A DNA stretch of 64,000 nucleotides, taken from positions 1 to 64,000 of the forward strand of contig OY771506.1 of NCBI GenBank assembly GCA_963674705.1. The letters run 5' to 3'. Source of the DNA: Phycisphaeraceae bacterium (GTDB taxonomy: Bacteria; Planctomycetota; Phycisphaerae; Phycisphaerales; Phycisphaeraceae). Positions 1 through 64,000 of this stretch are shown here, piece after piece (within the stretch, counting starts at the first letter, position 1; each line of letters begins with the position of its first letter). A program made the position numbers and the translations under genes. The notes beneath the pieces are model-generated. The model ran no database searches. It saw nothing but the letters and a program-made list of their open reading frames with translations, and had not been told where the DNA came from.

Positions 1-2
1 TC

Positions 3-641
3 ATCGTCGACGACGGCTCAACCGACCAGACGCTTACAAGACTGCGGGAGCTACAAACCGAACGGCCGTGGCTGCGCGTCCTGCATCGGCCCGAGCCGAA
101 GGGTCAGTCCGCCGCGATGTTCGCCGGCATCCAGGCCGCGACCGGCACATGCATCGCCACGCTCGACGCCGATCTGCAAAACGACCCCGCCGACCTGCCC
201 GGCATGCTCGCCAAAATCGAAGCGGGTGAAGCCGACATGGTCCAGGGCGACCGCTCACGCAACCGCAACGACCACGCCATCCGCAAAATCGGCAGCCTCG
301 TCGGTCGAAAGGCACGATTGTGGGTCCTCGGCGATCCGGCGCGCGACACAGGCTGTTCCGCTCGCGTCGTCAAAGCATCCATCGCCAAGCAGTTTCCGCT
401 GACGTTCAAAGGCATGCACCGTTTCATGCCCGCCTACGCAAGAATGCTCGGCGCTCGCATTGTCGAGGTGCCCGTCACACATCACGCACGACACTCAGGC
501 GACACCAAGTACGGCATGGGCCTGCTTAGCCGTGGACCCGCCGGACTCATGGACCTCTTTGCCGTGCGCTGGATGACCAAACGCTATCGTGACGCATCAG
601 CCGAACCGGTCGGGCAACCGGCGGATCAACAACAGGCATGA
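3..641 (+). CDS. Glycosyltransferase family 2, DPM1/ArnC-like (5'-truncated by the window edge)
   Basis: Open frame from the window start reads IVDDGSTD; later TLDADLQNDPAD, DTGCS and MHRFMP motifs typical of polyprenol-phosphate glycosyltransferases. Confidence 0.85.
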   Translation: MVDDGSTDQTLTRLRELQTERPWLRVLHRPEPKGQSAAMFAGIQAATGTCIATLDADLQNDPADLPGMLAKIEAGEADMVQGDRSRNRNDHAIRKIGSLVGRKARLWVLGDPARDTGCSARVVKASIAKQFPLTFKGMHRFMPAYARMLGARIVEVPVTHHARHSGDTKYGMGLLSRGPAGLMDLFAVRWMTKRYRDASAEPVGQPADQQQA

Positions 642-1216
642 AAAAACGCTACATGATCATCGGCATCGTGCTTATCGCCGTGATCGGCGTGGGCTATCTG
701 GCGTACATCGGCATCACCACCGAATGGACGCCCGGCGTCGCCATCCACGACACGCCCGACATGGTCGAATACGCCAAGCTTGTCGCCGCCGATGATGAAA
801 ACCCTTCGCCGGCCTACGTCGTCACCTACCTCGACGGCACCACCGAACGCATTACTCCCGAGCGCTACGCCATCATGCTCCTGCGCAAGGAAGACTCGCG
901 ATCGCTTACCTTTAAGCTGCTGAACATCTCCACACCCTTCGGCATCGCGTGGGTCGTGCTCGGCCTGCTCGGGCAGGTCCTGTTCACCGGTCGCATGATC
1001 GTGCAGTGGCTCGTCAGCGAAAAGCAAGGTCAATCCGTCGTACCCCCGATCTTCTGGTGGATGAGCCTCATCGGCGCGTCCATGCTCATCACCTACTTCA
1101 TCTGGCGCAAAGACATCGTCGGCTTCCTCGGTCAAGGCACCGGCTGGCTCATCTACACCCGCAACCTCTGGCTGATCTACAAACATAAACCCGAGGCGAA
1201 AACGAGCGAGTCGTAA
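638..1216 (+). CDS. Lipid A biosynthesis N-terminal (LAB_N) domain membrane protein
   Basis: GLLGQVLFTGRMIVQWLVSEKQGQSVVPPIFWWMSLIG...YTRNL signature; ATGA overlap with the upstream GT2. Confidence 0.85.
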   Translation: MKKRYMIIGIVLIAVIGVGYLAYIGITTEWTPGVAIHDTPDMVEYAKLVAADDENPSPAYVVTYLDGTTERITPERYAIMLLRKEDSRSLTFKLLNISTPFGIAWVVLGLLGQVLFTGRMIVQWLVSEKQGQSVVPPIFWWMSLIGASMLITYFIWRKDIVGFLGQGTGWLIYTRNLWLIYKHKPEAKTSES

Positions 1217-1217
1217 C

Positions 1218-2255
1218 ATGCCCGGCATCAAACGCATCCTCGACGCCAACGCCAACCGCGCCCGCGAAGCCCTGCGCGTCATGGAAGACGCCGCACGTTT
1301 CATCCTCGACGATGCCGAACTATCAAGACAACTCAAACAACTCCGCCACGACTTCGCTAAAGCGATGTCGGCTGTGCCCGGCCTGGAAGTCAACCGTGAC
1401 ACCCCCGGCGATGTCGGCACCTCGATCACGACGCCGGGCGAAATGACCCGCTCGGGTGTTGCGGATGTTGCCACCGCGGCATGCAAGCGACTCACCGAAG
1501 CACTGCGTACGATCGAAGAGTACGGCAAAACCCTCGGCGACTGGACCGGACCCCAAGGTTTCTCCACTGCAATTGAGAAAATCCGCTACCGAGCGTATGA
1601 ACTGGAACGACAACTCAACCTACGCCTGCTTCCTACTCGCCCACGGCAATGGAAGCTGTGCCTGTTGCTGACCGAGTCATTATGCACCCATCAAGGTTGG
1701 TGGAACGTCCTTGATGATGCCGTGAACGCCGGCATCGACTGTGTGCAGGTCCGTGAAAAGAACATGGATGCCGGCAAACTAACCAAACGTGTCAACACCA
1801 TACTCGACGCGTTTGGCACTTGCGTAACGGTAATTGTAAACGACCGGCCCGATGTGGCCATGGCGTCCGGCGCTCACGGCGTCCATTTGGGCCAGACCGA
1901 TATCTCATGTGAAAACGTAAGACAATTGTTCGGCAGCCAACTCATCATCGGCGTCAGCACATCCAACCTAGACGAAGCCAAACAAGCCAAAAAAAACGGC
2001 GCCGACTACTGCGGTGTCGGCCCCATGTTCCACACCACCACCAAACACAAACCCACCCTCGCCGGCCCCGCCTACCTCCGCGAATACCTCGCCTGGAATC
2101 AACTGCCCCACCTCGCCATCGGCGGCATCAACACACAAAACATCCACGAACTGATTGAAGCCGGCGTCCAAGGCATCGCCGTCAGCTCCACTGTATGTAC
2201 TGCCGATGACCCGCTTGACGCCACAAAGAAACTTGTTGATGCGATGAGTGCTTGA
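1218..2255 (+). CDS. thiE: Thiamine-phosphate synthase, long form with N-terminal extension
   Basis: RILDANANRAREALRVMED N-terminal domain; VQVREK, IVNDRPD, GVHLGQTD and AIGGIN motifs. Confidence 0.9.
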   Translation: MPGIKRILDANANRAREALRVMEDAARFILDDAELSRQLKQLRHDFAKAMSAVPGLEVNRDTPGDVGTSITTPGEMTRSGVADVATAACKRLTEALRTIEEYGKTLGDWTGPQGFSTAIEKIRYRAYELERQLNLRLLPTRPRQWKLCLLLTESLCTHQGWWNVLDDAVNAGIDCVQVREKNMDAGKLTKRVNTILDAFGTCVTVIVNDRPDVAMASGAHGVHLGQTDISCENVRQLFGSQLIIGVSTSNLDEAKQAKKNGADYCGVGPMFHTTTKHKPTLAGPAYLREYLAWNQLPHLAIGGINTQNIHELIEAGVQGIAVSSTVCTADDPLDATKKLVDAMSA

Positions 2256-2340
2256 TGTGTAATCGCTGATCGTTAATGTGTAATTGTCATGAGATGATCT
2301 ATTCTTCACATTAGCGTTTAACGATTAGCGATTACACATC
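2254..2340. repeat. Repeat family C: GATGTGTAATCGCTGATCGTTAA...TTAACGATTAGCGATTACACATC long hairpin
   Basis: Further copies at 19276-19361 and 20555-20655; degenerate copies near 11595-11661 and 17485-17570. Confidence 0.8.
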
Positions 2341-2375
2341 TAATGTCTTCTGTGCCTTTTCGTGGTTAAAGATCT

Positions 2376-3635
2376 CTACTTAAACTGCGTTTCATATTCC
2401 TTCAGCAGATAATCCTTCGCCGCTTCAAGCACCGTATCCCTACCCGCGATCAGGTCCGAGCGCGACTGCTTCACCGGTTTATCGGGGATCAAACCCTTGC
2501 GCTCGATCATTCGGCTTAAGAAGCCTGTGTATCCCTTCACCGAGTAGCGCACCTTGAACTTGCCGTTGGTCAATGTGTATACCGTCTTACGCGCCGAGGC
2601 CCCGGCCGTCGGTTCGCCGAAAAACGTCGCACGCTGCTTTGCTACGAACCACGACGCCCAGCCTTCACCCGCACTGATGCAACGCGCGTCGATCAACACC
2701 GCCATCGGCCCGTCAAACACCGGCCGATTCGGGTCACGCTTGGCTTCCACCGGTTCAAAATTCTGGAAAGCCGTGTTCCCGTCGAATGCCCCGCCGCTGT
2801 TGCCGCGCACGTCGAGGATCAACACCTTCACATCCTTCAACTCTCCGACCGCCTGGTCGAGTTTCGCATTCAGTTCCTTACCGATCCGTCGAACGTAGAT
2901 GTAACCGACATCCCCATCCAGACGCTTGTACGACAGGTCCGCATCGTCACGCACGCCCGTCATCGGCACAGGCAACCGCGGGATGTATCCGCCATCCACA
3001 ATCGCCGGCAGCGCCAACGCCCGCTCGCTGCCATCGGTATTCTCAAACACCATATCGACACGGTCATACTGCTCGATCCGCCGGGCGCACCAGCGCGTCG
3101 CGTGATAATCCAGGTACTGCTCACTCGAATAGCCCTGCCACTGGCAGATCGTATTCGCCACCTGGCTGATCGCGTTGCGCGTCGGCTTGCCGTTCAGCTT
3201 CATTAGTTTCATCCCCGGCTCGATCCCCGCCTGGTCCGCAGGGCTGCCGGGCAATACGTAATACACCAGCGCGTCACCTTGATCGTCTTCCAGGCATGCA
3301 AATCCCGGATGCCAGCGCGGGAAGTCAATCGTCGGCAGCTTCGCCGTCCCCGCGATCATGTGTGCGTGCGAATCCTCAAGCCTGGCCACCATCCGGGCAC
3401 ACAACTTCCCGAACGCCGCATCGTCCTGAATCTGCTCCGCCAACGGGATAAACTCTTTGCCGACCGCGTCCCAGTCGATCCCCTTCAGTTCAAAAAACGG
3501 GTAGTTCTTCCCGATCTCGGCGTGAAGGTCACGTAACGCCTGAACGTAAGTTACCTGCTCCTGCGCGGCACAGCGTCCGGCCGCTAGCAGCATAAGCAGC
3601 CACGCCAAACACAGACGAGTCAGGTCTCGTTTCAT
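2376..3635 (-). CDS. Secreted S41-family peptidase with PDZ domain
   Basis: Signal peptide after ATG 3635; PDZ-like VLPGSPADQAGIEPG; ILDVRGNSGG, SAGE, GEPTAG and GLIPD motifs. Confidence 0.85.
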   Translation of the reverse strand: MKRDLTRLCLAWLLMLLAAGRCAAQEQVTYVQALRDLHAEIGKNYPFFELKGIDWDAVGKEFIPLAEQIQDDAAFGKLCARMVARLEDSHAHMIAGTAKLPTIDFPRWHPGFACLEDDQGDALVYYVLPGSPADQAGIEPGMKLMKLNGKPTRNAISQVANTICQWQGYSSEQYLDYHATRWCARRIEQYDRVDMVFENTDGSERALALPAIVDGGYIPRLPVPMTGVRDDADLSYKRLDGDVGYIYVRRIGKELNAKLDQAVGELKDVKVLILDVRGNSGGAFDGNTAFQNFEPVEAKRDPNRPVFDGPMAVLIDARCISAGEGWASWFVAKQRATFFGEPTAGASARKTVYTLTNGKFKVRYSVKGYTGFLSRMIERKGLIPDKPVKQSRSDLIAGRDTVLEAAKDYLLKEYETQFK

Positions 3636-3790
3636 CCCAGCATCCGAAAATAACAAGCCACTAACATCATACCGTACAGCGATCCCGAAAGTAAGCAGCC
3701 TGAAACAAGATATTACATCGATACACGACAACCCCGCCGCAGCCGATCCCATGTTGAACGCATCCCTGAACCCCTTATTCACTCTTCCCC

Positions 3791-3810
3791 AGCCGCTTGC
3801 GGCTTAGCGC
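3791..3810 (-). repeat. Repeat family B: GCGCTAAGCCGCAAGCGGCT
   Basis: Copies at 3791, 6282 and 11463 (minus) and at 20710, 22786 and 22844 (plus). Confidence 0.85.
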
Positions 3811-3895
3811 TCCCGCCCGATACCCCCCAACTTAACCCACCATTTCAACTACAATCCCACCGACCTCAAAGACACCCAAAACACACTTCCCATCC

Positions 3896-6253
3896 ATGCC
3901 CAACGTCTACCACACCGACCTCACCGAATCCCTGCCCGAACCGAACCTCTCGCTATTTACCTTCGGCATCGCATCCAATCCCGCCGGCGACACCATCACC
4001 GCCGACGGCACAAGCCTTATCGAAAACGGAAAACGCATCACACCCGTCATGGGCGAGTTCCACTACGCACGCTACCCACGTGACGAATGGCGCGATGCAC
4101 TACTGAAAATCAAAGCCGGCGGTGTCGACATCGTCGCATCCTATGTTTTCTGGATCCATCACGAAGAAGTTGAAGGTCAATGGGACTTCTCCGCCGACCG
4201 CAACCTGCGCGCCTTCGTCCAACTGTGTGGCGAACTCAACCTGCGCTGCATCATCCGCTGCGGGCCGTGGTGTCATGGCGAGGTACGTAACGGCGGATTG
4301 CCCGATTGGCTATTCGATAAAAACATCAACATCCGCACCGACGACCCGCAATACCTGGCCTACGCAAAGAAACTCTACGAACAGATCGCGTCGCAACTCA
4401 AGGGCCTGCTCTTTAAAGATGGCGGCCCCGTCATCGGCATCCAGATCGAAAACGAATACCGCGGCCACGCACAACACCTGCTCACCTTAAAACAAATCGC
4501 TGTCGATGCAGGGCTCGACGTTCCGATCTACACACGCACCGGCTGGCCCGAACTGCTCGACGCCATGCCGTTCGGCCACATGCTGCCTTTGTACGGCGGA
4601 TACGCCGAGGGCTTCTGGGACCGTGAGCTTGAACCCATGCCGGGCCCCTACTGGAAAGAGTTCGTCTTCAAGCGCGTGCGATCCGATGCCGCCATCGCTA
4701 ACGAACAATTCGGCAGCCGGGAAGCAAAAGATGAACCGGATGTCGTGCGCTACCCGTATCTCACATGCGAACTCGGCGCGGGCATGATGTGCAGCTATCA
4801 CCGGCGCATCACCGTCTACCCCATGGACGTGTTGTCGCTGCTCATCGTCAAACTCGGCAGCGGCAGCAACTCACCCGGCTACTACATGTATCACGGCGGA
4901 ACCAATCCTGTCGGCAAAGAACCACAACTGCAGGAACACCAGACAACCCGACTCACTAACTGGAACGACATGCCCGTCAAGTCATACGACTTCCAGACCG
5001 CGATCGGCGAGTTCGGCCAGCTCCGCGAGCAGTACCACCTGCTCCGCCCGGTACACCTGTTCCTGAAAGACTTCGGGCAGACGCTGGCGCCGCTAAGTTC
5101 TGTCTTCACACACGAAGATGTTACGCAAGACGATACCCGGACCTTCCGCCGCGCCTTCCGCACCGATGGGCAGCGCGGATTCGTCTTCATCAACAACTAC
5201 CACCGCCTGCTGCCTCAACCCGCAAGGCCGGACACGCAGCTCTCGCTGAAGCTGAAGCAAGGCAAACTCATCTTCCCGCAAGCCCCCACCACTGTCGCGG
5301 CTGATACCGCTTTCTTCTGGCCGTTCAATATGGAACTGGGTGATGGCATCACCCTCGAATACGCCACCGCGCAGCCCGTCTGCCAACTGCATGATGGTAA
5401 CACCACCTACACCGTCTTCGCCGAAACCGCCAACCCCGTCGAATTCGCTTTCAAAGGCCAGGCAAACGACACACAACCCCACATCCTGCAAAACGCACAA
5501 CCCGGCACTGATCCCATCATCACACTCACCGCAACCACCGGCCGCGAACATGCCATCGTTCTACTTGATAGAACCGAAGCGCTCGCCTGCTACAAGATCA
5601 AACTCAATCACCGCGAACACCTGCTGATCACCGACACAGCGGTACTTGTTGACAACGATACGATCCGCTTACAGACGACCAACTCGGATCAGCTATCCAT
5701 CAAGCTCCTGCCCGCATGCGATTCGCTCAAACACGACAATAAATCATTACCAGCCACAGCCGACGGCGTCTTCACGCGCTACACCCTCCCGCTTCCCGAA
5801 ACCAAACCGATCAATCTAACCGCACAACACCTCCGGGGGGCGGGCCCCTTGCGTGAGATCACGCTCGGTGAGAAGAACGTCGCCGTCGCACCGACCGACA
5901 AAGATTTTGAAGACGCCGCTACATGGCACATCACCATCCCCGAAGTCCTTGACCTCTCGCAAAACTATCTGCTGCGCATCCACTACACCGCTGATGTCGC
6001 CCGCGCCTACGCAGGCGATCAATTACTCACCGACAACTTCTACAACGCCACCCCCTTCGACATCAGCCTCACCCGCTACGCGCCCGCCATCCAAGAGCAC
6101 GGCCTGACAATCAAACTCATCCCTTTGCAAAGATATGCCCCCATCTTCCTGCTCAACCACCTCCGCCCAGACTTCCCCAACAACGATTCCATCGCCACCC
6201 TCGACAAACTCGAACTCATCCAGACCCACGAACTGCAACTCACCACGTCATAA
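3896..6253 (+). CDS. Glycoside hydrolase family 35 (beta-galactosidase)
   Basis: MGEFHYAR, YVFWIHHE, GPWCHGEVRNGGLP, QIENEY, YYMYHGGTN and SYDFQ motifs. Confidence 0.9.
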   Translation: MPNVYHTDLTESLPEPNLSLFTFGIASNPAGDTITADGTSLIENGKRITPVMGEFHYARYPRDEWRDALLKIKAGGVDIVASYVFWIHHEEVEGQWDFSADRNLRAFVQLCGELNLRCIIRCGPWCHGEVRNGGLPDWLFDKNINIRTDDPQYLAYAKKLYEQIASQLKGLLFKDGGPVIGIQIENEYRGHAQHLLTLKQIAVDAGLDVPIYTRTGWPELLDAMPFGHMLPLYGGYAEGFWDRELEPMPGPYWKEFVFKRVRSDAAIANEQFGSREAKDEPDVVRYPYLTCELGAGMMCSYHRRITVYPMDVLSLLIVKLGSGSNSPGYYMYHGGTNPVGKEPQLQEHQTTRLTNWNDMPVKSYDFQTAIGEFGQLREQYHLLRPVHLFLKDFGQTLAPLSSVFTHEDVTQDDTRTFRRAFRTDGQRGFVFINNYHRLLPQPARPDTQLSLKLKQGKLIFPQAPTTVAADTAFFWPFNMELGDGITLEYATAQPVCQLHDGNTTYTVFAETANPVEFAFKGQANDTQPHILQNAQPGTDPIITLTATTGREHAIVLLDRTEALACYKIKLNHREHLLITDTAVLVDNDTIRLQTTNSDQLSIKLLPACDSLKHDNKSLPATADGVFTRYTLPLPETKPINLTAQHLRGAGPLREITLGEKNVAVAPTDKDFEDAATWHITIPEVLDLSQNYLLRIHYTADVARAYAGDQLLTDNFYNATPFDISLTRYAPAIQEHGLTIKLIPLQRYAPIFLLNHLRPDFPNNDSIATLDKLELIQTHELQLTTS

Positions 6254-6416
6254 CTCAACCTCACCTCCCCCTCAAAACCAAAGCCGCTTGCGGCTTAGCG
6301 CTGTCTTCTCTCTTCCCTCATACTCGCACCCACTGCAACACGAAGCGATCACATCACCCCCGATCGACTGTAAGATATCCCTCAACCAATCCTCCAAAAA
6401 ACTTGAAGGCAACACC

Positions 6417-7805
6417 ATGAAGCTCAGCACGTTCAAACGCATCCAGTCACAACTTCCACTGGCGAGTATCCTTTCGCTCGTGTTCGTCGGCATGGTCTCC
6501 GCGGCGGACGGCAGCGAACCTAAAATCATCGCGGGCTTCGGCTCCTCCGTTTGTGACGGCCAGGGCGACCACTTCGATCAAGGCGGGTACATCGGCAGAC
6601 TCACCACCCGGCTCGCGCAGGACGGCTGGGATGTCCATGACGTCTCGCGCGGTGGGGACAATACCATCACGATCCAAGACCGCTGGCTTGATGGTGACAC
6701 GCCCCCGATCAGACCCGTTGCCCCGGACCGCTATCTCTTACAACACAACCCCGACTACGTCCTGATCGGCCTGTCACTTGCTAACGAAGGCATCATGACC
6801 GACACCGATGCGAAACGAGAGGCGGTGTTCAACCGTTTCCGCACGGGTTTGCAAGGCATCATCGAACGCTGCCGCGCTGAGGGTATCCAGCCTGTCGTCG
6901 CCAACTGTTATGCGCAGTCACACTTCGGGCCGAAGGATTACGAAGCAACCAAACGCATGAACGTGCTGATCAATAGCTGGGACGTTCCCAGTATCAACAT
7001 GCTCGGCGCAATCGATGACGGCCAGGGCCGATGGGCTGTGGGCTTCAACCACGACGCCGGCCACCCGGCAGGCGGGGGCTACGATGAAATGTATCTCGCG
7101 ATCGTGCCCAGCCTGTTCCAGGCGATGGAAGCAGGCAAACCGGTCCCCAAACGCACAACCGGCCCGGGCTACGCACACCTCGCCGCATCCGACAGCCCCG
7201 CGCTGAGTTTCACCCCGGCCGATCCGATGCACGCCTTCGCACAAGCTATCACATTCCGCTGTGAAGCCGACGGCCCAATAGCAACCATCCTCGGCAAGCA
7301 AAGCACGCTGCAAACCACCACCGAATCCTTCGGAAAAGCAAGCCGAATCATCGAAACCGATAAACCATTCAAAGCAACCGTCCAAATCAAAGATGGACAC
7401 CTCGAATATCAATCCACCGACAGTAAAACCATACGCTCAACCAATCCCGTCAACGACGGCAAATGGCATCAACTGGTTATCTCTCACCGCGCCGCACGCG
7501 GCCAGACTTTGCTGTACCTCGACGGCCAGCTTATCGACACGATCGAACAACGCCTCACGCCTGAATCCTTCCAACTCGGCGGCGGGCCCGCTTGCGATCT
7601 GCGTGAATGGTTCGTGTACCGCTCCGCACTCAACGACTATGAAGTTGCCGAACTGAACGACGGCCGCATGATCCAATCCAGCCTCGAACTCTACGCCCCG
7701 TTGAATGACGATCAATTCAACGCCAGCAAGCCAGTCAAAAACCTGGCACAGAGTCTTTCTGAAGCCATCGTCATCGATGGAGATATCGAAGTGAGAACCA
7801 AGTAG
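6417..7805 (+). CDS. Secreted SGNH/GDSL hydrolase with C-terminal LamG/ConA-like domain
   Basis: Signal peptide; FGSSV, LANEG and DAGHP blocks; VNDGKWHQLV...LYLDG LamG-like motif. Confidence 0.75.
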   Translation: MKLSTFKRIQSQLPLASILSLVFVGMVSAADGSEPKIIAGFGSSVCDGQGDHFDQGGYIGRLTTRLAQDGWDVHDVSRGGDNTITIQDRWLDGDTPPIRPVAPDRYLLQHNPDYVLIGLSLANEGIMTDTDAKREAVFNRFRTGLQGIIERCRAEGIQPVVANCYAQSHFGPKDYEATKRMNVLINSWDVPSINMLGAIDDGQGRWAVGFNHDAGHPAGGGYDEMYLAIVPSLFQAMEAGKPVPKRTTGPGYAHLAASDSPALSFTPADPMHAFAQAITFRCEADGPIATILGKQSTLQTTTESFGKASRIIETDKPFKATVQIKDGHLEYQSTDSKTIRSTNPVNDGKWHQLVISHRAARGQTLLYLDGQLIDTIEQRLTPESFQLGGGPACDLREWFVYRSALNDYEVAELNDGRMIQSSLELYAPLNDDQFNASKPVKNLAQSLSEAIVIDGDIEVRTK

Positions 7806-7851
7806 ATTAAGTAAGTGTGGACGCCCGGTGTACAAGAAGCCAAATGGTCCG

Positions 7852-10800
7852 CTACCGCCGCTTCATCAACCCAAGCACACTAAGCATCAGCACCGCTGCG
7901 CTTGTGGGCTCGGGGATGGCCGCGCCATCCGTCGGCGGCATGCCTGCGTTCCAGTTCTGCAGCACGGTATCCAGATCCTGCAGCCCCACGTAACCGTTAC
8001 CCGAAACATCCGCACGCGGGTCTCCCGGCGGCACCGCCAGGTTCCAGTTGGTCAGGACGATATCCAGGTCGGATAGCCCGACGAAACCGTCGCCGTCCAG
8101 ATCGCCTTCGATCGGTGTGACGCCGGAAACGAGCGCGATGTTGTTCGACGAACCGCCATCATCGTAAGCGTATTCGATGTAGTAACCATCGGGCAGACCC
8201 GTCACGTTTTCACCAAACGTGCCGGCCAGCGAGCCATACGTCGCAAAGATGTACGCTACATCATCAATCGCGCCGCCCCCCGCGACAATTGAAAAATCCA
8301 CCGCCCCGCCGCCAAGGTCAAGCAAGCCGCCGACACTTAAGATGTCCGCCAAGCCATCACCACTGCCGTCCAATTCAATCGCAAGCGTGCCGTCCAGCGC
8401 CACCGCACCCACCACGCTAAGCGTATCAATGCTATTGCCCGGCCCAACGAACGAACCCGCCTCCCCCGTCAACGACAGAACCGTCCCCGCCCCGCCAAGC
8501 GTCGCACCGCTCTGCACAATCACATCACTATTGGTTAGTGATCCATTCACCACCAGCTTGCCCGCGCTGACCGTTGTTTCGCCGTTGTAGGTGTTCGTCC
8601 CGGCTAGCGTAAGCGTTCCCGCACCGAGCTTCGTCAATCCGCCATCGGTCGTAACCGATGCATCATGCACGAGAGCCTGCGCGATCGTGATCACTTGGCC
8701 GTTATCATCAATCACCGCCCCGCCAGCCTGCACGTTAGCAGTCAATCCCGTCAACGCCGGCAAAAAGCTCGCGTTCGCTGTCGTCCCGCCGTAACGCAGC
8801 GTCCCGCCGTTAAAATCGATCTGCGATGTCTGGCCCGCACCGATCGATCCCTTTAAAAATCCGCCGAGGATCGTCGTGCCGCCATCCAGATTCAATTCAC
8901 TGGTCGATGTACTTGTTGATGTACTCAGCAGATCAAGATTCGCCGCACCGATCGACATCATCGCGTTATCCATCACCGTGATCGATCCGCTTGTCAGCGT
9001 CTTGCCCCCGCCCATCGACAGGCTGCTCGCCGTCATCGTCGTGTCATCACGCAGCGTCAGACTCGTCTCACTCCCATCACGCCCGACAATCGCAGGCCCG
9101 CTCGTGATCGTCCCATCCTCACTCAGTTCAACATGCCCCGTCTTGATAATAAAGTACTGCGATCCACCCAGCACATTGCCCGTCAGGTTCAGTGTCGCGT
9201 TGCTCCCGGTCGTCTTCAAGCGGATCTGCTTATTGCCCGCCATACTGATATCGCCCGCGAATGTCGCGTACGCATTGTCATCAGGCACATCGAGAATCTC
9301 GTAGATATAAGCCGTCACCAGATCATTGCCGACCGTCACGCCGTCACCAAGCTGTACCGTCCCGCCGGAAGAACTGATCGCAATCGCGCCCGAGCCCGCC
9401 GCGTTATCATGCACCAGCTTCAACGAGCCCGTCAGGTCCGTCCCGCCTGAATAGCTGTTGTTGCCCGAGAGGATCAGCGTTCCGCCGCCGGTCTTCGTCA
9501 GCGTTCCGCTTCCGCTGATCACGCCGGAAAACGCTCCGCTATGACCGTTAGTATCAAACGACCCACCGCTGCTACCCAACACAGTACTCACACTGATATC
9601 GATTTCACCCGTCGCGCGAATCGTCCCGCCATCAATAAGTACCGATCCGGGCCGACCGTTGTTCGCGATCGTCCCGCCTTGCAGCGTTCCACCCGCGGTT
9701 AACGAAATCGAACCCGACTGATCATCTTGACCTAACAGCAGTCGACCGAACGTTGCGGTCGCATTGCTGATCGTAAGCGTCCCACCCATCATCGTCGCAG
9801 TATCAAACACATCCAATGTCCCGCCCGTCATCGTCAGCCCGCTGGTGAATGTCAGTTGCCGAGCAAACGCGTTACCCGATCCGATCGTCAGACTCCCCCT
9901 CGCGACCGCATGATCTGCAAGCGTCGGCATATCCCCGCCCCAAATTGCTGTATCCGACCACTCTCCCCCTCCACCTCCATCCGAGACAAACTCGCCTTCC
10001 GCACCCAGCTCGTTCACATACACCTCGAGCATCGTGTAGCCTGACGCATCCAGGTTCTTCCAGTCATTCGCATCCGAACCGCTCAAACCGTTCGCCGCTT
10101 CCCAGTTATCTGCAACCCCGTCGTTATCGCCGTCCGTAAACCGCGCCCGCGAAATCACGTACTGCGGGTCGCTGCCGTAATTCGGAAATAGATCCGTCTC
10201 ACGCTGGATCACCCCGCCAAACGTGCCGTAGCTGAGAATCTCATCGATGACGCGCGTATCGACCGCATCACGAATAATCGAAGGCCCAGCATGTTCAAGC
10301 ACGTACGCCAACGCATCCTGCGCCGACATCGCCGTCGTCGTCGGGAACGCGAAAGGCGTAGCAACCACATCAGCCCCCGGATAACTCGTCACGAGCGTCC
10401 CATCCAGCACGCCGTTACGGTTCGCGTCGACCCAGTTGTCTTCGCCGTAAATATGAAAGTTAGCCGTCCCGCTGTTGAAAGGCCCACTGCCATCGACAGG
10501 CCCTTCGATAAAGTAATTACCGATCGCGTTGGCGTGCGAGTCCATACCCGTCGTGTCGCCCATGATGTAGCCGGCATTCTCCCAGCCGTACACAACGTTA
10601 TTGATAAATTCGTTCTCGCCTCGCACCTTCGGGTTGCGCGTCACGTTGTCAGAAAAGATGCTGCGGATAACACTGAAACCGTTACCCTCCGGTATCGTCA
10701 TCAACCCGCCGGCGCTATGCCCCAGCCTGTCCAATCCCTGCGCAATGATCGAGTCCTGGATCGTGATGTTATCCAGCGCGTTACCCTTGCCGTCCCAGTT

Positions 10801-11307
10801 AAGCGAAAACGTCTCGTCCACGCCCCACATGATCGACATGTGATCGAAGATCATGTTCGCACCGTTCGCCGCGCCCGACGCATCCTCACGAACGCCCGCC
10901 TCACCCTTGCGGATCGCGATGTATCGGCTGATCGTGTTATTCGCGCCGGAAAAACTCACCTTGTCACCATAAAGCGTGAAACCGCCCGGCGAGGTCTGCC
11001 CCGCAATCGTGATGTTGCTCTTGACCACGAGGTTCGACTCAAGCGTCACGATCCCGCTGACATCAAACACAACAAACCGGTTGGACTGACTCACCGCATC
11101 CCGAAATGACCCCGCCCCGCTGTCATTCAGATTCGTCACGTGATACACGCTCGCCGACGCCAGGTCCGTCCGCGCCCCCGTCGTATACGCCCCAAATCCC
11201 TCCGCCGTAGGAAACGCCAGCGTCTGGCCCCAAACCGGCGCACCAGCCAACACCCCCGCAATCAAGCCACTAACACTTATTGCAGCGATATTTACACGCT
11301 CTCGCAT
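7852..11307 (-). CDS. Pectate lyase (PL1-like) + autotransporter-associated beta-strand repeats + dockerin-like domain + PEP-CTERM
   Basis: AFPTAEGFG...VTNLNDSGAGSFRDA, TIAGQT and RNPK motifs; LTKxGxGTLxL repeats; GDLDGDGFVGLSDLD pair; C-terminus IPEP-hydrophobic-KRR. Start codon uncertain (11307 or 11325). Confidence 0.85.
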   Translation of the reverse strand: MRERVNIAAISVSGLIAGVLAGAPVWGQTLAFPTAEGFGAYTTGARTDLASASVYHVTNLNDSGAGSFRDAVSQSNRFVVFDVSGIVTLESNLVVKSNITIAGQTSPGGFTLYGDKVSFSGANNTISRYIAIRKGEAGVREDASGAANGANMIFDHMSIMWGVDETFSLNWDGKGNALDNITIQDSIIAQGLDRLGHSAGGLMTIPEGNGFSVIRSIFSDNVTRNPKVRGENEFINNVVYGWENAGYIMGDTTGMDSHANAIGNYFIEGPVDGSGPFNSGTANFHIYGEDNWVDANRNGVLDGTLVTSYPGADVVATPFAFPTTTAMSAQDALAYVLEHAGPSIIRDAVDTRVIDEILSYGTFGGVIQRETDLFPNYGSDPQYVISRARFTDGDNDGVADNWEAANGLSGSDANDWKNLDASGYTMLEVYVNELGAEGEFVSDGGGGGEWSDTAIWGGDMPTLADHAVARGSLTIGSGNAFARQLTFTSGLTMTGGTLDVFDTATMMGGTLTISNATATFGRLLLGQDDQSGSISLTAGGTLQGGTIANNGRPGSVLIDGGTIRATGEIDISVSTVLGSSGGSFDTNGHSGAFSGVISGSGTLTKTGGGTLILSGNNSYSGGTDLTGSLKLVHDNAAGSGAIAISSSGGTVQLGDGVTVGNDLVTAYIYEILDVPDDNAYATFAGDISMAGNKQIRLKTTGSNATLNLTGNVLGGSQYFIIKTGHVELSEDGTITSGPAIVGRDGSETSLTLRDDTTMTASSLSMGGGKTLTSGSITVMDNAMMSIGAANLDLLSTSTSTSTSELNLDGGTTILGGFLKGSIGAGQTSQIDFNGGTLRYGGTTANASFLPALTGLTANVQAGGAVIDDNGQVITIAQALVHDASVTTDGGLTKLGAGTLTLAGTNTYNGETTVSAGKLVVNGSLTNSDVIVQSGATLGGAGTVLSLTGEAGSFVGPGNSIDTLSVVGAVALDGTLAIELDGSGDGLADILSVGGLLDLGGGAVDFSIVAGGGAIDDVAYIFATYGSLAGTFGENVTGLPDGYYIEYAYDDGGSSNNIALVSGVTPIEGDLDGDGFVGLSDLDIVLTNWNLAVPPGDPRADVSGNGYVGLQDLDTVLQNWNAGMPPTDGAAIPEPTSAAVLMLSVLGLMKRR

Positions 11308-11526
11308 CTCTCCAAGCCTCGCCATTATGTCGCATTTGGTGGGTGCAATTAGTCAGAATAATTATACCCTCAAATCCCCCAAAAACAACGAAATTCAGGC
11401 CTTTAAACCGGATATTCCCCAATCAGAATCCCCCCAAACCAGCCCCCGAATCCGCCCCCCCAAGCCGCTCGCGGCTTAGCGCGGTCTTCCACACCCCCAA
11501 CCACCCCAATGCACACCCACCCCCGC

Positions 11527-11591
11527 GGCGAGGGCCGCTTCAGCGGCCCGGCGTCCCCCCATGTTCAATCGTCAAAGTTCAAGGTTCAATC
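11527..11591 (+). repeat. Repeat family E: 65-bp hairpin + heptamer tract
   Basis: Identical copy at 12732-12796; diverged reverse copy at 17587-17651. Confidence 0.9.
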
Positions 11592-11661
11592 ATCAATCGC
11601 TAATAAATCTTCACATCCCCCGCCAGACTGATCAGCGATTAACACTTAACGATTACAAATC

Positions 11662-12555
11662 CTAAACCCCGCCCCGCCTCATCAATCCAACCACACCAAG
11701 CAGCAACAATCCCACACTCCCCGGCTCGGGAACCACGCCCCCCGCAACCGCAGGCGTCCCCGCGTTCCAGTTGTTCAACACAACATCAAGATCCGCCAAC
11801 CCCACGAACCCATCGCCCGTCGCGTCGCCCAGCATCAAATCCCCCGCTGCCACATTCTGGTTCCAGTTCACAAGCACGATGTCAAGGTCACTTAAACCTA
11901 CAAACCCGTCACCATCCAGATCACCCGGTATCGCCGGCTCAACGACCGCCGCACCCTCAAACGTGATCGCCGTTAACGCAAAGTCGGCATACAAACTCAT
12001 CTTGTACGTGTCGAACCCTTTAAGTAGCGCCGTACTCCCCCAAGGGTTCGGCGACTCATCGTAAGAAAACGACACCCACGCATAACCCGACACATCAAAC
12101 GCAACCGGGTCGTTAAGCCCATCTTCCCCGTCAATCAAAGGCATGATCTCAACCGCCCCCCCAGCCCCGGCCGTATTCGCCAAAAGCATTATCGTGATCG
12201 AGGTCAGATCAAACACATCCCCATCCACACGCGTAATCTCGATCCTCGCCTTATGATCCGTCACCCCCGCCGGCGGCGTCGACACCGCCTGGGCATGAAT
12301 CCCATCAGGCCACGTCACCAACTCCTGCCGCCCAATGATCTGCCCCGTCCCGCCGGTAAACAACTTATCCAGCGTATACGTGAACTGATACCCGTTACTG
12401 CTGATCGTATCCGACGTCACATCAGACGAAACCAGCGTCGCCACCTGCGAACTAGAAAAAAACGCAGTCGTCGCAGCATGAACCGATTGCACCCCCAACA
12501 ACACAACCACGATCGCGATAGATAATTTAGGTCCCACCCAATATCCCTTATCCAT
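11662..12555 (-). CDS. Secreted PEP-CTERM protein with dockerin-like domain; N-terminal domain unknown
   Basis: Signal peptide; GDLDGDGFVGLSDLD/GDATGDGFVGLADLD; VPEP-TM-RRGG. Confidence 0.8.
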   Translation of the reverse strand: MDKGYWVGPKLSIAIVVVLLGVQSVHAATTAFFSSSQVATLVSSDVTSDTISSNGYQFTYTLDKLFTGGTGQIIGRQELVTWPDGIHAQAVSTPPAGVTDHKARIEITRVDGDVFDLTSITIMLLANTAGAGGAVEIMPLIDGEDGLNDPVAFDVSGYAWVSFSYDESPNPWGSTALLKGFDTYKMSLYADFALTAITFEGAAVVEPAIPGDLDGDGFVGLSDLDIVLVNWNQNVAAGDLMLGDATGDGFVGLADLDVVLNNWNAGTPAVAGGVVPEPGSVGLLLLGVVGLMRRGGV

Positions 12556-13087
12556 GTTTGAATTGCCGCCCAAACAAACCCATCCGGGTCAACACAACCC
12601 TGCCCACATAATACCCCCCCATCCTCCCCCCCGACAAGACCCACAAAAATATCCCCCACACACACTAAACCAAACACCCGCTCCCCCCACACCCCCAACC
12701 CCACCCAAGGTACTGCCCACCCCACCCCCCAGGCGAGGGCCGCTTCAGCGGCCCGGCGTCCCCCCATGTTCAATCGTCAAAGTTCAAGGTTCAATCTCAA
12801 ATCTCCAATCATTAATCTCAAACCCAAAAACCCAACCCCGCATTCAAACCAACAATTAACGATCAGCCATCAAAGCCCCTGAATCATCAACCAATACAAC
12901 CCACCACACCAATACACAATCCCCCTCTCCCCCCAGAAGAGGGCCGGGGTGAGGGCCGAATGCAACCAACGCCAACACGCAAACAAATCGTCTCACCCAC
13001 ACAACAAGCACAACCACCCTCGAATACCGAGCGCTTATCACATGACTAACTGCCTACAGTAAATCCGCGAGAGATGCGCTTCGCTGA

Positions 13088-13122
13088 GGGTGCCACACTT
13101 TGACCCGAAGGGCAAAGTGTGC
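13088..13122 (+). repeat. REP family A copy 1 (left flank of RAYT)
   Basis: GGGTGC-CACACTTTG-A-CCC-GAA-GGG-CAAAGTGTG-C. Confidence 0.9.
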
Positions 13123-13134
13123 GAGATTCACCCC

Positions 13135-13671
13135 ATGTCAACTCTCCGGCGGAAACTCAAGCGATACGAAACACCAAACCATGCCCGCTATCTCACCTTC
13201 TCATGCTACCGAAGATTGCCGCTTTTCAAAAATGACAAAATCAAACAAGTATTCGTCGACCAACTCGACCTGACCCGTCAGCGTCTTGACTTCATACTCT
13301 ACGCATGGGTCATCATGCCCGAACACGTCCACCTGCTTCTCATGCCGAACCTCGAATCCGCAACCGTCCGGCAAATCCTGCACGCATTGAAGCGCCCCGT
13401 CTCTGAAAACATCCTCGCCCGCTGGCGTCGGCTCGACGCCGGCATCCTCACCAAACTCACCGACACCCAAAACAATCCCCACTTCTGGCAACCCGGCGGC
13501 GGGTACGACCGGAACATCTTCACCACTGATGAACTGCTGGAAAAGATCCAATACATCCACACCAACCCGGTCCGCCGCGGCCTTGTCAAACACGAAACCG
13601 ATTGGCCCTGGTCAAGCGCGCGGTGGTATGATCGCAAAAAAGGTTTACCGATGGACACATTACCCCTGTAA
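13135..13671 (+). CDS. REP-associated tyrosine transposase (RAYT; HUH Y1 family)
   Basis: LTFSC, WVIMPEHVHLL (HUH), FWQPGGGYDRNI, YIHTNPV (catalytic Tyr) and WPWSS motifs; flanked directly by inverted REP hairpins. Confidence 0.9.
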   Translation: MSTLRRKLKRYETPNHARYLTFSCYRRLPLFKNDKIKQVFVDQLDLTRQRLDFILYAWVIMPEHVHLLLMPNLESATVRQILHALKRPVSENILARWRRLDAGILTKLTDTQNNPHFWQPGGGYDRNIFTTDELLEKIQYIHTNPVRRGLVKHETDWPWSSARWYDRKKGLPMDTLPL

Positions 13672-13676
13672 ACCCA

Positions 13677-13713
13677 GCACACTTTGCCGCTGCGCGGTCA
13701 AAGTGTGGCACCC
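13677..13713 (-). repeat. REP family A copy 2 (right flank of RAYT)
   Basis: Reverse complement reads GGGTGC-CACACTTTG-A-CCGC-GCA-GCGG-CAAAGTGTG-C. Confidence 0.9.
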
Positions 13714-13752
13714 AACTTGCGACAAATAGATATTTGAATGTAAGGTTGGCAC

Positions 13753-14247
13753 ATGAAATATAATTCAAAACATCGCCACGCACTGCATGTCATGTTGTAT
13801 GTGTGCACGTTGCTACTCCATATATCGCTTACGGGATGTGATCGGTCACCAGCCACACCGACCACCATGGTCAATGATTTTGGGACATACAGTTTTCCCG
13901 ATAATTCGCAGCTTGAGCTATACAAAAAGCCTCAAAGCAGCATCGTGCTATGCAAGCTTACATCTGCTTCAGGGGATCTATTATTTGAAGATGATCTGGG
14001 CGGAAACTTCTCCCGCTGGTATATCGTGCGAGGCAATGACAACTCTTTCTGGGTCTACAGCGGCGATATAGGCCTCTGGGTCTGGAAAAACGCTGAGAAC
14101 GGCTATAGCAAAACGATGATTGAGACTCTCAAGGATCCTTTGGTTTTTGATATGCCGTATGAGTACATCTATCATTTACCATCTCGAAATCAAGACGAAA
14201 TCGATGAATTCCGTAAGGCGTATCAAAACAGTCTGGATAAGCAGTGA
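13753..14247 (+). CDS. AT-rich hypothetical lipoprotein
   Basis: Basic N-terminus, hydrophobic stretch and LTGC lipobox; visibly AT-richer than neighbours; no recognised domain. Confidence 0.65.
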   Translation: MKYNSKHRHALHVMLYVCTLLLHISLTGCDRSPATPTTMVNDFGTYSFPDNSQLELYKKPQSSIVLCKLTSASGDLLFEDDLGGNFSRWYIVRGNDNSFWVYSGDIGLWVWKNAENGYSKTMIETLKDPLVFDMPYEYIYHLPSRNQDEIDEFRKAYQNSLDKQ

Positions 14248-14265
14248 TCTCACGATCCATGCTTC

Positions 14266-14435
14266 GGGTGCCACACTTTGATCGCGAAGCGACAAAGTGT
14301 GCTGCTTTGATTAAACACAACAAGTAGCAACATACCTAGTAAATAGCCCCACGCGGAAGCGTGGGGTTCAGATGACTTGATATATACGCGGTATAAGAAA
14401 ACCCTCACACTTTGCCCTGCGGGTCAAAGTGTGGC
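14266..14435. repeat. REP family A doublet (copy 3 at 14266-14302 +, copy 4 at 14406-14435 -) enclosing a CCCCACGC-GGAA-GCGTGGGG palindrome
   Basis: Two inverted family A hairpins; the copy 4 tag is degenerate. Confidence 0.85.
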
Positions 14436-14468
14436 GTTCCGAAAAGTTACCGTTGGTTTCCGTAAAAC

Positions 14469-15740
14469 CTAAATCGTCCCCGTCCGCTGCGCGCGTGTCC
14501 CGGGGCCTAGCGGGCCTCGGGCTTGTTGTTCCGGACTTGGAGCGGCGCCAGGTGACTGGGGGTTGCCGACGAGGTCGGCGTTGGTTTTGAAGCGTTCCAA
14601 AGCCTTGAGCAGTTGCTCGACCTGTTGCGGTGGGGGCATGTTCAGGAGCCGGCGGCGCAGGGCGGTCATGGTGTTCAGCTCGTGCTTGGCCATGAGTTTG
14701 TCTTCCTTGCGCGTCCCGCTGGCGGCCAGATCGATCGCGGGGAACAGGCGTTGCTCGGCGATCTTCCGATCGAGGATCAATTCCATGTTGCCCGTGCCTT
14801 TGAACTCTTCGAAGATGACCTGGTCGCCGCGGCTGCCGGTGTCGACCAGCGCGGTGGCGATGATGGTCAGCGAGCCGCCTTCTTCAAACCGACGTGCGGC
14901 GCCGAAGATCTGTTTGGGGATCGCCATCGCGCCGGCGTCCAGGCCGCCGGACAACGTGCGGCCGGTGCTCTGCATGTTCGGCGCGGTGTTGAACGCTCGG
15001 CCCAGGCGCGTCAGCGAGTCCAGCACGATCACCACATCCTTACCCATCTCCGCCCAACGCTTGCATCGCTCGATCGCGATCATCGCAAGCGCGCAGTGAC
15101 GCTCGGGTGTGTGGTCGTTGGAACTCGCCCAGACGGTGCAAGGCACGTTGCGACGGAAGTCCGTGACTTCTTCAGGCCTCTCATCGATCAACAGCGCGAT
15201 CGTAATCACGTCCGGATGATTCTTCTCGCACGCAAAGGCGATGTTCTGAAGCAGCGTGGTCTTGCCTGCTTTAGGCGGGCTGACGATCATGCCGCGCTGC
15301 CCGTAACCGATCGGGCAGAACAGGTCGATCAAGCGACAGGCCGGCGGACAGTCCGGATATTCAAGCGTCATGCGAGGCTCGGGGTCGACCGTCGTCAGGT
15401 CTTCGAACTTGCGTGCCTGCTTGAGAAACTCTTCGGGGTCCATGCCTTCAACCGACAGCACCTTGTTGACGCGCAGCGCCTGCGGATCGATCGCGTCGAC
15501 CTTCTGCTTCTTGGACTTCTGCTTCTTACGGCTCTGCGGCGGTTGGTTGTGCTGCGTGCTGCCACCCATAGGTTTACCCAGCTCGACCTCAATCAAGAGG
15601 CCGGAGCGCAGGTCGTAGCGTTCGATGTCCTTCGCGAGGACAACGGGGTCGCGTGGGTGGGAGGTGTAGGTCTGATCTAGCTGGCGTAATCTGCCGTCAG
15701 CCCGTCTGCCGATCTCGAGGATCCCGGTCGCGGTTTGCAT
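14469..15740 (-). CDS. rho: Transcription termination factor Rho (short N-terminus, atypical RNA-binding domain)
   Basis: PIGYGQRGMIVSPPKAGKT, LLIDERPEEVTD, DSLTRLGRA, FEEFKGTGNME and SGTRKE motifs. Confidence 0.93.
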   Translation of the reverse strand: MQTATGILEIGRRADGRLRQLDQTYTSHPRDPVVLAKDIERYDLRSGLLIEVELGKPMGGSTQHNQPPQSRKKQKSKKQKVDAIDPQALRVNKVLSVEGMDPEEFLKQARKFEDLTTVDPEPRMTLEYPDCPPACRLIDLFCPIGYGQRGMIVSPPKAGKTTLLQNIAFACEKNHPDVITIALLIDERPEEVTDFRRNVPCTVWASSNDHTPERHCALAMIAIERCKRWAEMGKDVVIVLDSLTRLGRAFNTAPNMQSTGRTLSGGLDAGAMAIPKQIFGAARRFEEGGSLTIIATALVDTGSRGDQVIFEEFKGTGNMELILDRKIAEQRLFPAIDLAASGTRKEDKLMAKHELNTMTALRRRLLNMPPPQQVEQLLKALERFKTNADLVGNPQSPGAAPSPEQQARGPLGPGTRAQRTGTI

Positions 15741-15844
15741 AAATAGCCACTCGTGTTGGCGTGCGTTTAACAGCAGCGCCGATGCGAAAAGTTAGACGTC
15801 AGGCCGAGTTACGGCCCCGGGGCTGCGTAGCCCTGTTGATGAAT

Positions 15845-16105
15845 CCGGTTGGAAGCGTGTAGGCCGCGGGAGCACAAGCTGCCGCATTGGCAACACGCGA
15901 AGTCAAAAAGCCTGGGAGTATCCGTATCGTTGGCTAGGCCTTCTCCTACATCCTGATACGAGATAACGCGGCGGGGCGAAGTCCGGTTGGCGAGCCAACC
16001 CTGAGTATTAACGAGTATCCGCCGAGTACCTTCCCGGGTGCCCCCCTACTTTGGCTGGTTCGTTGGCCGTCGAATCCGACCTACACGTCCAGCCCTCCAA
16101 CCCGG
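15845..16105 (-). ncRNA. Candidate structured RNA / rho 5' leader
   Basis: Terminal segments 16078-16105 and 15845-15865 are complementary; minus-strand TATAAT at 16114-16119 lies just upstream. Confidence 0.4.
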
Positions 16106-16113
16106 TTGCAAGC

Positions 16114-16119
16114 ATTATA
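16114..16119 (-). promoter_or_regulatory. Sigma70-like -10 box upstream of the rho leader
   Basis: Perfect TATAAT on the minus strand; no clear -35 box. Confidence 0.4.
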
Positions 16120-16388
16120 CGCTAGACGCTTACGACGCGTCGGCCTGCCTGTCCGGGCGATCGATCGAGGCGCCGCGGGGCATCCTGGACCGAGTGGGAG
16201 ATGCCCCTGTTTTACCCCTTTCGGCAGTTTTGGGCAAGCGGCACAGTCCAAGCCGTACAAACCGCTGGCAATTGTTCTCACAAGCCCCTACAGACCGATA
16301 ACTTACCATAAGATATGAACATGGCCCCTCACAGGCCCGCAAAAGCTTATCCCGGATCATTTGATCCGATTAGGAGCTCATTCCAGAC

Positions 16389-17456
16389 ATGTCCGACAAC
16401 CTGCTGCTTTTGATTTATTGCGTCTTGATCCTCATTGCCTCGCTGCTGGGCGGGTTTATCCCGCTGTTCGTCAGGCTGACCCATCGGCGGATGCAACTGG
16501 CGATCAGCCTGGTCGCGGGGTTCATGCTGGGGGTCGCGGTCTTGCACCTGATGCCGCACGCACTGATGACGATCTCACCGCTGCTGGGGGCCAAGTGGAT
16601 GATCGTCGGCATCCTGGCGATGTTCTTCCTCGAGCGCTTCTTTTGCTTCCATCATCATGATGCGCCGGAAGACAACCCGCCGGTCGAAAGTCAAATCGAC
16701 GAAAAGTTATCCACCACTGAACAGGCGCACAGTACCGTCGCGATTGATGCCCATGCGCACGATCACGCGCACAACCACGCGCACGATCACGACCACCATG
16801 ACCACGATGATGAACACCATGTTCACGGCCACGAGCACCGCCTGGGCTGGGGCGGCGCGGCGGTCGGTCTGACCATCCACAGCGTGATCGCGGGCGTCGC
16901 GCTGGCGGCGGCGATGAGTTCGCAGACGATGGCGGAGGTGCATGGTTCAACCTGGCTGGCGGGGATCGCGGTGTTCCTGGTGATCTTCCTGCATAAGCCG
17001 TTCGACTCGCTGACGCTTGGCACACTGATGGCCGCGGGCGGCTGGCCTGTCGCATCACGTCACCTGGTCAACGGCCTGTTCGCGCTGGCGGTGCCCGCGG
17101 GCGCTTTGCTGTTTAAACTCGGTTTGGCAAGCGTTGACTTGAACGAAAGCCACGCGGTCGGCGCAGCGGTTGCGTTCAGCGCGGGTGTGTTTCTTGTGAT
17201 TTCGCTGAGTGATCTGTTGCCTGAGTTACAGTTCCATCATCACGATCGGTTGGCGCTTTCTTTTGCGCTGGTATTGGGTATCGCGATGGCGTGGGCGGTG
17301 AGTCACTTCGAAGCAAAGACACATCATCATGAACACGGCGACATGCACGATCACGGTGCGGCGGTGCAGGTGGATGAACATGGGCATGAAGTGCATGCGG
17401 ATGAACATGGGGATGTGCATGATGAACACGATCATGAAACCCATGAGCATGAGTGA
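16389..17456 (+). CDS. ZIP-family divalent metal (Zn) transporter with His-rich loop and tail
   Basis: GFMLGVAVLHLMPHA, IHSVIAG, FLHKPFD and DLLPEL motifs; multiple TM segments. Confidence 0.85.
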   Translation: MSDNLLLLIYCVLILIASLLGGFIPLFVRLTHRRMQLAISLVAGFMLGVAVLHLMPHALMTISPLLGAKWMIVGILAMFFLERFFCFHHHDAPEDNPPVESQIDEKLSTTEQAHSTVAIDAHAHDHAHNHAHDHDHHDHDDEHHVHGHEHRLGWGGAAVGLTIHSVIAGVALAAAMSSQTMAEVHGSTWLAGIAVFLVIFLHKPFDSLTLGTLMAAGGWPVASRHLVNGLFALAVPAGALLFKLGLASVDLNESHAVGAAVAFSAGVFLVISLSDLLPELQFHHHDRLALSFALVLGIAMAWAVSHFEAKTHHHEHGDMHDHGAAVQVDEHGHEVHADEHGDVHDEHDHETHEHE

Positions 17457-17711
17457 GGGGATTGGGGATGGGGGATGGGGGATTTTTAATCGTTGATTGT
17501 TAATCGCTAATTTAAAAGGCGGGGGGCGGTATACACGTGCTGCACATTAGCGATTAACGATTAGAGATTCGCGATTGAATACTCCAGATTGAACATTGGA
17601 CATTGAAGATTGAACATGGGGATACGCCGGGCTGCTGAAGCAGCCCTCGCCGCGCCCGCGTTGTGGCGGTCGGATGACGGTTGATTGAATATCTGCCCTT
17701 CCCTGCCTACT

Positions 17712-19271
17712 ATGTGCCGCTTGGATGCGGAAACTTTACAACCTGAATCGGCCGATTCGGCTCCCGTCAACGACGAGGTGCGGACGGTGTCGTTTGTGAG
17801 TCTGGGGTGTCCGAAGAACCTGGTGGACTCGGAGAAGATGCTGGGTCAGCTTGCGGAGGACGGGCTGGTGCCTGTGCCGGACGGGGCGGATGCGGACGCG
17901 GTGGTGGTCAATACGTGCGGGTTCCTGGAAGCATCAAAAGACGAATCCATGCAGGAGATCGCGCTGGCGGCCGAGCTCAAGCGTCAGGGCAAGCTCAAAC
18001 GGCTGATCGTCGCGGGCTGCCTGGTGCAGCGGCATCGGGCGAAGATGCTCGAGTGGTGCCCGGACATCGATGCACTCATCGGCGTGTTCGACCGCGACCG
18101 GATCACGCAGGCGGTGCGTGGCGGAAAGCCTAAACAGAAAGATGTCAGCGTCGACCTGCCGATCTATTCGAGCATCGCGACCAACGCCACGCTCGCCAAG
18201 CAGGCGCGCGGGATCGAAACCAACGGTTACTACGAAGACGACGGCGGCCGACTGCGTCTGACCCCCCGCCACTACGCGTACCTTCGTATGAGTGAAGGCT
18301 GCAACCAGAACTGCACGTTCTGCACGATCCCCTCCATCCGTGGCAAGATGCGGTCCAAGCCGATGGATGCGTTCTTGAATGAAGCGCGCGAGTTATTCGC
18401 GGATGGCGCGTTCGAGTTGAACCTGATCGGTCAGGACACGACGAGTTATGGCCTCGACATCGGTTACGACAAACCGGGCGAGGGGCTTGTCGGTCTGCTT
18501 CGACAGATCAACGATCTGTCTACCGAGCACGGCGGCGCATGGGTGCGTTTGATGTATGCGTACCCGAGCAAGTTTACGGACGAGATGATCGACGCGATCG
18601 CGACACTGCCCAACATCGTGAAGTACATCGATATGCCGCTGCAGCATATTAACGATCGTGTGCTGGATCGGATGCGTCGATATACGAGCAGAAAACTGAT
18701 CGAAACGTTGTTAGGCAAGCTACGCGACCGCGTGCCGGGCATCACGCTGCGTACGACGTTTATCACGGGGTTCCCCGGCGAAACGGATGAAGAGCACAAC
18801 GAACTGGTCGAGTTCATCCGCGACTTCGGCTTCGATAATCTCGGCGTGTTCCCCTACTCCCCCGAACCTGGCACGCCCGCCGGCACACTGCACGCCGATG
18901 GCGACGCGGTGCCTAACGAGGTGATTCAAGAACGTCTTGATGAACTGATGACGGTGCAGCAGGACCTTGTGTTTAACCGCAACGCGGATCTGTCGGAAGA
19001 GCAGCCGGAAGTGAATGTGCTGATCGATGAAGTCACCGACAGTGTTGTTGAGGCGACGGAAGGCGTCACCGAAGGCGGCCGTTTATACCAGGGCCGCACC
19101 TCGGGCCAGGCCCCGCAGGTCGACGCCGTCACCTTCGTCCAATCCAACAACGACCTGACCCCCGGCGAACTGGTCCGCTGCAAGATCATCGCCTACGACG
19201 ATTACGATTTGATTGCGGCCCCGGTGGATGATTTGAATAAGCGGGTGGGGTTGCGGGTGATTGGTGGTTAG
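17712..19271 (+). CDS. rimO: Ribosomal protein S12 methylthiotransferase
   Basis: SLGCPKNLVDSE, NTCGF, radical SAM CNQNCTFC, MYAYP and TRAM-like C-terminus. Confidence 0.93.
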   Translation: MCRLDAETLQPESADSAPVNDEVRTVSFVSLGCPKNLVDSEKMLGQLAEDGLVPVPDGADADAVVVNTCGFLEASKDESMQEIALAAELKRQGKLKRLIVAGCLVQRHRAKMLEWCPDIDALIGVFDRDRITQAVRGGKPKQKDVSVDLPIYSSIATNATLAKQARGIETNGYYEDDGGRLRLTPRHYAYLRMSEGCNQNCTFCTIPSIRGKMRSKPMDAFLNEARELFADGAFELNLIGQDTTSYGLDIGYDKPGEGLVGLLRQINDLSTEHGGAWVRLMYAYPSKFTDEMIDAIATLPNIVKYIDMPLQHINDRVLDRMRRYTSRKLIETLLGKLRDRVPGITLRTTFITGFPGETDEEHNELVEFIRDFGFDNLGVFPYSPEPGTPAGTLHADGDAVPNEVIQERLDELMTVQQDLVFNRNADLSEEQPEVNVLIDEVTDSVVEATEGVTEGGRLYQGRTSGQAPQVDAVTFVQSNNDLTPGELVRCKIIAYDDYDLIAAPVDDLNKRVGLRVIGG

Positions 19272-19566
19272 TTTTGATGTGTAATCGCTGATCGTTAATC
19301 GCTGATTGGGGGAAGCGGATCTTGGTTTCACATTACACATTAACGATAAGCGTTTACACATTCATTGCTCGCGTTTAGCGGCGGATCGCAGATCCGCGCG
19401 TTCGATTTTTCGTATCGCGTTATGAAGACGCAAAGCCGAGGCGATCTACGATCGTCTGCAAAACGGGGAGTCAGATGCGGGTAGGACGTCACACATTGAT
19501 GACACAACCGCAATGCGTGCGGGGCTTGCTGCCGTTATTTGTATAATGTTGATGCAAGGCATCCGA

Positions 19567-19602
19567 CACACTTTGTCACTGTGTGATCAAAGTATGGCAC
19601 CC
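19567..19602 (-). repeat. REP family A copy 5
   Basis: Reverse complement reads GGGTGC-CATACTTTG-A-TCAC-ACA-GTGA-CAAAGTGTG. Confidence 0.85.
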
Positions 19603-19640
19603 GGATATTGTCCACATCTGATTAAGGATATGATATTGTT

Positions 19641-20279
19641 ATGATTAAGCGAACTGGAACCACGCTACTTGTGTTGATCCTTTATTTAACTATGACGGCA
19701 TGTTCTACCGCCACAGATGACGAAAGGGACATCAATAGAGTATTTATCCGACTGAATGATGCAATGCTATCGGGCAATGATCATGATTTAGTAACAACGC
19801 TTGATAAGTATACAAACAAAGTTACCGAAGATACATTAAAATCCGTTTATTATGATGGCAAAACAGATATTCTTGAAAGAGAATTAATTCAAAGTCTGGC
19901 AATTTTAGAGGTACGTGCCAACATGTTGCGCGACAATATTAGTCACGCATCTATTTGCCTTGTTCTAAATCATATGACATTAGATGAATTATATCTCAAT
20001 AAGAATAAGTATAAACTTGAGAATTTGAATGTTCAGGGAGATGTTGCTGTAGCCGGTATACAGGTCTACGGGAATAGGCGCGAAGTGCGTTTCATCAGAG
20101 AGATGGGAGCATGGAAGTTTAGTTTGAAAGAGCAGCATGATATCTTAGACCAAGTACTCGAAAACGATTTGAATGCATCAGGCCTTGAGCGCGATAGGTG
20201 GCTGCTAGATTATTTGACAATGATTGGATTAAGAAGCGTCTTGTCGGAGAACATTTTTGATCCCGTAAAAAGCCAGTAG
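19641..20279 (+). CDS. AT-rich hypothetical lipoprotein
   Basis: MIKR-hydrophobic-MTAC lipobox; AAGGA upstream; strongly AT-rich. Confidence 0.7.
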   Translation: MIKRTGTTLLVLILYLTMTACSTATDDERDINRVFIRLNDAMLSGNDHDLVTTLDKYTNKVTEDTLKSVYYDGKTDILERELIQSLAILEVRANMLRDNISHASICLVLNHMTLDELYLNKNKYKLENLNVQGDVAVAGIQVYGNRREVRFIREMGAWKFSLKEQHDILDQVLENDLNASGLERDRWLLDYLTMIGLRSVLSENIFDPVKSQ

Positions 20280-20345
20280 CATGGGTTTAATTCCGGTATG
20301 GGGTGGGGTCGCGAAACCCGTTCCGAGCCTTTCAGGTCGTTAGCC

Positions 20346-20379
20346 GGGTGCCAGCCTTTGACCCGCAGGGCAAAGGCGG
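20346..20379 (+). repeat. REP family A copy 6
   Basis: GGGTGC-CAGCCTTTG-A-CCC-GCA-GGG-CAAAGGCGG, with compensatory changes in the outer stem. Confidence 0.8.
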
Positions 20380-20798
20380 TTGACACGAACTTTAATCCCA
20401 ATACATAAAACGGAAGCAGAAACGGGGGGCCGACACCGTTTAGGCGTGTGCTTGCCGAATCGGTTCGTCTTGGGACGTAATGTCAATCGGGGAGACCTGC
20501 GGTCAGACAGTACGGCGGAGTCGGGAGACCCGCGCCGAGCGCGGGGGTGGCTTTGATGTGTAATCGCTGATCGTTAATCGCTGATTGGGGGGAGGGGGAA
20601 GCGGGACCGGGTTTCAGATTACAGATTCGCGATTAAAGATTAGCGATTACACATCCGCGATTTTGGATTCGCGATTGAACATTTCCCATTGAAGATTGAA
20701 GAAGGGGCAGCGCTAAGCCGCAAGCGGCTTTTGGGGGGATAGAGCTGGTCCCCAAATCTTGGACAGCCGGTTGGCCTGAATAAGGTGGGCCAACGGGT

Positions 20799-21680
20799 TT
20801 ATGCCGCGGCCAGCGGCGGTCCGGTTATAGGTTTTCCATCATACGCTTCGTCCGGCGTCCGTCCAGCGAGTGTCGAGTGCGGACGCTCGGTGTTGTAGAA
20901 CCGCAGCCATTCATTGATCCCGGCGCGAGCTTCGCTGCCTCTGTCCCACGCGTGCAGGTACACGCATTCGTACTTCAGGCTCCGCCACAGACGTTCGATG
21001 AACACGTTGTCCATCCATCGGCCTTTGCCGTCCATCGATACCTTCGCGCCCGCGTTCTTCACCGCTTCGGTCCATTCCAGGCCGGTGAACTGGCTGCCCT
21101 GATCGGTGTTGATGATCTGCGGCGGGCCGTGCTTGCTCAGCGCTTCTTCCAACGCCTCGACGCAGAATGACGCTTCCATCGTGTTGCTCAATCGCCAGGC
21201 CAGCACCTTCCTGCTGTGCCAGTCCATGACCGCAACGAGGTACAAAAAGCCGCGTCGCATCGGGATGTATGTGATGTCGGCGCACCACACATGACCCGGC
21301 TGATCAATCTTCAGATTCCGCAGCAGGTACGGATACACCTTGTTTTCAAGGCATTTGACGCTGGTCTTCGGGGCCTGGTAGATCGGCGTCAAACCCATCT
21401 GACGCATCAATCGACGCACACGCTTGCGGCCGACGTTGTAGCCAAGCCGACGCAACCAACGCATCATCTGCCGGCTGCCGTAGAACGGCGTGCACAGGAA
21501 CTGTCGGTCGATCAGACGCATCAGCTTCAGGTTCAACGGGCTCTCGCCTTTGCCTGAAAAGTAAAACGACGATCGGCTGATCGACACCAGCCCACACTGA
21601 CGCACGATGCTCAGCTCGGGGTGCTTGGGTTCGACCATGTCGCAGCGGCGGCCGTGGCTCAAAGCCCCAACCCTTTTTTT
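20799..21680 (-). CDS. IS3 OrfB DDE transposase domain (probably expressed by -1 frameshift from OrfA)
   Basis: WCADITY, NTDQGSQF, DNVFIERLWRSLKYE and YNTERPHS motifs; minus-strand TTTTTAAAAAAAG at 21673-21685. Confidence 0.9.
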   Translation of the reverse strand, partial: KKRVGALSHGRRCDMVEPKHPELSIVRQCGLVSISRSSFYFSGKGESPLNLKLMRLIDRQFLCTPFYGSRQMMRWLRRLGYNVGRKRVRRLMRQMGLTPIYQAPKTSVKCLENKVYPYLLRNLKIDQPGHVWCADITYIPMRRGFLYLVAVMDWHSRKVLAWRLSNTMEASFCVEALEEALSKHGPPQIINTDQGSQFTGLEWTEAVKNAGAKVSMDGKGRWMDNVFIERLWRSLKYECVYLHAWDRGSEARAGINEWLRFYNTERPHSTLAGRTPDEAYDGKPITGPPLAAA

Positions 21681-21940
21681 AAAAAGTCCTTCTCGATGGT
21701 CAGCTCGCCGATCTTCGCGTGCAGCTCTTTGATCTGCTCGTCGGATGCCTGCGGGTCCTTGCCGCCGCCACGGGCAAAAAGCTGGGCCGCCTCCTGTGCC
21801 AGCAGCTTCTTCCACCCGCCGATCATGTTCGGATGCACGTCGTACTTCTTGGCGATCTCCGCCACCGTCAACTCGCCACGCAGCGCCTCCAGCGCCACCT
21901 TCGCCTTGAATTCAGCCGTAAATCGTCGTCGCTTGCTCAT
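21659..21940 (-). CDS. IS3 OrfA (HTH)
   Basis: RRRFTAEFKAKVALEALRGELTVAEIAKKYDVHPN; ends at an A7G slippery site. Confidence 0.9.
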   Translation of the reverse strand: MSKRRRFTAEFKAKVALEALRGELTVAEIAKKYDVHPNMIGGWKKLLAQEAAQLFARGGGKDPQASDEQIKELHAKIGELTIEKDFLKKGLGL

Positions 21941-22157
21941 CAAGTAAGTCCTTTCAAATCTGCAGACCAGCCCACTTTAACCGGCTGTCCAAGATTTGGG
22001 GACCAGCTCTGATTATCGGACGCGGGGGCAGATTTCTTGGGTTCTGGGGGGTTGTGGGTCTTGGATAATGGGATTGGTGTGCTATTGTTAGGGTGGTGGG
22101 AGTTCGGCTGCGCGTGTCGCGGGCTGGGCCCTGAACAACCAGAGGGACAAGGAGACG

Positions 22158-22781
22158 ATGTCAGCGATACCGCCGCTGCAAAAGGGACAGTCTGCGTCCA
22201 CTTCGGCTAAGTCAGGCCGAGGGACGGGGCGGTCGCGTGCGCGGGTGTTGAAGGCGGATGCGGTGCGTGTGCAGTCCCCCACTGCTACCAGGACAGCCGG
22301 CGATCAAAAAGGGGATAAGCCCCTTTTTACTTCCCGGGTATCGGGCGAATCGACGCGTCGGACGCAGCCGCGTTTGCGTTTGACGCAGTCGCCGCCGGTG
22401 ACGGTGCGTAATGCGCCCAGGCCCACGCCGTTGCGTGGGACGACGGACCCGCGGTGGGTGTTGGCGGTGCGGACGGCCGAGCTGTTGCAGGGGGATATTC
22501 TTTCGCCTGAGTGTCGCGAGCGGATCGTGCGGATGGCGAAGCTTTTTGACCTGACGCCGTTCGATGCGAACATGATTATCGCGATCGTGCAGGATCAGGC
22601 GCGTCGTGGGATCGCGCCGCATCTGTGCCCGGCCGCGGGTGAACCGCAATTGCGGATGATCACGCCGCCGCAGCGCAAGACGTTATTGCAGGCGATCCGT
22701 GAGAGGTATGGGTTGAAGGCGGTGGTGTTGTTGGGCGCGATGTTGTTGGTGGAGATTGCTTTGATTGTTTGGGTGTTGTAG
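22158..22781 (+). CDS. Hypothetical protein with C-terminal membrane anchor
   Basis: GGAGA RBS; basic low-complexity N-terminus, helical core (DPRWVLAVR...FDANMIIAIVQD) and terminal TM segment. Confidence 0.65.
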   Translation: MSAIPPLQKGQSASTSAKSGRGTGRSRARVLKADAVRVQSPTATRTAGDQKGDKPLFTSRVSGESTRRTQPRLRLTQSPPVTVRNAPRPTPLRGTTDPRWVLAVRTAELLQGDILSPECRERIVRMAKLFDLTPFDANMIIAIVQDQARRGIAPHLCPAAGEPQLRMITPPQRKTLLQAIRERYGLKAVVLLGAMLLVEIALIVWVL

Positions 22782-22898
22782 CAAGGCTAAACCGCAAGCG
22801 TTTTAGTGCGCGTGGGGAGTTGTAGATAGCAACGGGTGAATGTCGCTAAGCCGCAAGCGGCTTTTTTTGTGCGCGTGGGGGATTTGGTTTTCTTTGAT

Positions 22899-22981
22899 GG
22901 GTGCCATACTTTGACTCCGCAGGAGCAAAGTGTGCTTTGTCACAACACGCTTTGCCGCTGCGCGGTCAAAACGTGGCACCC
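22899..22981. repeat. REP family A doublet (copy 7 at 22899-22935 +, copy 8 at 22946-22981 -)
   Basis: Inverted pair with tags facing outward, between convergent genes. Confidence 0.9.
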
Positions 22982-23004
22982 GTTACAGTGAAATTCAATT
23001 CATA

Positions 23005-23631
23005 TCAACGGTCGGCGCCGCGTTTGGGGGGTTGTTGTTCTTCTTTGGGCATGAAGACGGGGAGGTTCATGTCTTTGGCGAGGGCTTCGACCATTTTGAT
23101 GTGGCGGATGCGTTGTTCGGGGCCGTCTTCTTTATCGTAGTTGAGGCCGTAGGGCCAGAAGTGTTGGCGGTCGCCGTGGAGTTCGGCGTCGGGGCCGTCG
23201 AATTGTTTGACAAGCGTGACGGCCTTGGGACCTGTCCAGCGTTTATCTTTCATCAAATCCTGCCACTGTTGTGTTGTGCCGACGCCGAGTGTGTGGCCGA
23301 TCTCGTGCAGGGCAACGCGTGCGTTGATGGAGCCGCCGAAGCGGATGTGGCCGTTGTAGTTTGCGTCGGCGGTGGGCGTGCTGGGGCTGTATGTGATGCG
23401 CAGTTCTTTCTTGAAGTGTGCGTGCTGGTTGTAGAGTGCGACGGCTTCGTCCATGGCTTTCTTGATCATCTCACGTTTGTCGGCAGGCCATTCTTCCCAG
23501 CCGTCAGAGAAGCGGTAAGAGAGCTGGCCTTTGACGGGTTCGGGCTGTTCGGTTTTGGCTGATGCTGCGGTGGCGGCAGTGAGCATGACAAGAACCACCA
23601 GGGACGACAGCCAGATAAATGAACGATGCAT
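23005..23631 (-). CDS. Secreted zinc metallopeptidase-like protein
   Basis: Signal peptide; ALHEIGHTLG (HExxH); HFWPYGLNY. Confidence 0.7.
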   Translation of the reverse strand: MHRSFIWLSSLVVLVMLTAATAASAKTEQPEPVKGQLSYRFSDGWEEWPADKREMIKKAMDEAVALYNQHAHFKKELRITYSPSTPTADANYNGHIRFGGSINARVALHEIGHTLGVGTTQQWQDLMKDKRWTGPKAVTLVKQFDGPDAELHGDRQHFWPYGLNYDKEDGPEQRIRHIKMVEALAKDMNLPVFMPKEEQQPPKRGADR

Positions 23632-23775
23632 CGCGTTAACCTCGATTGATGACGGGCTACAGTTTGTGCGGATATCTTAGGCGGAGGATGGGGAGGATTG
23701 AAGGGGTGGAGGTGTGGAAATCTTATGTAAAGGCTATTTACATTGAAACGGGTCATGGTTAACCCGTGATTGAGG

Positions 23776-23899
23776 GAATGACGAATGCACGAATCCACGA
23801 ATGACGAAAGAATGATTCAATGACGAATAACAAATTTCGGGCATTTGTCATTATGGATTCGTCATTGCTTCGTCATTCGGAATTCGACATTCGTGCATT
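23776..23899. repeat. Inverted array of degenerate GAATGAC heptamers
   Basis: GAATGAC-like units followed by GTCATTC-like units, forming a long imperfect palindrome. Confidence 0.75.
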
Positions 23900-23988
23900 T
23901 ATGTCAAGACGGCCCTCACCCTAACCCTCTCCCATGGGGAGAGGGGACCGAGCCAATTCATCGGATCGCTTAGGAGAAGTTGGATGCG

Positions 23989-25875
23989 TTAGCGTTGGTG
24001 GCGTTGGGATAGGTTGATGTTGTTGAATTGGGCGGTGGTGAGGACGGCGTTGTCGTGGCTTAGGGTGGCTAGGCCGACCTGGGCGGTGTTTGATAGTGCG
24101 GGGAGGGTGAGGGGTTGGCCGAGGGGTTGCCAGGTGTTGTCGGTTTTGTATTCGCCTGTGATGGTGTTGCCTTTGCGCGTCAGGCGGAGGGTGATGGGGA
24201 AGGCGAGTTCGGGGCCGCGGGTTTCCTGCATGGTGTCGGATTGTTTAGCGCGCCAGCCGAGGGCTGTTTCGCCGTTGGGGAAGGCGTGCAGCAGAACGTG
24301 AGCGGCGTTGGGTGAGAGGTCGCTGCGGATCATCAGGCCGGCCTTGGCGTAGATGTTGGTTTCTTCGAGGCTGTTGAGTGTGGCGGTGAGGGTGAAGTCG
24401 CCGGCGACTTTCTTCGAGACGAAGCGGAACTGGTCGGCCTGGTTCCAGATGTCGCCGCCGCCGCCGTAGATGGTGACTTCATTGTTGCTGATGACGTGCA
24501 TGCCGCCGGGTTTTGCGTTGTCGATGTCGGTGGCGGTCCAGCCTTGCCACGCATCGGTGTGTGGCGGTTTGGTCATGACGGGCGGGGGCTGCGGCAGATC
24601 GATCTTGACGGGATCGGGACGTGTCAGTGCTTTTCGCATCGGTTCATCGATGACATACTTCATTGTGCCGAACCATTTGAAGTAGGCTTCGATTTCTTCA
24701 ATCGATGCGGTTTCGAAGTTTGGTTTATCAAGCGGTTCGGCGTTGCTGACCATATACCAGTTGTCTTTGATGACGCCGCCTTCGTTGTGGAGGATTTTGT
24801 AGGACCAGATAGTCGCGGCCCAACCGCGTTTGCCGTACTCATCGAAGTACATCCGCATGAGGTCGCCGCCGCCGAGGTGTTCGAAGACGGGGTTCCATTC
24901 GCCGATGAACAGCGGGACGTTTGCCTCTTCGATTTCCGCTTGTTTAGCGGGGATGGTTCGGGCGAAGAACTTGCCGTGCGTACGTTTGCTGGTTTCGCTG
25001 CCGAAGAGGCCGGGATAATGGTGTTCGGTGAAGCCGACGTTTATCCAGCCGTGTTCGGCGGGTTTGCCGTAGAAGCCGTGGCCGCCCCAGATGGGCGAGG
25101 GCGCCCAAATAATGTGGCGATTGTCATGTTCGCGGATGGCGTCGTAGATGTCGCTGAAGACGCGGAAGAGATCGGGACGGACATCGGAGCTGAAGTCGCC
25201 GTAGGGTTCGTTGATGACGTCGTAGCCTGCGACGGATTTTCGGCCGCGGTAGTGTTGTGCGATCTTGCCCCAGAGCCAGGCGGTCTGTTTGCCGAAGGTT
25301 AGGTTTTCGTCCCAGAGTTTGTTTTGTCCGACACGGCCCGTGGGGTGGTCGATGCTCTGGCTGCCGGGGACGCCGTGCATATCGAGGATGACGTAGATGC
25401 CTTCGGCTTCCGCCATTTCAATGGCGCGGTCGAGCCATTTGAAGGCATCTTTCTTGAGTTCGAATGGTTTGTCTTCGTCTTGAAGCAGGCGGTAATTGAA
25501 AGGCAATCGGACGACGTTGAAGCCGAAGGATTTGATGATTCTGAAGTCGCGCGGTGTGATCCAGTTCTCGCGGTAGAGCTCCATCAGGCGATTCTTTTCG
25601 GATTCACCGAAACGGTCGTCGAGGTTTTTCTCGAAGCTGTATTGATCTTCGAACTGGCCGTGATCGATCGCGAGCATCCACATCTCGAGCAGGAACCAGT
25701 TGCCGACGTTGCAGCCTTTGAGGACGACCTGGTTGCCGGATTCATCGACGATGATGGTGTCTTTGGCGCTCAGGAAGCTGAAGGCATCTTCTTGCGGCGC
25801 GGCTGCGCGTGTACTACTGATGCAGACAAACAGAACGAGCAGCAGCAGAGAGATCGTACGCGGTAATCGTGACAT
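23989..25875 (-). CDS. Secreted glycoside hydrolase family 5 with C-terminal beta-sandwich domain
   Basis: GCNVGNWFLLE, FNVVRLPFNY, ILDMHG, DVINEP, HHY and FIGEW motifs. Confidence 0.88.
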   Translation of the reverse strand: MSRLPRTISLLLLVLFVCISSTRAAAPQEDAFSFLSAKDTIIVDESGNQVVLKGCNVGNWFLLEMWMLAIDHGQFEDQYSFEKNLDDRFGESEKNRLMELYRENWITPRDFRIIKSFGFNVVRLPFNYRLLQDEDKPFELKKDAFKWLDRAIEMAEAEGIYVILDMHGVPGSQSIDHPTGRVGQNKLWDENLTFGKQTAWLWGKIAQHYRGRKSVAGYDVINEPYGDFSSDVRPDLFRVFSDIYDAIREHDNRHIIWAPSPIWGGHGFYGKPAEHGWINVGFTEHHYPGLFGSETSKRTHGKFFARTIPAKQAEIEEANVPLFIGEWNPVFEHLGGGDLMRMYFDEYGKRGWAATIWSYKILHNEGGVIKDNWYMVSNAEPLDKPNFETASIEEIEAYFKWFGTMKYVIDEPMRKALTRPDPVKIDLPQPPPVMTKPPHTDAWQGWTATDIDNAKPGGMHVISNNEVTIYGGGGDIWNQADQFRFVSKKVAGDFTLTATLNSLEETNIYAKAGLMIRSDLSPNAAHVLLHAFPNGETALGWRAKQSDTMQETRGPELAFPITLRLTRKGNTITGEYKTDNTWQPLGQPLTLPALSNTAQVGLATLSHDNAVLTTAQFNNINLSQRHQR

Positions 25876-26045
25876 GGATCGCCTCACAGGATTGTATGCG
25901 GTGGATGACGCACGGCATCGAAGCGGTGCGAGAGTCTGTATGCATGATAGCCAACTGAAGACGCGATTTGGCCTGAAATAGTCGATGAAACAAGTGAAAC
26001 TGCACTTGTGCAACGGGTAACGATGTTACTTGTTAAGCGAGGCGA

Positions 26046-27053
26046 TCAGGAGGCTTTGCGGGTGTCGCGGGTGTCGTTGAGGTGGCCGTTTTCGAAGTAC
26101 CACTGGGCGGTGAGTTTAATGCCCTCGGCGCTGTCGATCTTGGGCTGGTAGCCGAGGATGCGTTCGGCTTTGGCGTGGGTGAACGAGCGGTTTTTCGTGA
26201 AGAAGCCGACGCGTCGGCGGTGCAGCGGCGGGTCGATGCGCAGCGGGACGCATACGGCTTCACACATGACGGCGGCGGCGTAGACCGGCGCGAGCGGGAT
26301 GTGGCCGCGCGGTGGTTTGACACCGACCGCATCGGCGACGAGTTTGACGAGTTTCTTCAACGGCACGTAATCCGGACCGCAGAGGATGAACGTTTCGCCT
26401 AGCGCTTCGGGTTTTTCGCCGCAGAGAGTGATGCCGTCGACCAGGTCATCGATGTAAACCATGTGGAAGTTCACCGAGCCGTGGCCGACCATGCGGAAGC
26501 GACCGCTGTGGATGGTTTTGAAGAGTTTGAGCAGGCGCATGTCACCCGGGCCGTAGATGCCTGCGGGTCGGAAGATCGAGATCGGCTGGCCCTGCTTCTG
26601 GCGTTCGATGGCAAGCTTTTCGCCTTCGAGTTTGGTTACCTGGTAGATGTCGCATGGTGAATAGGGTGCGGTTTCGTCGGAAGGGATCTTCTTGACGGAG
26701 CCGTGCACGCCGATGGTGCTGCAGTGGACGACGCGTTCGCAGCCGTGCTTCTTTGCGGCATCGAAAACGTAGAGCGCGCCGGAGTAGTTGACATCGTGGT
26801 AGTAGCTGTCGGGGTGGCCGGCGGTGCGGAAGCATGCGGCGATGTGGTAGACCTTTTCGCAGCCCTGGACGGCGCGTTCGACAGCGTCCTGATCGGTGAT
26901 GTCGCCTTCGACAAATTCGATGTTGTGGCCCTGCAGGAAAGAGGTGTCCGATCCTTTGCGCACCAGGGCGCGCACCTGGTCACCGCGCTGGGCGAGCGAT
27001 ACCGCCAGCCGACCGCCAGTGAAACCCGTAGCACCTGTTACCAATACCTGCAT
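26046..27053 (-). CDS. NAD-dependent epimerase/dehydratase
   Basis: VTGATGFTG; YQVTK; RPAGIYGPGD. Confidence 0.9.
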   Translation of the reverse strand: MQVLVTGATGFTGGRLAVSLAQRGDQVRALVRKGSDTSFLQGHNIEFVEGDITDQDAVERAVQGCEKVYHIAACFRTAGHPDSYYHDVNYSGALYVFDAAKKHGCERVVHCSTIGVHGSVKKIPSDETAPYSPCDIYQVTKLEGEKLAIERQKQGQPISIFRPAGIYGPGDMRLLKLFKTIHSGRFRMVGHGSVNFHMVYIDDLVDGITLCGEKPEALGETFILCGPDYVPLKKLVKLVADAVGVKPPRGHIPLAPVYAAAVMCEAVCVPLRIDPPLHRRRVGFFTKNRSFTHAKAERILGYQPKIDSAEGIKLTAQWYFENGHLNDTRDTRKAS

Positions 27054-27106
27054 GATTAATTCCTGGTTGCCCCACTTGGGAGAAGTAGCAGCTTTGTCGC
27101 TCGCCC

Positions 27107-28297
27107 TTAGGCGACTTCGGCTTGTCGGTCGGATGCTTCACCCGGCCGTCCCATACCGGGTAGTGTAAGGTAAAAGTCGCGTAAACGCTGGCGGAAACGC
27201 TGCTCGCTGAACTCCTTTTCAACATACGCTCTGCCCGCGTTGCCTATCTTCTCACGCTCTTCTTGCGACGCGATCAACTTTGTCATGCCTTCAGCCATCG
27301 CTGCCGCTTCAGGCTCGACGAGTACGCTGACGTCGTCGTTCATCACTTGCGTGTGCGTGAAGAGTCTCGTTGCTACCACCGGCTTGCCGGATTGCAGGTA
27401 GCTATAAACCTTCATGGGTGTGTTGTTCCCTTGTGTGCGCGGAGAAACGAGGATATCCGCGTAGCTCAGCACGATGCCGAGGCTGTCGATTGGTACGGGC
27501 CCGACGAAAACGACGCGCCCCTGCTCAACCAACGTGCTTGCTTTGGCTTTGTACTTGGCGATGTGCTCGTCCGATCCGCCGACGATCAGCAGCACGGCCT
27601 GCGGGTGTTTATCCGCGACCTGCGTGAACGCATCGAGCATCAGGTCTATACCTTGATAGCTCTCGAGGTTGCCGACGTACATCAGCCTGGTGCCGCTGGC
27701 TTGCATGAGTGACTGCGGCAGGTTGGTTTCGTCGTTGCCGGTGAAGGGGATATCCGGCAACAGCGCGACGTTTTGCTTTGGATGGTGCTTCATCGCAACA
27801 TCGACCAGGGCCGGGCAAACGGCGAGGACGCCTTCCGAGCGCTTGATGCTGCGGCGTTCCATAAAACCAAACACCCAGGCGATCGGCTTGAATAGTGCGT
27901 TCTTCTCCTCGATCTGCAGACTCATCAGCGAGTCCATGTCAAAGATGTAAGGCACGCCGAACAGCAGGCGGATCAGCCAGGCGATGAATGCGGATTCTTC
28001 GACGGCATGGACGACGTCGTAGCGGTTGCGCCGGGCCATGGATACTGCTTTGAAGAGCATCGCCACATCGCACAGTGCTTTTTGCCAGCTCGGGCCGATC
28101 GGCACTTTCTTCACGCCCGGGGGTCTTGCCGTGCGATAATGCGTCACGGATTCGATCCGCACGTCTTCGCCCTCGTGGTAGGAGAGCACATCGATTTTGT
28201 GTCCCTGCTCCGCCAGCGCGATCAGCGCCGCACGTACGGCGATCGGCGTCCCCCGGTTGGTGAAAAACGGCTGTGGTGCAAGGAACAGGATCTTCAA
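27107..28297 (-). CDS. Glycosyltransferase family 4
   Basis: YVGNLESYQGID; PMKVYSYLQSGKPVVAT. Confidence 0.88.
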   Translation of the reverse strand: MKILFLAPQPFFTNRGTPIAVRAALIALAEQGHKIDVLSYHEGEDVRIESVTHYRTARPPGVKKVPIGPSWQKALCDVAMLFKAVSMARRNRYDVVHAVEESAFIAWLIRLLFGVPYIFDMDSLMSLQIEEKNALFKPIAWVFGFMERRSIKRSEGVLAVCPALVDVAMKHHPKQNVALLPDIPFTGNDETNLPQSLMQASGTRLMYVGNLESYQGIDLMLDAFTQVADKHPQAVLLIVGGSDEHIAKYKAKASTLVEQGRVVFVGPVPIDSLGIVLSYADILVSPRTQGNNTPMKVYSYLQSGKPVVATRLFTHTQVMNDDVSVLVEPEAAAMAEGMTKLIASQEEREKIGNAGRAYVEKEFSEQRFRQRLRDFYLTLPGMGRPGEASDRQAEVA

Positions 28298-28357
28298 GCG
28301 TTCGACTCCAGCGTCCCCGGGCTTTCGTTACTCGTGCGGATCAACTTCCGGTATATC

Positions 28358-28439
28358 GGGTGCCACATCTTGATCGCGTAGCGACAAGGTGTGCTGCTGC
28401 CCTCACACTTTGCTCCTGCGGAGTCAAAGTGTGGCACCC
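28358..28439. repeat. REP family A doublet (copy 9 at 28358-28394 +, copy 10 at 28404-28439 -)
   Basis: Inverted pair; inner stems TCGC-GTA-GCGA and CTCC-GCA-GGAG. Confidence 0.9.
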
Positions 28440-28622
28440 ATCCAGTTACGCTCAAAGTTAATCCGCTCTAATCGTAGCGCGGTTGAGCGTACAGGCTTGC
28501 CAACCCCGTAAGCAGGATTATCGTCACGATAACCACCGTTCTGCCCCTAATCATCGGCCCGACAAGGACTTCAACCGAAGCCGATTCACAAGTCCGATAA
28601 TTCGCCCGTTTTACCGCCCTGC

Positions 28623-29465
28623 TCACCGCCGCACCGGCCGTTTGACCAGGTTCCGCACCTGCATCCCGATCTGAAGCTTCAGAAAGTTGCCCAGGCCATC
28701 GGGCGATCCGTAAACCTGAGGTTGGTGGCCCATCGCCCGGATCGCTCGCTTAATCGACGCGGCCGGGGCGTCCTTCTCGACTTCCGCTTCCAGCACCAGG
28801 CCGTACCGCCCGACGCGCAATTGCTGGGAGCGGAACGGCAAAGCGCCACTGCCCGGCAAGACCCACATGCCCCGCTGCTTCGCCTCCGCCAGGTGCCTCG
28901 GTTCGGGCCCCATCGCCAGGCGTCCCGCGTTGTCACCCAGGAACAATCCCTCGACGCATGGCTCGTTCAGCTCCCGGTCCACCACACGCCCGCGCGAAAA
29001 CCACCACTTACCCACACCCAACGGCAACACGACCAACCCGTCAGCCTCATGCACTTTGTTCAAAACGTCCGCCGTCGAAAACTTCCAATCCGCGATGTGT
29101 TTGTCAGAACACAGCGACAAGACCTCCAGCCGTTCGGTGGCCTGGATCTGTCTGCCTTCGATGACCAGTAGCGCATCGCGCCCTTCGTGTTGTGCGATCA
29201 GAGACAAACCGTCGCCGCACGGGACAAATCGCCAACGTCCGCCATCCAGTTCGCCTTGCTCCAGCAACGCATCAAACATGTGCATGCCCTGCGGCTCTGC
29301 AAGCAACAAACAACCCGGCGCCTGGTTATTCACATCGCTGTTATTGATGCCAAGCGCTTGCCGCTGCTCACGGAAGTTTGCGAGCGTTGCGTCGAAGTAC
29401 GTTGCGAGGTCGTAGCACTCGTACAGATGCGCATGCGCATCGATCAGCATCGGCGCGGACCACAT
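28623..29465 (-). CDS. PHP/amidohydrolase-like hypothetical protein, paralog 2
   Basis: IDAHAHLY; GRQI...LEVL; GDNAGR; LPGSGALP. Confidence 0.7.
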   Translation of the reverse strand: MWSAPMLIDAHAHLYECYDLATYFDATLANFREQRQALGINNSDVNNQAPGCLLLAEPQGMHMFDALLEQGELDGGRWRFVPCGDGLSLIAQHEGRDALLVIEGRQIQATERLEVLSLCSDKHIADWKFSTADVLNKVHEADGLVVLPLGVGKWWFSRGRVVDRELNEPCVEGLFLGDNAGRLAMGPEPRHLAEAKQRGMWVLPGSGALPFRSQQLRVGRYGLVLEAEVEKDAPAASIKRAIRAMGHQPQVYGSPDGLGNFLKLQIGMQVRNLVKRPVRR

Positions 29466-29543
29466 GCGCCCGGGCTCGTTTTGTCTATCATTGAAGTCGA
29501 TCTCCCACCTCCGATGGACTTCGTATCGATTCGCGCCACAAGC

Positions 29544-30386
29544 TCAACGCTTACCGAGCCGTTTCCGCAATTGCATTCTGACTTGCTTTTTGAAGAACCG
29601 TACGGGTCCGTCCGTTCGGCCGTAGACCGTTGGCTGCGCCGAGGCCGCCTGTATCCACTGCTTGATCCCGTCTGCGGCGTGCTCGCGGTTCACGTGATCC
29701 TTGATCAACATCCCGTATCGGCCGGCCGACCTTGCCTCATCCGCGAACGGCAGCGGGTCGGTGCCGGGCAAGACCCAGATGCCTTGCTTGTTTGCCCGGT
29801 CAAACTGCTTCGGTTCACCGCCCATCGCCAGCCGCCCGGCGTTGTCGCCTAACAATAACCGACTGGCCAGCGGGCCGTCCAGCAATTTATCAATCATTAA
29901 TCCGCGGGCCCCGCTCCACTTGCCCACGCCATAGGGCAGCACGACCAGACCGTCCGCCTCGATGATTTTCTCGATGCTGTGCTCGATGGGCCTGCCGTCG
30001 TTGAATTGTTCGTTACAGCACAGCGCCAGTACTTCCAGACCCTCTCGTGTGACGATCTGTCTGCCGGCGATGATGATCAGCGCATCTTTGCCGTCACGCG
30101 CTGCCAGCAGCGATCGGCTATCGGCGCCGGGGTGGAAGCGCCAGCGCCCTGCGTCCAGTTCGTGCTGGGCGATCAGCGACTCGAACGCGTGGTCGCGCGA
30201 CGTCTCCGTGAACATCAAGCAACCGATCACGTCGCCGGCCACACCCAGCTTCGAGGCAGCCGATTGGAAGTTTGCGTAAGCGCTGTCAAAGAACAGGGCG
30301 CGGTCGTAACAGTCATACAGATGGACATGCGTATCGACGAGCACCGCCCCGCTGTCGCCTCGCGCTTGTGCTTCTGTTTGCTGCAT
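29544..30386 (-). CDS. PHP/amidohydrolase-like hypothetical protein, paralog 1
   Basis: VDTHVHLY; GRQI...LEVL; GDNAGR; LPGTDPLP. Confidence 0.7.
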   Translation of the reverse strand: MQQTEAQARGDSGAVLVDTHVHLYDCYDRALFFDSAYANFQSAASKLGVAGDVIGCLMFTETSRDHAFESLIAQHELDAGRWRFHPGADSRSLLAARDGKDALIIIAGRQIVTREGLEVLALCCNEQFNDGRPIEHSIEKIIEADGLVVLPYGVGKWSGARGLMIDKLLDGPLASRLLLGDNAGRLAMGGEPKQFDRANKQGIWVLPGTDPLPFADEARSAGRYGMLIKDHVNREHAADGIKQWIQAASAQPTVYGRTDGPVRFFKKQVRMQLRKRLGKR

Positions 30387-30427
30387 CCGCGTACCATCCG
30401 CCTGGGAGTTTGTGCGGACAGATGGGT

Positions 30428-31384
30428 TCAGGCACGCCGCCTTTGACTCACACCACGCCCGCCAATGAGCCCTAAGTATACCACGCCCAGCAGGGCTAAC
30501 GTCGTCGGCTCGGGGACAATGATCGATCCCTTGGTGACATCTGCATTCCAGTTGCCCAGCACCAGGTCCAGGTCGTCCAGCCCGACAAAGCCGTCGTGAC
30601 TCACATCACCAAACTGCGTCTGGCCTACGGGCACATGCTGCCCCCAATGCGACAACACTGTGTCGAGGTCATCCAGGCCGACGTAGCCGTCCATGTCCGT
30701 GTCGCCCTGCAACTGAATGAGCAGGCTGACCAAGCCGGACGAACCCTGCCCGAATTCGTGATACAGGGTGCTGCCCGCCACAGCGGATAAATCGTATGAA
30801 CCTTTTGGCAGGAAGCCTTCGGTCACATACGTATCCCAACCAACAGGAAAGTAAGTGCCGCTGAAGTTTTTATAGATCAGCGGGAAGCTGCCGGACGGGA
30901 AACCTTCGGCAAAGTCATAGGTGGCTGTGGCACTTTGGCCGTTGAAAGAAACCGAAAAACTGCCCATCGGATCTTCAAGCAGTACCGCTTCCAGTCGGTA
31001 ATAGAATGCGGACTGCGAATTAAGGTTCAGATCAACCCGGGCATGCCCACCCCCACCGTCCGGTGCATCACTTGTATGCGCAGACAGGTATGTTGTAAAC
31101 CACATCTCGCCATGATCGTTCCATTGTGGGTTGTAATCGCCGACGCACACCCCGCCTACCGAATACGAGCTGCCAACCAGTGTTCTGCTCTCAGCGGATA
31201 AGCCGATCCAGGTGGAAAGTGTCTGCGAGTCAAACCCGCTGAAGAACGGGTCCAGTTCCAACTCCAGATGCCCGGAGGCAGTCATAATAATCGTGCCCGT
31301 TGCAGGTTGAGCAAGCAATACAACCAAGGACAGCGTCAATAATTGAAGTGGGATGAAACCTGGTATATGCGTGGTACGTGACAT
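30428..31384 (-). CDS. Secreted PEP-CTERM protein with dockerin-like domain
   Basis: Signal peptide; GDTDMDGYVGLDDLD/GDVSHDGFVGLDDLD; VPEP-TM-RRG...RRRA. Confidence 0.8.
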   Translation of the reverse strand: MSRTTHIPGFIPLQLLTLSLVVLLAQPATGTIIMTASGHLELELDPFFSGFDSQTLSTWIGLSAESRTLVGSSYSVGGVCVGDYNPQWNDHGEMWFTTYLSAHTSDAPDGGGGHARVDLNLNSQSAFYYRLEAVLLEDPMGSFSVSFNGQSATATYDFAEGFPSGSFPLIYKNFSGTYFPVGWDTYVTEGFLPKGSYDLSAVAGSTLYHEFGQGSSGLVSLLIQLQGDTDMDGYVGLDDLDTVLSHWGQHVPVGQTQFGDVSHDGFVGLDDLDLVLGNWNADVTKGSIIVPEPTTLALLGVVYLGLIGGRGVSQRRRA

Positions 31385-31796
31385 GGGGGCGCTCCGGTTA
31401 GAGTCCATAAGACAAAACCGTGCCGCCGCCCCGCTGGCACATCCAGCCGGCCCAGATGTAAGAAACACAGGAAGATTATAAAACTCTGCGGGTGAGCAAA
31501 CAAGGATTTTATGTTCGTTGATCGTGGCGGAGGCGGGTTCTTCGGGGTGGAACAGGGAGGATTTAGCCACCGATGAACACTGATAAACACGGATAAGAGA
31601 TGAGAATGTTAAGGTGGGAAGTGTGATGGACGGCGTTTGGGGGTTGTTTTCGTCGTGAGTCACTATGCTCCTGGCTCGGCGCAGAGGGGCTATAAATTGA
31701 AGAATTGCATGGTGATTAGACGAGACTTAATATCCATATACCTCATGCATATAGCAATCCGACGCCACCTGGCGCAATACTTCCTGAGCGGGGACC

Positions 31797-32339
31797 ATGG
31801 CAAAAACGCATAATCAAAGCAAGTGGTTGGCTCACACTGTACTCGTTCTTCTTGCGATCAGTTTTGTTGGCCTGTCAGTTGTTGCTTTCAAGCTTCATCC
31901 GTTGCAAGAATCCTCTGCACAAACACAATACGCACAACCCCTGCGCGGACCGTCCCAACCTGCGCAGTTACAGCCTGTACAGGACCCGATAGAAGAAAAA
32001 CTCGATGCGGCAGGCACCGCGGTCAGATTGTTAGAGATGATCGGTAATGGTCGGGGAGAAGAAGCCTACAACACCCACTATGTCAGACTCGATGAACTGG
32101 AACAGAAAATGGGTGTGCGGATGGTTGACGTGATGGTAAGGATGGGCGAGATGTTCGGGCGATTGAAGTCTTGCAAGGTACAAGGTGTTCAGCAATTCCC
32201 TTCCGGGCTGTATGGCCCTGAGACCGAAGTCACGATGGATTGTGTTTGGGAGAAGACCGGCGATTGTCTTGCAAGGGTCAGGTTGCACCAGTCCGATGCG
32301 GGCAGGTGGATGGTGGTATCCACGTTTATGGTTCAGTGA
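31797..32339 (+). CDS. Hypothetical protein with N-terminal membrane anchor
   Basis: Clean ORF with an N-terminal hydrophobic helix; no recognised motif. Confidence 0.55.
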   Translation: MAKTHNQSKWLAHTVLVLLAISFVGLSVVAFKLHPLQESSAQTQYAQPLRGPSQPAQLQPVQDPIEEKLDAAGTAVRLLEMIGNGRGEEAYNTHYVRLDELEQKMGVRMVDVMVRMGEMFGRLKSCKVQGVQQFPSGLYGPETEVTMDCVWEKTGDCLARVRLHQSDAGRWMVVSTFMVQ

Positions 32340-32598
32340 TTGCGGCTCGGTGCAAATGCAAGGGATTTGAGACTTGCCGTCGAAGATCGGCGGTTTGGGA
32401 AACCCTTGCCGAGCGCTTTGACTACCGCACCGGCCTATCCGACCAGTCGAACAAATCAAATCCCAGCGAGCCTTGACGTCCTTTCGTGGCTATGATGCAT
32501 TTAAGGCTTGGTCACCACTAACACAAAAGATACAAGGCTGTCTGTGATATTATTTGACGCAGGCTTGTAACCAAACCAGCAGTAATGGGCGGATCAGA

Positions 32599-33069
32599 AT
32601 GAAAGAGTATTTTGCACGTATGTTTGGTCATAGCGCATGGGCGAACCGGCGGACACTTGAATCTCTGGAGGTGTGCCCGGCGGTGATGGACGAAGCCATG
32701 CCGGTGATGGCGCATCTGCTGGCGGCGGAGCATGTGTGGCAGTCTCGGTTGATGGGGCTCGAGCCGAAGATGGCGGTGTGGCCCGATTTATCGTTGGATG
32801 AGTGCCAGGAATTGGCTGATGAGTGTGAGCAGAGTTGGCAGACTTACCTGGATGGACTGACGGTGGGTGACCTTGACTGGGTGGTGGCGTATCACACGAG
32901 CAAGGGCATCCCCTGCAGCGATGTCGCGGCGGACATCCTGATGCATGTGCTGACGCACGGCGGATATCACCGGGGCCAGATCGCGAAGATGGTAGGGCGC
33001 ACGGGCGGGACGGCGGCGAGCACGGACTACATCATTTACGTGCGGATGGTCGGCCAGGAACAGACCTGA
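32599..33069 (+). CDS. DinB-family protein
   Basis: HSAWANRR, HLLAAEHVW and HVLTHGGYHRGQ motifs. Confidence 0.88.
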   Translation: MKEYFARMFGHSAWANRRTLESLEVCPAVMDEAMPVMAHLLAAEHVWQSRLMGLEPKMAVWPDLSLDECQELADECEQSWQTYLDGLTVGDLDWVVAYHTSKGIPCSDVAADILMHVLTHGGYHRGQIAKMVGRTGGTAASTDYIIYVRMVGQEQT

Positions 33070-33303
33070 TGGATCGTTCATGAGCCTTCGTTTTGCTTTA
33101 TGAAAACGTATGAAACGGGGTCTGACCCCGTTTTTCTTTGACCCCGTTTTTCTTGCAATCTTTGATTACATCGGTTACGTGGTGTTGCAGAATGATAATG
33201 CGCTATAGTCCCTGTAGAATGCAAGCATTCTCAGGCTGATCGCTTTGATGCCCGGATCGTCCTGACTAACTTGATCCTGAATGAGAAAAGGATTTTCTTC
33301 GTG

Positions 33304-34479
33304 ATGAAAAGTATTTCCACCGTGGTGTTCCTGCTGCTTTTGACCGTGTTCCCGTCGTATACGGTTGCCCAGAAGTATGACGCGTTTCATCCGGGAGCAG
33401 AGCAATGGCTGGACACCGAAGGTGAGCACATCCAGGCACATGGCGGCGGGATTCTGCTGCATGAGGGTGTCTATTACTGGTATGGCGAACAGCGCGGGTT
33501 TGGTGAGATGGGCGTGCGGTGCTACTCATCAACAGACCTGTACAACTGGCAGCCGCATGGCGTGGTGCTGGGCTGGTCCGATGCACCGGGCACGGACCTG
33601 ACGCGGCGGTGCACCGTTGAGCGGCCGAAGGTCATCTATAACGAGAAGACCGGCAAGTTCGTGATGTGGTTCCACCTGGAACTGGAGGGCATTGGCTATT
33701 GGGCGGCGCGGACGGGTGTCGCGGTGGCGGACTCGCCTACCGGGCCGTTTGAATACCTGCGATCGTTCCGGCCACACGTCGGGAAGATCCCGGTGAATGC
33801 GCCGATCGAAAACATTCACGAGCGCAAGCGATGGGACGAGATCATTAAGAACGCGGAAGGCGATCGCGAAAGGCGCATTGCGGGCGAAATCTTCATGCGT
33901 GATCTGGGCGTTGGGCAGATGGCGCGCGACATGACGGTATTTAAAGACGATGACGGCACGGCGTATCACATCGCTTCATCGGAAGAGAACCTGACGCTAC
34001 ACATCGCGAAACTGACGGATGACTATCTGAACTTCAGCGGTGAGTTTGCACGCGTGCAGCCGGACGGCCGCAACGAAGCGCCGGCAGTATTTAAGTATGA
34101 GGGCAAGTACTACATGATCGCGTCGGGTTTGACGGGCTGGGCGCCGAACCGTGCGAGGTCTTTCGTGGCGGATTCGATGCTCGGGCCCTGGGAGCCGTTA
34201 GGTAATCCTTGCGTGGGCGGGGCGAACACGTATAACGATTTAGGGCCGGATAAAACGTTCGGCGGACAGAGCACGTATGTGCTGCCTGCACCGGGGTACG
34301 AAGGGCAAGGCAAGTTCATCGCGATGTTCGATATCTGGCAGCCCGGGGATCTGAAGAAAAGCCGGTACATGTGGCTGCCGCTGGTGATTCAAGACGGCAA
34401 GCCGGTGATTGAGTGGGCGAAGCAGTGGAAAGTTTCCGACTTTGGTACGCCAGACAATCAACGCGGTGCGGAACGCTGA
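33304..34479 (+). CDS. Secreted glycoside hydrolase family 43 (beta-propeller)
   Basis: IQAHGGG, YYWYGE, VERPKV, RDMTVFKDDDG, EAPAVFK and GQSTY motifs. Confidence 0.88.
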   Translation: MKSISTVVFLLLLTVFPSYTVAQKYDAFHPGAEQWLDTEGEHIQAHGGGILLHEGVYYWYGEQRGFGEMGVRCYSSTDLYNWQPHGVVLGWSDAPGTDLTRRCTVERPKVIYNEKTGKFVMWFHLELEGIGYWAARTGVAVADSPTGPFEYLRSFRPHVGKIPVNAPIENIHERKRWDEIIKNAEGDRERRIAGEIFMRDLGVGQMARDMTVFKDDDGTAYHIASSEENLTLHIAKLTDDYLNFSGEFARVQPDGRNEAPAVFKYEGKYYMIASGLTGWAPNRARSFVADSMLGPWEPLGNPCVGGANTYNDLGPDKTFGGQSTYVLPAPGYEGQGKFIAMFDIWQPGDLKKSRYMWLPLVIQDGKPVIEWAKQWKVSDFGTPDNQRGAER

Positions 34480-34529
34480 ATGGGGCAACTACCCGGATTG
34501 AAACAGATGAGGTCTCACTGTCTTGTGGA

Positions 34530-35852
34530 TTACACCGTTTCGGATGCCTGCTCTATATGAGCGAGGTATTCGTCACGGGTCACTTCGGCGATCATGCCGC
34601 GCTCGAGCTGGTAGGCAGTTTGAAGCTCTGAAAGCTGATTCATCATCGCGAGCAGTATTTCCCGGCCATCGATCGGCTTTACTTGTGTATCCAGTGATTC
34701 CAGTCGCTGTTTGTGAGCTTTATGAAGCTTGAAAACATCCGCGTTTGGGATCACGTGTTCTTCGACATCTGCCGGCATCGCGTGCAGCTTCCTCAAGGAG
34801 GAAGTCGCCGTGAAGCGGCCATCCTGGTGCTGTGAGACCAGATCGGCTGAAGCAAGTTCGTGGTGAATCCCGAGCGGGATGGTGCTGCGCAGGTAATATT
34901 GATTGTTTTCGTGACGATGAATGACTTCAATGGTTGGGCTCTGTGTGCGCTGCCCCGGCGGGAAGATGCAGAATGGATCGACGAATCCAGCGTCCGACCA
35001 ACCCCGTGTACGATCGCTTATCAGCTTCTTGACCGGGTCAGGTAATCCATCTGGCAGTATGAGATGATCCTGGTCCGGCCTACATGAGATGTAGTATGTT
35101 CCGGGGCTTCGGCTCATTCGTTTTCTTTGCCAGAGAAAAACCAGTGTGATCAACAAGCTGCCGCAGCTCTTGTAGCATTCCCTCATGCTGATCTTGCTTA
35201 TATCGAAGCGGAAGTACCTGAGCGGGCCATGCGAATCGGCGTACAAGTCTATTAATGATTGCGTTTGCTGTTCGGGAAGGCCCTCGGTAGGCGGCGGCGT
35301 TGAGCTGCTGATCGGCAGGCCGCACTCCGGGCAGTTTTCGTTTGTCAGTTGTTTGAGGCTGTAACCGCAGCCGATGCACAGGCCGTGCTTGCGTCGTTTG
35401 TCGATGAGGACTTTTCCACGGCCGCCGCGAAGCCAATAACGATACTCAGCCCAGCCGATTACGAACACCATAGGTATCCAAAACCAGAAAAATGTGGCTT
35501 TATGTGGGATACGCTGGACGATGTAGCGATCAACGAGATAGATACCGCCCATCAGACATATGACCAGTCCCATCAGGATGTAGTAGAAGTCTGTAAATAC
35601 GAGCGACTCGTGCCAAGGCAATTCACTTTCGTCGCGCTGCCTGCCGGCGTTTTTTCGCTGCCACCACAGGTAGATAATGCTGCCGGCCAGGAACAAGCAA
35701 CCAACCACGATGCTTATGACTATTTCACTGGTTTCTACATAACCGTTTTGCCGGTAGTTCTGATACAGCGGCAGCAGCAGGCCGGCCAGCACTGCCGGGA
35801 ACATCAGCAGCAGCCACTTGGCTGAGATGCGGTTGTCATTCGGAGCGGCCAT
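34530..35852 (-). CDS. Hypothetical membrane protein (4 TM) with zinc ribbon
   Basis: Four hydrophobic helices, then CIGCGYSL...CPECG. Confidence 0.65.
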   Translation of the reverse strand: MAAPNDNRISAKWLLLMFPAVLAGLLLPLYQNYRQNGYVETSEIVISIVVGCLFLAGSIIYLWWQRKNAGRQRDESELPWHESLVFTDFYYILMGLVICLMGGIYLVDRYIVQRIPHKATFFWFWIPMVFVIGWAEYRYWLRGGRGKVLIDKRRKHGLCIGCGYSLKQLTNENCPECGLPISSSTPPPTEGLPEQQTQSLIDLYADSHGPLRYFRFDISKISMRECYKSCGSLLITLVFLWQRKRMSRSPGTYYISCRPDQDHLILPDGLPDPVKKLISDRTRGWSDAGFVDPFCIFPPGQRTQSPTIEVIHRHENNQYYLRSTIPLGIHHELASADLVSQHQDGRFTATSSLRKLHAMPADVEEHVIPNADVFKLHKAHKQRLESLDTQVKPIDGREILLAMMNQLSELQTAYQLERGMIAEVTRDEYLAHIEQASETV

Positions 35853-36054
35853 GTTCTGAGTCCCTCGGGCGAATACGGCCTGACTATCATACCGCGGGCT
35901 CCGATGGTCAGCGGTCTTGATGCGTGAAGTGCTGGGTGTTGCGAACTATGTTATCGGAGGTCACGGCTCAGTCAGAACGATGGGCGGTGGTTAGGATCAC
36001 AGGCGGTAGAATGCCGATGTATAACCTTCCGAAGACCATTGACAAGGAATCCGC

Positions 36055-36870
36055 ATGAGCGAATCCACACAGGAAAGTGAACACGCCCGGCCTTCGGCTG
36101 AGATGGCGGGGAAGACGACCGTCGTCGATGCCGACTCCGAGGTCCGGCGGATGATGAAGGACACGGAAGGTTCGGCGCTGAAGAAGTACATGGCGTTGAC
36201 GGTGGGTAAGCCGTCGATACTTGCCCTGTTGAAGTATGAATTGCTGACCGGCATCCTCGGGTCGATCCCGGGGGCGCTGGGGCTGGTGCTTCGGCAGAAG
36301 CTATATAAGCACATGTTCGGAAAGTGCGGGCGGAAGGTTGTGTTCGGGCGGAACGTGACGATCAGGCACCCCCACCGGATCAGGTTCGGCGACAATGTAA
36401 TCATTGATGACAATGCGGTGCTGGACGGCAAGGGCGAATCGGATGTGAGTATCGAGATCGGCTCGGGCTCGATCGTCGGACGCAACAGCATCCTTAGCTG
36501 TAAGGGTGGGTCGATCCGGCTGGCGGATAAGGTGAATATCTCCGTCAACTGCACGCTGCTCAGTGAAACACTGTTAACCGTCGGGGAAAACGTGCTGATC
36601 GCGGGGCATTGTTACCTGATTGCAGGCGGTAACCACGGGCTGGACCGTGTGGATATCCCGATCCTGGATCAGCCTTTAATTGAAAAAGGCGGGATCGACA
36701 TCAAGGAGCACTGCTGGTTAGGCGCGAACGTGACGGTGCTGGACGGCGTGACGATCGGGCGCGACTCGGTGGCGGCGGCGGGGTCGGTGGTGACCAAGTC
36801 TGTGCCGGCGTACCACATCGTCGGCGGCGTTCCGGCGAAGGTACTTAAGGACCGCAAGGCCGGTCAGTAG
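36055..36870 (+). CDS. Hexapeptide-repeat (LbH) sugar O-acyltransferase
   Basis: Hexapeptide repeats; WLGANVTVLDGVTIG...GGVPAKV. Confidence 0.88.
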   Translation: MSESTQESEHARPSAEMAGKTTVVDADSEVRRMMKDTEGSALKKYMALTVGKPSILALLKYELLTGILGSIPGALGLVLRQKLYKHMFGKCGRKVVFGRNVTIRHPHRIRFGDNVIIDDNAVLDGKGESDVSIEIGSGSIVGRNSILSCKGGSIRLADKVNISVNCTLLSETLLTVGENVLIAGHCYLIAGGNHGLDRVDIPILDQPLIEKGGIDIKEHCWLGANVTVLDGVTIGRDSVAAAGSVVTKSVPAYHIVGGVPAKVLKDRKAGQ

Positions 36871-37034
36871 GCAATTGCTCTCGGCGCAGTTTCCCCAGAT
36901 TAGCCTGATTCTAATTGTGTTTAAGGATTGTTAGCTTCCGTGCGTACTTTTTGCGCAGACGTAAACAGGTTGCCGATATGGCTGTGAATAATGTCTGTTT
37001 ACCTGTGCTTTGACTGGTTATAAACGGGACTCAT

Positions 37035-37043
37035 TGGTATAAT
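37035..37043 (+). promoter_or_regulatory. Extended -10 promoter
   Basis: TGGTATAAT about 220 nt upstream of the transporter gene. Confidence 0.5.
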
Positions 37044-37049
37044 GTTGCT

Positions 37050-37193
37050 CCCCACAATAAGCCCACCTTAGTTGGCCCCCAGCTAAAGCGAGAGTACCAC
37101 GAAAACAGCCCAGCAGGCGGTGTTTTGTCTGTTCGGCCTTATCCAGCGTAAGCTGGTTGCGGGATGAGGGTACGGGCCGGGTAAACCGTGGGG
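37050..37193 (+). ncRNA. Candidate multi-stem leader RNA
   Basis: Nested complementary segments and three hairpins beginning at the predicted TSS. Confidence 0.35.
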
Positions 37194-37262
37194 ATTAGAA
37201 GTGCTTGTGTTTGCTGCTTCAGCGCGTGACGCTGGAAGCACTAACAAGGAGTTGGCTGTCAG

Positions 37263-38966
37263 ATGTCCTCGAAGTTGTCCCCCCTGGCTTTGTTGCTGCT
37301 TGTGTTATCAGTGCCGCTGCTGATGGGCGCTGCCGCGGCAGAGGAGTCGGCGTCATCCTCCGGGTTCATGGATATGCTGGCGCATCAGCCATTGTTCGTT
37401 CTGTTCGGCGTGCTGCTGGTCGGCCTGCTGATGGGTAAGGTCGAGATCGCGAAGATGTCGCTGGGTTCCAGCGGCGTGTTGTTCGCGGCGTTGATCGCGG
37501 GTCATTTTCACTTGCCTTTGCCGCCGAGTGTAGGCAATCTGGGCCTGGTGCTGTTTGTTTACTGCGTGGGTCTTGCGGCGGGTCCGAAGTTCTTCGTGAT
37601 GTTCCGCCAGCAAGGCAAACAGTTTGCAATCCTGTCGACGATCATCGTGGCCTTGGGTGCGTTGGCGGCCTACGGTGGTGCGTTTTTGTTTGGTATCCCG
37701 GCGGACCTGACCAGCGGCCTGTTTGCCGGCGCGCTGACCAGTACGCCGGCGCTTGCCGCGGCGGTGAATACAGCCGGGCACGACTCATCGGTTGCCGTCG
37801 GTTTTGGTATTGCGTATCCGTTCGGCGTGGTCGGGGTAGTGATGCTTGTTCAGTTGCTGCCAAGATTACTTGGCAAGGATGTTTCAACGATCCATGATGA
37901 TGAAACCGGTGCGTCGGGCAAGCACCATATCAATCGGATGCTGGTTGAGATCGTGAATCCCGTGATCGTCGGGCGTGCGCCGCGTGATATCCCGTTTATC
38001 CAGAATTCCAACGCCGCGATCACCCGTCTGCTGGTTGATGAGCGTCTGGTGCCGCTTGATCCGGATTACGTGTTCCAGCAAGGCGACCACGTCGTCGTCG
38101 TTGCGGAGAACGGCATCGCGGCCAGCGTGACGGACCTGCTGGGTCGGCGTTCCGATCGCAAGTTCATCATGGACGCGGAATTCGAGCGTCAGCAGGTCGT
38201 GGTCACCGCCAAACAGATGCTGGGTCGGCCGTTGGGAGAAGTCAAGCTACTGGGTCAGCACGGCGTGGTGATTTCGCGCGTGATGCGGCAGGACGTCTCT
38301 TTTGTGCCGACCGCCACAACGGTTTTGCAACCCGCGGACACACTGACGGTGGTTGGCCGACAGGAGAACGTCGAATCGTTCGCCAAGGCGGCCGGGCACA
38401 GCCCACGTGCGCTAGAGATAACGGATATCGCGTCGATGAGTTTTGGAATCATCATCGGGATCCTGGTCGGGATGATCGATATCCCGCTGCCGACAGGTGG
38501 ATCGTTATCACTGGGCCTGGCGGGCGGTCCGTTGATGGTCGCGTTACTGCTGGGTCACTTCGGGAAACTGGGACCGGTGCGTGGGTATATGCCGCCACCG
38601 AGTCGTCACCTGCTGACGGACATCGGGTTGATGTTCTTCCTTGCGTCGGCGGGCGTAAAAGCCGGCGGGACGTTTGTTGAAGTGTTGCAGCAGCACGGTG
38701 TTTCGTTGTTCCTTGCCGGCATGGGCGCGACGTTGCTGCCGATGATCGCGGCCTACCCGATCGCACGTTACTTCCTGAAGCTCGATCTGCTATCCACACT
38801 CGGCGGGATCTGCGGCGGCATGACCTCGACACCGGGCCTTGGCGCTATCACCGCCAAGACGGAAGCACAGTCCCCTGTCGTGGGTTACGCCGCGGCGTAT
38901 CCGGTGGCATTGATCTTCATGACCTTTGCCGCACAATTTGTGTTCAAACTTGTCGGGTTGATGTAG
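37263..38966 (+). CDS. AspT/YidE/YbjL-family transporter with two TrkA-C (RCK_C) domains
   Basis: Duplicated membrane domain (GALTSTPALAA / GGMTSTPGLGA; AYPFG / AYPVA) around a soluble centre. Confidence 0.9.
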   Translation: MSSKLSPLALLLLVLSVPLLMGAAAAEESASSSGFMDMLAHQPLFVLFGVLLVGLLMGKVEIAKMSLGSSGVLFAALIAGHFHLPLPPSVGNLGLVLFVYCVGLAAGPKFFVMFRQQGKQFAILSTIIVALGALAAYGGAFLFGIPADLTSGLFAGALTSTPALAAAVNTAGHDSSVAVGFGIAYPFGVVGVVMLVQLLPRLLGKDVSTIHDDETGASGKHHINRMLVEIVNPVIVGRAPRDIPFIQNSNAAITRLLVDERLVPLDPDYVFQQGDHVVVVAENGIAASVTDLLGRRSDRKFIMDAEFERQQVVVTAKQMLGRPLGEVKLLGQHGVVISRVMRQDVSFVPTATTVLQPADTLTVVGRQENVESFAKAAGHSPRALEITDIASMSFGIIIGILVGMIDIPLPTGGSLSLGLAGGPLMVALLLGHFGKLGPVRGYMPPPSRHLLTDIGLMFFLASAGVKAGGTFVEVLQQHGVSLFLAGMGATLLPMIAAYPIARYFLKLDLLSTLGGICGGMTSTPGLGAITAKTEAQSPVVGYAAAYPVALIFMTFAAQFVFKLVGLM

Positions 38967-39002
38967 CCCTGCCCTACCGGATGACGCGAATCTCGCTGTT
39001 CG

Positions 39003-40199
39003 CTAAGCCACGCGAGTCTTGGGCGGGCCAACCGTTACATCGTGGTCTAATGGCCAATCGGACCGCATGGGTAAGCCGTCATCGTTGGGTAAAGGCCTGC
39101 TGATGGCTGAAAGTGCACCGCGGGCGATCTGCCAATACCCGCAGAGCAAACCGTTATAGCAACGGGCCAACGAGCCGAGAATGCCCGGGTGTTCATTGAT
39201 GTGGCCGGGCATCACTAAGGCATCACCGCGCAGGACCTGCCAGTCGTGGCGTTTGCGTAACTGCCGAATCCTGCGCCGGTCTTTGGGCAGGTCGGGCAGG
39301 AGTTTAAACAAGGAACCAATCGCTGAGAAAAACTCGTGCGGTTTTCCCATGAACAGCATCAACATGAACAGCGCGAGTTCATGTATCAGCATGATGGGCA
39401 GGATGGCGATTAATGTGCGAAGCTCATAGTCTTTGAGCATGAAGTGCCAGTGGTTGCGTAACTGGTACTTGAAGAACGTGCTGCCGCGTTTGCGATGATG
39501 GTGCAGGACCTGCGCGCTGGCGGGCTCGATGATGTCGAATCCGGCGATGGTGCAGCGGTAGGCGAACTCGCCATCCTCTTTGCCGAACAGGTATCGCGGC
39601 TCGAACAGGTCGATGTGTTTGGCAGCGTCGACACGGATCATAGGCGCACAGCCGCTCGCAAGCCCGACACGTTCAGCTTTGGCTTGCAGTTGGGCAAGTG
39701 GTTTGTCATCCACCTCGGCGTTGGCTTCGGCAAGATAATGAATCCATGTCCGGCAGTACTGGACGGTGTCAGGCCGATCGCAGTAGAGAACGACGGGCGT
39801 GGCGATCGCGATGTTGTCGTCTTTAGCGATTACGCGGTGCAGCTCGTTGGCTGTGTCGGGCAGCAGTTGCACATCGCCGTCCATCACCAGGACGAAGGGT
39901 GTCGTGCTGCGTGTGATCGCCAGATTCCTCGCCGGGTTGGGCCCGTTGTTTTGTTCCAGGCAGATCAGCGAAACATCCGGATAATGCTGCGCCAGCCAGT
40001 CACGTGTCTGGTCGGTGCTGGCAACATCGTAGACAGTGATTCTCTCGTGCGGGCAACCGGCATCGTCCAGGCCTTGCATACACGCCTGGATAGTCCGCAT
40101 GGCGTTATGGGTGACGATGGCGGCAGAAACATCGACCGGGAACGTGGTGGTGTTCACGGGCCTGCTCATCTGTCGTGGATCGTGTTCCTGACTGGCCAT
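39003..40199 (-). CDS. Glycosyltransferase family 2
   Basis: YDVASTD, NPARN, MDGD and EDGEFAYR motifs. Confidence 0.8.
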   Translation of the reverse strand: MASQEHDPRQMSRPVNTTTFPVDVSAAIVTHNAMRTIQACMQGLDDAGCPHERITVYDVASTDQTRDWLAQHYPDVSLICLEQNNGPNPARNLAITRSTTPFVLVMDGDVQLLPDTANELHRVIAKDDNIAIATPVVLYCDRPDTVQYCRTWIHYLAEANAEVDDKPLAQLQAKAERVGLASGCAPMIRVDAAKHIDLFEPRYLFGKEDGEFAYRCTIAGFDIIEPASAQVLHHHRKRGSTFFKYQLRNHWHFMLKDYELRTLIAILPIMLIHELALFMLMLFMGKPHEFFSAIGSLFKLLPDLPKDRRRIRQLRKRHDWQVLRGDALVMPGHINEHPGILGSLARCYNGLLCGYWQIARGALSAISRPLPNDDGLPMRSDWPLDHDVTVGPPKTRVA

Positions 40200-40586
40200 A
40201 ACTACTCAGGCAATCCCATCCAATCGGCGTGCATATAAGAAGACGCGCCGATCCGTGCCAGTTTCAAGGCAACCACTCACATTGTAGTCACCGGGTGCCG
40301 GCTTTTTAAGATCGGCATAGAGGGTTTGTGAATCCATCGCCGGTCGTGCTGATGGAGATTGCGAGCGGCGGGGAATCCGATCAGCGTCCCATAAATAGAA
40401 AAGCGGTGTCGTGTCTGTATCGATCGTTCGGATTGTGCCGGACGGGCAAGCCAAGTGGTGCACGTAATTTAGCTAAGACACTTGCTTGTGTTTGCGGACA
40501 GATGGGCTGAATTGGTCAATTCTGCAGCGTAAAGCCGTTTCGGTGCTACCAGGGAAGCACCAAGAGTAGTAATTGGAGTCGTAACA

Positions 40587-43500
40587 ATGAGTCGTTACAC
40601 AACCCAACACCGTATGATCAGCCGACTGATCACCCGCCCTGTCGTCATGGTACTTCTGGTACTGACGGCGTTACTGGCGACAGCCAGAGAAGCCCAGGCC
40701 GCCGATCCACAGATCCAGCGTGTCCGGGGCATCGACTTCGGGGCCAAGATCAACGGCAGGACAAACATCAACGTCTCGATTACGGATGAACCGGACCAGG
40801 TGGTCTTTGCGTTGACCGGTCCGGTTAGCCGAACGGCCGTCCGCCGACAAGAGCCCTACACCTTCCTGCGAAACGGCAACGGCTCACCGCGCTTCTGGCG
40901 GACCGACCGCTCGCCCGAAGGTGACTACACCATGCAGATCCGTGCGATCAAGAACGGTGAGATCACCGATTCGGTCACGATCAACTTCACGGTCGATCAT
41001 GGCGAGGTCAAGCAGCAGAAGCTCGATCGTAAAGATCGTGTCCGCACGAACATTCTGACTGATGACAGCAGCAATACGACTGAAGAGGTCGTCGTACCCT
41101 CAAGTGGTTCAAGCGAGGACCAATCATCGACAGATGACGCCAAGCGTTCGACCCAGCCGGTGATTACGTTCGACAGCAGCAACGACGATATCTACGAGAT
41201 CGGCTCCGGGGATGTACTGGATATTAATGTCAAGGGTCAGATCCCGAACAACGGCGACATTCTGGCCATCGCCTGGGACCACGACCGCCGTCAGATCGTT
41301 GACGCGTTTGCGCACATGGTCGATAAGGCAAACCCGGTCATCACCTCCGAAAAACTCGACCTGTTGCCGGAAGGCAAGATCCAGGTCCAACTTTTATATC
41401 GCGAAAATTCGGTGATCCAGTACAAGAAGCTTTACGATGTTCAGGTCGTATCGGCTATCGAAGAAGAGGATATCGTTGAAAATACACCGCAAGTAGTTCC
41501 CACGAAGATCATGGATATCGGTGGTGTTCAGGAAGGCGCGGTTCTGACCGGCCAGGTTCAGGTCGAAGTCGCGGTCAGCGGCGATGCTCCCGAAGAAGTC
41601 ATTTTCAATATCAGTGGTCCGCAAGACCTGACCTACATCGCCGAACAGGCCCCGTACGTCCTGCTGGGCAGCGGCAATACCTGGGACACCTCCAAATATT
41701 CCAACGGGCAGTACACGCTGACCGTGACGACGCTGCTCGACGGCGATCAGACCGATTCGAAAACGATCCACTTCACGATCAACAACGTGGTCACGATCCC
41801 CGACCCGGTGGTTAAGTTCCGTAGTGATACACCGGCGGAGTACCGTCTGGGTGAAGGTATCGATATCCCCTACATCGTGAACGGTGACATGCCTGACAAT
41901 GCCAGCATCCTCGTGCTGGTCTGGTCGGCGGCAACCTGGGGGATGGTGGATGAGTTTGCACACTATGATCACGAAGGCGATTCATACGTTATCACTGCCG
42001 AGCAGATGGAAGTAGTTCAGCCCGGCCGTGCACAGTTGCAGTTGATGTACCTGGTCGACAATAAGATGGTGTACAAGCGTACACACGAGCTGGTTATCCT
42101 CGAGCCTTACGGCAGCGGCACAAACGATGGCTCGGTCGTCGACAGCGGTGACAGCGGTAGCAGCAGCGGCAGCGGCAGCTCCGGATCAATTGATGGTGGC
42201 ACGACGGATTCCGGCAGCACGGATGGTTCGGTAGTGGACAGCGGTAGTGACAGTGGTTCGGGCACCGGCAGTGACAGCGGTTCCGGCAGCGACAGCGGCA
42301 GCACCGCTGACAGCGGAGACACGGGCAGTAATACCGGTGATACAACGGCCCCGGATACCGTGCTCAACCTGGATCAGAGCCCGCTACTGGGTATGAACCT
42401 GTCTTTCGTAACCTATTGGACACGTGAATGGGTCTTCACCGACGTGCTGCGTCAGTCGGCGGAATGGACCTCGACGAACACAGGCGGTCAGCCTTACAAC
42501 GCGGGCCGCGAGGTCGTCACCAACAACAACGGTTGGCCGATCCTGCAGAGCGGTGAAGCCGCGAGCACGATCACGATGAACGGCCACGACGGTCGTTACC
42601 CGGGCGGCAAGTACATCTGCACGTATGATGGCGAAGGCGACATCGTCTTCGGCTGGGACGCTCAGAACGGTGCGAGCCAAACCGGTCGTATTGAAGTCAA
42701 TGTCAATCCGACGAACTCAGGTATCTACATGCGTATCGAGAACTCGAACCCGGGTAACCCCGTACGCAATGTGAAACTGATCCACGAGGACCTGGTCGAT
42801 CACAACAGCGAGTTCAATCCGGTGTTTGTTGAGAAGCTCAAGCCGTTCAAGACGCTGCGTTTCATGGACTGGCAGCGTACGAACACCACCAACCAGCATG
42901 TATGGTCCGACCGCGTGACGCCCGATTGGCACACGCAGGGTGAGCGTGGCGGCGTATCGATCGAGCTGATGATCGAATTGTGCAACGAACTCGGCGCCGA
43001 TCCGTGGTTCTGCATGCCCGCCGATGCCGATGACGACTACGTACGTAACTTCGCGCAGATGGTCAAGAACCGTTTGCACAAGGATGGCAAGGTATATGTG
43101 GAATGGTCGAACGAGGTCTGGAACAGCCAGTTTGAGGTCCACAAGTGGATCAAGAACGTCACCGGCGACAACTCCTTCTCGAACGCCTTCTTCGATATGT
43201 GGGCGAACAACGCGAAGCGCGACTTTGTGATCTGGAAGCAGGTCTGGTCGGATGAGCCTGACAGGGTCGTATGTGTCGCCGCCAGCCAGGCCGCGAACGT
43301 ATGGGTCACGGAAAACCTGGTAAACCGTCTGGACGGCACGTTCGACGCGATCTCCTGCTCCAGCTACTTCGGTATCCCGAACGAAAGCGGCCTGACCAGC
43401 GGTACGACGGCCGACGACCTGATCGACATCATGGCAAACAGTATTGTGACCGATAACCGCAAGTATTACACCAAGCACGGCGATCTTGCCCGCAGCTGGA

Positions 43501-43832
43501 GTGACAAACTCGGTCGTCATATCAAGTTCATCGCCTACGAGGGTGGCCAGCACCTGGCGGACGGCGGTATGAACAAACCTCACAAAGCGGCATTGATTGC
43601 GGCGCAGGATCATCCGAAGATGTATGATCTGTACCTGCAGAACATGCTCGAGTTCGAGCGTGCGGGCGGCTCAGCGAATGTCTTGTTCAACTACGTTGGC
43701 CGTCGCGATCAGTGGGGCTCATGGGGCCACCTGCAGTACCAGGACGAGCCGGTCACGAACTCGTTGAAGATGAGAGCCGTATTGGACTACCCCGGCTCGG
43801 ACAAGCGGCTGGAACTGACGACCTTCGATTAA
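40587..43832 (+). CDS. Large secreted modular protein: duplicated two-domain unit, S/G/D linker and putative clan GH-A glycoside hydrolase domain
   Basis: Signal peptide; internal repeats; LRFMDW, WFCMP, VEWSNEVWN and AYEGGQH motifs. Confidence 0.75.
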   Translation: MSRYTTQHRMISRLITRPVVMVLLVLTALLATAREAQAADPQIQRVRGIDFGAKINGRTNINVSITDEPDQVVFALTGPVSRTAVRRQEPYTFLRNGNGSPRFWRTDRSPEGDYTMQIRAIKNGEITDSVTINFTVDHGEVKQQKLDRKDRVRTNILTDDSSNTTEEVVVPSSGSSEDQSSTDDAKRSTQPVITFDSSNDDIYEIGSGDVLDINVKGQIPNNGDILAIAWDHDRRQIVDAFAHMVDKANPVITSEKLDLLPEGKIQVQLLYRENSVIQYKKLYDVQVVSAIEEEDIVENTPQVVPTKIMDIGGVQEGAVLTGQVQVEVAVSGDAPEEVIFNISGPQDLTYIAEQAPYVLLGSGNTWDTSKYSNGQYTLTVTTLLDGDQTDSKTIHFTINNVVTIPDPVVKFRSDTPAEYRLGEGIDIPYIVNGDMPDNASILVLVWSAATWGMVDEFAHYDHEGDSYVITAEQMEVVQPGRAQLQLMYLVDNKMVYKRTHELVILEPYGSGTNDGSVVDSGDSGSSSGSGSSGSIDGGTTDSGSTDGSVVDSGSDSGSGTGSDSGSGSDSGSTADSGDTGSNTGDTTAPDTVLNLDQSPLLGMNLSFVTYWTREWVFTDVLRQSAEWTSTNTGGQPYNAGREVVTNNNGWPILQSGEAASTITMNGHDGRYPGGKYICTYDGEGDIVFGWDAQNGASQTGRIEVNVNPTNSGIYMRIENSNPGNPVRNVKLIHEDLVDHNSEFNPVFVEKLKPFKTLRFMDWQRTNTTNQHVWSDRVTPDWHTQGERGGVSIELMIELCNELGADPWFCMPADADDDYVRNFAQMVKNRLHKDGKVYVEWSNEVWNSQFEVHKWIKNVTGDNSFSNAFFDMWANNAKRDFVIWKQVWSDEPDRVVCVAASQAANVWVTENLVNRLDGTFDAISCSSYFGIPNESGLTSGTTADDLIDIMANSIVTDNRKYYTKHGDLARSWSDKLGRHIKFIAYEGGQHLADGGMNKPHKAALIAAQDHPKMYDLYLQNMLEFERAGGSANVLFNYVGRRDQWGSWGHLQYQDEPVTNSLKMRAVLDYPGSDKRLELTTFD

Positions 43833-43845
43833 TGACGGAGTTGAT

Positions 43846-45453
43846 TTGGACCCAGGGAATACAAGCGACAACCTAGAGGGTCCTGCCGAAACGGCGCCGC
43901 CCCCGGATACCCAAGCCAACACGGGTGTCACGGGGGCGGTGGACTGCGCGGCCGAGATCGCGGAGCCCCCCGGCGAGATGGCGGACCCGGCGGATTTACC
44001 GGAATCGGCATCCGATCAGGTGGCCACGGGTAAGAAGTCGGTCAAGTCGCTGGCGATGCGGGGCTCGGCGTTCGTGCTCTGCGGCAACCTGACACAACAG
44101 TTCATCCGCTTCGCGAGCAACCTGCTGCTGGCGCGTCTGCTTCTGCCCGAGGCGTTCGGGTTGATGCAGGTCGTGACGGTGGTGCTGATCGGTCTGCAAC
44201 TGTTCTCGGACATCGGGATCGGGCCGAGCATCATTCAGCACAAACGCGGGGACGATCCGAAGTTCTTCAACACCGCATGGACGGTCCAGGTGCTCCGCGG
44301 GATCTTGCTGAGCACCGTCGCTGTATTGGTCGTCGCTCCGATCGTTCACTTTATCGGTCACCTGATGGAAACCTCGTCGGAGGCCGGGTCCGATGCGGTG
44401 TATAGCGATCCCCGACTGATCCCGCTGATCTGCGTGGCTTCGATCACGGCGGCGGTCAGTGGATTCAATTCCACAAAATTGTTTACCGCCAACCGAAACC
44501 TGGCGGTCGGCAGGATCATGGTGATTGAAGTCAGTGCCCAGCTGATGGGTGTGATGTGCATGGCCAGTTGGGCGTGGTACTTCAAGAGCGTCTGGGCGCT
44601 GGTGTGTGGGAGCATGGCGCAGGCGTGGCTGCGGATGCTGCTGACCCACGTCCTTTTGCCGGGCGAGAGGAACCGGTTCTTCTTCGACCGCGAATCGTTC
44701 AGCGAGCTGTTGAAGTTCGGTCGGTGGATCTTCCTGAGCACCGCGGCGCTGTTCATCGCGGCACAGGGCGACCGGTTGTTGCTCGGCGCATACGTCGAAC
44801 CAAAGATCCTGGGTATCTACGGCTTCGCTTACTTCCTGAGCGAGGCGTTGAACCAGTTGATCGACTTTGTAAGTCGGTTGGTGTTCCTGCCTGCGTTCAG
44901 CCACGTGGCGCGTGATAAGCCGGAGCGGTTGAAGCTGAATTATTACCAGGTGCGTCTGCGTCTGGACGCGTTAACCCTGCCGATGGCCGGTGGATTGATG
45001 ATGCTGGGCCAGGATGTGGTGAACGTGCTTTATCCGGACGTTTACGCCCCGGCGGGCTGGATGCTGCGCGTATTGGCGATCCGGGTGGCACTAGCGTGTA
45101 CGTTGCCGGCGGCGGTAAGCTGCCTGCTGGCGATCGGGGACTCCAAAAGCGTTTTCGCGGGGAACCTCGGCAAGACGGTCGTCCTCCTGATTGGCATCCC
45201 GCTTGGCCATCACCTGGGGGGGATCTACCTGCCGGGGCTGGTCTTCGGGGAAATCACCATTGATGGGGGCGTGCATGGGGTGATCTGGGCGATCGCGTTA
45301 TCGGAACTGGGTTCGCTGCCCATATTGTGGTGGCGCATGTCCAGACACGGGCTGTTGCGGCCAAGCCGGGAGGCTCTGGCGGGGCTGTTCGTCCTGGTGG
45401 GGATCGGGGTGGGTTACCTGGTGCACCTGGGGTGGGCATGGCTGTGGAATTGA
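43846..45453 (+). CDS. wzx: Wzx-type polysaccharide flippase
   Basis: LARLLLPEAFG, FSDIGIGPSIIQ and DRLLLG...LGIY motifs; many TM segments; start codon uncertain. Confidence 0.85.
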   Translation: MDPGNTSDNLEGPAETAPPPDTQANTGVTGAVDCAAEIAEPPGEMADPADLPESASDQVATGKKSVKSLAMRGSAFVLCGNLTQQFIRFASNLLLARLLLPEAFGLMQVVTVVLIGLQLFSDIGIGPSIIQHKRGDDPKFFNTAWTVQVLRGILLSTVAVLVVAPIVHFIGHLMETSSEAGSDAVYSDPRLIPLICVASITAAVSGFNSTKLFTANRNLAVGRIMVIEVSAQLMGVMCMASWAWYFKSVWALVCGSMAQAWLRMLLTHVLLPGERNRFFFDRESFSELLKFGRWIFLSTAALFIAAQGDRLLLGAYVEPKILGIYGFAYFLSEALNQLIDFVSRLVFLPAFSHVARDKPERLKLNYYQVRLRLDALTLPMAGGLMMLGQDVVNVLYPDVYAPAGWMLRVLAIRVALACTLPAAVSCLLAIGDSKSVFAGNLGKTVVLLIGIPLGHHLGGIYLPGLVFGEITIDGGVHGVIWAIALSELGSLPILWWRMSRHGLLRPSREALAGLFVLVGIGVGYLVHLGWAWLWN

Positions 45454-45577
45454 TAAGTTACCCACAAGCTTTGCCATAGGGCGAAACCTCGATCGCCGAT
45501 GAACGTATTATGCATTTGGGCGGTCGTGCGCCCATTTGGCTTGTGACGATCCAAGAGACGCGAGGCACAACGGTTAC

Positions 45578-47020
45578 ATGTATCCCACGGTCACCATCAG
45601 CCTGCTAGGGTGGACGCCCGTCGTGCTGTTGCTGTTCATGGCGATGAGGCCATTGCGTGCGGTGATAACGGCATTCATCGTGGCGTGGCTGTTTTTGCCG
45701 GTTACCGTTCCGGACCTGCTTATCATCCAGGGCCTGCCCGAGCTGGACAAGATGACGGTCACCTGCCTGGCCGTGCTGCTGGGCACAGCGATCTTCGATC
45801 AGCAACGACTGCTTTCGTTCAGACCCAAGCGATACGACATCCCGATGATCATCTGGTGTATCGTGCCGCTATTCAGTTCGCTGACGAATACTGACTCGAC
45901 GGTCTGGGGACATCCGGGTATCCCAAACCCACTGTACGACGGTTTGAGCGAGACGCTTAAGCAGACGGTGACCTGGGGCTTCCCGTACATCATCGGCCGG
46001 GTGTACTTCACCAATCTCAACGCGTTGCGCGAATTGGCGATCGGCATCTTTATCGGGGGACTGGTGTATATCCCGTTATGTTTGTTTGAGTTCAAGATGA
46101 GTCCGCAGTTGCACTTCATCTTTTATGGTGTACATCCGCACGTGGACTTCCGGCAGGCGATCCGCGGCGACGGGTACCGCCCCACCGTTTTCATGGCACA
46201 CGGTCTGATGGTTGCTTTATGGATGGCAACATCCACATTAATTGGCGGTTGGCTTTGGTACAGCGGTTCATTAAAACGCGTGCTGGAGGTGCCGATCGGT
46301 TTTCTGGTCGTGCCGTTGTTTGGCGTAACCGTGTGGTGTAAATCGATGGCATCGTTGCTGTTGATGCTCATGGGGCTGGCGACGTTGTTCTTTGTCAGCA
46401 AGACACGCATGCGCTGGCCGGTGATCCTGCTGATCGTCTTGGCACCAACATACATGACGCTGCGGGCGACGCAGATGTGGGATGGGATGAATGCGGTAAA
46501 CTTCATTAAAACAACGATCAGTGAGGACCGCGCCCAATCGCTCGAGCTGCGTATGACCAATGAGAACCTGCTGGCGGAACGGGCATTGGAGAAGCCGATC
46601 TTCGGCTGGGCGGGCTGGGGACGGGCGCGTGTATACGACTGGCTGGGCAAGGATATTTCAATCACCGACGGGATGTGGGTGATCGCGTTCGGCCAGCACG
46701 GGCTGGTAGGATTGGCATCATTCACGGCGGTGATCCTGCTGCCGGTGTGGCTGACGCTAAGACGGATCCCGGTGCGATTGTGGATGCATCCGAAGGCAGC
46801 GCCCGCTGCAGCGCTGGCGATCACGCTGATCCTGTACATGGTGGACAACCTGCTGAACGCGATGACCAACCCGATTTTCATGCTGATGGCCGGGGCATTG
46901 TCTGGACAGCAGGCGATCAGTATGCGTAAGCGTGTAGCCAGACCTGTTCGCCCTGAGAATGAAACAACCGAAGACACGACAGAGCAAACGGATGGTGCGG
47001 CCGCGATCGAGGCCGCGTAA
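45578..47020 (+). CDS. Wzy-like polymerase / O-antigen ligase family protein
   Basis: About 12 TM segments; RAQSLELR and KPIFGWAGWG periplasmic-loop motif. Confidence 0.75.
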   Translation: MYPTVTISLLGWTPVVLLLFMAMRPLRAVITAFIVAWLFLPVTVPDLLIIQGLPELDKMTVTCLAVLLGTAIFDQQRLLSFRPKRYDIPMIIWCIVPLFSSLTNTDSTVWGHPGIPNPLYDGLSETLKQTVTWGFPYIIGRVYFTNLNALRELAIGIFIGGLVYIPLCLFEFKMSPQLHFIFYGVHPHVDFRQAIRGDGYRPTVFMAHGLMVALWMATSTLIGGWLWYSGSLKRVLEVPIGFLVVPLFGVTVWCKSMASLLLMLMGLATLFFVSKTRMRWPVILLIVLAPTYMTLRATQMWDGMNAVNFIKTTISEDRAQSLELRMTNENLLAERALEKPIFGWAGWGRARVYDWLGKDISITDGMWVIAFGQHGLVGLASFTAVILLPVWLTLRRIPVRLWMHPKAAPAAALAITLILYMVDNLLNAMTNPIFMLMAGALSGQQAISMRKRVARPVRPENETTEDTTEQTDGAAAIEAA

Positions 47021-47040
47021 CAATCGTTAAGCGAACCCAT

Positions 47041-48003
47041 ATGAAACTGCTGATTGTCATCGTGAACTACCGCACAGCCGACCTGACCATCGACTGCCTG
47101 CGCTCGCTGGATGAGGAATTGAAAGGCCTCGACGGTGTGCGTGTGATCGTGACGGACAATAAGTCGGGCGATGATTCACCGGTGCGGATCAAGCAGGCCA
47201 TCGAAGATAACGGCTGGGTCGGCTGGGCGGAGTTGATGCCGCTGGAGCGTAACGGCGGGTTCGCATATGGGAACAACGAAGCGATCCGCGTCGGGCTTAA
47301 TAGCGATGATCCGCCGGAGTATGTGCTGCTGTTGAATCCGGACACGGTAGTACGGCCGGGCGGTGTCAGGGAGCTGCTTGAATACATGGAAACGAACCTT
47401 GCTGCGGGGATTGCGGGCAGTCGGCTGGAAGACCCAGACGGCACGCCACAACGTTCGGCGTTCCGTTTCCACAACCTTGGTTCGGAACTCGATGACGGTT
47501 TGCGTCTGGGATTCGTCTCGAAGCTGCTGCAAAATAAGAGTGTCGCGCCGCCGGTGCGGGACGACACGCATCAGACGGATTGGGTCGCCGGGGCGTCGAT
47601 GATTATCCGCAAGCAAGTGTTCGACGATGTCGGGCTGATGGATGAAAGCTACTTCATGTACTACGAGGAGGTCGACTTCTGCCTGCGTGCCAACCGTGCG
47701 GGCTGGCCCTGCTGGTACGTGCCGGAAAGCCACGTCGTGCATCTGGTGGGCCAGGCGTCGGGCGTCACGGTTCAGAACACCAAGCCGAAGCGTCGGCCGG
47801 ACTACTGGTTCGACTCGCGGCGGCGCTACTTCCTGAAAAACCATGGCCGGTTCTACACCGCCTTGGCGGACATCGTCTGGGCGCTGGCGTTCGCAACGTT
47901 TAGACTCAGACGCTTGATACAGCGTAAGCCCGATACCGATCCGCCGAAGTTGTTGTTCGACTTTGTCCGTCACAGCGTCATGCTGAAGGGGGCGAAGGTA
48001 TGA
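47041..48003 (+). CDS. Glycosyltransferase family 2
   Basis: IVNY, NGGFAYGNN, LLNPD and YFMYYEEVD motifs. Confidence 0.9.
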   Translation: MKLLIVIVNYRTADLTIDCLRSLDEELKGLDGVRVIVTDNKSGDDSPVRIKQAIEDNGWVGWAELMPLERNGGFAYGNNEAIRVGLNSDDPPEYVLLLNPDTVVRPGGVRELLEYMETNLAAGIAGSRLEDPDGTPQRSAFRFHNLGSELDDGLRLGFVSKLLQNKSVAPPVRDDTHQTDWVAGASMIIRKQVFDDVGLMDESYFMYYEEVDFCLRANRAGWPCWYVPESHVVHLVGQASGVTVQNTKPKRRPDYWFDSRRRYFLKNHGRFYTALADIVWALAFATFRLRRLIQRKPDTDPPKLLFDFVRHSVMLKGAKV

Positions 48004-48566
48004 CAGAACCACAAAACACAACTGAATCCCGGAACAAAATGCCCGGCCTGATCGCGCTGATCCGTGAGGATTACAACAACCATGGTCGTGAGTTCACACG
48101 CCCGGGCTTCCGCGCGATGGCTGTGGCGCGCTTCGGTCAGTGGCGCATGGGTGTGAAACCAAAAATCCTGCGTGCGCCGCTTAGCGTGCTGTACCGCATG
48201 ATGTACCGGCGGATACGTAATCACTACGGCATCGAACTGCCTTACGCGACAGAGCTTGGGCGTAACGTCATTCTCGAACATCAGCATGGGATCGTGATCC
48301 ACGGCTGTGCGAAGATCGGCGACGGCTGCGTCATCCGCCAGGGCGTGACCATCGGAAACCGCACGCTCGATAAACCGCTCGAAGCACCGACACTCGGTAA
48401 AAACGTGAACGTCGGCGCAGGCGCGAAAGTGCTGGGCGGGATCACGATCGGCGATAATGCGGTGATCGGCGCGAACGCGGTCGTGCTCAAGGATGTGCCG
48501 GCCGGTGCGTTGGCGGTCGGTGTGCCGGCGGTGATCAAGATGAAGAAGGGGGAAGCCGAAGCGTGA
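48000..48566 (+). CDS. Serine acetyltransferase-like (CysE/WcaB-type) acetyltransferase
   Basis: HQHGIVIH, RQGVTIG, VGAGAKVLG and VGVPA motifs. Confidence 0.85.
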   Translation: MTEPQNTTESRNKMPGLIALIREDYNNHGREFTRPGFRAMAVARFGQWRMGVKPKILRAPLSVLYRMMYRRIRNHYGIELPYATELGRNVILEHQHGIVIHGCAKIGDGCVIRQGVTIGNRTLDKPLEAPTLGKNVNVGAGAKVLGGITIGDNAVIGANAVVLKDVPAGALAVGVPAVIKMKKGEAEA

Positions 48567-49600
48567 GTGATATTACCCCCCTACCCGATGTCGGCGCTGT
48601 TTTGATCGGCCGCAATGAAGGCGCGGCGCTACGGCTGTGTTTGCAGAGCATCGTGTCGCGCGTCGCGGCGGTGGTGTACGTCGACTCGGGTTCGACCGAT
48701 GGCAGCGTGGAATATGCCAAGAGTCTTGGGGTGGAGGTCGTCGATCTGGATACATCCGTTCCATTCACCGCGGCACGAGCGCGCGACGCGGGGCTTTCGC
48801 GGCTTCTTGAAATGAAGACCGACCTTGTCTATGTGCAGTTCGTTGATGGTGATTGCGAGGTCAACGAAAACTGGCTCACGACGGCACACGAGGCTTTGGA
48901 AAGTGAAGAGAAACTCGCCGTGGTATGCGGACGCCGACGCGAACGCTTCCCCGATGCGACGAAGTATAACCGCCACTGCGATATGGAATGGGATACACCC
49001 GTCGGCGAAGCGAAGGCGTGTGGCGGCGATTCGATGATGAAGATCGAGGCGTACAAGCAGGCTGGCGGGTTTAACACGAAACTCATCTGCGGCGAAGAAC
49101 CCGAGCTTTGTATCCGAATACGTGCAGCGGGCTGGAAGGTGAAGCGCCTGGACGCTGAGATGACGCTGCATGATGCGAAGATGACGAAGTTCAGCCAGTT
49201 CTGGAAACGGTCCGTGCGAGGCGGCTGGGCGTATGCTGAGGGGTATGCGATGCACGGCAAGCCGCCGGAGAAACACTGCGTCCGCCAGTATTACAACACC
49301 TGGTTTTACGGGGCGATCCTGCCGATTTTGCTGCTATTGTTAGCGTTACCGACGCTTGGATTGAGTTTGCTGCTGGGCGTGGTGGTCTATTCGCGACACA
49401 TTTGGAAGGTCCGAAATGATCGGCTGTGGCGTGGCGACGATCGCTATCACGCGTTGACGTATGCCAAACTCGCCACGATCGCTAAACTCCCCGAGGCCAT
49501 CGGCCAAATGAAGTACTGGCTGACACGCTGGCGGGGCAAGCAGGCCACCTTAATCGAGTACAAACCACAAGGCGCAAAAGCGCAGACCGGAGAAGCGTAA
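48563..49600 (+). CDS. Glycosyltransferase family 2
   Basis: IGRNEG, VDSGSTD, FVDGD and GEEPE motifs. Confidence 0.88.
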   Translation: MSDITPLPDVGAVLIGRNEGAALRLCLQSIVSRVAAVVYVDSGSTDGSVEYAKSLGVEVVDLDTSVPFTAARARDAGLSRLLEMKTDLVYVQFVDGDCEVNENWLTTAHEALESEEKLAVVCGRRRERFPDATKYNRHCDMEWDTPVGEAKACGGDSMMKIEAYKQAGGFNTKLICGEEPELCIRIRAAGWKVKRLDAEMTLHDAKMTKFSQFWKRSVRGGWAYAEGYAMHGKPPEKHCVRQYYNTWFYGAILPILLLLLALPTLGLSLLLGVVVYSRHIWKVRNDRLWRGDDRYHALTYAKLATIAKLPEAIGQMKYWLTRWRGKQATLIEYKPQGAKAQTGEA

Positions 49601-50644
49601 GTGAAGTCTGCCGTTATCGGGACAGGCGAGATCTCGGCCGAGCACCTCGGCTACCTGGCGAAGAGCACCGCTATCAATCTGGTGGGTGTGTGCGATCTGT
49701 CGCGCGCCGCCGCGGAGTATGCCGCGAAGTCGTTCGGGGCGGCCAAGGCGTACATGGATTACAAGCAGATGCTCGACGAGGCGAAGCCGGATGTCGTGCA
49801 TGTCTTGACGCCGCCGCAAACGCACGTGCCGATCTCGATGGATTGCCTGGATGCCGGGGCGCACGTGATCTGCGAGAAGCCGATCACGCTGGGCCACAGT
49901 GAGTTCGTCAAGCTCTACGAACACGCCAAGAGCAAGAACAAGTGCCTCGTCGAAGATCACAATTATCGCTTTAACCGCCCGATTCTCGAGATCGAACGAT
50001 TGCGCAAGGACGGCGTGCTTGGCGAGGTGATGGAAGTCGACGTGCGGATGGCGTTGAAGATCCGCGACGGCGGACGATTTGCCGACCGTAACCTGCCGAA
50101 CCCGGCACACAAGCTGCCGGCCGGTGTGATCCACGACTTTATCACGCACCTGACGTACCTGGCACTCAACTTCATTCCGGATCCTGACAAGGTCAGCGCC
50201 GCATGGACAAATCATGGCAATGATGATCTGTTCAAGTATGACGACCTGGATGCGATCTTGATCGCGGGTGAGAAGCACGCGAGGATACGCTTCAGTTGCC
50301 GAACGGCGCCGGATGTGTTTGCCGTGACGGTACGTGGGACGAAGGGCGAGGTACAGACAGATCTTTTCCATCCGTTCATGCGTCTGCTTAAGCCGCGTGT
50401 GGGTGGATCGAAGTTGTCGCCGGTGACGAATCAGTTTGCTAATGGTGCGCAGTTGATGAGTTCATCGTTTAAGACGCTTTGGAACAAACTGATGCAGCGG
50501 ACGCCTTACGAAGGGCTGCATCGATTTCTGGATCAGACGTACGATGCATTGAAGCGTGAGGTGCAGCCGCCCGTGACGTTTGAGGATATGGACAGGACAA
50601 GCCGGGTGATCGACCAGATGTTGGCGGAGGAGAACCGGGCATGA
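49601..50644 (+). CDS. Gfo/Idh/MocA-family oxidoreductase
   Basis: IGTGEIS, TPPQTH, CEKP and DFITH motifs. Confidence 0.88.
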   Translation: MKSAVIGTGEISAEHLGYLAKSTAINLVGVCDLSRAAAEYAAKSFGAAKAYMDYKQMLDEAKPDVVHVLTPPQTHVPISMDCLDAGAHVICEKPITLGHSEFVKLYEHAKSKNKCLVEDHNYRFNRPILEIERLRKDGVLGEVMEVDVRMALKIRDGGRFADRNLPNPAHKLPAGVIHDFITHLTYLALNFIPDPDKVSAAWTNHGNDDLFKYDDLDAILIAGEKHARIRFSCRTAPDVFAVTVRGTKGEVQTDLFHPFMRLLKPRVGGSKLSPVTNQFANGAQLMSSSFKTLWNKLMQRTPYEGLHRFLDQTYDALKREVQPPVTFEDMDRTSRVIDQMLAEENRA

Positions 50645-51732
50645 AGCTATTAGTCACAGGTGCATCCGGCTTTCTCGGCAGGCACATCGTCGCACAGGCG
50701 GTGCGGCGTGGGCATACGGTTCGCGCGCAGGTCAGGCCGGTGAGTAAGATTGAAGAGCTGGGATGGGAAGAAAACCCGAATGTAGAAGTCGAGCGCTGCG
50801 ATCTGCGCAGCAAGGTGGGGCTTGATGATCTGGTGCGCGGCTGCGACGCCGTCATCAGCAACGCGGCGTGCAAGGCGGGCGATTTTTACACGCAGTTTGC
50901 CGGGACGGTCATCACGACGGAGAACGTGCTGAATGCAATGGCTGAGGTCGGCGTCAAGCGATTGGTGGCGGTGAGTACGTTCTCGGTCTACGGCTTCATG
51001 AAGATGCGCGATGGTGCATTGCTTGATGAAAACGCGCCGCTCGATGATGACCCGATGGACCGCGATGAATACGCACAGACCAAGCTCGAACAGGAAGCGC
51101 TCGCACACCGTTTTGCCAAGGAACACGATGGTAAGGTGACAGTCGTGCGTCCGGGCGTGGTGTATGGCAAAGACAACACGTGGACCGCACGTATCGGCGC
51201 CGAACTCGGTGCGGATAAGTGCATGGTGATCGGCGGCGGGACGATTTTGCCTTTGACGTATGTCGAGAACTGCGCCGAGGCGATTGTTGTTTGCGCTGAG
51301 GAAGACAAAGCGATCGGGCAGATTTACAACATCGTCGATGACAACCTGCCAACGCATCGCGGGTATATCAAGGCGCTCAACAAGCACCGTAAGCCGAAGA
51401 TGAAGACACGGCCGATGTCGTGGAAGCTGTGGCGTTTTGTCTCGGCGTTCGGGTTGTTTGTGAATAAGGTGTTCCTCGGCAGGCAGGCGAAGGTGCCTTC
51501 GATCTTGCGGCCGGCGGCTCTGCATGCACGATGCAAGCCCGCGAAGTACACCAACGCGAAGCTCAACGAACTCGGCTGGACACAACAGGTCGATCTGGAA
51601 GAAGCGCTGAAACGCAGCTTTGAAGACAAGGATTATGCAGCGCTGAACGAGAAAGCAGAGACGCATCCACAGGATACAACAGAAGCCAAAACAAACATCG
51701 ATCAGAACAACGAAACTCGCACATGCGCATAG
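50641..51732 (+). CDS. NAD-dependent epimerase/dehydratase
   Basis: VTGASGFLG; YAQTK; RPGVVYG. Confidence 0.9.
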   Translation: MKLLVTGASGFLGRHIVAQAVRRGHTVRAQVRPVSKIEELGWEENPNVEVERCDLRSKVGLDDLVRGCDAVISNAACKAGDFYTQFAGTVITTENVLNAMAEVGVKRLVAVSTFSVYGFMKMRDGALLDENAPLDDDPMDRDEYAQTKLEQEALAHRFAKEHDGKVTVVRPGVVYGKDNTWTARIGAELGADKCMVIGGGTILPLTYVENCAEAIVVCAEEDKAIGQIYNIVDDNLPTHRGYIKALNKHRKPKMKTRPMSWKLWRFVSAFGLFVNKVFLGRQAKVPSILRPAALHARCKPAKYTNAKLNELGWTQQVDLEEALKRSFEDKDYAALNEKAETHPQDTTEAKTNIDQNNETRTCA

Positions 51733-52952
51733 CCTACCTGACAGGCCAATACCCCCGGGCGACCGACACGTTTATCCAGCGTGAGGTTGCTGCGCTGCGC
51801 GAGGCGGGCGTGCATGTGCAGACGTTTTCGGTGCGGAAACCGGCGGTTGATGAGAACGTCGGGCCTGAAACAAAAGCGGAACGCGAGCGAACGACCTATA
51901 TCCTGCCTGCAAAACTGGGGCAATTGCTGGCAACCGGTGCCAGGTTGAAGCTCGGTTCGCCCGGCCGATACTTCCGCGGCTTGAAGCTGGCATTAAAAGT
52001 CCGGCAGCCGGGAATAAAGGGCTTACTCTACGGCCTGTTCTACTTCGTCGAAGCGGGTTTGCTCGCCGAGATGATGCGCAAAGAAAAGTTGACGCATCTG
52101 CATAACCACTTCGGGGATTCAAGCTGCACGGTTGCGATGCTCGCCGCGGAGCTGGGTGGGTTTACGTTCAGCTTCAGCCTGCACGGGCCCGGCATTTTCT
52201 TCGAGCCGTTCACGTGGCGGCTGGATGAGAAGCTCAAGCGAGCGCTGTTTGTTTCCAACATCAGCTACTTCTGTCGAAGCCAGGCGATGATCTTCTGCCC
52301 GCCGGAGAAGTGGGACCGGCTGCACATCATTCATTGCGGGGTCGATCCTGCATTGTTTAAGCCTGTTGAGCATCAGGGTAAAGGTAAACGGTTGCTGACG
52401 GTCGGACGCATGGCGTCGGTCAAGGGCATGCCCGTGTTGCTTGAAGCGATCAAGCAGTTGCAAGCGGATCATCCGGAGTTAAAACTGATCGTTGTCGGTG
52501 ACGGACCGGAGCGAAAAGACTTTGAAAGCCGTGCGGCTGCGCTGGGTATCGCGGAGCGTGTGGACTTTGTTGGCTATCAATCACAAGCCGAGGTTCGGCA
52601 GCGTTTGAGCGAGACGGATGTATTCGTGCTGCCGAGTTTTGCCGAAGGTGTGCCGGTCGTATTGATGGAAGCGATGGCAGCGGGTGTGCCCCCGGTGACA
52701 ACGCGTATCGCGGGTGTCGCAGAACTGATCGACGACGACGTGAACGGCAAACTCGTTCCGCCGGGTGATTGTAAATCACTGGCTTGTGCGATTGATGCGT
52801 TATTGAATGATGCTGATATGCGTAACACGTTCGGCAAAGCCGGGCACGAAAAGGTTGCAGCAGAGTTCAACATCACGAAAGAATCGGACTGGCTGCGGCG
52901 CGTGATAACGTCGGCGTTAGATGGCAAGGTCGAAACGATCAGGCCTGAATAG
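51723..52952 (+). CDS. Glycosyltransferase family 4 (WcaL-like)
   Basis: TFIQREV, HLHNHF and EGVPVVLMEAMA motifs. Confidence 0.9.
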   Translation: MRIAYLTGQYPRATDTFIQREVAALREAGVHVQTFSVRKPAVDENVGPETKAERERTTYILPAKLGQLLATGARLKLGSPGRYFRGLKLALKVRQPGIKGLLYGLFYFVEAGLLAEMMRKEKLTHLHNHFGDSSCTVAMLAAELGGFTFSFSLHGPGIFFEPFTWRLDEKLKRALFVSNISYFCRSQAMIFCPPEKWDRLHIIHCGVDPALFKPVEHQGKGKRLLTVGRMASVKGMPVLLEAIKQLQADHPELKLIVVGDGPERKDFESRAAALGIAERVDFVGYQSQAEVRQRLSETDVFVLPSFAEGVPVVLMEAMAAGVPPVTTRIAGVAELIDDDVNGKLVPPGDCKSLACAIDALLNDADMRNTFGKAGHEKVAAEFNITKESDWLRRVITSALDGKVETIRPE

Positions 52953-52963
52953 AATAAGAAGTT

Positions 52964-53134
52964 GCCACGAAAAGGTACAAAAGACACAAATAAAGAACCA
53001 TAATAGAACCAGGAATTAATCGGCAATCAGGCAATCAGAATATGTAAGGTTAAACGGCCCTCACCCTAGCCCTCTCCCGAGGGGAGAGGAGACAAGAAAC
53101 CGGCCGATTTGTGTGTTTTGTGCCTTTTTGTGGC
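52964..53134. repeat. Nested intergenic repeat: inverted GCCACRAAAAGGYACAAAA arms enclosing a CCCTCACCC..CCCTCTCCC..GGGAGAGG element
   Basis: Arms at 52964-52990 and 53108-53134; inner element at 53058-53092, also seen at 23913-23947 and reversed at 12921-12958. Confidence 0.75.
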
Positions 53135-53152
53135 TAATTATCAGGAATCACT

Positions 53153-54367
53153 TTGACACTCACAATCCACATTCTGCTCTGGCTCGTTGCATGCGTTGTC
53201 AGTGCGCCGTTATGGGTATTGGTGATGCAGTGTCTGATCGGATTCCTACCGGCACGGCGCTTAGGTGTGAATGGAAAGCAAACGCCTTCGCTTGTCGTAC
53301 TGGTGCCTGCACACAATGAAGAACCGGTGATCGGCAAGACACTGGATTCACTGAAAGCGTCGCTACCCGACAACGGGCGTATCCTTGTGATCGCGGACAA
53401 CTGTTCGGACCATACGGCAGACATCGTGCGAGAGCACGGCGCGGATGTGCTGGAACGTGACGACACGGTGAACCGCGGCAAAGGCTTTGCCTTAGCCTAC
53501 GGCTTGCAGACGCTGGAAAATGATCCGCCACAGGTTGTGCTGATCGTCGATGCGGATTGTGAGGTTACACCCAATGCACTCAGTGAGCTCGCTCGAACGG
53601 CTGTAGCATGCAGTCGACCGGTGCAAGGTGTTTATCTGTTGCGTACGCCGGATGCGCATGATCCGAAGGCGGTGGTGTCTGCCTTTGCGTTTATGGTGAA
53701 GAACCAGGCGCGGCCGCGCGGGATGGATCGGCTGAACCTGCCGATCCCGCTGACCGGGTCGGGCATGGCATTCCCATATGAACAGATCAAAAATGCCAAC
53801 CTCGCGACGGGAAACATCGTCGAAGATTTAGCGCTCGGTTTGGAACTGGCGGAGCAGGGGCACGGGCCCGTGTTGTGCGATGCGGTACGTATCACGGGCG
53901 CGTTGCCCGAAGCGGGCGAAGCGGCAGTCACGCAACGGACACGCTGGGAGCACGGCTACATATCAACGCTGTTAAGCACCGCCCCACGGCTTTTCTTCAA
54001 GGGATTATTCGGATTCAAGCCGATGCTGATCGCCGCGGCGGTTGACCTGGCAGTACCACCTTTGTCGCTGCTTGTGATGGGCGCGTTGGCAGCATTATTC
54101 GGTTGCGCAGTTATCGGATGGTGGTTTGCTTTACTTGGCCCGGCGGTCTTGATCGCGGGATCATTAATGTGGGCGGCCGTGATTCTGATTCTATGCTGGG
54201 CGGTGTATGCCCGGGATTGGCTGCCGTTTAGCGCGATATTGGCGATTCCCGGGTACATTCTGTGGAAGCTGCCGATTTATTTGAAGTTCGTTAAAAGACG
54301 CGAAAAGAGCTGGGTACGCACGGAACGCGGGCCCGGGCAAGCAGATAACGGCACAAGTGGCGGGTGA
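53153..54367 (+). CDS. Membrane glycosyltransferase family 2 (QxxRW type)
   Basis: PAHNEE, ADNCSD, VDAD, VEDL and QRTRW motifs. Confidence 0.88.
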   Translation: MTLTIHILLWLVACVVSAPLWVLVMQCLIGFLPARRLGVNGKQTPSLVVLVPAHNEEPVIGKTLDSLKASLPDNGRILVIADNCSDHTADIVREHGADVLERDDTVNRGKGFALAYGLQTLENDPPQVVLIVDADCEVTPNALSELARTAVACSRPVQGVYLLRTPDAHDPKAVVSAFAFMVKNQARPRGMDRLNLPIPLTGSGMAFPYEQIKNANLATGNIVEDLALGLELAEQGHGPVLCDAVRITGALPEAGEAAVTQRTRWEHGYISTLLSTAPRLFFKGLFGFKPMLIAAAVDLAVPPLSLLVMGALAALFGCAVIGWWFALLGPAVLIAGSLMWAAVILILCWAVYARDWLPFSAILAIPGYILWKLPIYLKFVKRREKSWVRTERGPGQADNGTSGG

Positions 54368-54426
54368 ACCCGGACGATGTAAGAACTTATCAGGCCCAAC
54401 GCGGCCGAACTGATTCAGGGATACGG

Positions 54427-55458
54427 ATGATGATCAAGCAAGAGAACGAACACGACAACCCGATCGACGTTTCGATCGTTGTACCTTTGTATAACGAAGA
54501 AGACAACGTCGAGCCGTTGTACAAAGAGATCGCCGAGGTGATGGACTCGCAGACGCTGCGCTACGAGGTGATCTTCATCGACGACGGCAGCCGGGACAAA
54601 ACGGTCGAGCGGATGCGTGCCGTGGCGGGCAATGATCCGCGTGTGACGCTGCTGCAGTTCATGAAGAACTTCGGGCAGACAGCATCCACTGCGGCCGGTA
54701 TCGACCACGCACGCGGCAAAGTCATCGTCCCGATGGACGGCGACTTACAAAACGATCCGCACGACATCCCCGCACTGGTCGCCAAGCTCGATGAAGGCGA
54801 CGGCTGGGATATCGTCAGTGGCTGGCGTAAGAATCGCCAGGACAAGCTGATGAGCCGGCGTTTGCCTTCGATCATCGCCAACCGGCTGGTGAAAAGATTG
54901 ACATGGACGACGGAGATCCATGACTTTGGCTGCTCGATGAAGGCATACCGCCGCGAGGTGCTGGAAGACGTGCGTATCTACGGCGAGATGCACCGGTTCC
55001 TGCCGGCGATCTGCAAGTGGCGCGGGGCGCGCATCACCGAGTCTGTTGTGAATCACCGGGCACGCGTCGCGGGTGAAAGCAAGTACGGACTGAAGCGCAC
55101 GATTAAGGTGCTCCTGGACCTGCTGACGGTTAAGTTTCTCGGGGATTATCTTGCCAAGCCGATCTACTTCTTCGGCAAGATTTCGATGGTCTGGACGGTG
55201 CTTTCTTTCCTGGCTGTGATGGTGGCGATCATCCAGAAGTTCGGCTTCCTGACCGAGCACGGGCACGCGGTCATGCTCAATGACAACGTGCTGGTGCTGT
55301 TTGCGATGATGACGTTCCTGATGGGCGTGATGTTCCTGATGCTCGGCGTGCTGGCGGAGTTGATGGCGCGTATTTATCACGAGAGCCAGGACCGCAAGCC
55401 TTACAAAGTTCGCCATATGTATAAGGGGCAGACGCCTGACGAGGCGAACGCTGCGTGA
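54427..55458 (+). CDS. Polyprenol-phosphate glycosyltransferase (GT2, ArnC/DPM1-like)
   Basis: PLYNEE, DDGSRD, NFGQTA, MDGDLQNDP and GEMHRF motifs; two C-terminal TM segments. Confidence 0.88.
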   Translation: MMIKQENEHDNPIDVSIVVPLYNEEDNVEPLYKEIAEVMDSQTLRYEVIFIDDGSRDKTVERMRAVAGNDPRVTLLQFMKNFGQTASTAAGIDHARGKVIVPMDGDLQNDPHDIPALVAKLDEGDGWDIVSGWRKNRQDKLMSRRLPSIIANRLVKRLTWTTEIHDFGCSMKAYRREVLEDVRIYGEMHRFLPAICKWRGARITESVVNHRARVAGESKYGLKRTIKVLLDLLTVKFLGDYLAKPIYFFGKISMVWTVLSFLAVMVAIIQKFGFLTEHGHAVMLNDNVLVLFAMMTFLMGVMFLMLGVLAELMARIYHESQDRKPYKVRHMYKGQTPDEANAA

Positions 55459-57194
55459 TAAACGCCATGCCTGAAACAGAGAAAGACAATGCGCCGCCGC
55501 TGGTGCGTGATGTGGATCGGCTTGCCTCGAGTGAGTTCGATGTGGTCGTGGTCGGCGGCGGTATCTATGGCGTGTGGGCGACGCTGGATGCGGCGCAGCG
55601 CGGATTGAAAGTGGCGCTTCTTGAACAGAACGACTTCGGTTCCGGGGCAAGTGCGAACAGCCAGCGCGTCGTGCACGGGGGACTGCGGTATCTGCAACAT
55701 GCGGACTTCAAGCGGATGCGTGAGTCGATCCGCGAACGCAGCAACATGCTCAGGCTGGCCGGTCACCTGGTCGAGCCGATGCCGTTTCTCGTACCGACGT
55801 ACGGGTTAGGCATGCGCGGCAAGCCCGCGATGTTCACGGCGATGAAGGTCAACGACTTTGTCAGCCGGGACCGCAACGACGGGCTGCATGATTCACAATT
55901 GCTTCCGAACGGGCGGCTGGTTTCTGTAGAGGAATGTCTGCAATATGCCCCGGGGCTTGAGAAGCAGGGGTTGACCGGCGGCGCGGTGTTTTACGATGCG
56001 CAGGTGAATAACTCCGAGCGGTTAGCGCTATCGGTGATCCGCAGTGCCGTCGCGGAAGGCGCACAGGTAGCGAACCATGTGCGTGTGACGGGCTTGTTGC
56101 GTGATGGCAGCAAGGTCACAGGCGTAACTGCTGAAGACAGGTTGACGGGCAAGACGTTTGAAGTGAAGGCAAAGGTGACGCTTGGCTGCGCCGGGCCATG
56201 GACGGGGCGAACGGGATCGCTGCCGGACGCCAATTCCAACGGGATGAAAACGAAGTACCCGATCCTGCGCGCGGTTGCTCTGGTGACGCGCGACCTGTTT
56301 GGCGGGATGGGACTCGCGGTCCCTTCACGTAAGGCACACAAGGATGAGAAGGAACTGATCAGCAAGGGCTTCCGCAACCTGTTTGTGACATCGTGGTGCG
56401 GTCTGTCTCTGGTCGGCACGTTTTACACGGATTACGAGGGTGATCCGGATGAGCTCTCGGTTTCGCCAGAAGAGGTAAGCGGATTTATTGAAGAATTCAA
56501 CCAGACATACCCGGCTGCAGGGCTGGCGTATGACGATGTGAAGTTCACGTTCATGGGCTTGCAGCCGAAGGCACCGGGTAATAGCAGCGGCGGCGAGCCG
56601 GTGTGCGAAAAACACTTCAAGCTGATCGATCACGCCAGGTCTGAAAAGCTCGATGGTTTGATCACCGCGCTGGGTGTGAAGTGGACGACGGCCCGCGATG
56701 TCGCGGAGCGTGCGATCGATATTGCCGCTCAGAAGCTTGGCAAACTCAACACCACTTGCCGTACACACAAGACATTGATCCATGGCTCACCAGAGAATGA
56801 TCCGGAAGAGGCGCTTTACGAAGCACAACAAAATAAGCCCGCTTGGGCAGACGATGCTTTGATTGCACACCTGTTCGCGACCTACGGCACGGCGTACACG
56901 CAAGTCCTCGACTTGGCGGAGTCCGACCCCACTTTGCAAATGCGTTTATCTGATGACCTGCCGACGATCGAGGCTCAGATCATTTATGCAGTCCGATACG
57001 AGATGGCGCTGACGTTGCTGGACGTGATCTATCAACGGATCGACATGGGTTTCCGCGGTTATCCAGGGGATGAATGCGTTCATCGCTGCGCACAACTCAT
57101 GGCTCAAACGATTAGCTGGTCTGATGCCAAGCGACCGGAAGAGATTGAGTTAGTTAAAACTGCGTATAAGCAACGCGGACTGAAAACCACTTAA
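55455..57194 (+). CDS. FAD-dependent glycerol-3-phosphate dehydrogenase/oxidase-like protein
   Basis: VGGGIYG, DFGSGASANS..VHGGLRYL and KWTTAR motifs. Confidence 0.82.
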   Translation: MINAMPETEKDNAPPLVRDVDRLASSEFDVVVVGGGIYGVWATLDAAQRGLKVALLEQNDFGSGASANSQRVVHGGLRYLQHADFKRMRESIRERSNMLRLAGHLVEPMPFLVPTYGLGMRGKPAMFTAMKVNDFVSRDRNDGLHDSQLLPNGRLVSVEECLQYAPGLEKQGLTGGAVFYDAQVNNSERLALSVIRSAVAEGAQVANHVRVTGLLRDGSKVTGVTAEDRLTGKTFEVKAKVTLGCAGPWTGRTGSLPDANSNGMKTKYPILRAVALVTRDLFGGMGLAVPSRKAHKDEKELISKGFRNLFVTSWCGLSLVGTFYTDYEGDPDELSVSPEEVSGFIEEFNQTYPAAGLAYDDVKFTFMGLQPKAPGNSSGGEPVCEKHFKLIDHARSEKLDGLITALGVKWTTARDVAERAIDIAAQKLGKLNTTCRTHKTLIHGSPENDPEEALYEAQQNKPAWADDALIAHLFATYGTAYTQVLDLAESDPTLQMRLSDDLPTIEAQIIYAVRYEMALTLLDVIYQRIDMGFRGYPGDECVHRCAQLMAQTISWSDAKRPEEIELVKTAYKQRGLKTT

Positions 57195-57494
57195 ATCACC
57201 CAGATTAACACGTGTCAATCTCTGCCCGTGTTAACAGGCGCCAATAGCTCCAACTATGCGGATTATGTTAATCGTAACATCTCTGATGTCACGTTATCTA
57301 CTGGCTTTATAGACTTTTGGGCTTTACCCGTTGGGTTTTGTGTTCTACAATAGTTGGATAGGCAACCTATACTTGCAGGGTTTTTCAGCCGGTGGGAGTT
57401 AGTGTTAACCCGTATCGGATTAACCATATAAGCCGCGAAGAATCCGAACATCAACAGATCGGCTAGACCACTAACCCACACGGAGGGGTTATAC

Positions 57495-58817
57495 ATGAAC
57501 AGGTTCGGTGTCCGTACTTCAATGGATCGCACATGCTTCCTCGGAGCCGTATCAGCGTTGGCTTTAGGCCTGACTGTAACGGGATCAACCGAGGCGGCGC
57601 TCAATATCCTGCCTATGGGTGACTCGATCACGTACGGCCTGCAGTCTACGGATGGCAGCGGGTATCGCGGTCCGCTTCAAGCCCTGCTTAACGGCACCGA
57701 CACGCAGTACGACATCGTCGGCACCCTTCAGGATGGACCCGTAAATATCGATCAGGACCACTTCGGTATCTCCGGGATCAAGGCTCACGACTTCGGCAAC
57801 GTCAACAAAAGCCTGCTTCGTCAGTTGCAAATCCAAAATGTATTCCCAACGCTCAGCGGTAGCAGTGACTATCCGGACGTGATCCTGCTTCACATCGGAT
57901 CGAACTCGTTCAACGGCGGCGGCGGCGGTGACCCGGCCGGTGTCGAACTGGACTTCCTGCTGCAGGGCCTGACCGAAACAAACCCGGCAAGTGACTTCTA
58001 CATGGGCGCTGACGGCGATCACGACATCATCGTCGCCCGAATCATCCCTAAGGCAGGCAGTACCACGACGATGAACACCGACGGCGGGGTGTATTCAGAC
58101 CTGACCCAACACCAGGCGCGTGTTAAATCCAGCTTCGATTACAACTACGGTGGTGCGTCCAACCCCAACTGGGCCAACGGCATCGAATCCGTCATCACCA
58201 GCCGGACGCGTTACCTCGACCGTATCTCGATGGTGGACATGTTCCGCATTGATATGGCTTCACTAAACCTGGAATATCTGCTGAACGTGTTTGGCGGCGA
58301 TCTGGGGATCACCACGACCCAGGAAATGTACGACATCCTCAGCCCCGAAGATGACACCCTGCACGGCAACGCCTATGACGTCGTCGACTGGGTGTTGAAT
58401 TACGACGAGTTCAACAACACATTCGGCGCCGGGACAGATGGGGTGAACCTCGATCTGTATGCGGCGGGCGACACCATCCACCCAAGCGACCTCGGTTATG
58501 CCATCATGGCACAGGTCTGGTTTAATGCCGGTCTGGAGCAGTTGCTTGGTGATATCAACGGCGACGGATTTGTCGGGCTGGATGATCTGAACATCGTACT
58601 GATCAACTGGAACCAGACTGTTACCGTTGGCGATGAATCGATGGGCGACCTGACGAACGATGGTTACGTGGGGCTGGACGATCTGGATATTATCCTGAGT
58701 AACTGGAACGCAGGCGTAGCTCCCCCACCGTCCGTGATGGCGATTGTGCCGGAGCCGGCCACGCTGAGCCTGATGGCGCTGACAGGGGTCGCGGCGATGC
58801 GTCGCAGGGTCCGATAG
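57495..58817 (+). CDS. Secreted SGNH esterase + dockerin-like domain + PEP-CTERM
   Basis: MGDSIT, HIGSN and DTIHP motifs; GDINGDGFVGLDDLN; VPEP-TM-RRRVR. Confidence 0.85.
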   Translation: MNRFGVRTSMDRTCFLGAVSALALGLTVTGSTEAALNILPMGDSITYGLQSTDGSGYRGPLQALLNGTDTQYDIVGTLQDGPVNIDQDHFGISGIKAHDFGNVNKSLLRQLQIQNVFPTLSGSSDYPDVILLHIGSNSFNGGGGGDPAGVELDFLLQGLTETNPASDFYMGADGDHDIIVARIIPKAGSTTTMNTDGGVYSDLTQHQARVKSSFDYNYGGASNPNWANGIESVITSRTRYLDRISMVDMFRIDMASLNLEYLLNVFGGDLGITTTQEMYDILSPEDDTLHGNAYDVVDWVLNYDEFNNTFGAGTDGVNLDLYAAGDTIHPSDLGYAIMAQVWFNAGLEQLLGDINGDGFVGLDDLNIVLINWNQTVTVGDESMGDLTNDGYVGLDDLDIILSNWNAGVAPPPSVMAIVPEPATLSLMALTGVAAMRRRVR

Positions 58818-59002
58818 CCGGATTTTATCCTCCGATTGATAGGCAAGCGCGGTTAAGTAAATGGCCGATCAAACTGGAGTCCGGCGGATTAGAATGCGTC
58901 AATAATGCAGTACACTACTGCCCTGTTTTGCGGGCGGAATCACAGCGACCCAGTACATGCGGCTATCGCATGACCTAATATGGTTGGAAGGGATCTGTTT
59001 CA

Positions 59003-60421
59003 TTGACAGACGCCATTGCCACGGAATCCGATACGACACAGATTACAGACCCGACGGATGAGGTAGAAACACCCACCGGATTCGGGCAGGACACGGATGT
59101 GGATGACCCGGCCAATCCGTCTCGGACCGGCGAAGACTTCCCGCTGAAGATCCTGATCGCTTGTGATAGCGCCTCGCTTCGATTCGGTGGGGAAGCCGCC
59201 CTGCCGCTGCACTACTTCCGATACCTGCTAAGCCACGGCATCGACTGCCGACTGGTTGTTCACGAGCGTTGCAGGGAAGAACTGGTCGAGTTTTTCCCCG
59301 ATGCCCAGGACAGGGTCGACTACATCGAGAACACCTGGATGGATCGCTTCCTGTGGCGGTGTCGTACCGCGATCCCGGGCAGACTCGGTCACTTTTCGTT
59401 CGGGCTGATCTTGCGATTGAGTACGCAGATCAAACAGCGCAGACGCGTATTAAATACCATCAGGAAGCACAAGATCGACCTGGTGCATCAACCCACACCG
59501 GTTTCACCCCGAGAGCCGTCGGCATTGTTCGGGCTGGGTGTGCCTCTGGTTATCGGGCCGATGAATGGCGGGATGGATTACCCGGAGCCTTTCCGCCAGA
59601 TGCAGAACAAGATGGTGGACTTCGGTATGTGGTCCGGTCGGCTATTCTCCAATCTGTTGAACCGGATCATCCCCGGCAAGCGGCAGGCTCAGACGTTGCT
59701 GGTCGCCAATCAACGTACGAATCTGGCGTTGCCGTCGTGCCTGCGTGGCGAGGTATACGAGTTGGTGGAAAACGGTGTCGACCTGAAGGTCTGGCAGAGC
59801 CCGCCAAGATCAGATGACGCGTATGAGCCGGGACGCCCGGCCCGTTTTGCCTACTTGGGTCGGCTGGTGGACTGGAAGGCGGTAGACCTGCTGCTGGAGG
59901 CGTTCGGGCGCGTGGTTCAAGAGACCCCGGCCGTGCTTGAGATCATCGGTGACGGGGAGGACCGTGAAGCGTTACAGAAACAGGCCGATGCGTTAAACCT
60001 GCGGGATAATTGTGCGGTGCGTTTTACCGGCTGGTTATCGCAACAAAAATGTGCAGAGCGACTGGCCCAAGCAGATGTGCTGGTGTTGTCGAGCCTGCTG
60101 GAATGCGGCGGCGCAGTGGTCCTGGAAGCGATGGCGATCGGGCTGCCGGTGGTCGCGACGCGTTGGGGCGGGCCGGTGGATTATCTGGACGATACCTGTG
60201 GCTTCCTGATCGAACCCAGTTCGCGTCCTGACTTTATCCAAGGCTTGACGGACGCGATGGTGAAACTGGCCAAGAATCCCGAGTTACGTAAGCAGATGGG
60301 GGATGCGGGACGCCAGAAGGTGGTTACACACTTCGACTGGGAGACCAAGGGCCGATTCATACTGGATGTTTACAAGGACAGTTATCAGCACTATCACAAA
60401 CGGGTTGGCTCAAAGGCCTGA
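59003..60421 (+). CDS. Glycosyltransferase family 4
   Basis: GRLVDWKA; ECGGAVVLEAMA; start codon uncertain. Confidence 0.88.
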   Translation: MTDAIATESDTTQITDPTDEVETPTGFGQDTDVDDPANPSRTGEDFPLKILIACDSASLRFGGEAALPLHYFRYLLSHGIDCRLVVHERCREELVEFFPDAQDRVDYIENTWMDRFLWRCRTAIPGRLGHFSFGLILRLSTQIKQRRRVLNTIRKHKIDLVHQPTPVSPREPSALFGLGVPLVIGPMNGGMDYPEPFRQMQNKMVDFGMWSGRLFSNLLNRIIPGKRQAQTLLVANQRTNLALPSCLRGEVYELVENGVDLKVWQSPPRSDDAYEPGRPARFAYLGRLVDWKAVDLLLEAFGRVVQETPAVLEIIGDGEDREALQKQADALNLRDNCAVRFTGWLSQQKCAERLAQADVLVLSSLLECGGAVVLEAMAIGLPVVATRWGGPVDYLDDTCGFLIEPSSRPDFIQGLTDAMVKLAKNPELRKQMGDAGRQKVVTHFDWETKGRFILDVYKDSYQHYHKRVGSKA

Positions 60422-60468
60422 AAACCGTTTTGGCGGATCCAATTCAATAGCCCGGTCCAGGGGACCCG

Positions 60469-61956
60469 ATGAATCAGCAGATGACGACCGCAGATCAGGA
60501 ACCAACTAAACGGCTGCGCCTCTTTTGGCTGTACGTGCTGCTGATCACCGCCCTTGCCGGCGGGATGCGCCTGTATAACCTCGACAAGTACAGCTTCTGG
60601 GAAGATGAACTCTACACCGTCAGGTCCAGCAGCACGCTGGAGCAGGGGCAGCTATCCAAGCGGTTGGGCTACGTGCCGTCGGCGATTGGGCTGATGGCAA
60701 CGGGTGTCGATCTGGATGAGGTGACGCCGAAGAATACAGCCCAGTGGCAAACAATGGGCGTCACGGAATGGGGCGTACGGATCGGACCGAGCATCGTGGG
60801 GATCTTGACGATCCCGCTGCTGGCGTGGGCGAGCAGACGGTTATTAGGCGACCGGACGACGCTGATCGCGGCATTGATCCTAACGGTTTCGCCCTGGCAT
60901 CTGTTCTGGTCTCAGGCCGGGCGGTATTACACGATCCAGTTCCTGTTCTACAACCTGGCGCTGGTGTGGTATCTGCGTTGTTGCCTGGAGAAGTCGGCGA
61001 GGTTGGCGGTGTTGTCATCGGCAGCGTTGGTGCTGGCGTACCTCTCGCAGCCGCCGGCACTGGTGATCTGCGTTGTGCTGGCAGGTGACGTGGTGATCAG
61101 CCTGATCCGTCGTGAGCCGATCGGCTTGGGAAAAGTTGGTTGGTCGGCGGGTGTCATCGCGGTACTGCTTTGCCTGGGTATTCAGTACTACGACATCAAC
61201 GCGAATAAAGAAGACTGGGCTTACTGGGGTGGGCTTGAAGGGCACAATTGGAAGATCATCGGCGCGAGCATGCTGCTGCGGAATCATCCGATGCTGATCG
61301 CTATCGCGGGGCTTAGCGGATTAGGCTTGCTGCGAAAGCAACCAAGGCTGGCGTGGTACTTCGGGATGGCTGCGGTGCTGCCGGTGCTTGCACTGATGGC
61401 ATTGAGTTTCAAACAAGGCATGTATGTCCACGAACGTTACTGCTTCGTCGTGCATTATGCATGGATCGTGCTTGCAGCGATGGGTTTGTCGGCCGCATGG
61501 GAAGCAACGTTGACGCATCACAGCCGGCTCATTGCCGCGGTGGGTGTAACGGCGGTCGTCTTTTCATTCTTGTGGGTGGACGTGGGTTATTACCCCGACG
61601 GGTACCGCAGACGCTGGAAAGAAGCGTTCGCTTACATCGAACCCTTGCGGCAGCCCGGGGAAGATGTGGCGTGTTTTTCATCCATCGGCACGCCGATCGC
61701 GCAATACTATCTTGAGACTGAAGACGTGCTTGAATACAGTGCGTTTCCAACAAGCCCGCAGATGTTGTCCGAACTGAAGCGACCGACCTGGCTGGTTCTT
61801 CCGGCGGTCTCGGCGACAAAGGGTGAGTTGTTCCCCTGGCTGAATGATGCAGCCGATCTGAAACGTTACTACGACCTGCGCGTATTACAGCCTTTCGCTT
61901 CCATCCGGGTTTATTACTACCAACCCCCCACCGTTAACGAACCCGGTCAAGATTGA
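60469..61956 (+). CDS. GT-C integral membrane glycosyltransferase (PMT/ArnT-like)
   Basis: TM1 followed by SFWEDE; SPWHLFWSQAGRYY; ERY; many TM segments. Confidence 0.75.
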   Translation: MNQQMTTADQEPTKRLRLFWLYVLLITALAGGMRLYNLDKYSFWEDELYTVRSSSTLEQGQLSKRLGYVPSAIGLMATGVDLDEVTPKNTAQWQTMGVTEWGVRIGPSIVGILTIPLLAWASRRLLGDRTTLIAALILTVSPWHLFWSQAGRYYTIQFLFYNLALVWYLRCCLEKSARLAVLSSAALVLAYLSQPPALVICVVLAGDVVISLIRREPIGLGKVGWSAGVIAVLLCLGIQYYDINANKEDWAYWGGLEGHNWKIIGASMLLRNHPMLIAIAGLSGLGLLRKQPRLAWYFGMAAVLPVLALMALSFKQGMYVHERYCFVVHYAWIVLAAMGLSAAWEATLTHHSRLIAAVGVTAVVFSFLWVDVGYYPDGYRRRWKEAFAYIEPLRQPGEDVACFSSIGTPIAQYYLETEDVLEYSAFPTSPQMLSELKRPTWLVLPAVSATKGELFPWLNDAADLKRYYDLRVLQPFASIRVYYYQPPTVNEPGQD

Positions 61957-62744
61957 TGAGCGAAGCGAGCGATTCCACAAAGAACCAGCGGATTGATCTG
62001 CGCGGCGTTGCGATCGACGTTTTAACGGAGCAAGGCTGCGTGGAGCGGTTGATCCGTGAATCGCAGGCCGGCCAAGGCGGTTGGGTGATCACGCCGAACC
62101 TGGATCACATGCGACGCGCGGAAACGGATGAAGAGTTCCGCACGATGCTGGATGAGGCGGATGTCGTGGTGGCGGACGGCATGCCGTTAATCTGGGCAAG
62201 CCGTCTCCAGGGCACCCCCCTGCCGGAGCGTGTGGCGGGTTCAGCGTTGGTCTGGTCCCTGGCAGAGGCGGCGGCGAAGGCGGATCGTTCACTGTACCTG
62301 CTGGGCGGTGATCCGGGCGCAGCAGACAAGGCGGCAGACGTGTTAAAAAACCGTTACCCGTCGCTACGGATCGCAGGCACGGACTGTCCCGAGTTCGGAT
62401 TTGATAAAGACCCCGCAAGAACAGCACAAGTTTTACAAAAAGTTCTGGAAGCCGGGCCCGATATCGTATATGTTGGATTGGGTTCGCCGAAACAGGAACG
62501 GTTGATCCAGAAAGCCCGGATGGATCTGCCACATGTCTGGTGGCTAGGGGTTGGAATCAGCTTGAGTTTCATCGCCGGAGACGTCAAACGCGCTCCCCGA
62601 TGGGTCCAGAAAATCGGTCTGGAATGGATGCACCGGTTATTGCAGGAGCCCGGACGGCTCGCCAAGCGGTACCTCGTGCATGGACTGCCCTTTTCCGCCC
62701 GATTATTAACTGGAGCGATCTTGCGACGGATAAGCGGCAAATAA
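61956..62744 (+). CDS. WecG/TagA/CpsF-family glycosyltransferase (GT26)
   Basis: TPNLDH, ADGMP, GLGSPKQE, RAP and GLEWMHRL..EP.RL..RY motifs. Confidence 0.9.
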   Translation: MSEASDSTKNQRIDLRGVAIDVLTEQGCVERLIRESQAGQGGWVITPNLDHMRRAETDEEFRTMLDEADVVVADGMPLIWASRLQGTPLPERVAGSALVWSLAEAAAKADRSLYLLGGDPGAADKAADVLKNRYPSLRIAGTDCPEFGFDKDPARTAQVLQKVLEAGPDIVYVGLGSPKQERLIQKARMDLPHVWWLGVGISLSFIAGDVKRAPRWVQKIGLEWMHRLLQEPGRLAKRYLVHGLPFSARLLTGAILRRISGK

Positions 62745-62891
62745 CCGATGCAAGAACCGGACGGCACGGGCGTTGATAAGGTTATTGGAACCCGCAGATC
62801 CATGGAACGTCGTACAATAGAGGCTGGAAGAGATTCCGCGAGACTAACACAACCCGTCAACAAGTGACGTGACCAGGACGTATCGATACAG

Positions 62892-63863
62892 ATGTACATC
62901 GATTCAGAAAAGCAACAACAAGGCGTACCGCAGGGGCCAGTCGTCCCCGACGCCGACAAGCCACAAACGTTGTGCAATGTACGTGCCGTTGTTCTGCTTG
63001 CCGGGTCCGTCCGTTCAACCAATCTTCGAAGAGCAACGGAGCGGTTCGTGATGGACCTGCCGTTGGACTCCCAGAAGACCATCCTGGATAGCTGGCACGA
63101 TCATCTGGACGATTTGGCCTATGAGTTGGGACTGGATCATTTGCCGGCGCGTGTGATGGTCAACCAGGCATCCGATCGGCCGACCGACACAAGCCGGACA
63201 GGGCCGGCCGAGGTCCAATTCCAGCAGGACCCGCTGGATTTTCGCGGCACGGGCGGATTGGTCAGCGATGTTGCCAAGGAATATGACGACGACGATTACC
63301 TGATCGTCGCAACCGCAAACCAGGTTCTTTTTACGCCATTACCAAGGCTGTTCGAGGCGATGGCCGCGAAGAAGGCGGACGTCTGCCTGCTCAGCGATCG
63401 TGACAGCCGCCCCAGGGGGATCACACTGATCCGTTGCGGGGTCTTGCGTGACATCGCGTCTGTAGGGTTCGTGGACCTGAATGAGCAAGCCCTGCCCGAG
63501 ATCGCCAAACACAACCGCGTAAAGGTGTGCCGATATGATCAGCCGGCCGGGATGGCGATCCGGACGCGACAGACTTACCTGGACGCGGTACGGATCCACC
63601 ACGAGCGGATGAACGGCAAGTGCCGACTCACGGGCTGCGAGCCCGACGAGGATTGGAGCGCCACTTTCAGCATCATCGAGCCCGGCGCCAGTGTAGATCC
63701 TTCGGCGATCGTACACGACTCTGTAGTGCTTGCGGGCGGTCGGGTGGAAGCCAACGCCGTGCTGGTCCGTTCGATTGTCGGCTCCAGGGGCTGGATCGGG
63801 GCGGGTGAATCGGTGGTGGATCGGATCGAAACCTCAGGCGGCAGCCGTCGCCGAAGGGCCTGA
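62892..63863 (+). CDS. Nucleotidyltransferase-like protein with C-terminal left-handed beta-helix (degenerate NDP-sugar pyrophosphorylase)
   Basis: AVVLLAG, RGTGG and hexapeptide tail (VDPSAIVHDSVVLAGGRVEANAVL). Confidence 0.65.
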   Translation: MYIDSEKQQQGVPQGPVVPDADKPQTLCNVRAVVLLAGSVRSTNLRRATERFVMDLPLDSQKTILDSWHDHLDDLAYELGLDHLPARVMVNQASDRPTDTSRTGPAEVQFQQDPLDFRGTGGLVSDVAKEYDDDDYLIVATANQVLFTPLPRLFEAMAAKKADVCLLSDRDSRPRGITLIRCGVLRDIASVGFVDLNEQALPEIAKHNRVKVCRYDQPAGMAIRTRQTYLDAVRIHHERMNGKCRLTGCEPDEDWSATFSIIEPGASVDPSAIVHDSVVLAGGRVEANAVLVRSIVGSRGWIGAGESVVDRIETSGGSRRRRA

Positions 63864-64000
63864 TTAACCGTAAGATGTGACAGTTAATCAGGATCAGGGG
63901 TCCTATAACGTTGAAACAAGTGCGATCCGGGGTACGTATGAGTCGTACGTACAGGGGTGGGTCTATACCCATCGGGTACGCGATTGGAGCCCTGATTCTG

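Follow-up and report, generated by a model that had tools for sequence, protein, structure and literature searches.

The described systems closest to the locus analysed here are the REPtrons (RAYT-REPIN systems), among them the TnpA-REP proteins of subclass 2.6, which correspond to RAYT group 5 in the accessible text of PMC6006769, and the E. coli TnpA-REP 4ER8. With these the locus shares an HUH-Y1 protein flanked by hairpins whose tags point outward. As in REPtrons, about 33 tag-outward doublets are spread across the genome and move with their flanking tails. The locus differs in that its tag is GGGTGCC and not GTAG, that the RAYT occupies different loci among relatives, and that a class of lone, GCC-tagged REPs adjoins foreign genes. 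Gene acquisition by REPs has itself been proposed: in BIME gene sequestration, as put forward in the accessible text of Ton-Hoang et al. (PMC3333891), which cites codA-cynR, a REP unit could acquire entire genes or fragments through cleavage at a distance. As far as that text goes, the DNA taken is neighbouring host DNA, whereas the DNA considered here is foreign and strain-variable, and is apparently joined at a fixed site by the tag.

Integron cassettes, with their attC sites and integrase IntI, resemble the present loci in being single genes with short leaders and a hairpin close behind, in forming strain-variable runs, and in their ORFan, lipoprotein and immunity content. A further parallel lies in IS91, ISCR and Helitron elements, which capture DNA in a one-ended manner; HUH chemistry could likewise shift DNA adjacent to a REP from one fixed end. 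The likeness extends to two genomes: in G116, a member of another family that carries the RAYT family of the window, RAYT-leader-like DNA lies on the non-tag side of lone REPs, and in the congeneric close relative G004 a REP together with the first codons of the RAYT stands at another locus. Those elements have a rolling-circle transposase with ori and ter ends, whereas the enzyme here is a 178-aa Y1 RAYT; and where they are autonomous elements with ends of their own, the anchors here are REPs dispersed over the genome. IS91, ISCR and Helitrons are named in the accessible text of PMC3333891, Supplementary Figure S7 of which may bear on novelty; a search of the literature, covering few subscription papers and no supplements, returned no report of REP-anchored foreign-gene arrays in the portions of text available.

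The window is a stretch of 64,000 nucleotides of contig OY771506.1 from a Phycisphaeraceae bacterium (genome G000; Table 1). Its RAYT, recognised as such in the initial annotation, is identified concordantly by PF01797, NF047646 (100.6 bits, cut-off 80) and PDB 4ER8 (E 2.5e-7), which together make it a Y1 transposase having both the HUH and the catalytic Tyr motif; EHVHL, WQ and YIHTNP are all intact. Compared with the motif table of Quentin et al. (PMC6006769, accessible text), it agrees with subclass 2.6. Inverted REPs, 13088(+) and 13713(-), bracket the gene, and the genome contains 98 REP copies; both flank REPs were detected at 26 of 80 homologous RAYT loci. Each of the REPs of this locus is predicted to fold into a hairpin that leaves the tag unpaired, with no GTAG or GTGG tetranucleotide at the hairpin foot. 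Since subclass 2.6 has atypical structures (PMC6006769, accessible text), this mismatch rules out the GTAG groups alone. Joints such as 13121-13677 were considered as RAYT excisions and rejected, as they are REP doublets from other loci mapped onto the window.

Table 1. Features of the window relevant to the two gene slots and their repeats.
Feature	Position	Strand	Remarks
REP-A	13088..13124	+	left flank of RAYT, tag outward
RAYT / TnpA-REP, 178 aa	13135..13671	+	PF01797; NF047646; PDB 4ER8
REP-A	13677..13713	-	right flank of RAYT; also brackets cassette 1 on its left
Cargo 1, 164-aa lipoprotein ORFan, GC 0.45	13753..14247	+	lipobox LTG-C at C29
REP-A	14266..14302	+	left half of long tag-outward doublet
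Palindrome of another repeat family	14345..14369		inside doublet
Degenerate REP-A	14403..14439	-	right half of long doublet; absent from the initial annotation
Host gene, presumably Rho-like	14469..15740	-	conserved right anchor of slot 1
Host gene, presumably RimO-type radical SAM	17685..19271	+	conserved left anchor of slot 2
Lone REP-A	19567..19602	-	CC directly before tag
Cargo 2, 212-aa lipoprotein ORFan, GC 0.39	19641..20279	+	lipobox MTA-C at C21
Repeat family X (GTAG-type REP)	20271..20316	+	leader present, body decayed
Lone REP, subtype B	20343..20384	+	GCC before tag
Family C REP	20419..20441	+	single copy here, an empty site
Insertion sequence, taken to be IS3-type from its domains	20748..22011	-	rve and HTH_21 domains; missing from G004 here
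REP-A doublet (REPIN)	22899..22981		tag-outward; comparison class
REP-A doublet (REPIN)	28358..28439		tag-outward; comparison class

Two tag-inward REP pairs in the window had been proposed to be lipoprotein cassettes of the same architecture, captured in integron style. Their coordinates, gaps, lipoboxes and low GC are all confirmed from the sequence: cargo 1 begins 39 nt after the REP(-) at 13677-13713 and is followed by a REP(+) at 14266, 18 nt past its stop, and cargo 2 begins 38 nt after the REP(-) at 19567-19602 and is followed by a REP(+) at 20346. Genome GC is 0.566, and the 1% and 5% percentiles of gene GC, from our own gene caller, are 0.44 and 0.50. The two proteins are, as had been noted, mutually unlike (no similarity at E 1e-3); neither had a hit to any family of Pfam or NCBIfam at E 0.1, and in a search of 5.8 billion proteins each matched itself alone. 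The nearest Atlas clusters of cargo 2 are unnamed lipoproteins (score 0.94), and the Atlas match of cargo 1 is weak (0.90, low recognition). The common architecture did not survive inspection. The brackets of cassette 1 are the right flank of the RAYT, whose partner is 13088(+), and one half of the tag-outward 14266/14439 doublet, and the right REP of cassette 2 is of subtype B, not A. Flanking DNA had been described as almost lacking; the 66 nt before 20346 are nevertheless occupied, and the stop codon of cargo 2 falls within the leader of family X at 20271.

That an inward REP pair is a cassette, excised by the RAYT as a circle and reinserted elsewhere, is very improbable. The near-equal tag-to-ATG gaps would suit such a system, yet a REPIN tail of 24-32 nt plus a ribosome site gives about that gap. 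The cargo (SUKH-3 immunity, restriction, unknown proteins) resembles that of integron cassette arrays, and the layout recurs in G116, where inward pairs surround AT-rich lipoprotein genes and lipoprotein genes form gene-REP-gene-REP runs; the inward pairs of G116, however, also hold fragments of 113 and 148 nt and a gene remnant. The two members of a pair belong to different subtypes. No integron integrase scored above the TIGR02249 cut-off in the five genomes (0/5), and neither of the attC core motifs, RYYYAAC and GTTRRRY, occurs on the + strand after either cargo. No cargo was found together with its REP pair at a second locus, and no circle, relocated cassette or integrase was found in the contigs, an assembly form that drops rare variants. 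In the genome scan, all three tag-inward neighbours closer than 2.5 kb enclose low-GC DNA (0.44, 0.40 and 0.49). Such pairs are rare, three among the 98 REPs of G000; three of three is suggestive and by itself too few.

What stood of the proposal was the link between REPs and foreign genes, though not as a cassette defined by an inward REP-A pair. In relatives, the orthologous loci, whose comparison had been suggested, proved to have the slots empty or differently filled, and the recurrence of inward-bracketed lipoprotein genes in G116 also supports the link. Tag-side DNA is strain-unique at 15 of 18 lone REPs with CC before the tag in G000 and at 10 of 16 in G004, compared with 6/50 and 6/52 doublet halves (12/102 together) and 217 of 1037 open gene ends; doublets were taken as ≤90 nt, by which 14266/14439 count as other singles, and the comparison covered REPs lying in DNA aligned with G004. 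For G000 by itself the excess has a p of 7e-8, in a class that was defined after the data were seen. The GC of tag-side genes is 0.48, against 0.58. A lone REP comes after the stop in 6 of 227 low-GC genes and in 8 of 4145 others (p 4e-5, with two lone REPs that have degenerate partners reassigned to the doublet class). The same strain-unique link is found in family X (7/13, 14/20) and family C (11/13, 9/12); B REPs often lie inside X elements, and the REP classes are therefore not independent. Polarity is 8 to 0 in family C (p 0.008) and 11 to 4 in the CC class (p 0.12, not significant). Lone GCC-tagged REPs thus mark the edges of strain-specific, AT-rich DNA, and these edges may well be RAYT-made. 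Since doublets and families D, E, I, J, K, L and M are at or below background, the link is not common to all repeats. The notion that every repeat marks foreign genes was rejected on this ground and because repeats follow 21 of 56 strain-specific low-GC genes and 268 of 753 core genes, with 4/18 and 117/352 in untargeted tiles.

It is a real possibility, if short of a probable one, that foreign genes arrive by other means in a few tolerant intergenic slots and that lone REPs insert there later. Several REP families would then insert cost-free at GCC or AG sites, and an inward bracket would be two independent insertions. The majority of foreign genes indeed lack a repeat, slot 2 is crowded with an IS and repeats of six or more families, and the nesting of B REPs in X elements points the same way. 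In relatives, both slots are occupied by other genes that have none of these REPs. A 183-aa lipoprotein gene has a plain stop in G000 and an X-leader stop in G004, so a repeat can join or leave a resident gene. Doublets insert after stops, with TAG in 11/21 compared with 769/4372, and lone REPs have been described as decayed REPIN remnants (PMC3116915, accessible text). Later insertion is harder to reconcile with the background level of same-REP doublets and of the seven families, or with the polarity of family C. Nor would it predict cases in which the DNA on the tag side differs next to a retained REP and host-side flank.

Such changes occur at a narrow position: homology breaks 2-5 nt from the tag. 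Multi-copy and orthologous matches begin at -3 to -1 relative to it. In G116, a pair of paralogues agree in 86% of alignment columns until 5 nt past the tag and are unrelated beyond, and one slot with one REP type contains two different genes (G000 3365434 and G004 468781), each with its stop 2 nt before the tag. A contig of run X5 keeps the REP and tracks the window until 2 nt past the tag, at 19604; 318 unaligned letters follow, which may hold a strongly diverged cargo 2. A G precedes CC in 39 of 40 G116 tags, and the flanks of the window RAYT itself are without GCC. Runs X1 and X2, which may be the source of the window, and X3, which shares the insertions of G004, were not counted as independent.

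We favour, tentatively and at slightly less than an even chance, the reading that one-ended joins made by the RAYT at a GCC site anchor accessory DNA. In vitro, TnpA-REP cuts 5' or 3' of the REP and joins an attacking 3' end (PMC8266576, accessible text). By analogy with the published strand-transfer assay, cleavage by the RAYT would fall in the REP strand, a few bases 5' of the tag, and the enzyme would remain bound to that strand while the 3' end of another DNA attacks; catalysis of any join by the RAYT is what we infer from this likeness. A single join would fix foreign DNA at one end, the other being settled by recombination or a second join. Two joins on opposite strands would give a tag-inward bracket, which on this reading is a by-product rather than a defined cassette. 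Joins that keep a gene whole would be retained by selection, in line with the stops found 2-10 nt before the tag; two genes that take their stop from an X leader are full length against their homologues. The left end of cassette 2 fits such joining. Cassette 1 is mostly a RAYT flank and an ordinary doublet around a foreign gene, and is no test of it; cargo 1 is missing at the G004 locus, and run X5 has both it and the RAYT, with 63 differences over 1204 nt.

REPs might also serve as passive short homologies through which host recombination swaps, deletes or inverts DNA, the RAYT merely spreading them, a reading that we consider improbable. It would account for several arrangements: in G004 an additional AT-rich gene of 125 aa lies between two direct family C copies where G000 has one copy, additional DNA is likewise found between direct B copies at G004 1484933-1485801, and an 18-kb inversion has REP clusters at each end. 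Cargo 2 is identical in G004 and, among 11 genus genomes, was found at the orthologous G004 locus only, in contigs that drop rare forms; its last transfer is a 996-nt identical tract that extends past both REPs and ends within other repeats. Turnover also continues in G004, which has many sites with a lone REP and a foreign gene despite no intact RAYT of the window family having been found there. Homology nevertheless leaves the GCC-fixed breakpoints and the tag-side low GC unexplained, and it pushes the question back, as donors must already have the gene beside the REP.

Were one-ended joining to hold, it would be a second, integrase-free route to single accessory genes; were it to fail as an explanation, lone REPs and doublets would still occupy different genomic niches. 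A fixed join site beside the tag, with foreign genes on that side in members of two families within one class, makes the proposed 'gene sequestration' directly testable. A bolder proposal, which we consider possible but rather unlikely, is that in Phycisphaerae the RAYTs of the GGGTGCC type serve as an engine of gene uptake, joining incoming foreign DNA to resident lone REPs at GCC and thereby building and renewing arrays of lipoprotein, immunity and defence genes without an integrase. If true, it would supply the missing host benefit of RAYTs.

The suggested diversification of lipoproteins found no support in the window genus, where their share is 3/19 compared with 8/77, and found some in G116. 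Lipobox calls by our own script cover 12 of 30 tag-side genes there and 2 of 20 genes in 32 kb of other DNA (p 0.026), although about two of the 12 look false and all genes of those loci together give 24/89 (p 0.15, not significant). GC in G116 is 0.56 on the tag side and 0.62 elsewhere. At the sampled loci of two further RAYT-bearing genomes there was no GC bias, the tag side being of lower GC at 3/7 (G051) and 1/3 (G154), with tag-side lipoproteins at 0/6 and 0/5. Integration linked to tRNA genes was rejected, as it fits at most one G116 locus (one tRNA, at two overlapping loci, among 27 scanned), and a plasmid search with a 324-aa cargo gave no match.

Movement as a unit, as expected of a REPIN, was seen for doublets and not for cassettes: strain-specific doublets with tails stand opposite near-empty sites, and tails are uniform in G009. 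An uninformative metagenome pattern scan gave 120 matches, 5 of which passed the hairpin test. Across the 80 RAYT loci, the DNA outside the flank REP is of low GC in 2/35 and 2/33; first neighbours are of low GC in 10/129 and second neighbours in 3/115 (p 0.09).

The genome studied (G000) is a single 5.54-Mb contig of 56.6% GC whose first 64 kb form the window; intergenic repeat families are numerous in it, and heptamer tandem repeats are abundant throughout. Its RAYT collection is unusually rich, with 14 Y1 transposase matches, most of them accompanied by a flanking repeat family of their own. The RAYT of the window is the only G000 member of its family, and the titles of its relatives are mostly those of Phycisphaerae, so the host probably belongs to that class. 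Gene and lipobox calls were made with our own scripts and contain errors.

Comparison with the close relative G004 covered 2.23 Mb of its 5.76 Mb, part targeted at REP sites and part untargeted tiles; where aligned, the two genomes are 94% identical. The DNA beyond the tag is strain-unique at 15/18 lone REPs with CC directly before the tag in G000 and at 10/16 in G004, counts that refer to a class set up after data inspection and to two kindred genomes. The corresponding figures are 6/50 and 6/52 for halves of tag-outward doublets and 5/16 and 9/30 for other lone REPs, and strain-unique DNA lies at 217 of 1037 open gene ends. Repeat families X and C show the same tag-side link, which is absent from families D, E, I, J, K, L and M in this pair of genomes. 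Many genes adjoining lone REPs end 2-10 nt ahead of the tag. Of the adjoining genes (23 scanned), most encode unknown proteins, and SUKH-3 immunity, DpnII-type, WG-repeat and NTPase proteins also occur. The controls speak against the repeats being a general gateway: strain-specific low-GC genes have any repeat downstream no more often than core genes, and in G000 and G004 there is no excess of lipoproteins next to CC-tagged REPs (3/19 versus 8/77).

The combination of RAYT and REPINs is already known. The roughly 33 doublets of G000 (79-85 nt) adjoin genes of ordinary GC. Strain-specific doublets, present in G000 or G004 only, bring a tail of 23-29 nt on each side; in another relative, G009, the tails are uniform (~26 and ~32 nt) with TAG at the end. 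Genes followed by a REP 17-33 nt past the stop use TAG in 11/21 cases, as against 769/4372 genes. All this matches the usual conduct of REPINs (PMC3116915). REPIN tails offer a plain reason for the ~38-nt distance from tag to gene start; the tail motif is not clear in the window's two such gaps.

Those gaps belong to two AT-rich lipoprotein genes which the initial annotation described as identically built cassettes between inward-pointing tags. Coordinates, gaps, lipoboxes and low GC were borne out on re-checking the sequence, and both proteins are ORFans. The symmetry is weaker than claimed, given a RAYT flank, a doublet half (so assigned because of its degenerate partner), a subtype B REP and an X leader (see table). 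Genome-wide, neighbouring tag-inward pairs within 2.5 kb number just three among 98 REPs, all three with low-GC DNA inside.

Features of the window and of related loci
Feature	Location	Remark
RAYT	window 13135-13671 (+)	
REP	window 13713 (-)	right flank of RAYT
Cargo 1	window 13753-14247	
REP	window 14266 (+)	half of tag-outward doublet
Degenerate partner	window 14439 (-)	
Cargo 2	window 19641-20279	
X leader holding the stop of cargo 2	window 20271	family X is of GTAG type
REP	window 20346	subtype B
X-leader gene ends	window 20271; G000 2648905, 3665337, 3701281, 3763297, 4888344	
Direct repeat (105 nt, 87%)	window 11516-11620, 12721-12825	brackets PEP-CTERM-type gene; missing from G004 locus
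PEP-CTERM-type gene	window 11662-12573	missing from G004 locus
ZIP-family transporter	window 16389-17456	two long His-rich stretches
Perfect tracts (1.3-2.8 kb)	G000 1258184, 1843581, 531478, 628416	shared with G004
18-kb inversion	G000 2381457-2399314; G004 5207979-5227127	REP clusters flank both ends
RAYT remnant	G004 468709 (L055)	third locus; REP-A, RAYT's first codons, then cut off by another repeat
Y1 transposase genes	G000 291432-292136, 4510910-4511539	flanked by family C REPs
tRNA-Met(CAT)	L419 1282-1359; L390 (G116)	3' end and terminator recur twice downstream, a REP each time

Both loci proved to be empty or differently filled in relatives. The first lacks RAYT and cargo 1 in G004 and holds a 754-aa AT-rich TPR gene instead; sequencing run X5 has RAYT and cargo 1 jointly there, at ~5% divergence, and in G009 the RAYT lies at a different locus, followed by an ORF of 0.49 GC. 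The second is empty or has other content in five other genus members, without these REPs. Run X5 retains the REP at 19567-19602, its contig diverging from the window 2 nt beyond the tag. G004 shares cassette 2 identically across 19433-20428, one of seven perfect tracts of at least 900 nt in 1.8 Mb. Two direct family C copies in G004 flank an extra 125-aa gene; G000 has a single copy at that point. As the identical tract extends past both REPs, the last move of cassette 2 was likely recombination; the longer perfect tracts likewise suggest recent recombination. Passive homology as the overall explanation is unlikely, ranking third among the four readings.

TnpA-REP cleaves single strands on the 5' or 3' side of a REP, and an attacking 3' end becomes joined to the cut strand (PMC8266576). 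A join of this type leaves the newly linked DNA beyond the tag, and foreign DNA is found on that very side, which leads us to favour, tentatively, RAYT-made joins at GCC that would anchor accessory DNA at one end; two such joins would produce a tag-inward bracket. Foreign DNA joined to a resident REP is one of the two directions compatible with the data. The converse, a pile-up in which a REP end is joined into foreign DNA already resident, is possible and comes second. The initial annotation was partly right, in that these REPs are linked with foreign genes; its integron-style capture is not supported. No integron integrase over cut-off was found in five genomes and no attC core motif on the + strand after either cargo, and no cassette was seen at a second locus; a true circular-cassette system is very improbable, last of the four. 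A 2011 paper (PMC3333891) already put forward that REP units can take up genes next to them; our literature search returned nothing on a fixed-site link of lone REPs with foreign genes, nor on this GGGTGCC family.

The 80 loci inspected for this RAYT family seldom have low-GC DNA past a flank REP (2/35 and 2/33). One locus (L189) has exactly the layout first described: next to a host gene stands REP(-), then, 53 nt on, an AT-rich lipoprotein gene whose stop is separated by 4 nt, the last three GCC, from REP(+), with the RAYT beyond; this locus is counted with contig C135 of G116, a genome of a different family, as one lineage, because REP spacing and RAYT match. G116 has 40 CC-tagged REPs and six neighbouring inward pairs within 1.6 kb (113-1545 nt), four enclosing lipoprotein genes. 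Several more pairs, in direct orientation, each hold a gene or two. Its tag-side genes carry a lipobox in 12/30 cases by script, ~10 by eye, against 2/20 in a small baseline. Two paralogous units there (tRNA 3' end, terminator, REP) are alike to 5 nt beyond the tag and then run into different DNA. This tag-side bias does not show in the loci sampled from two other RAYT-carrying genomes, G051 (77 copies, 8 loci) and G154 (5 loci); the pattern was found in 6/401 genomes of the class.

The X leader supplies the final Ser-Lys and stop to five unrelated AT-rich genes, and the two genes of this kind that were tested are full length relative to homologues. Family C has the strongest polarity toward strain-unique DNA (8 to 0). 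Direct copies of its REPs enclose extra genes, and a 450-aa transposase inserts into them.
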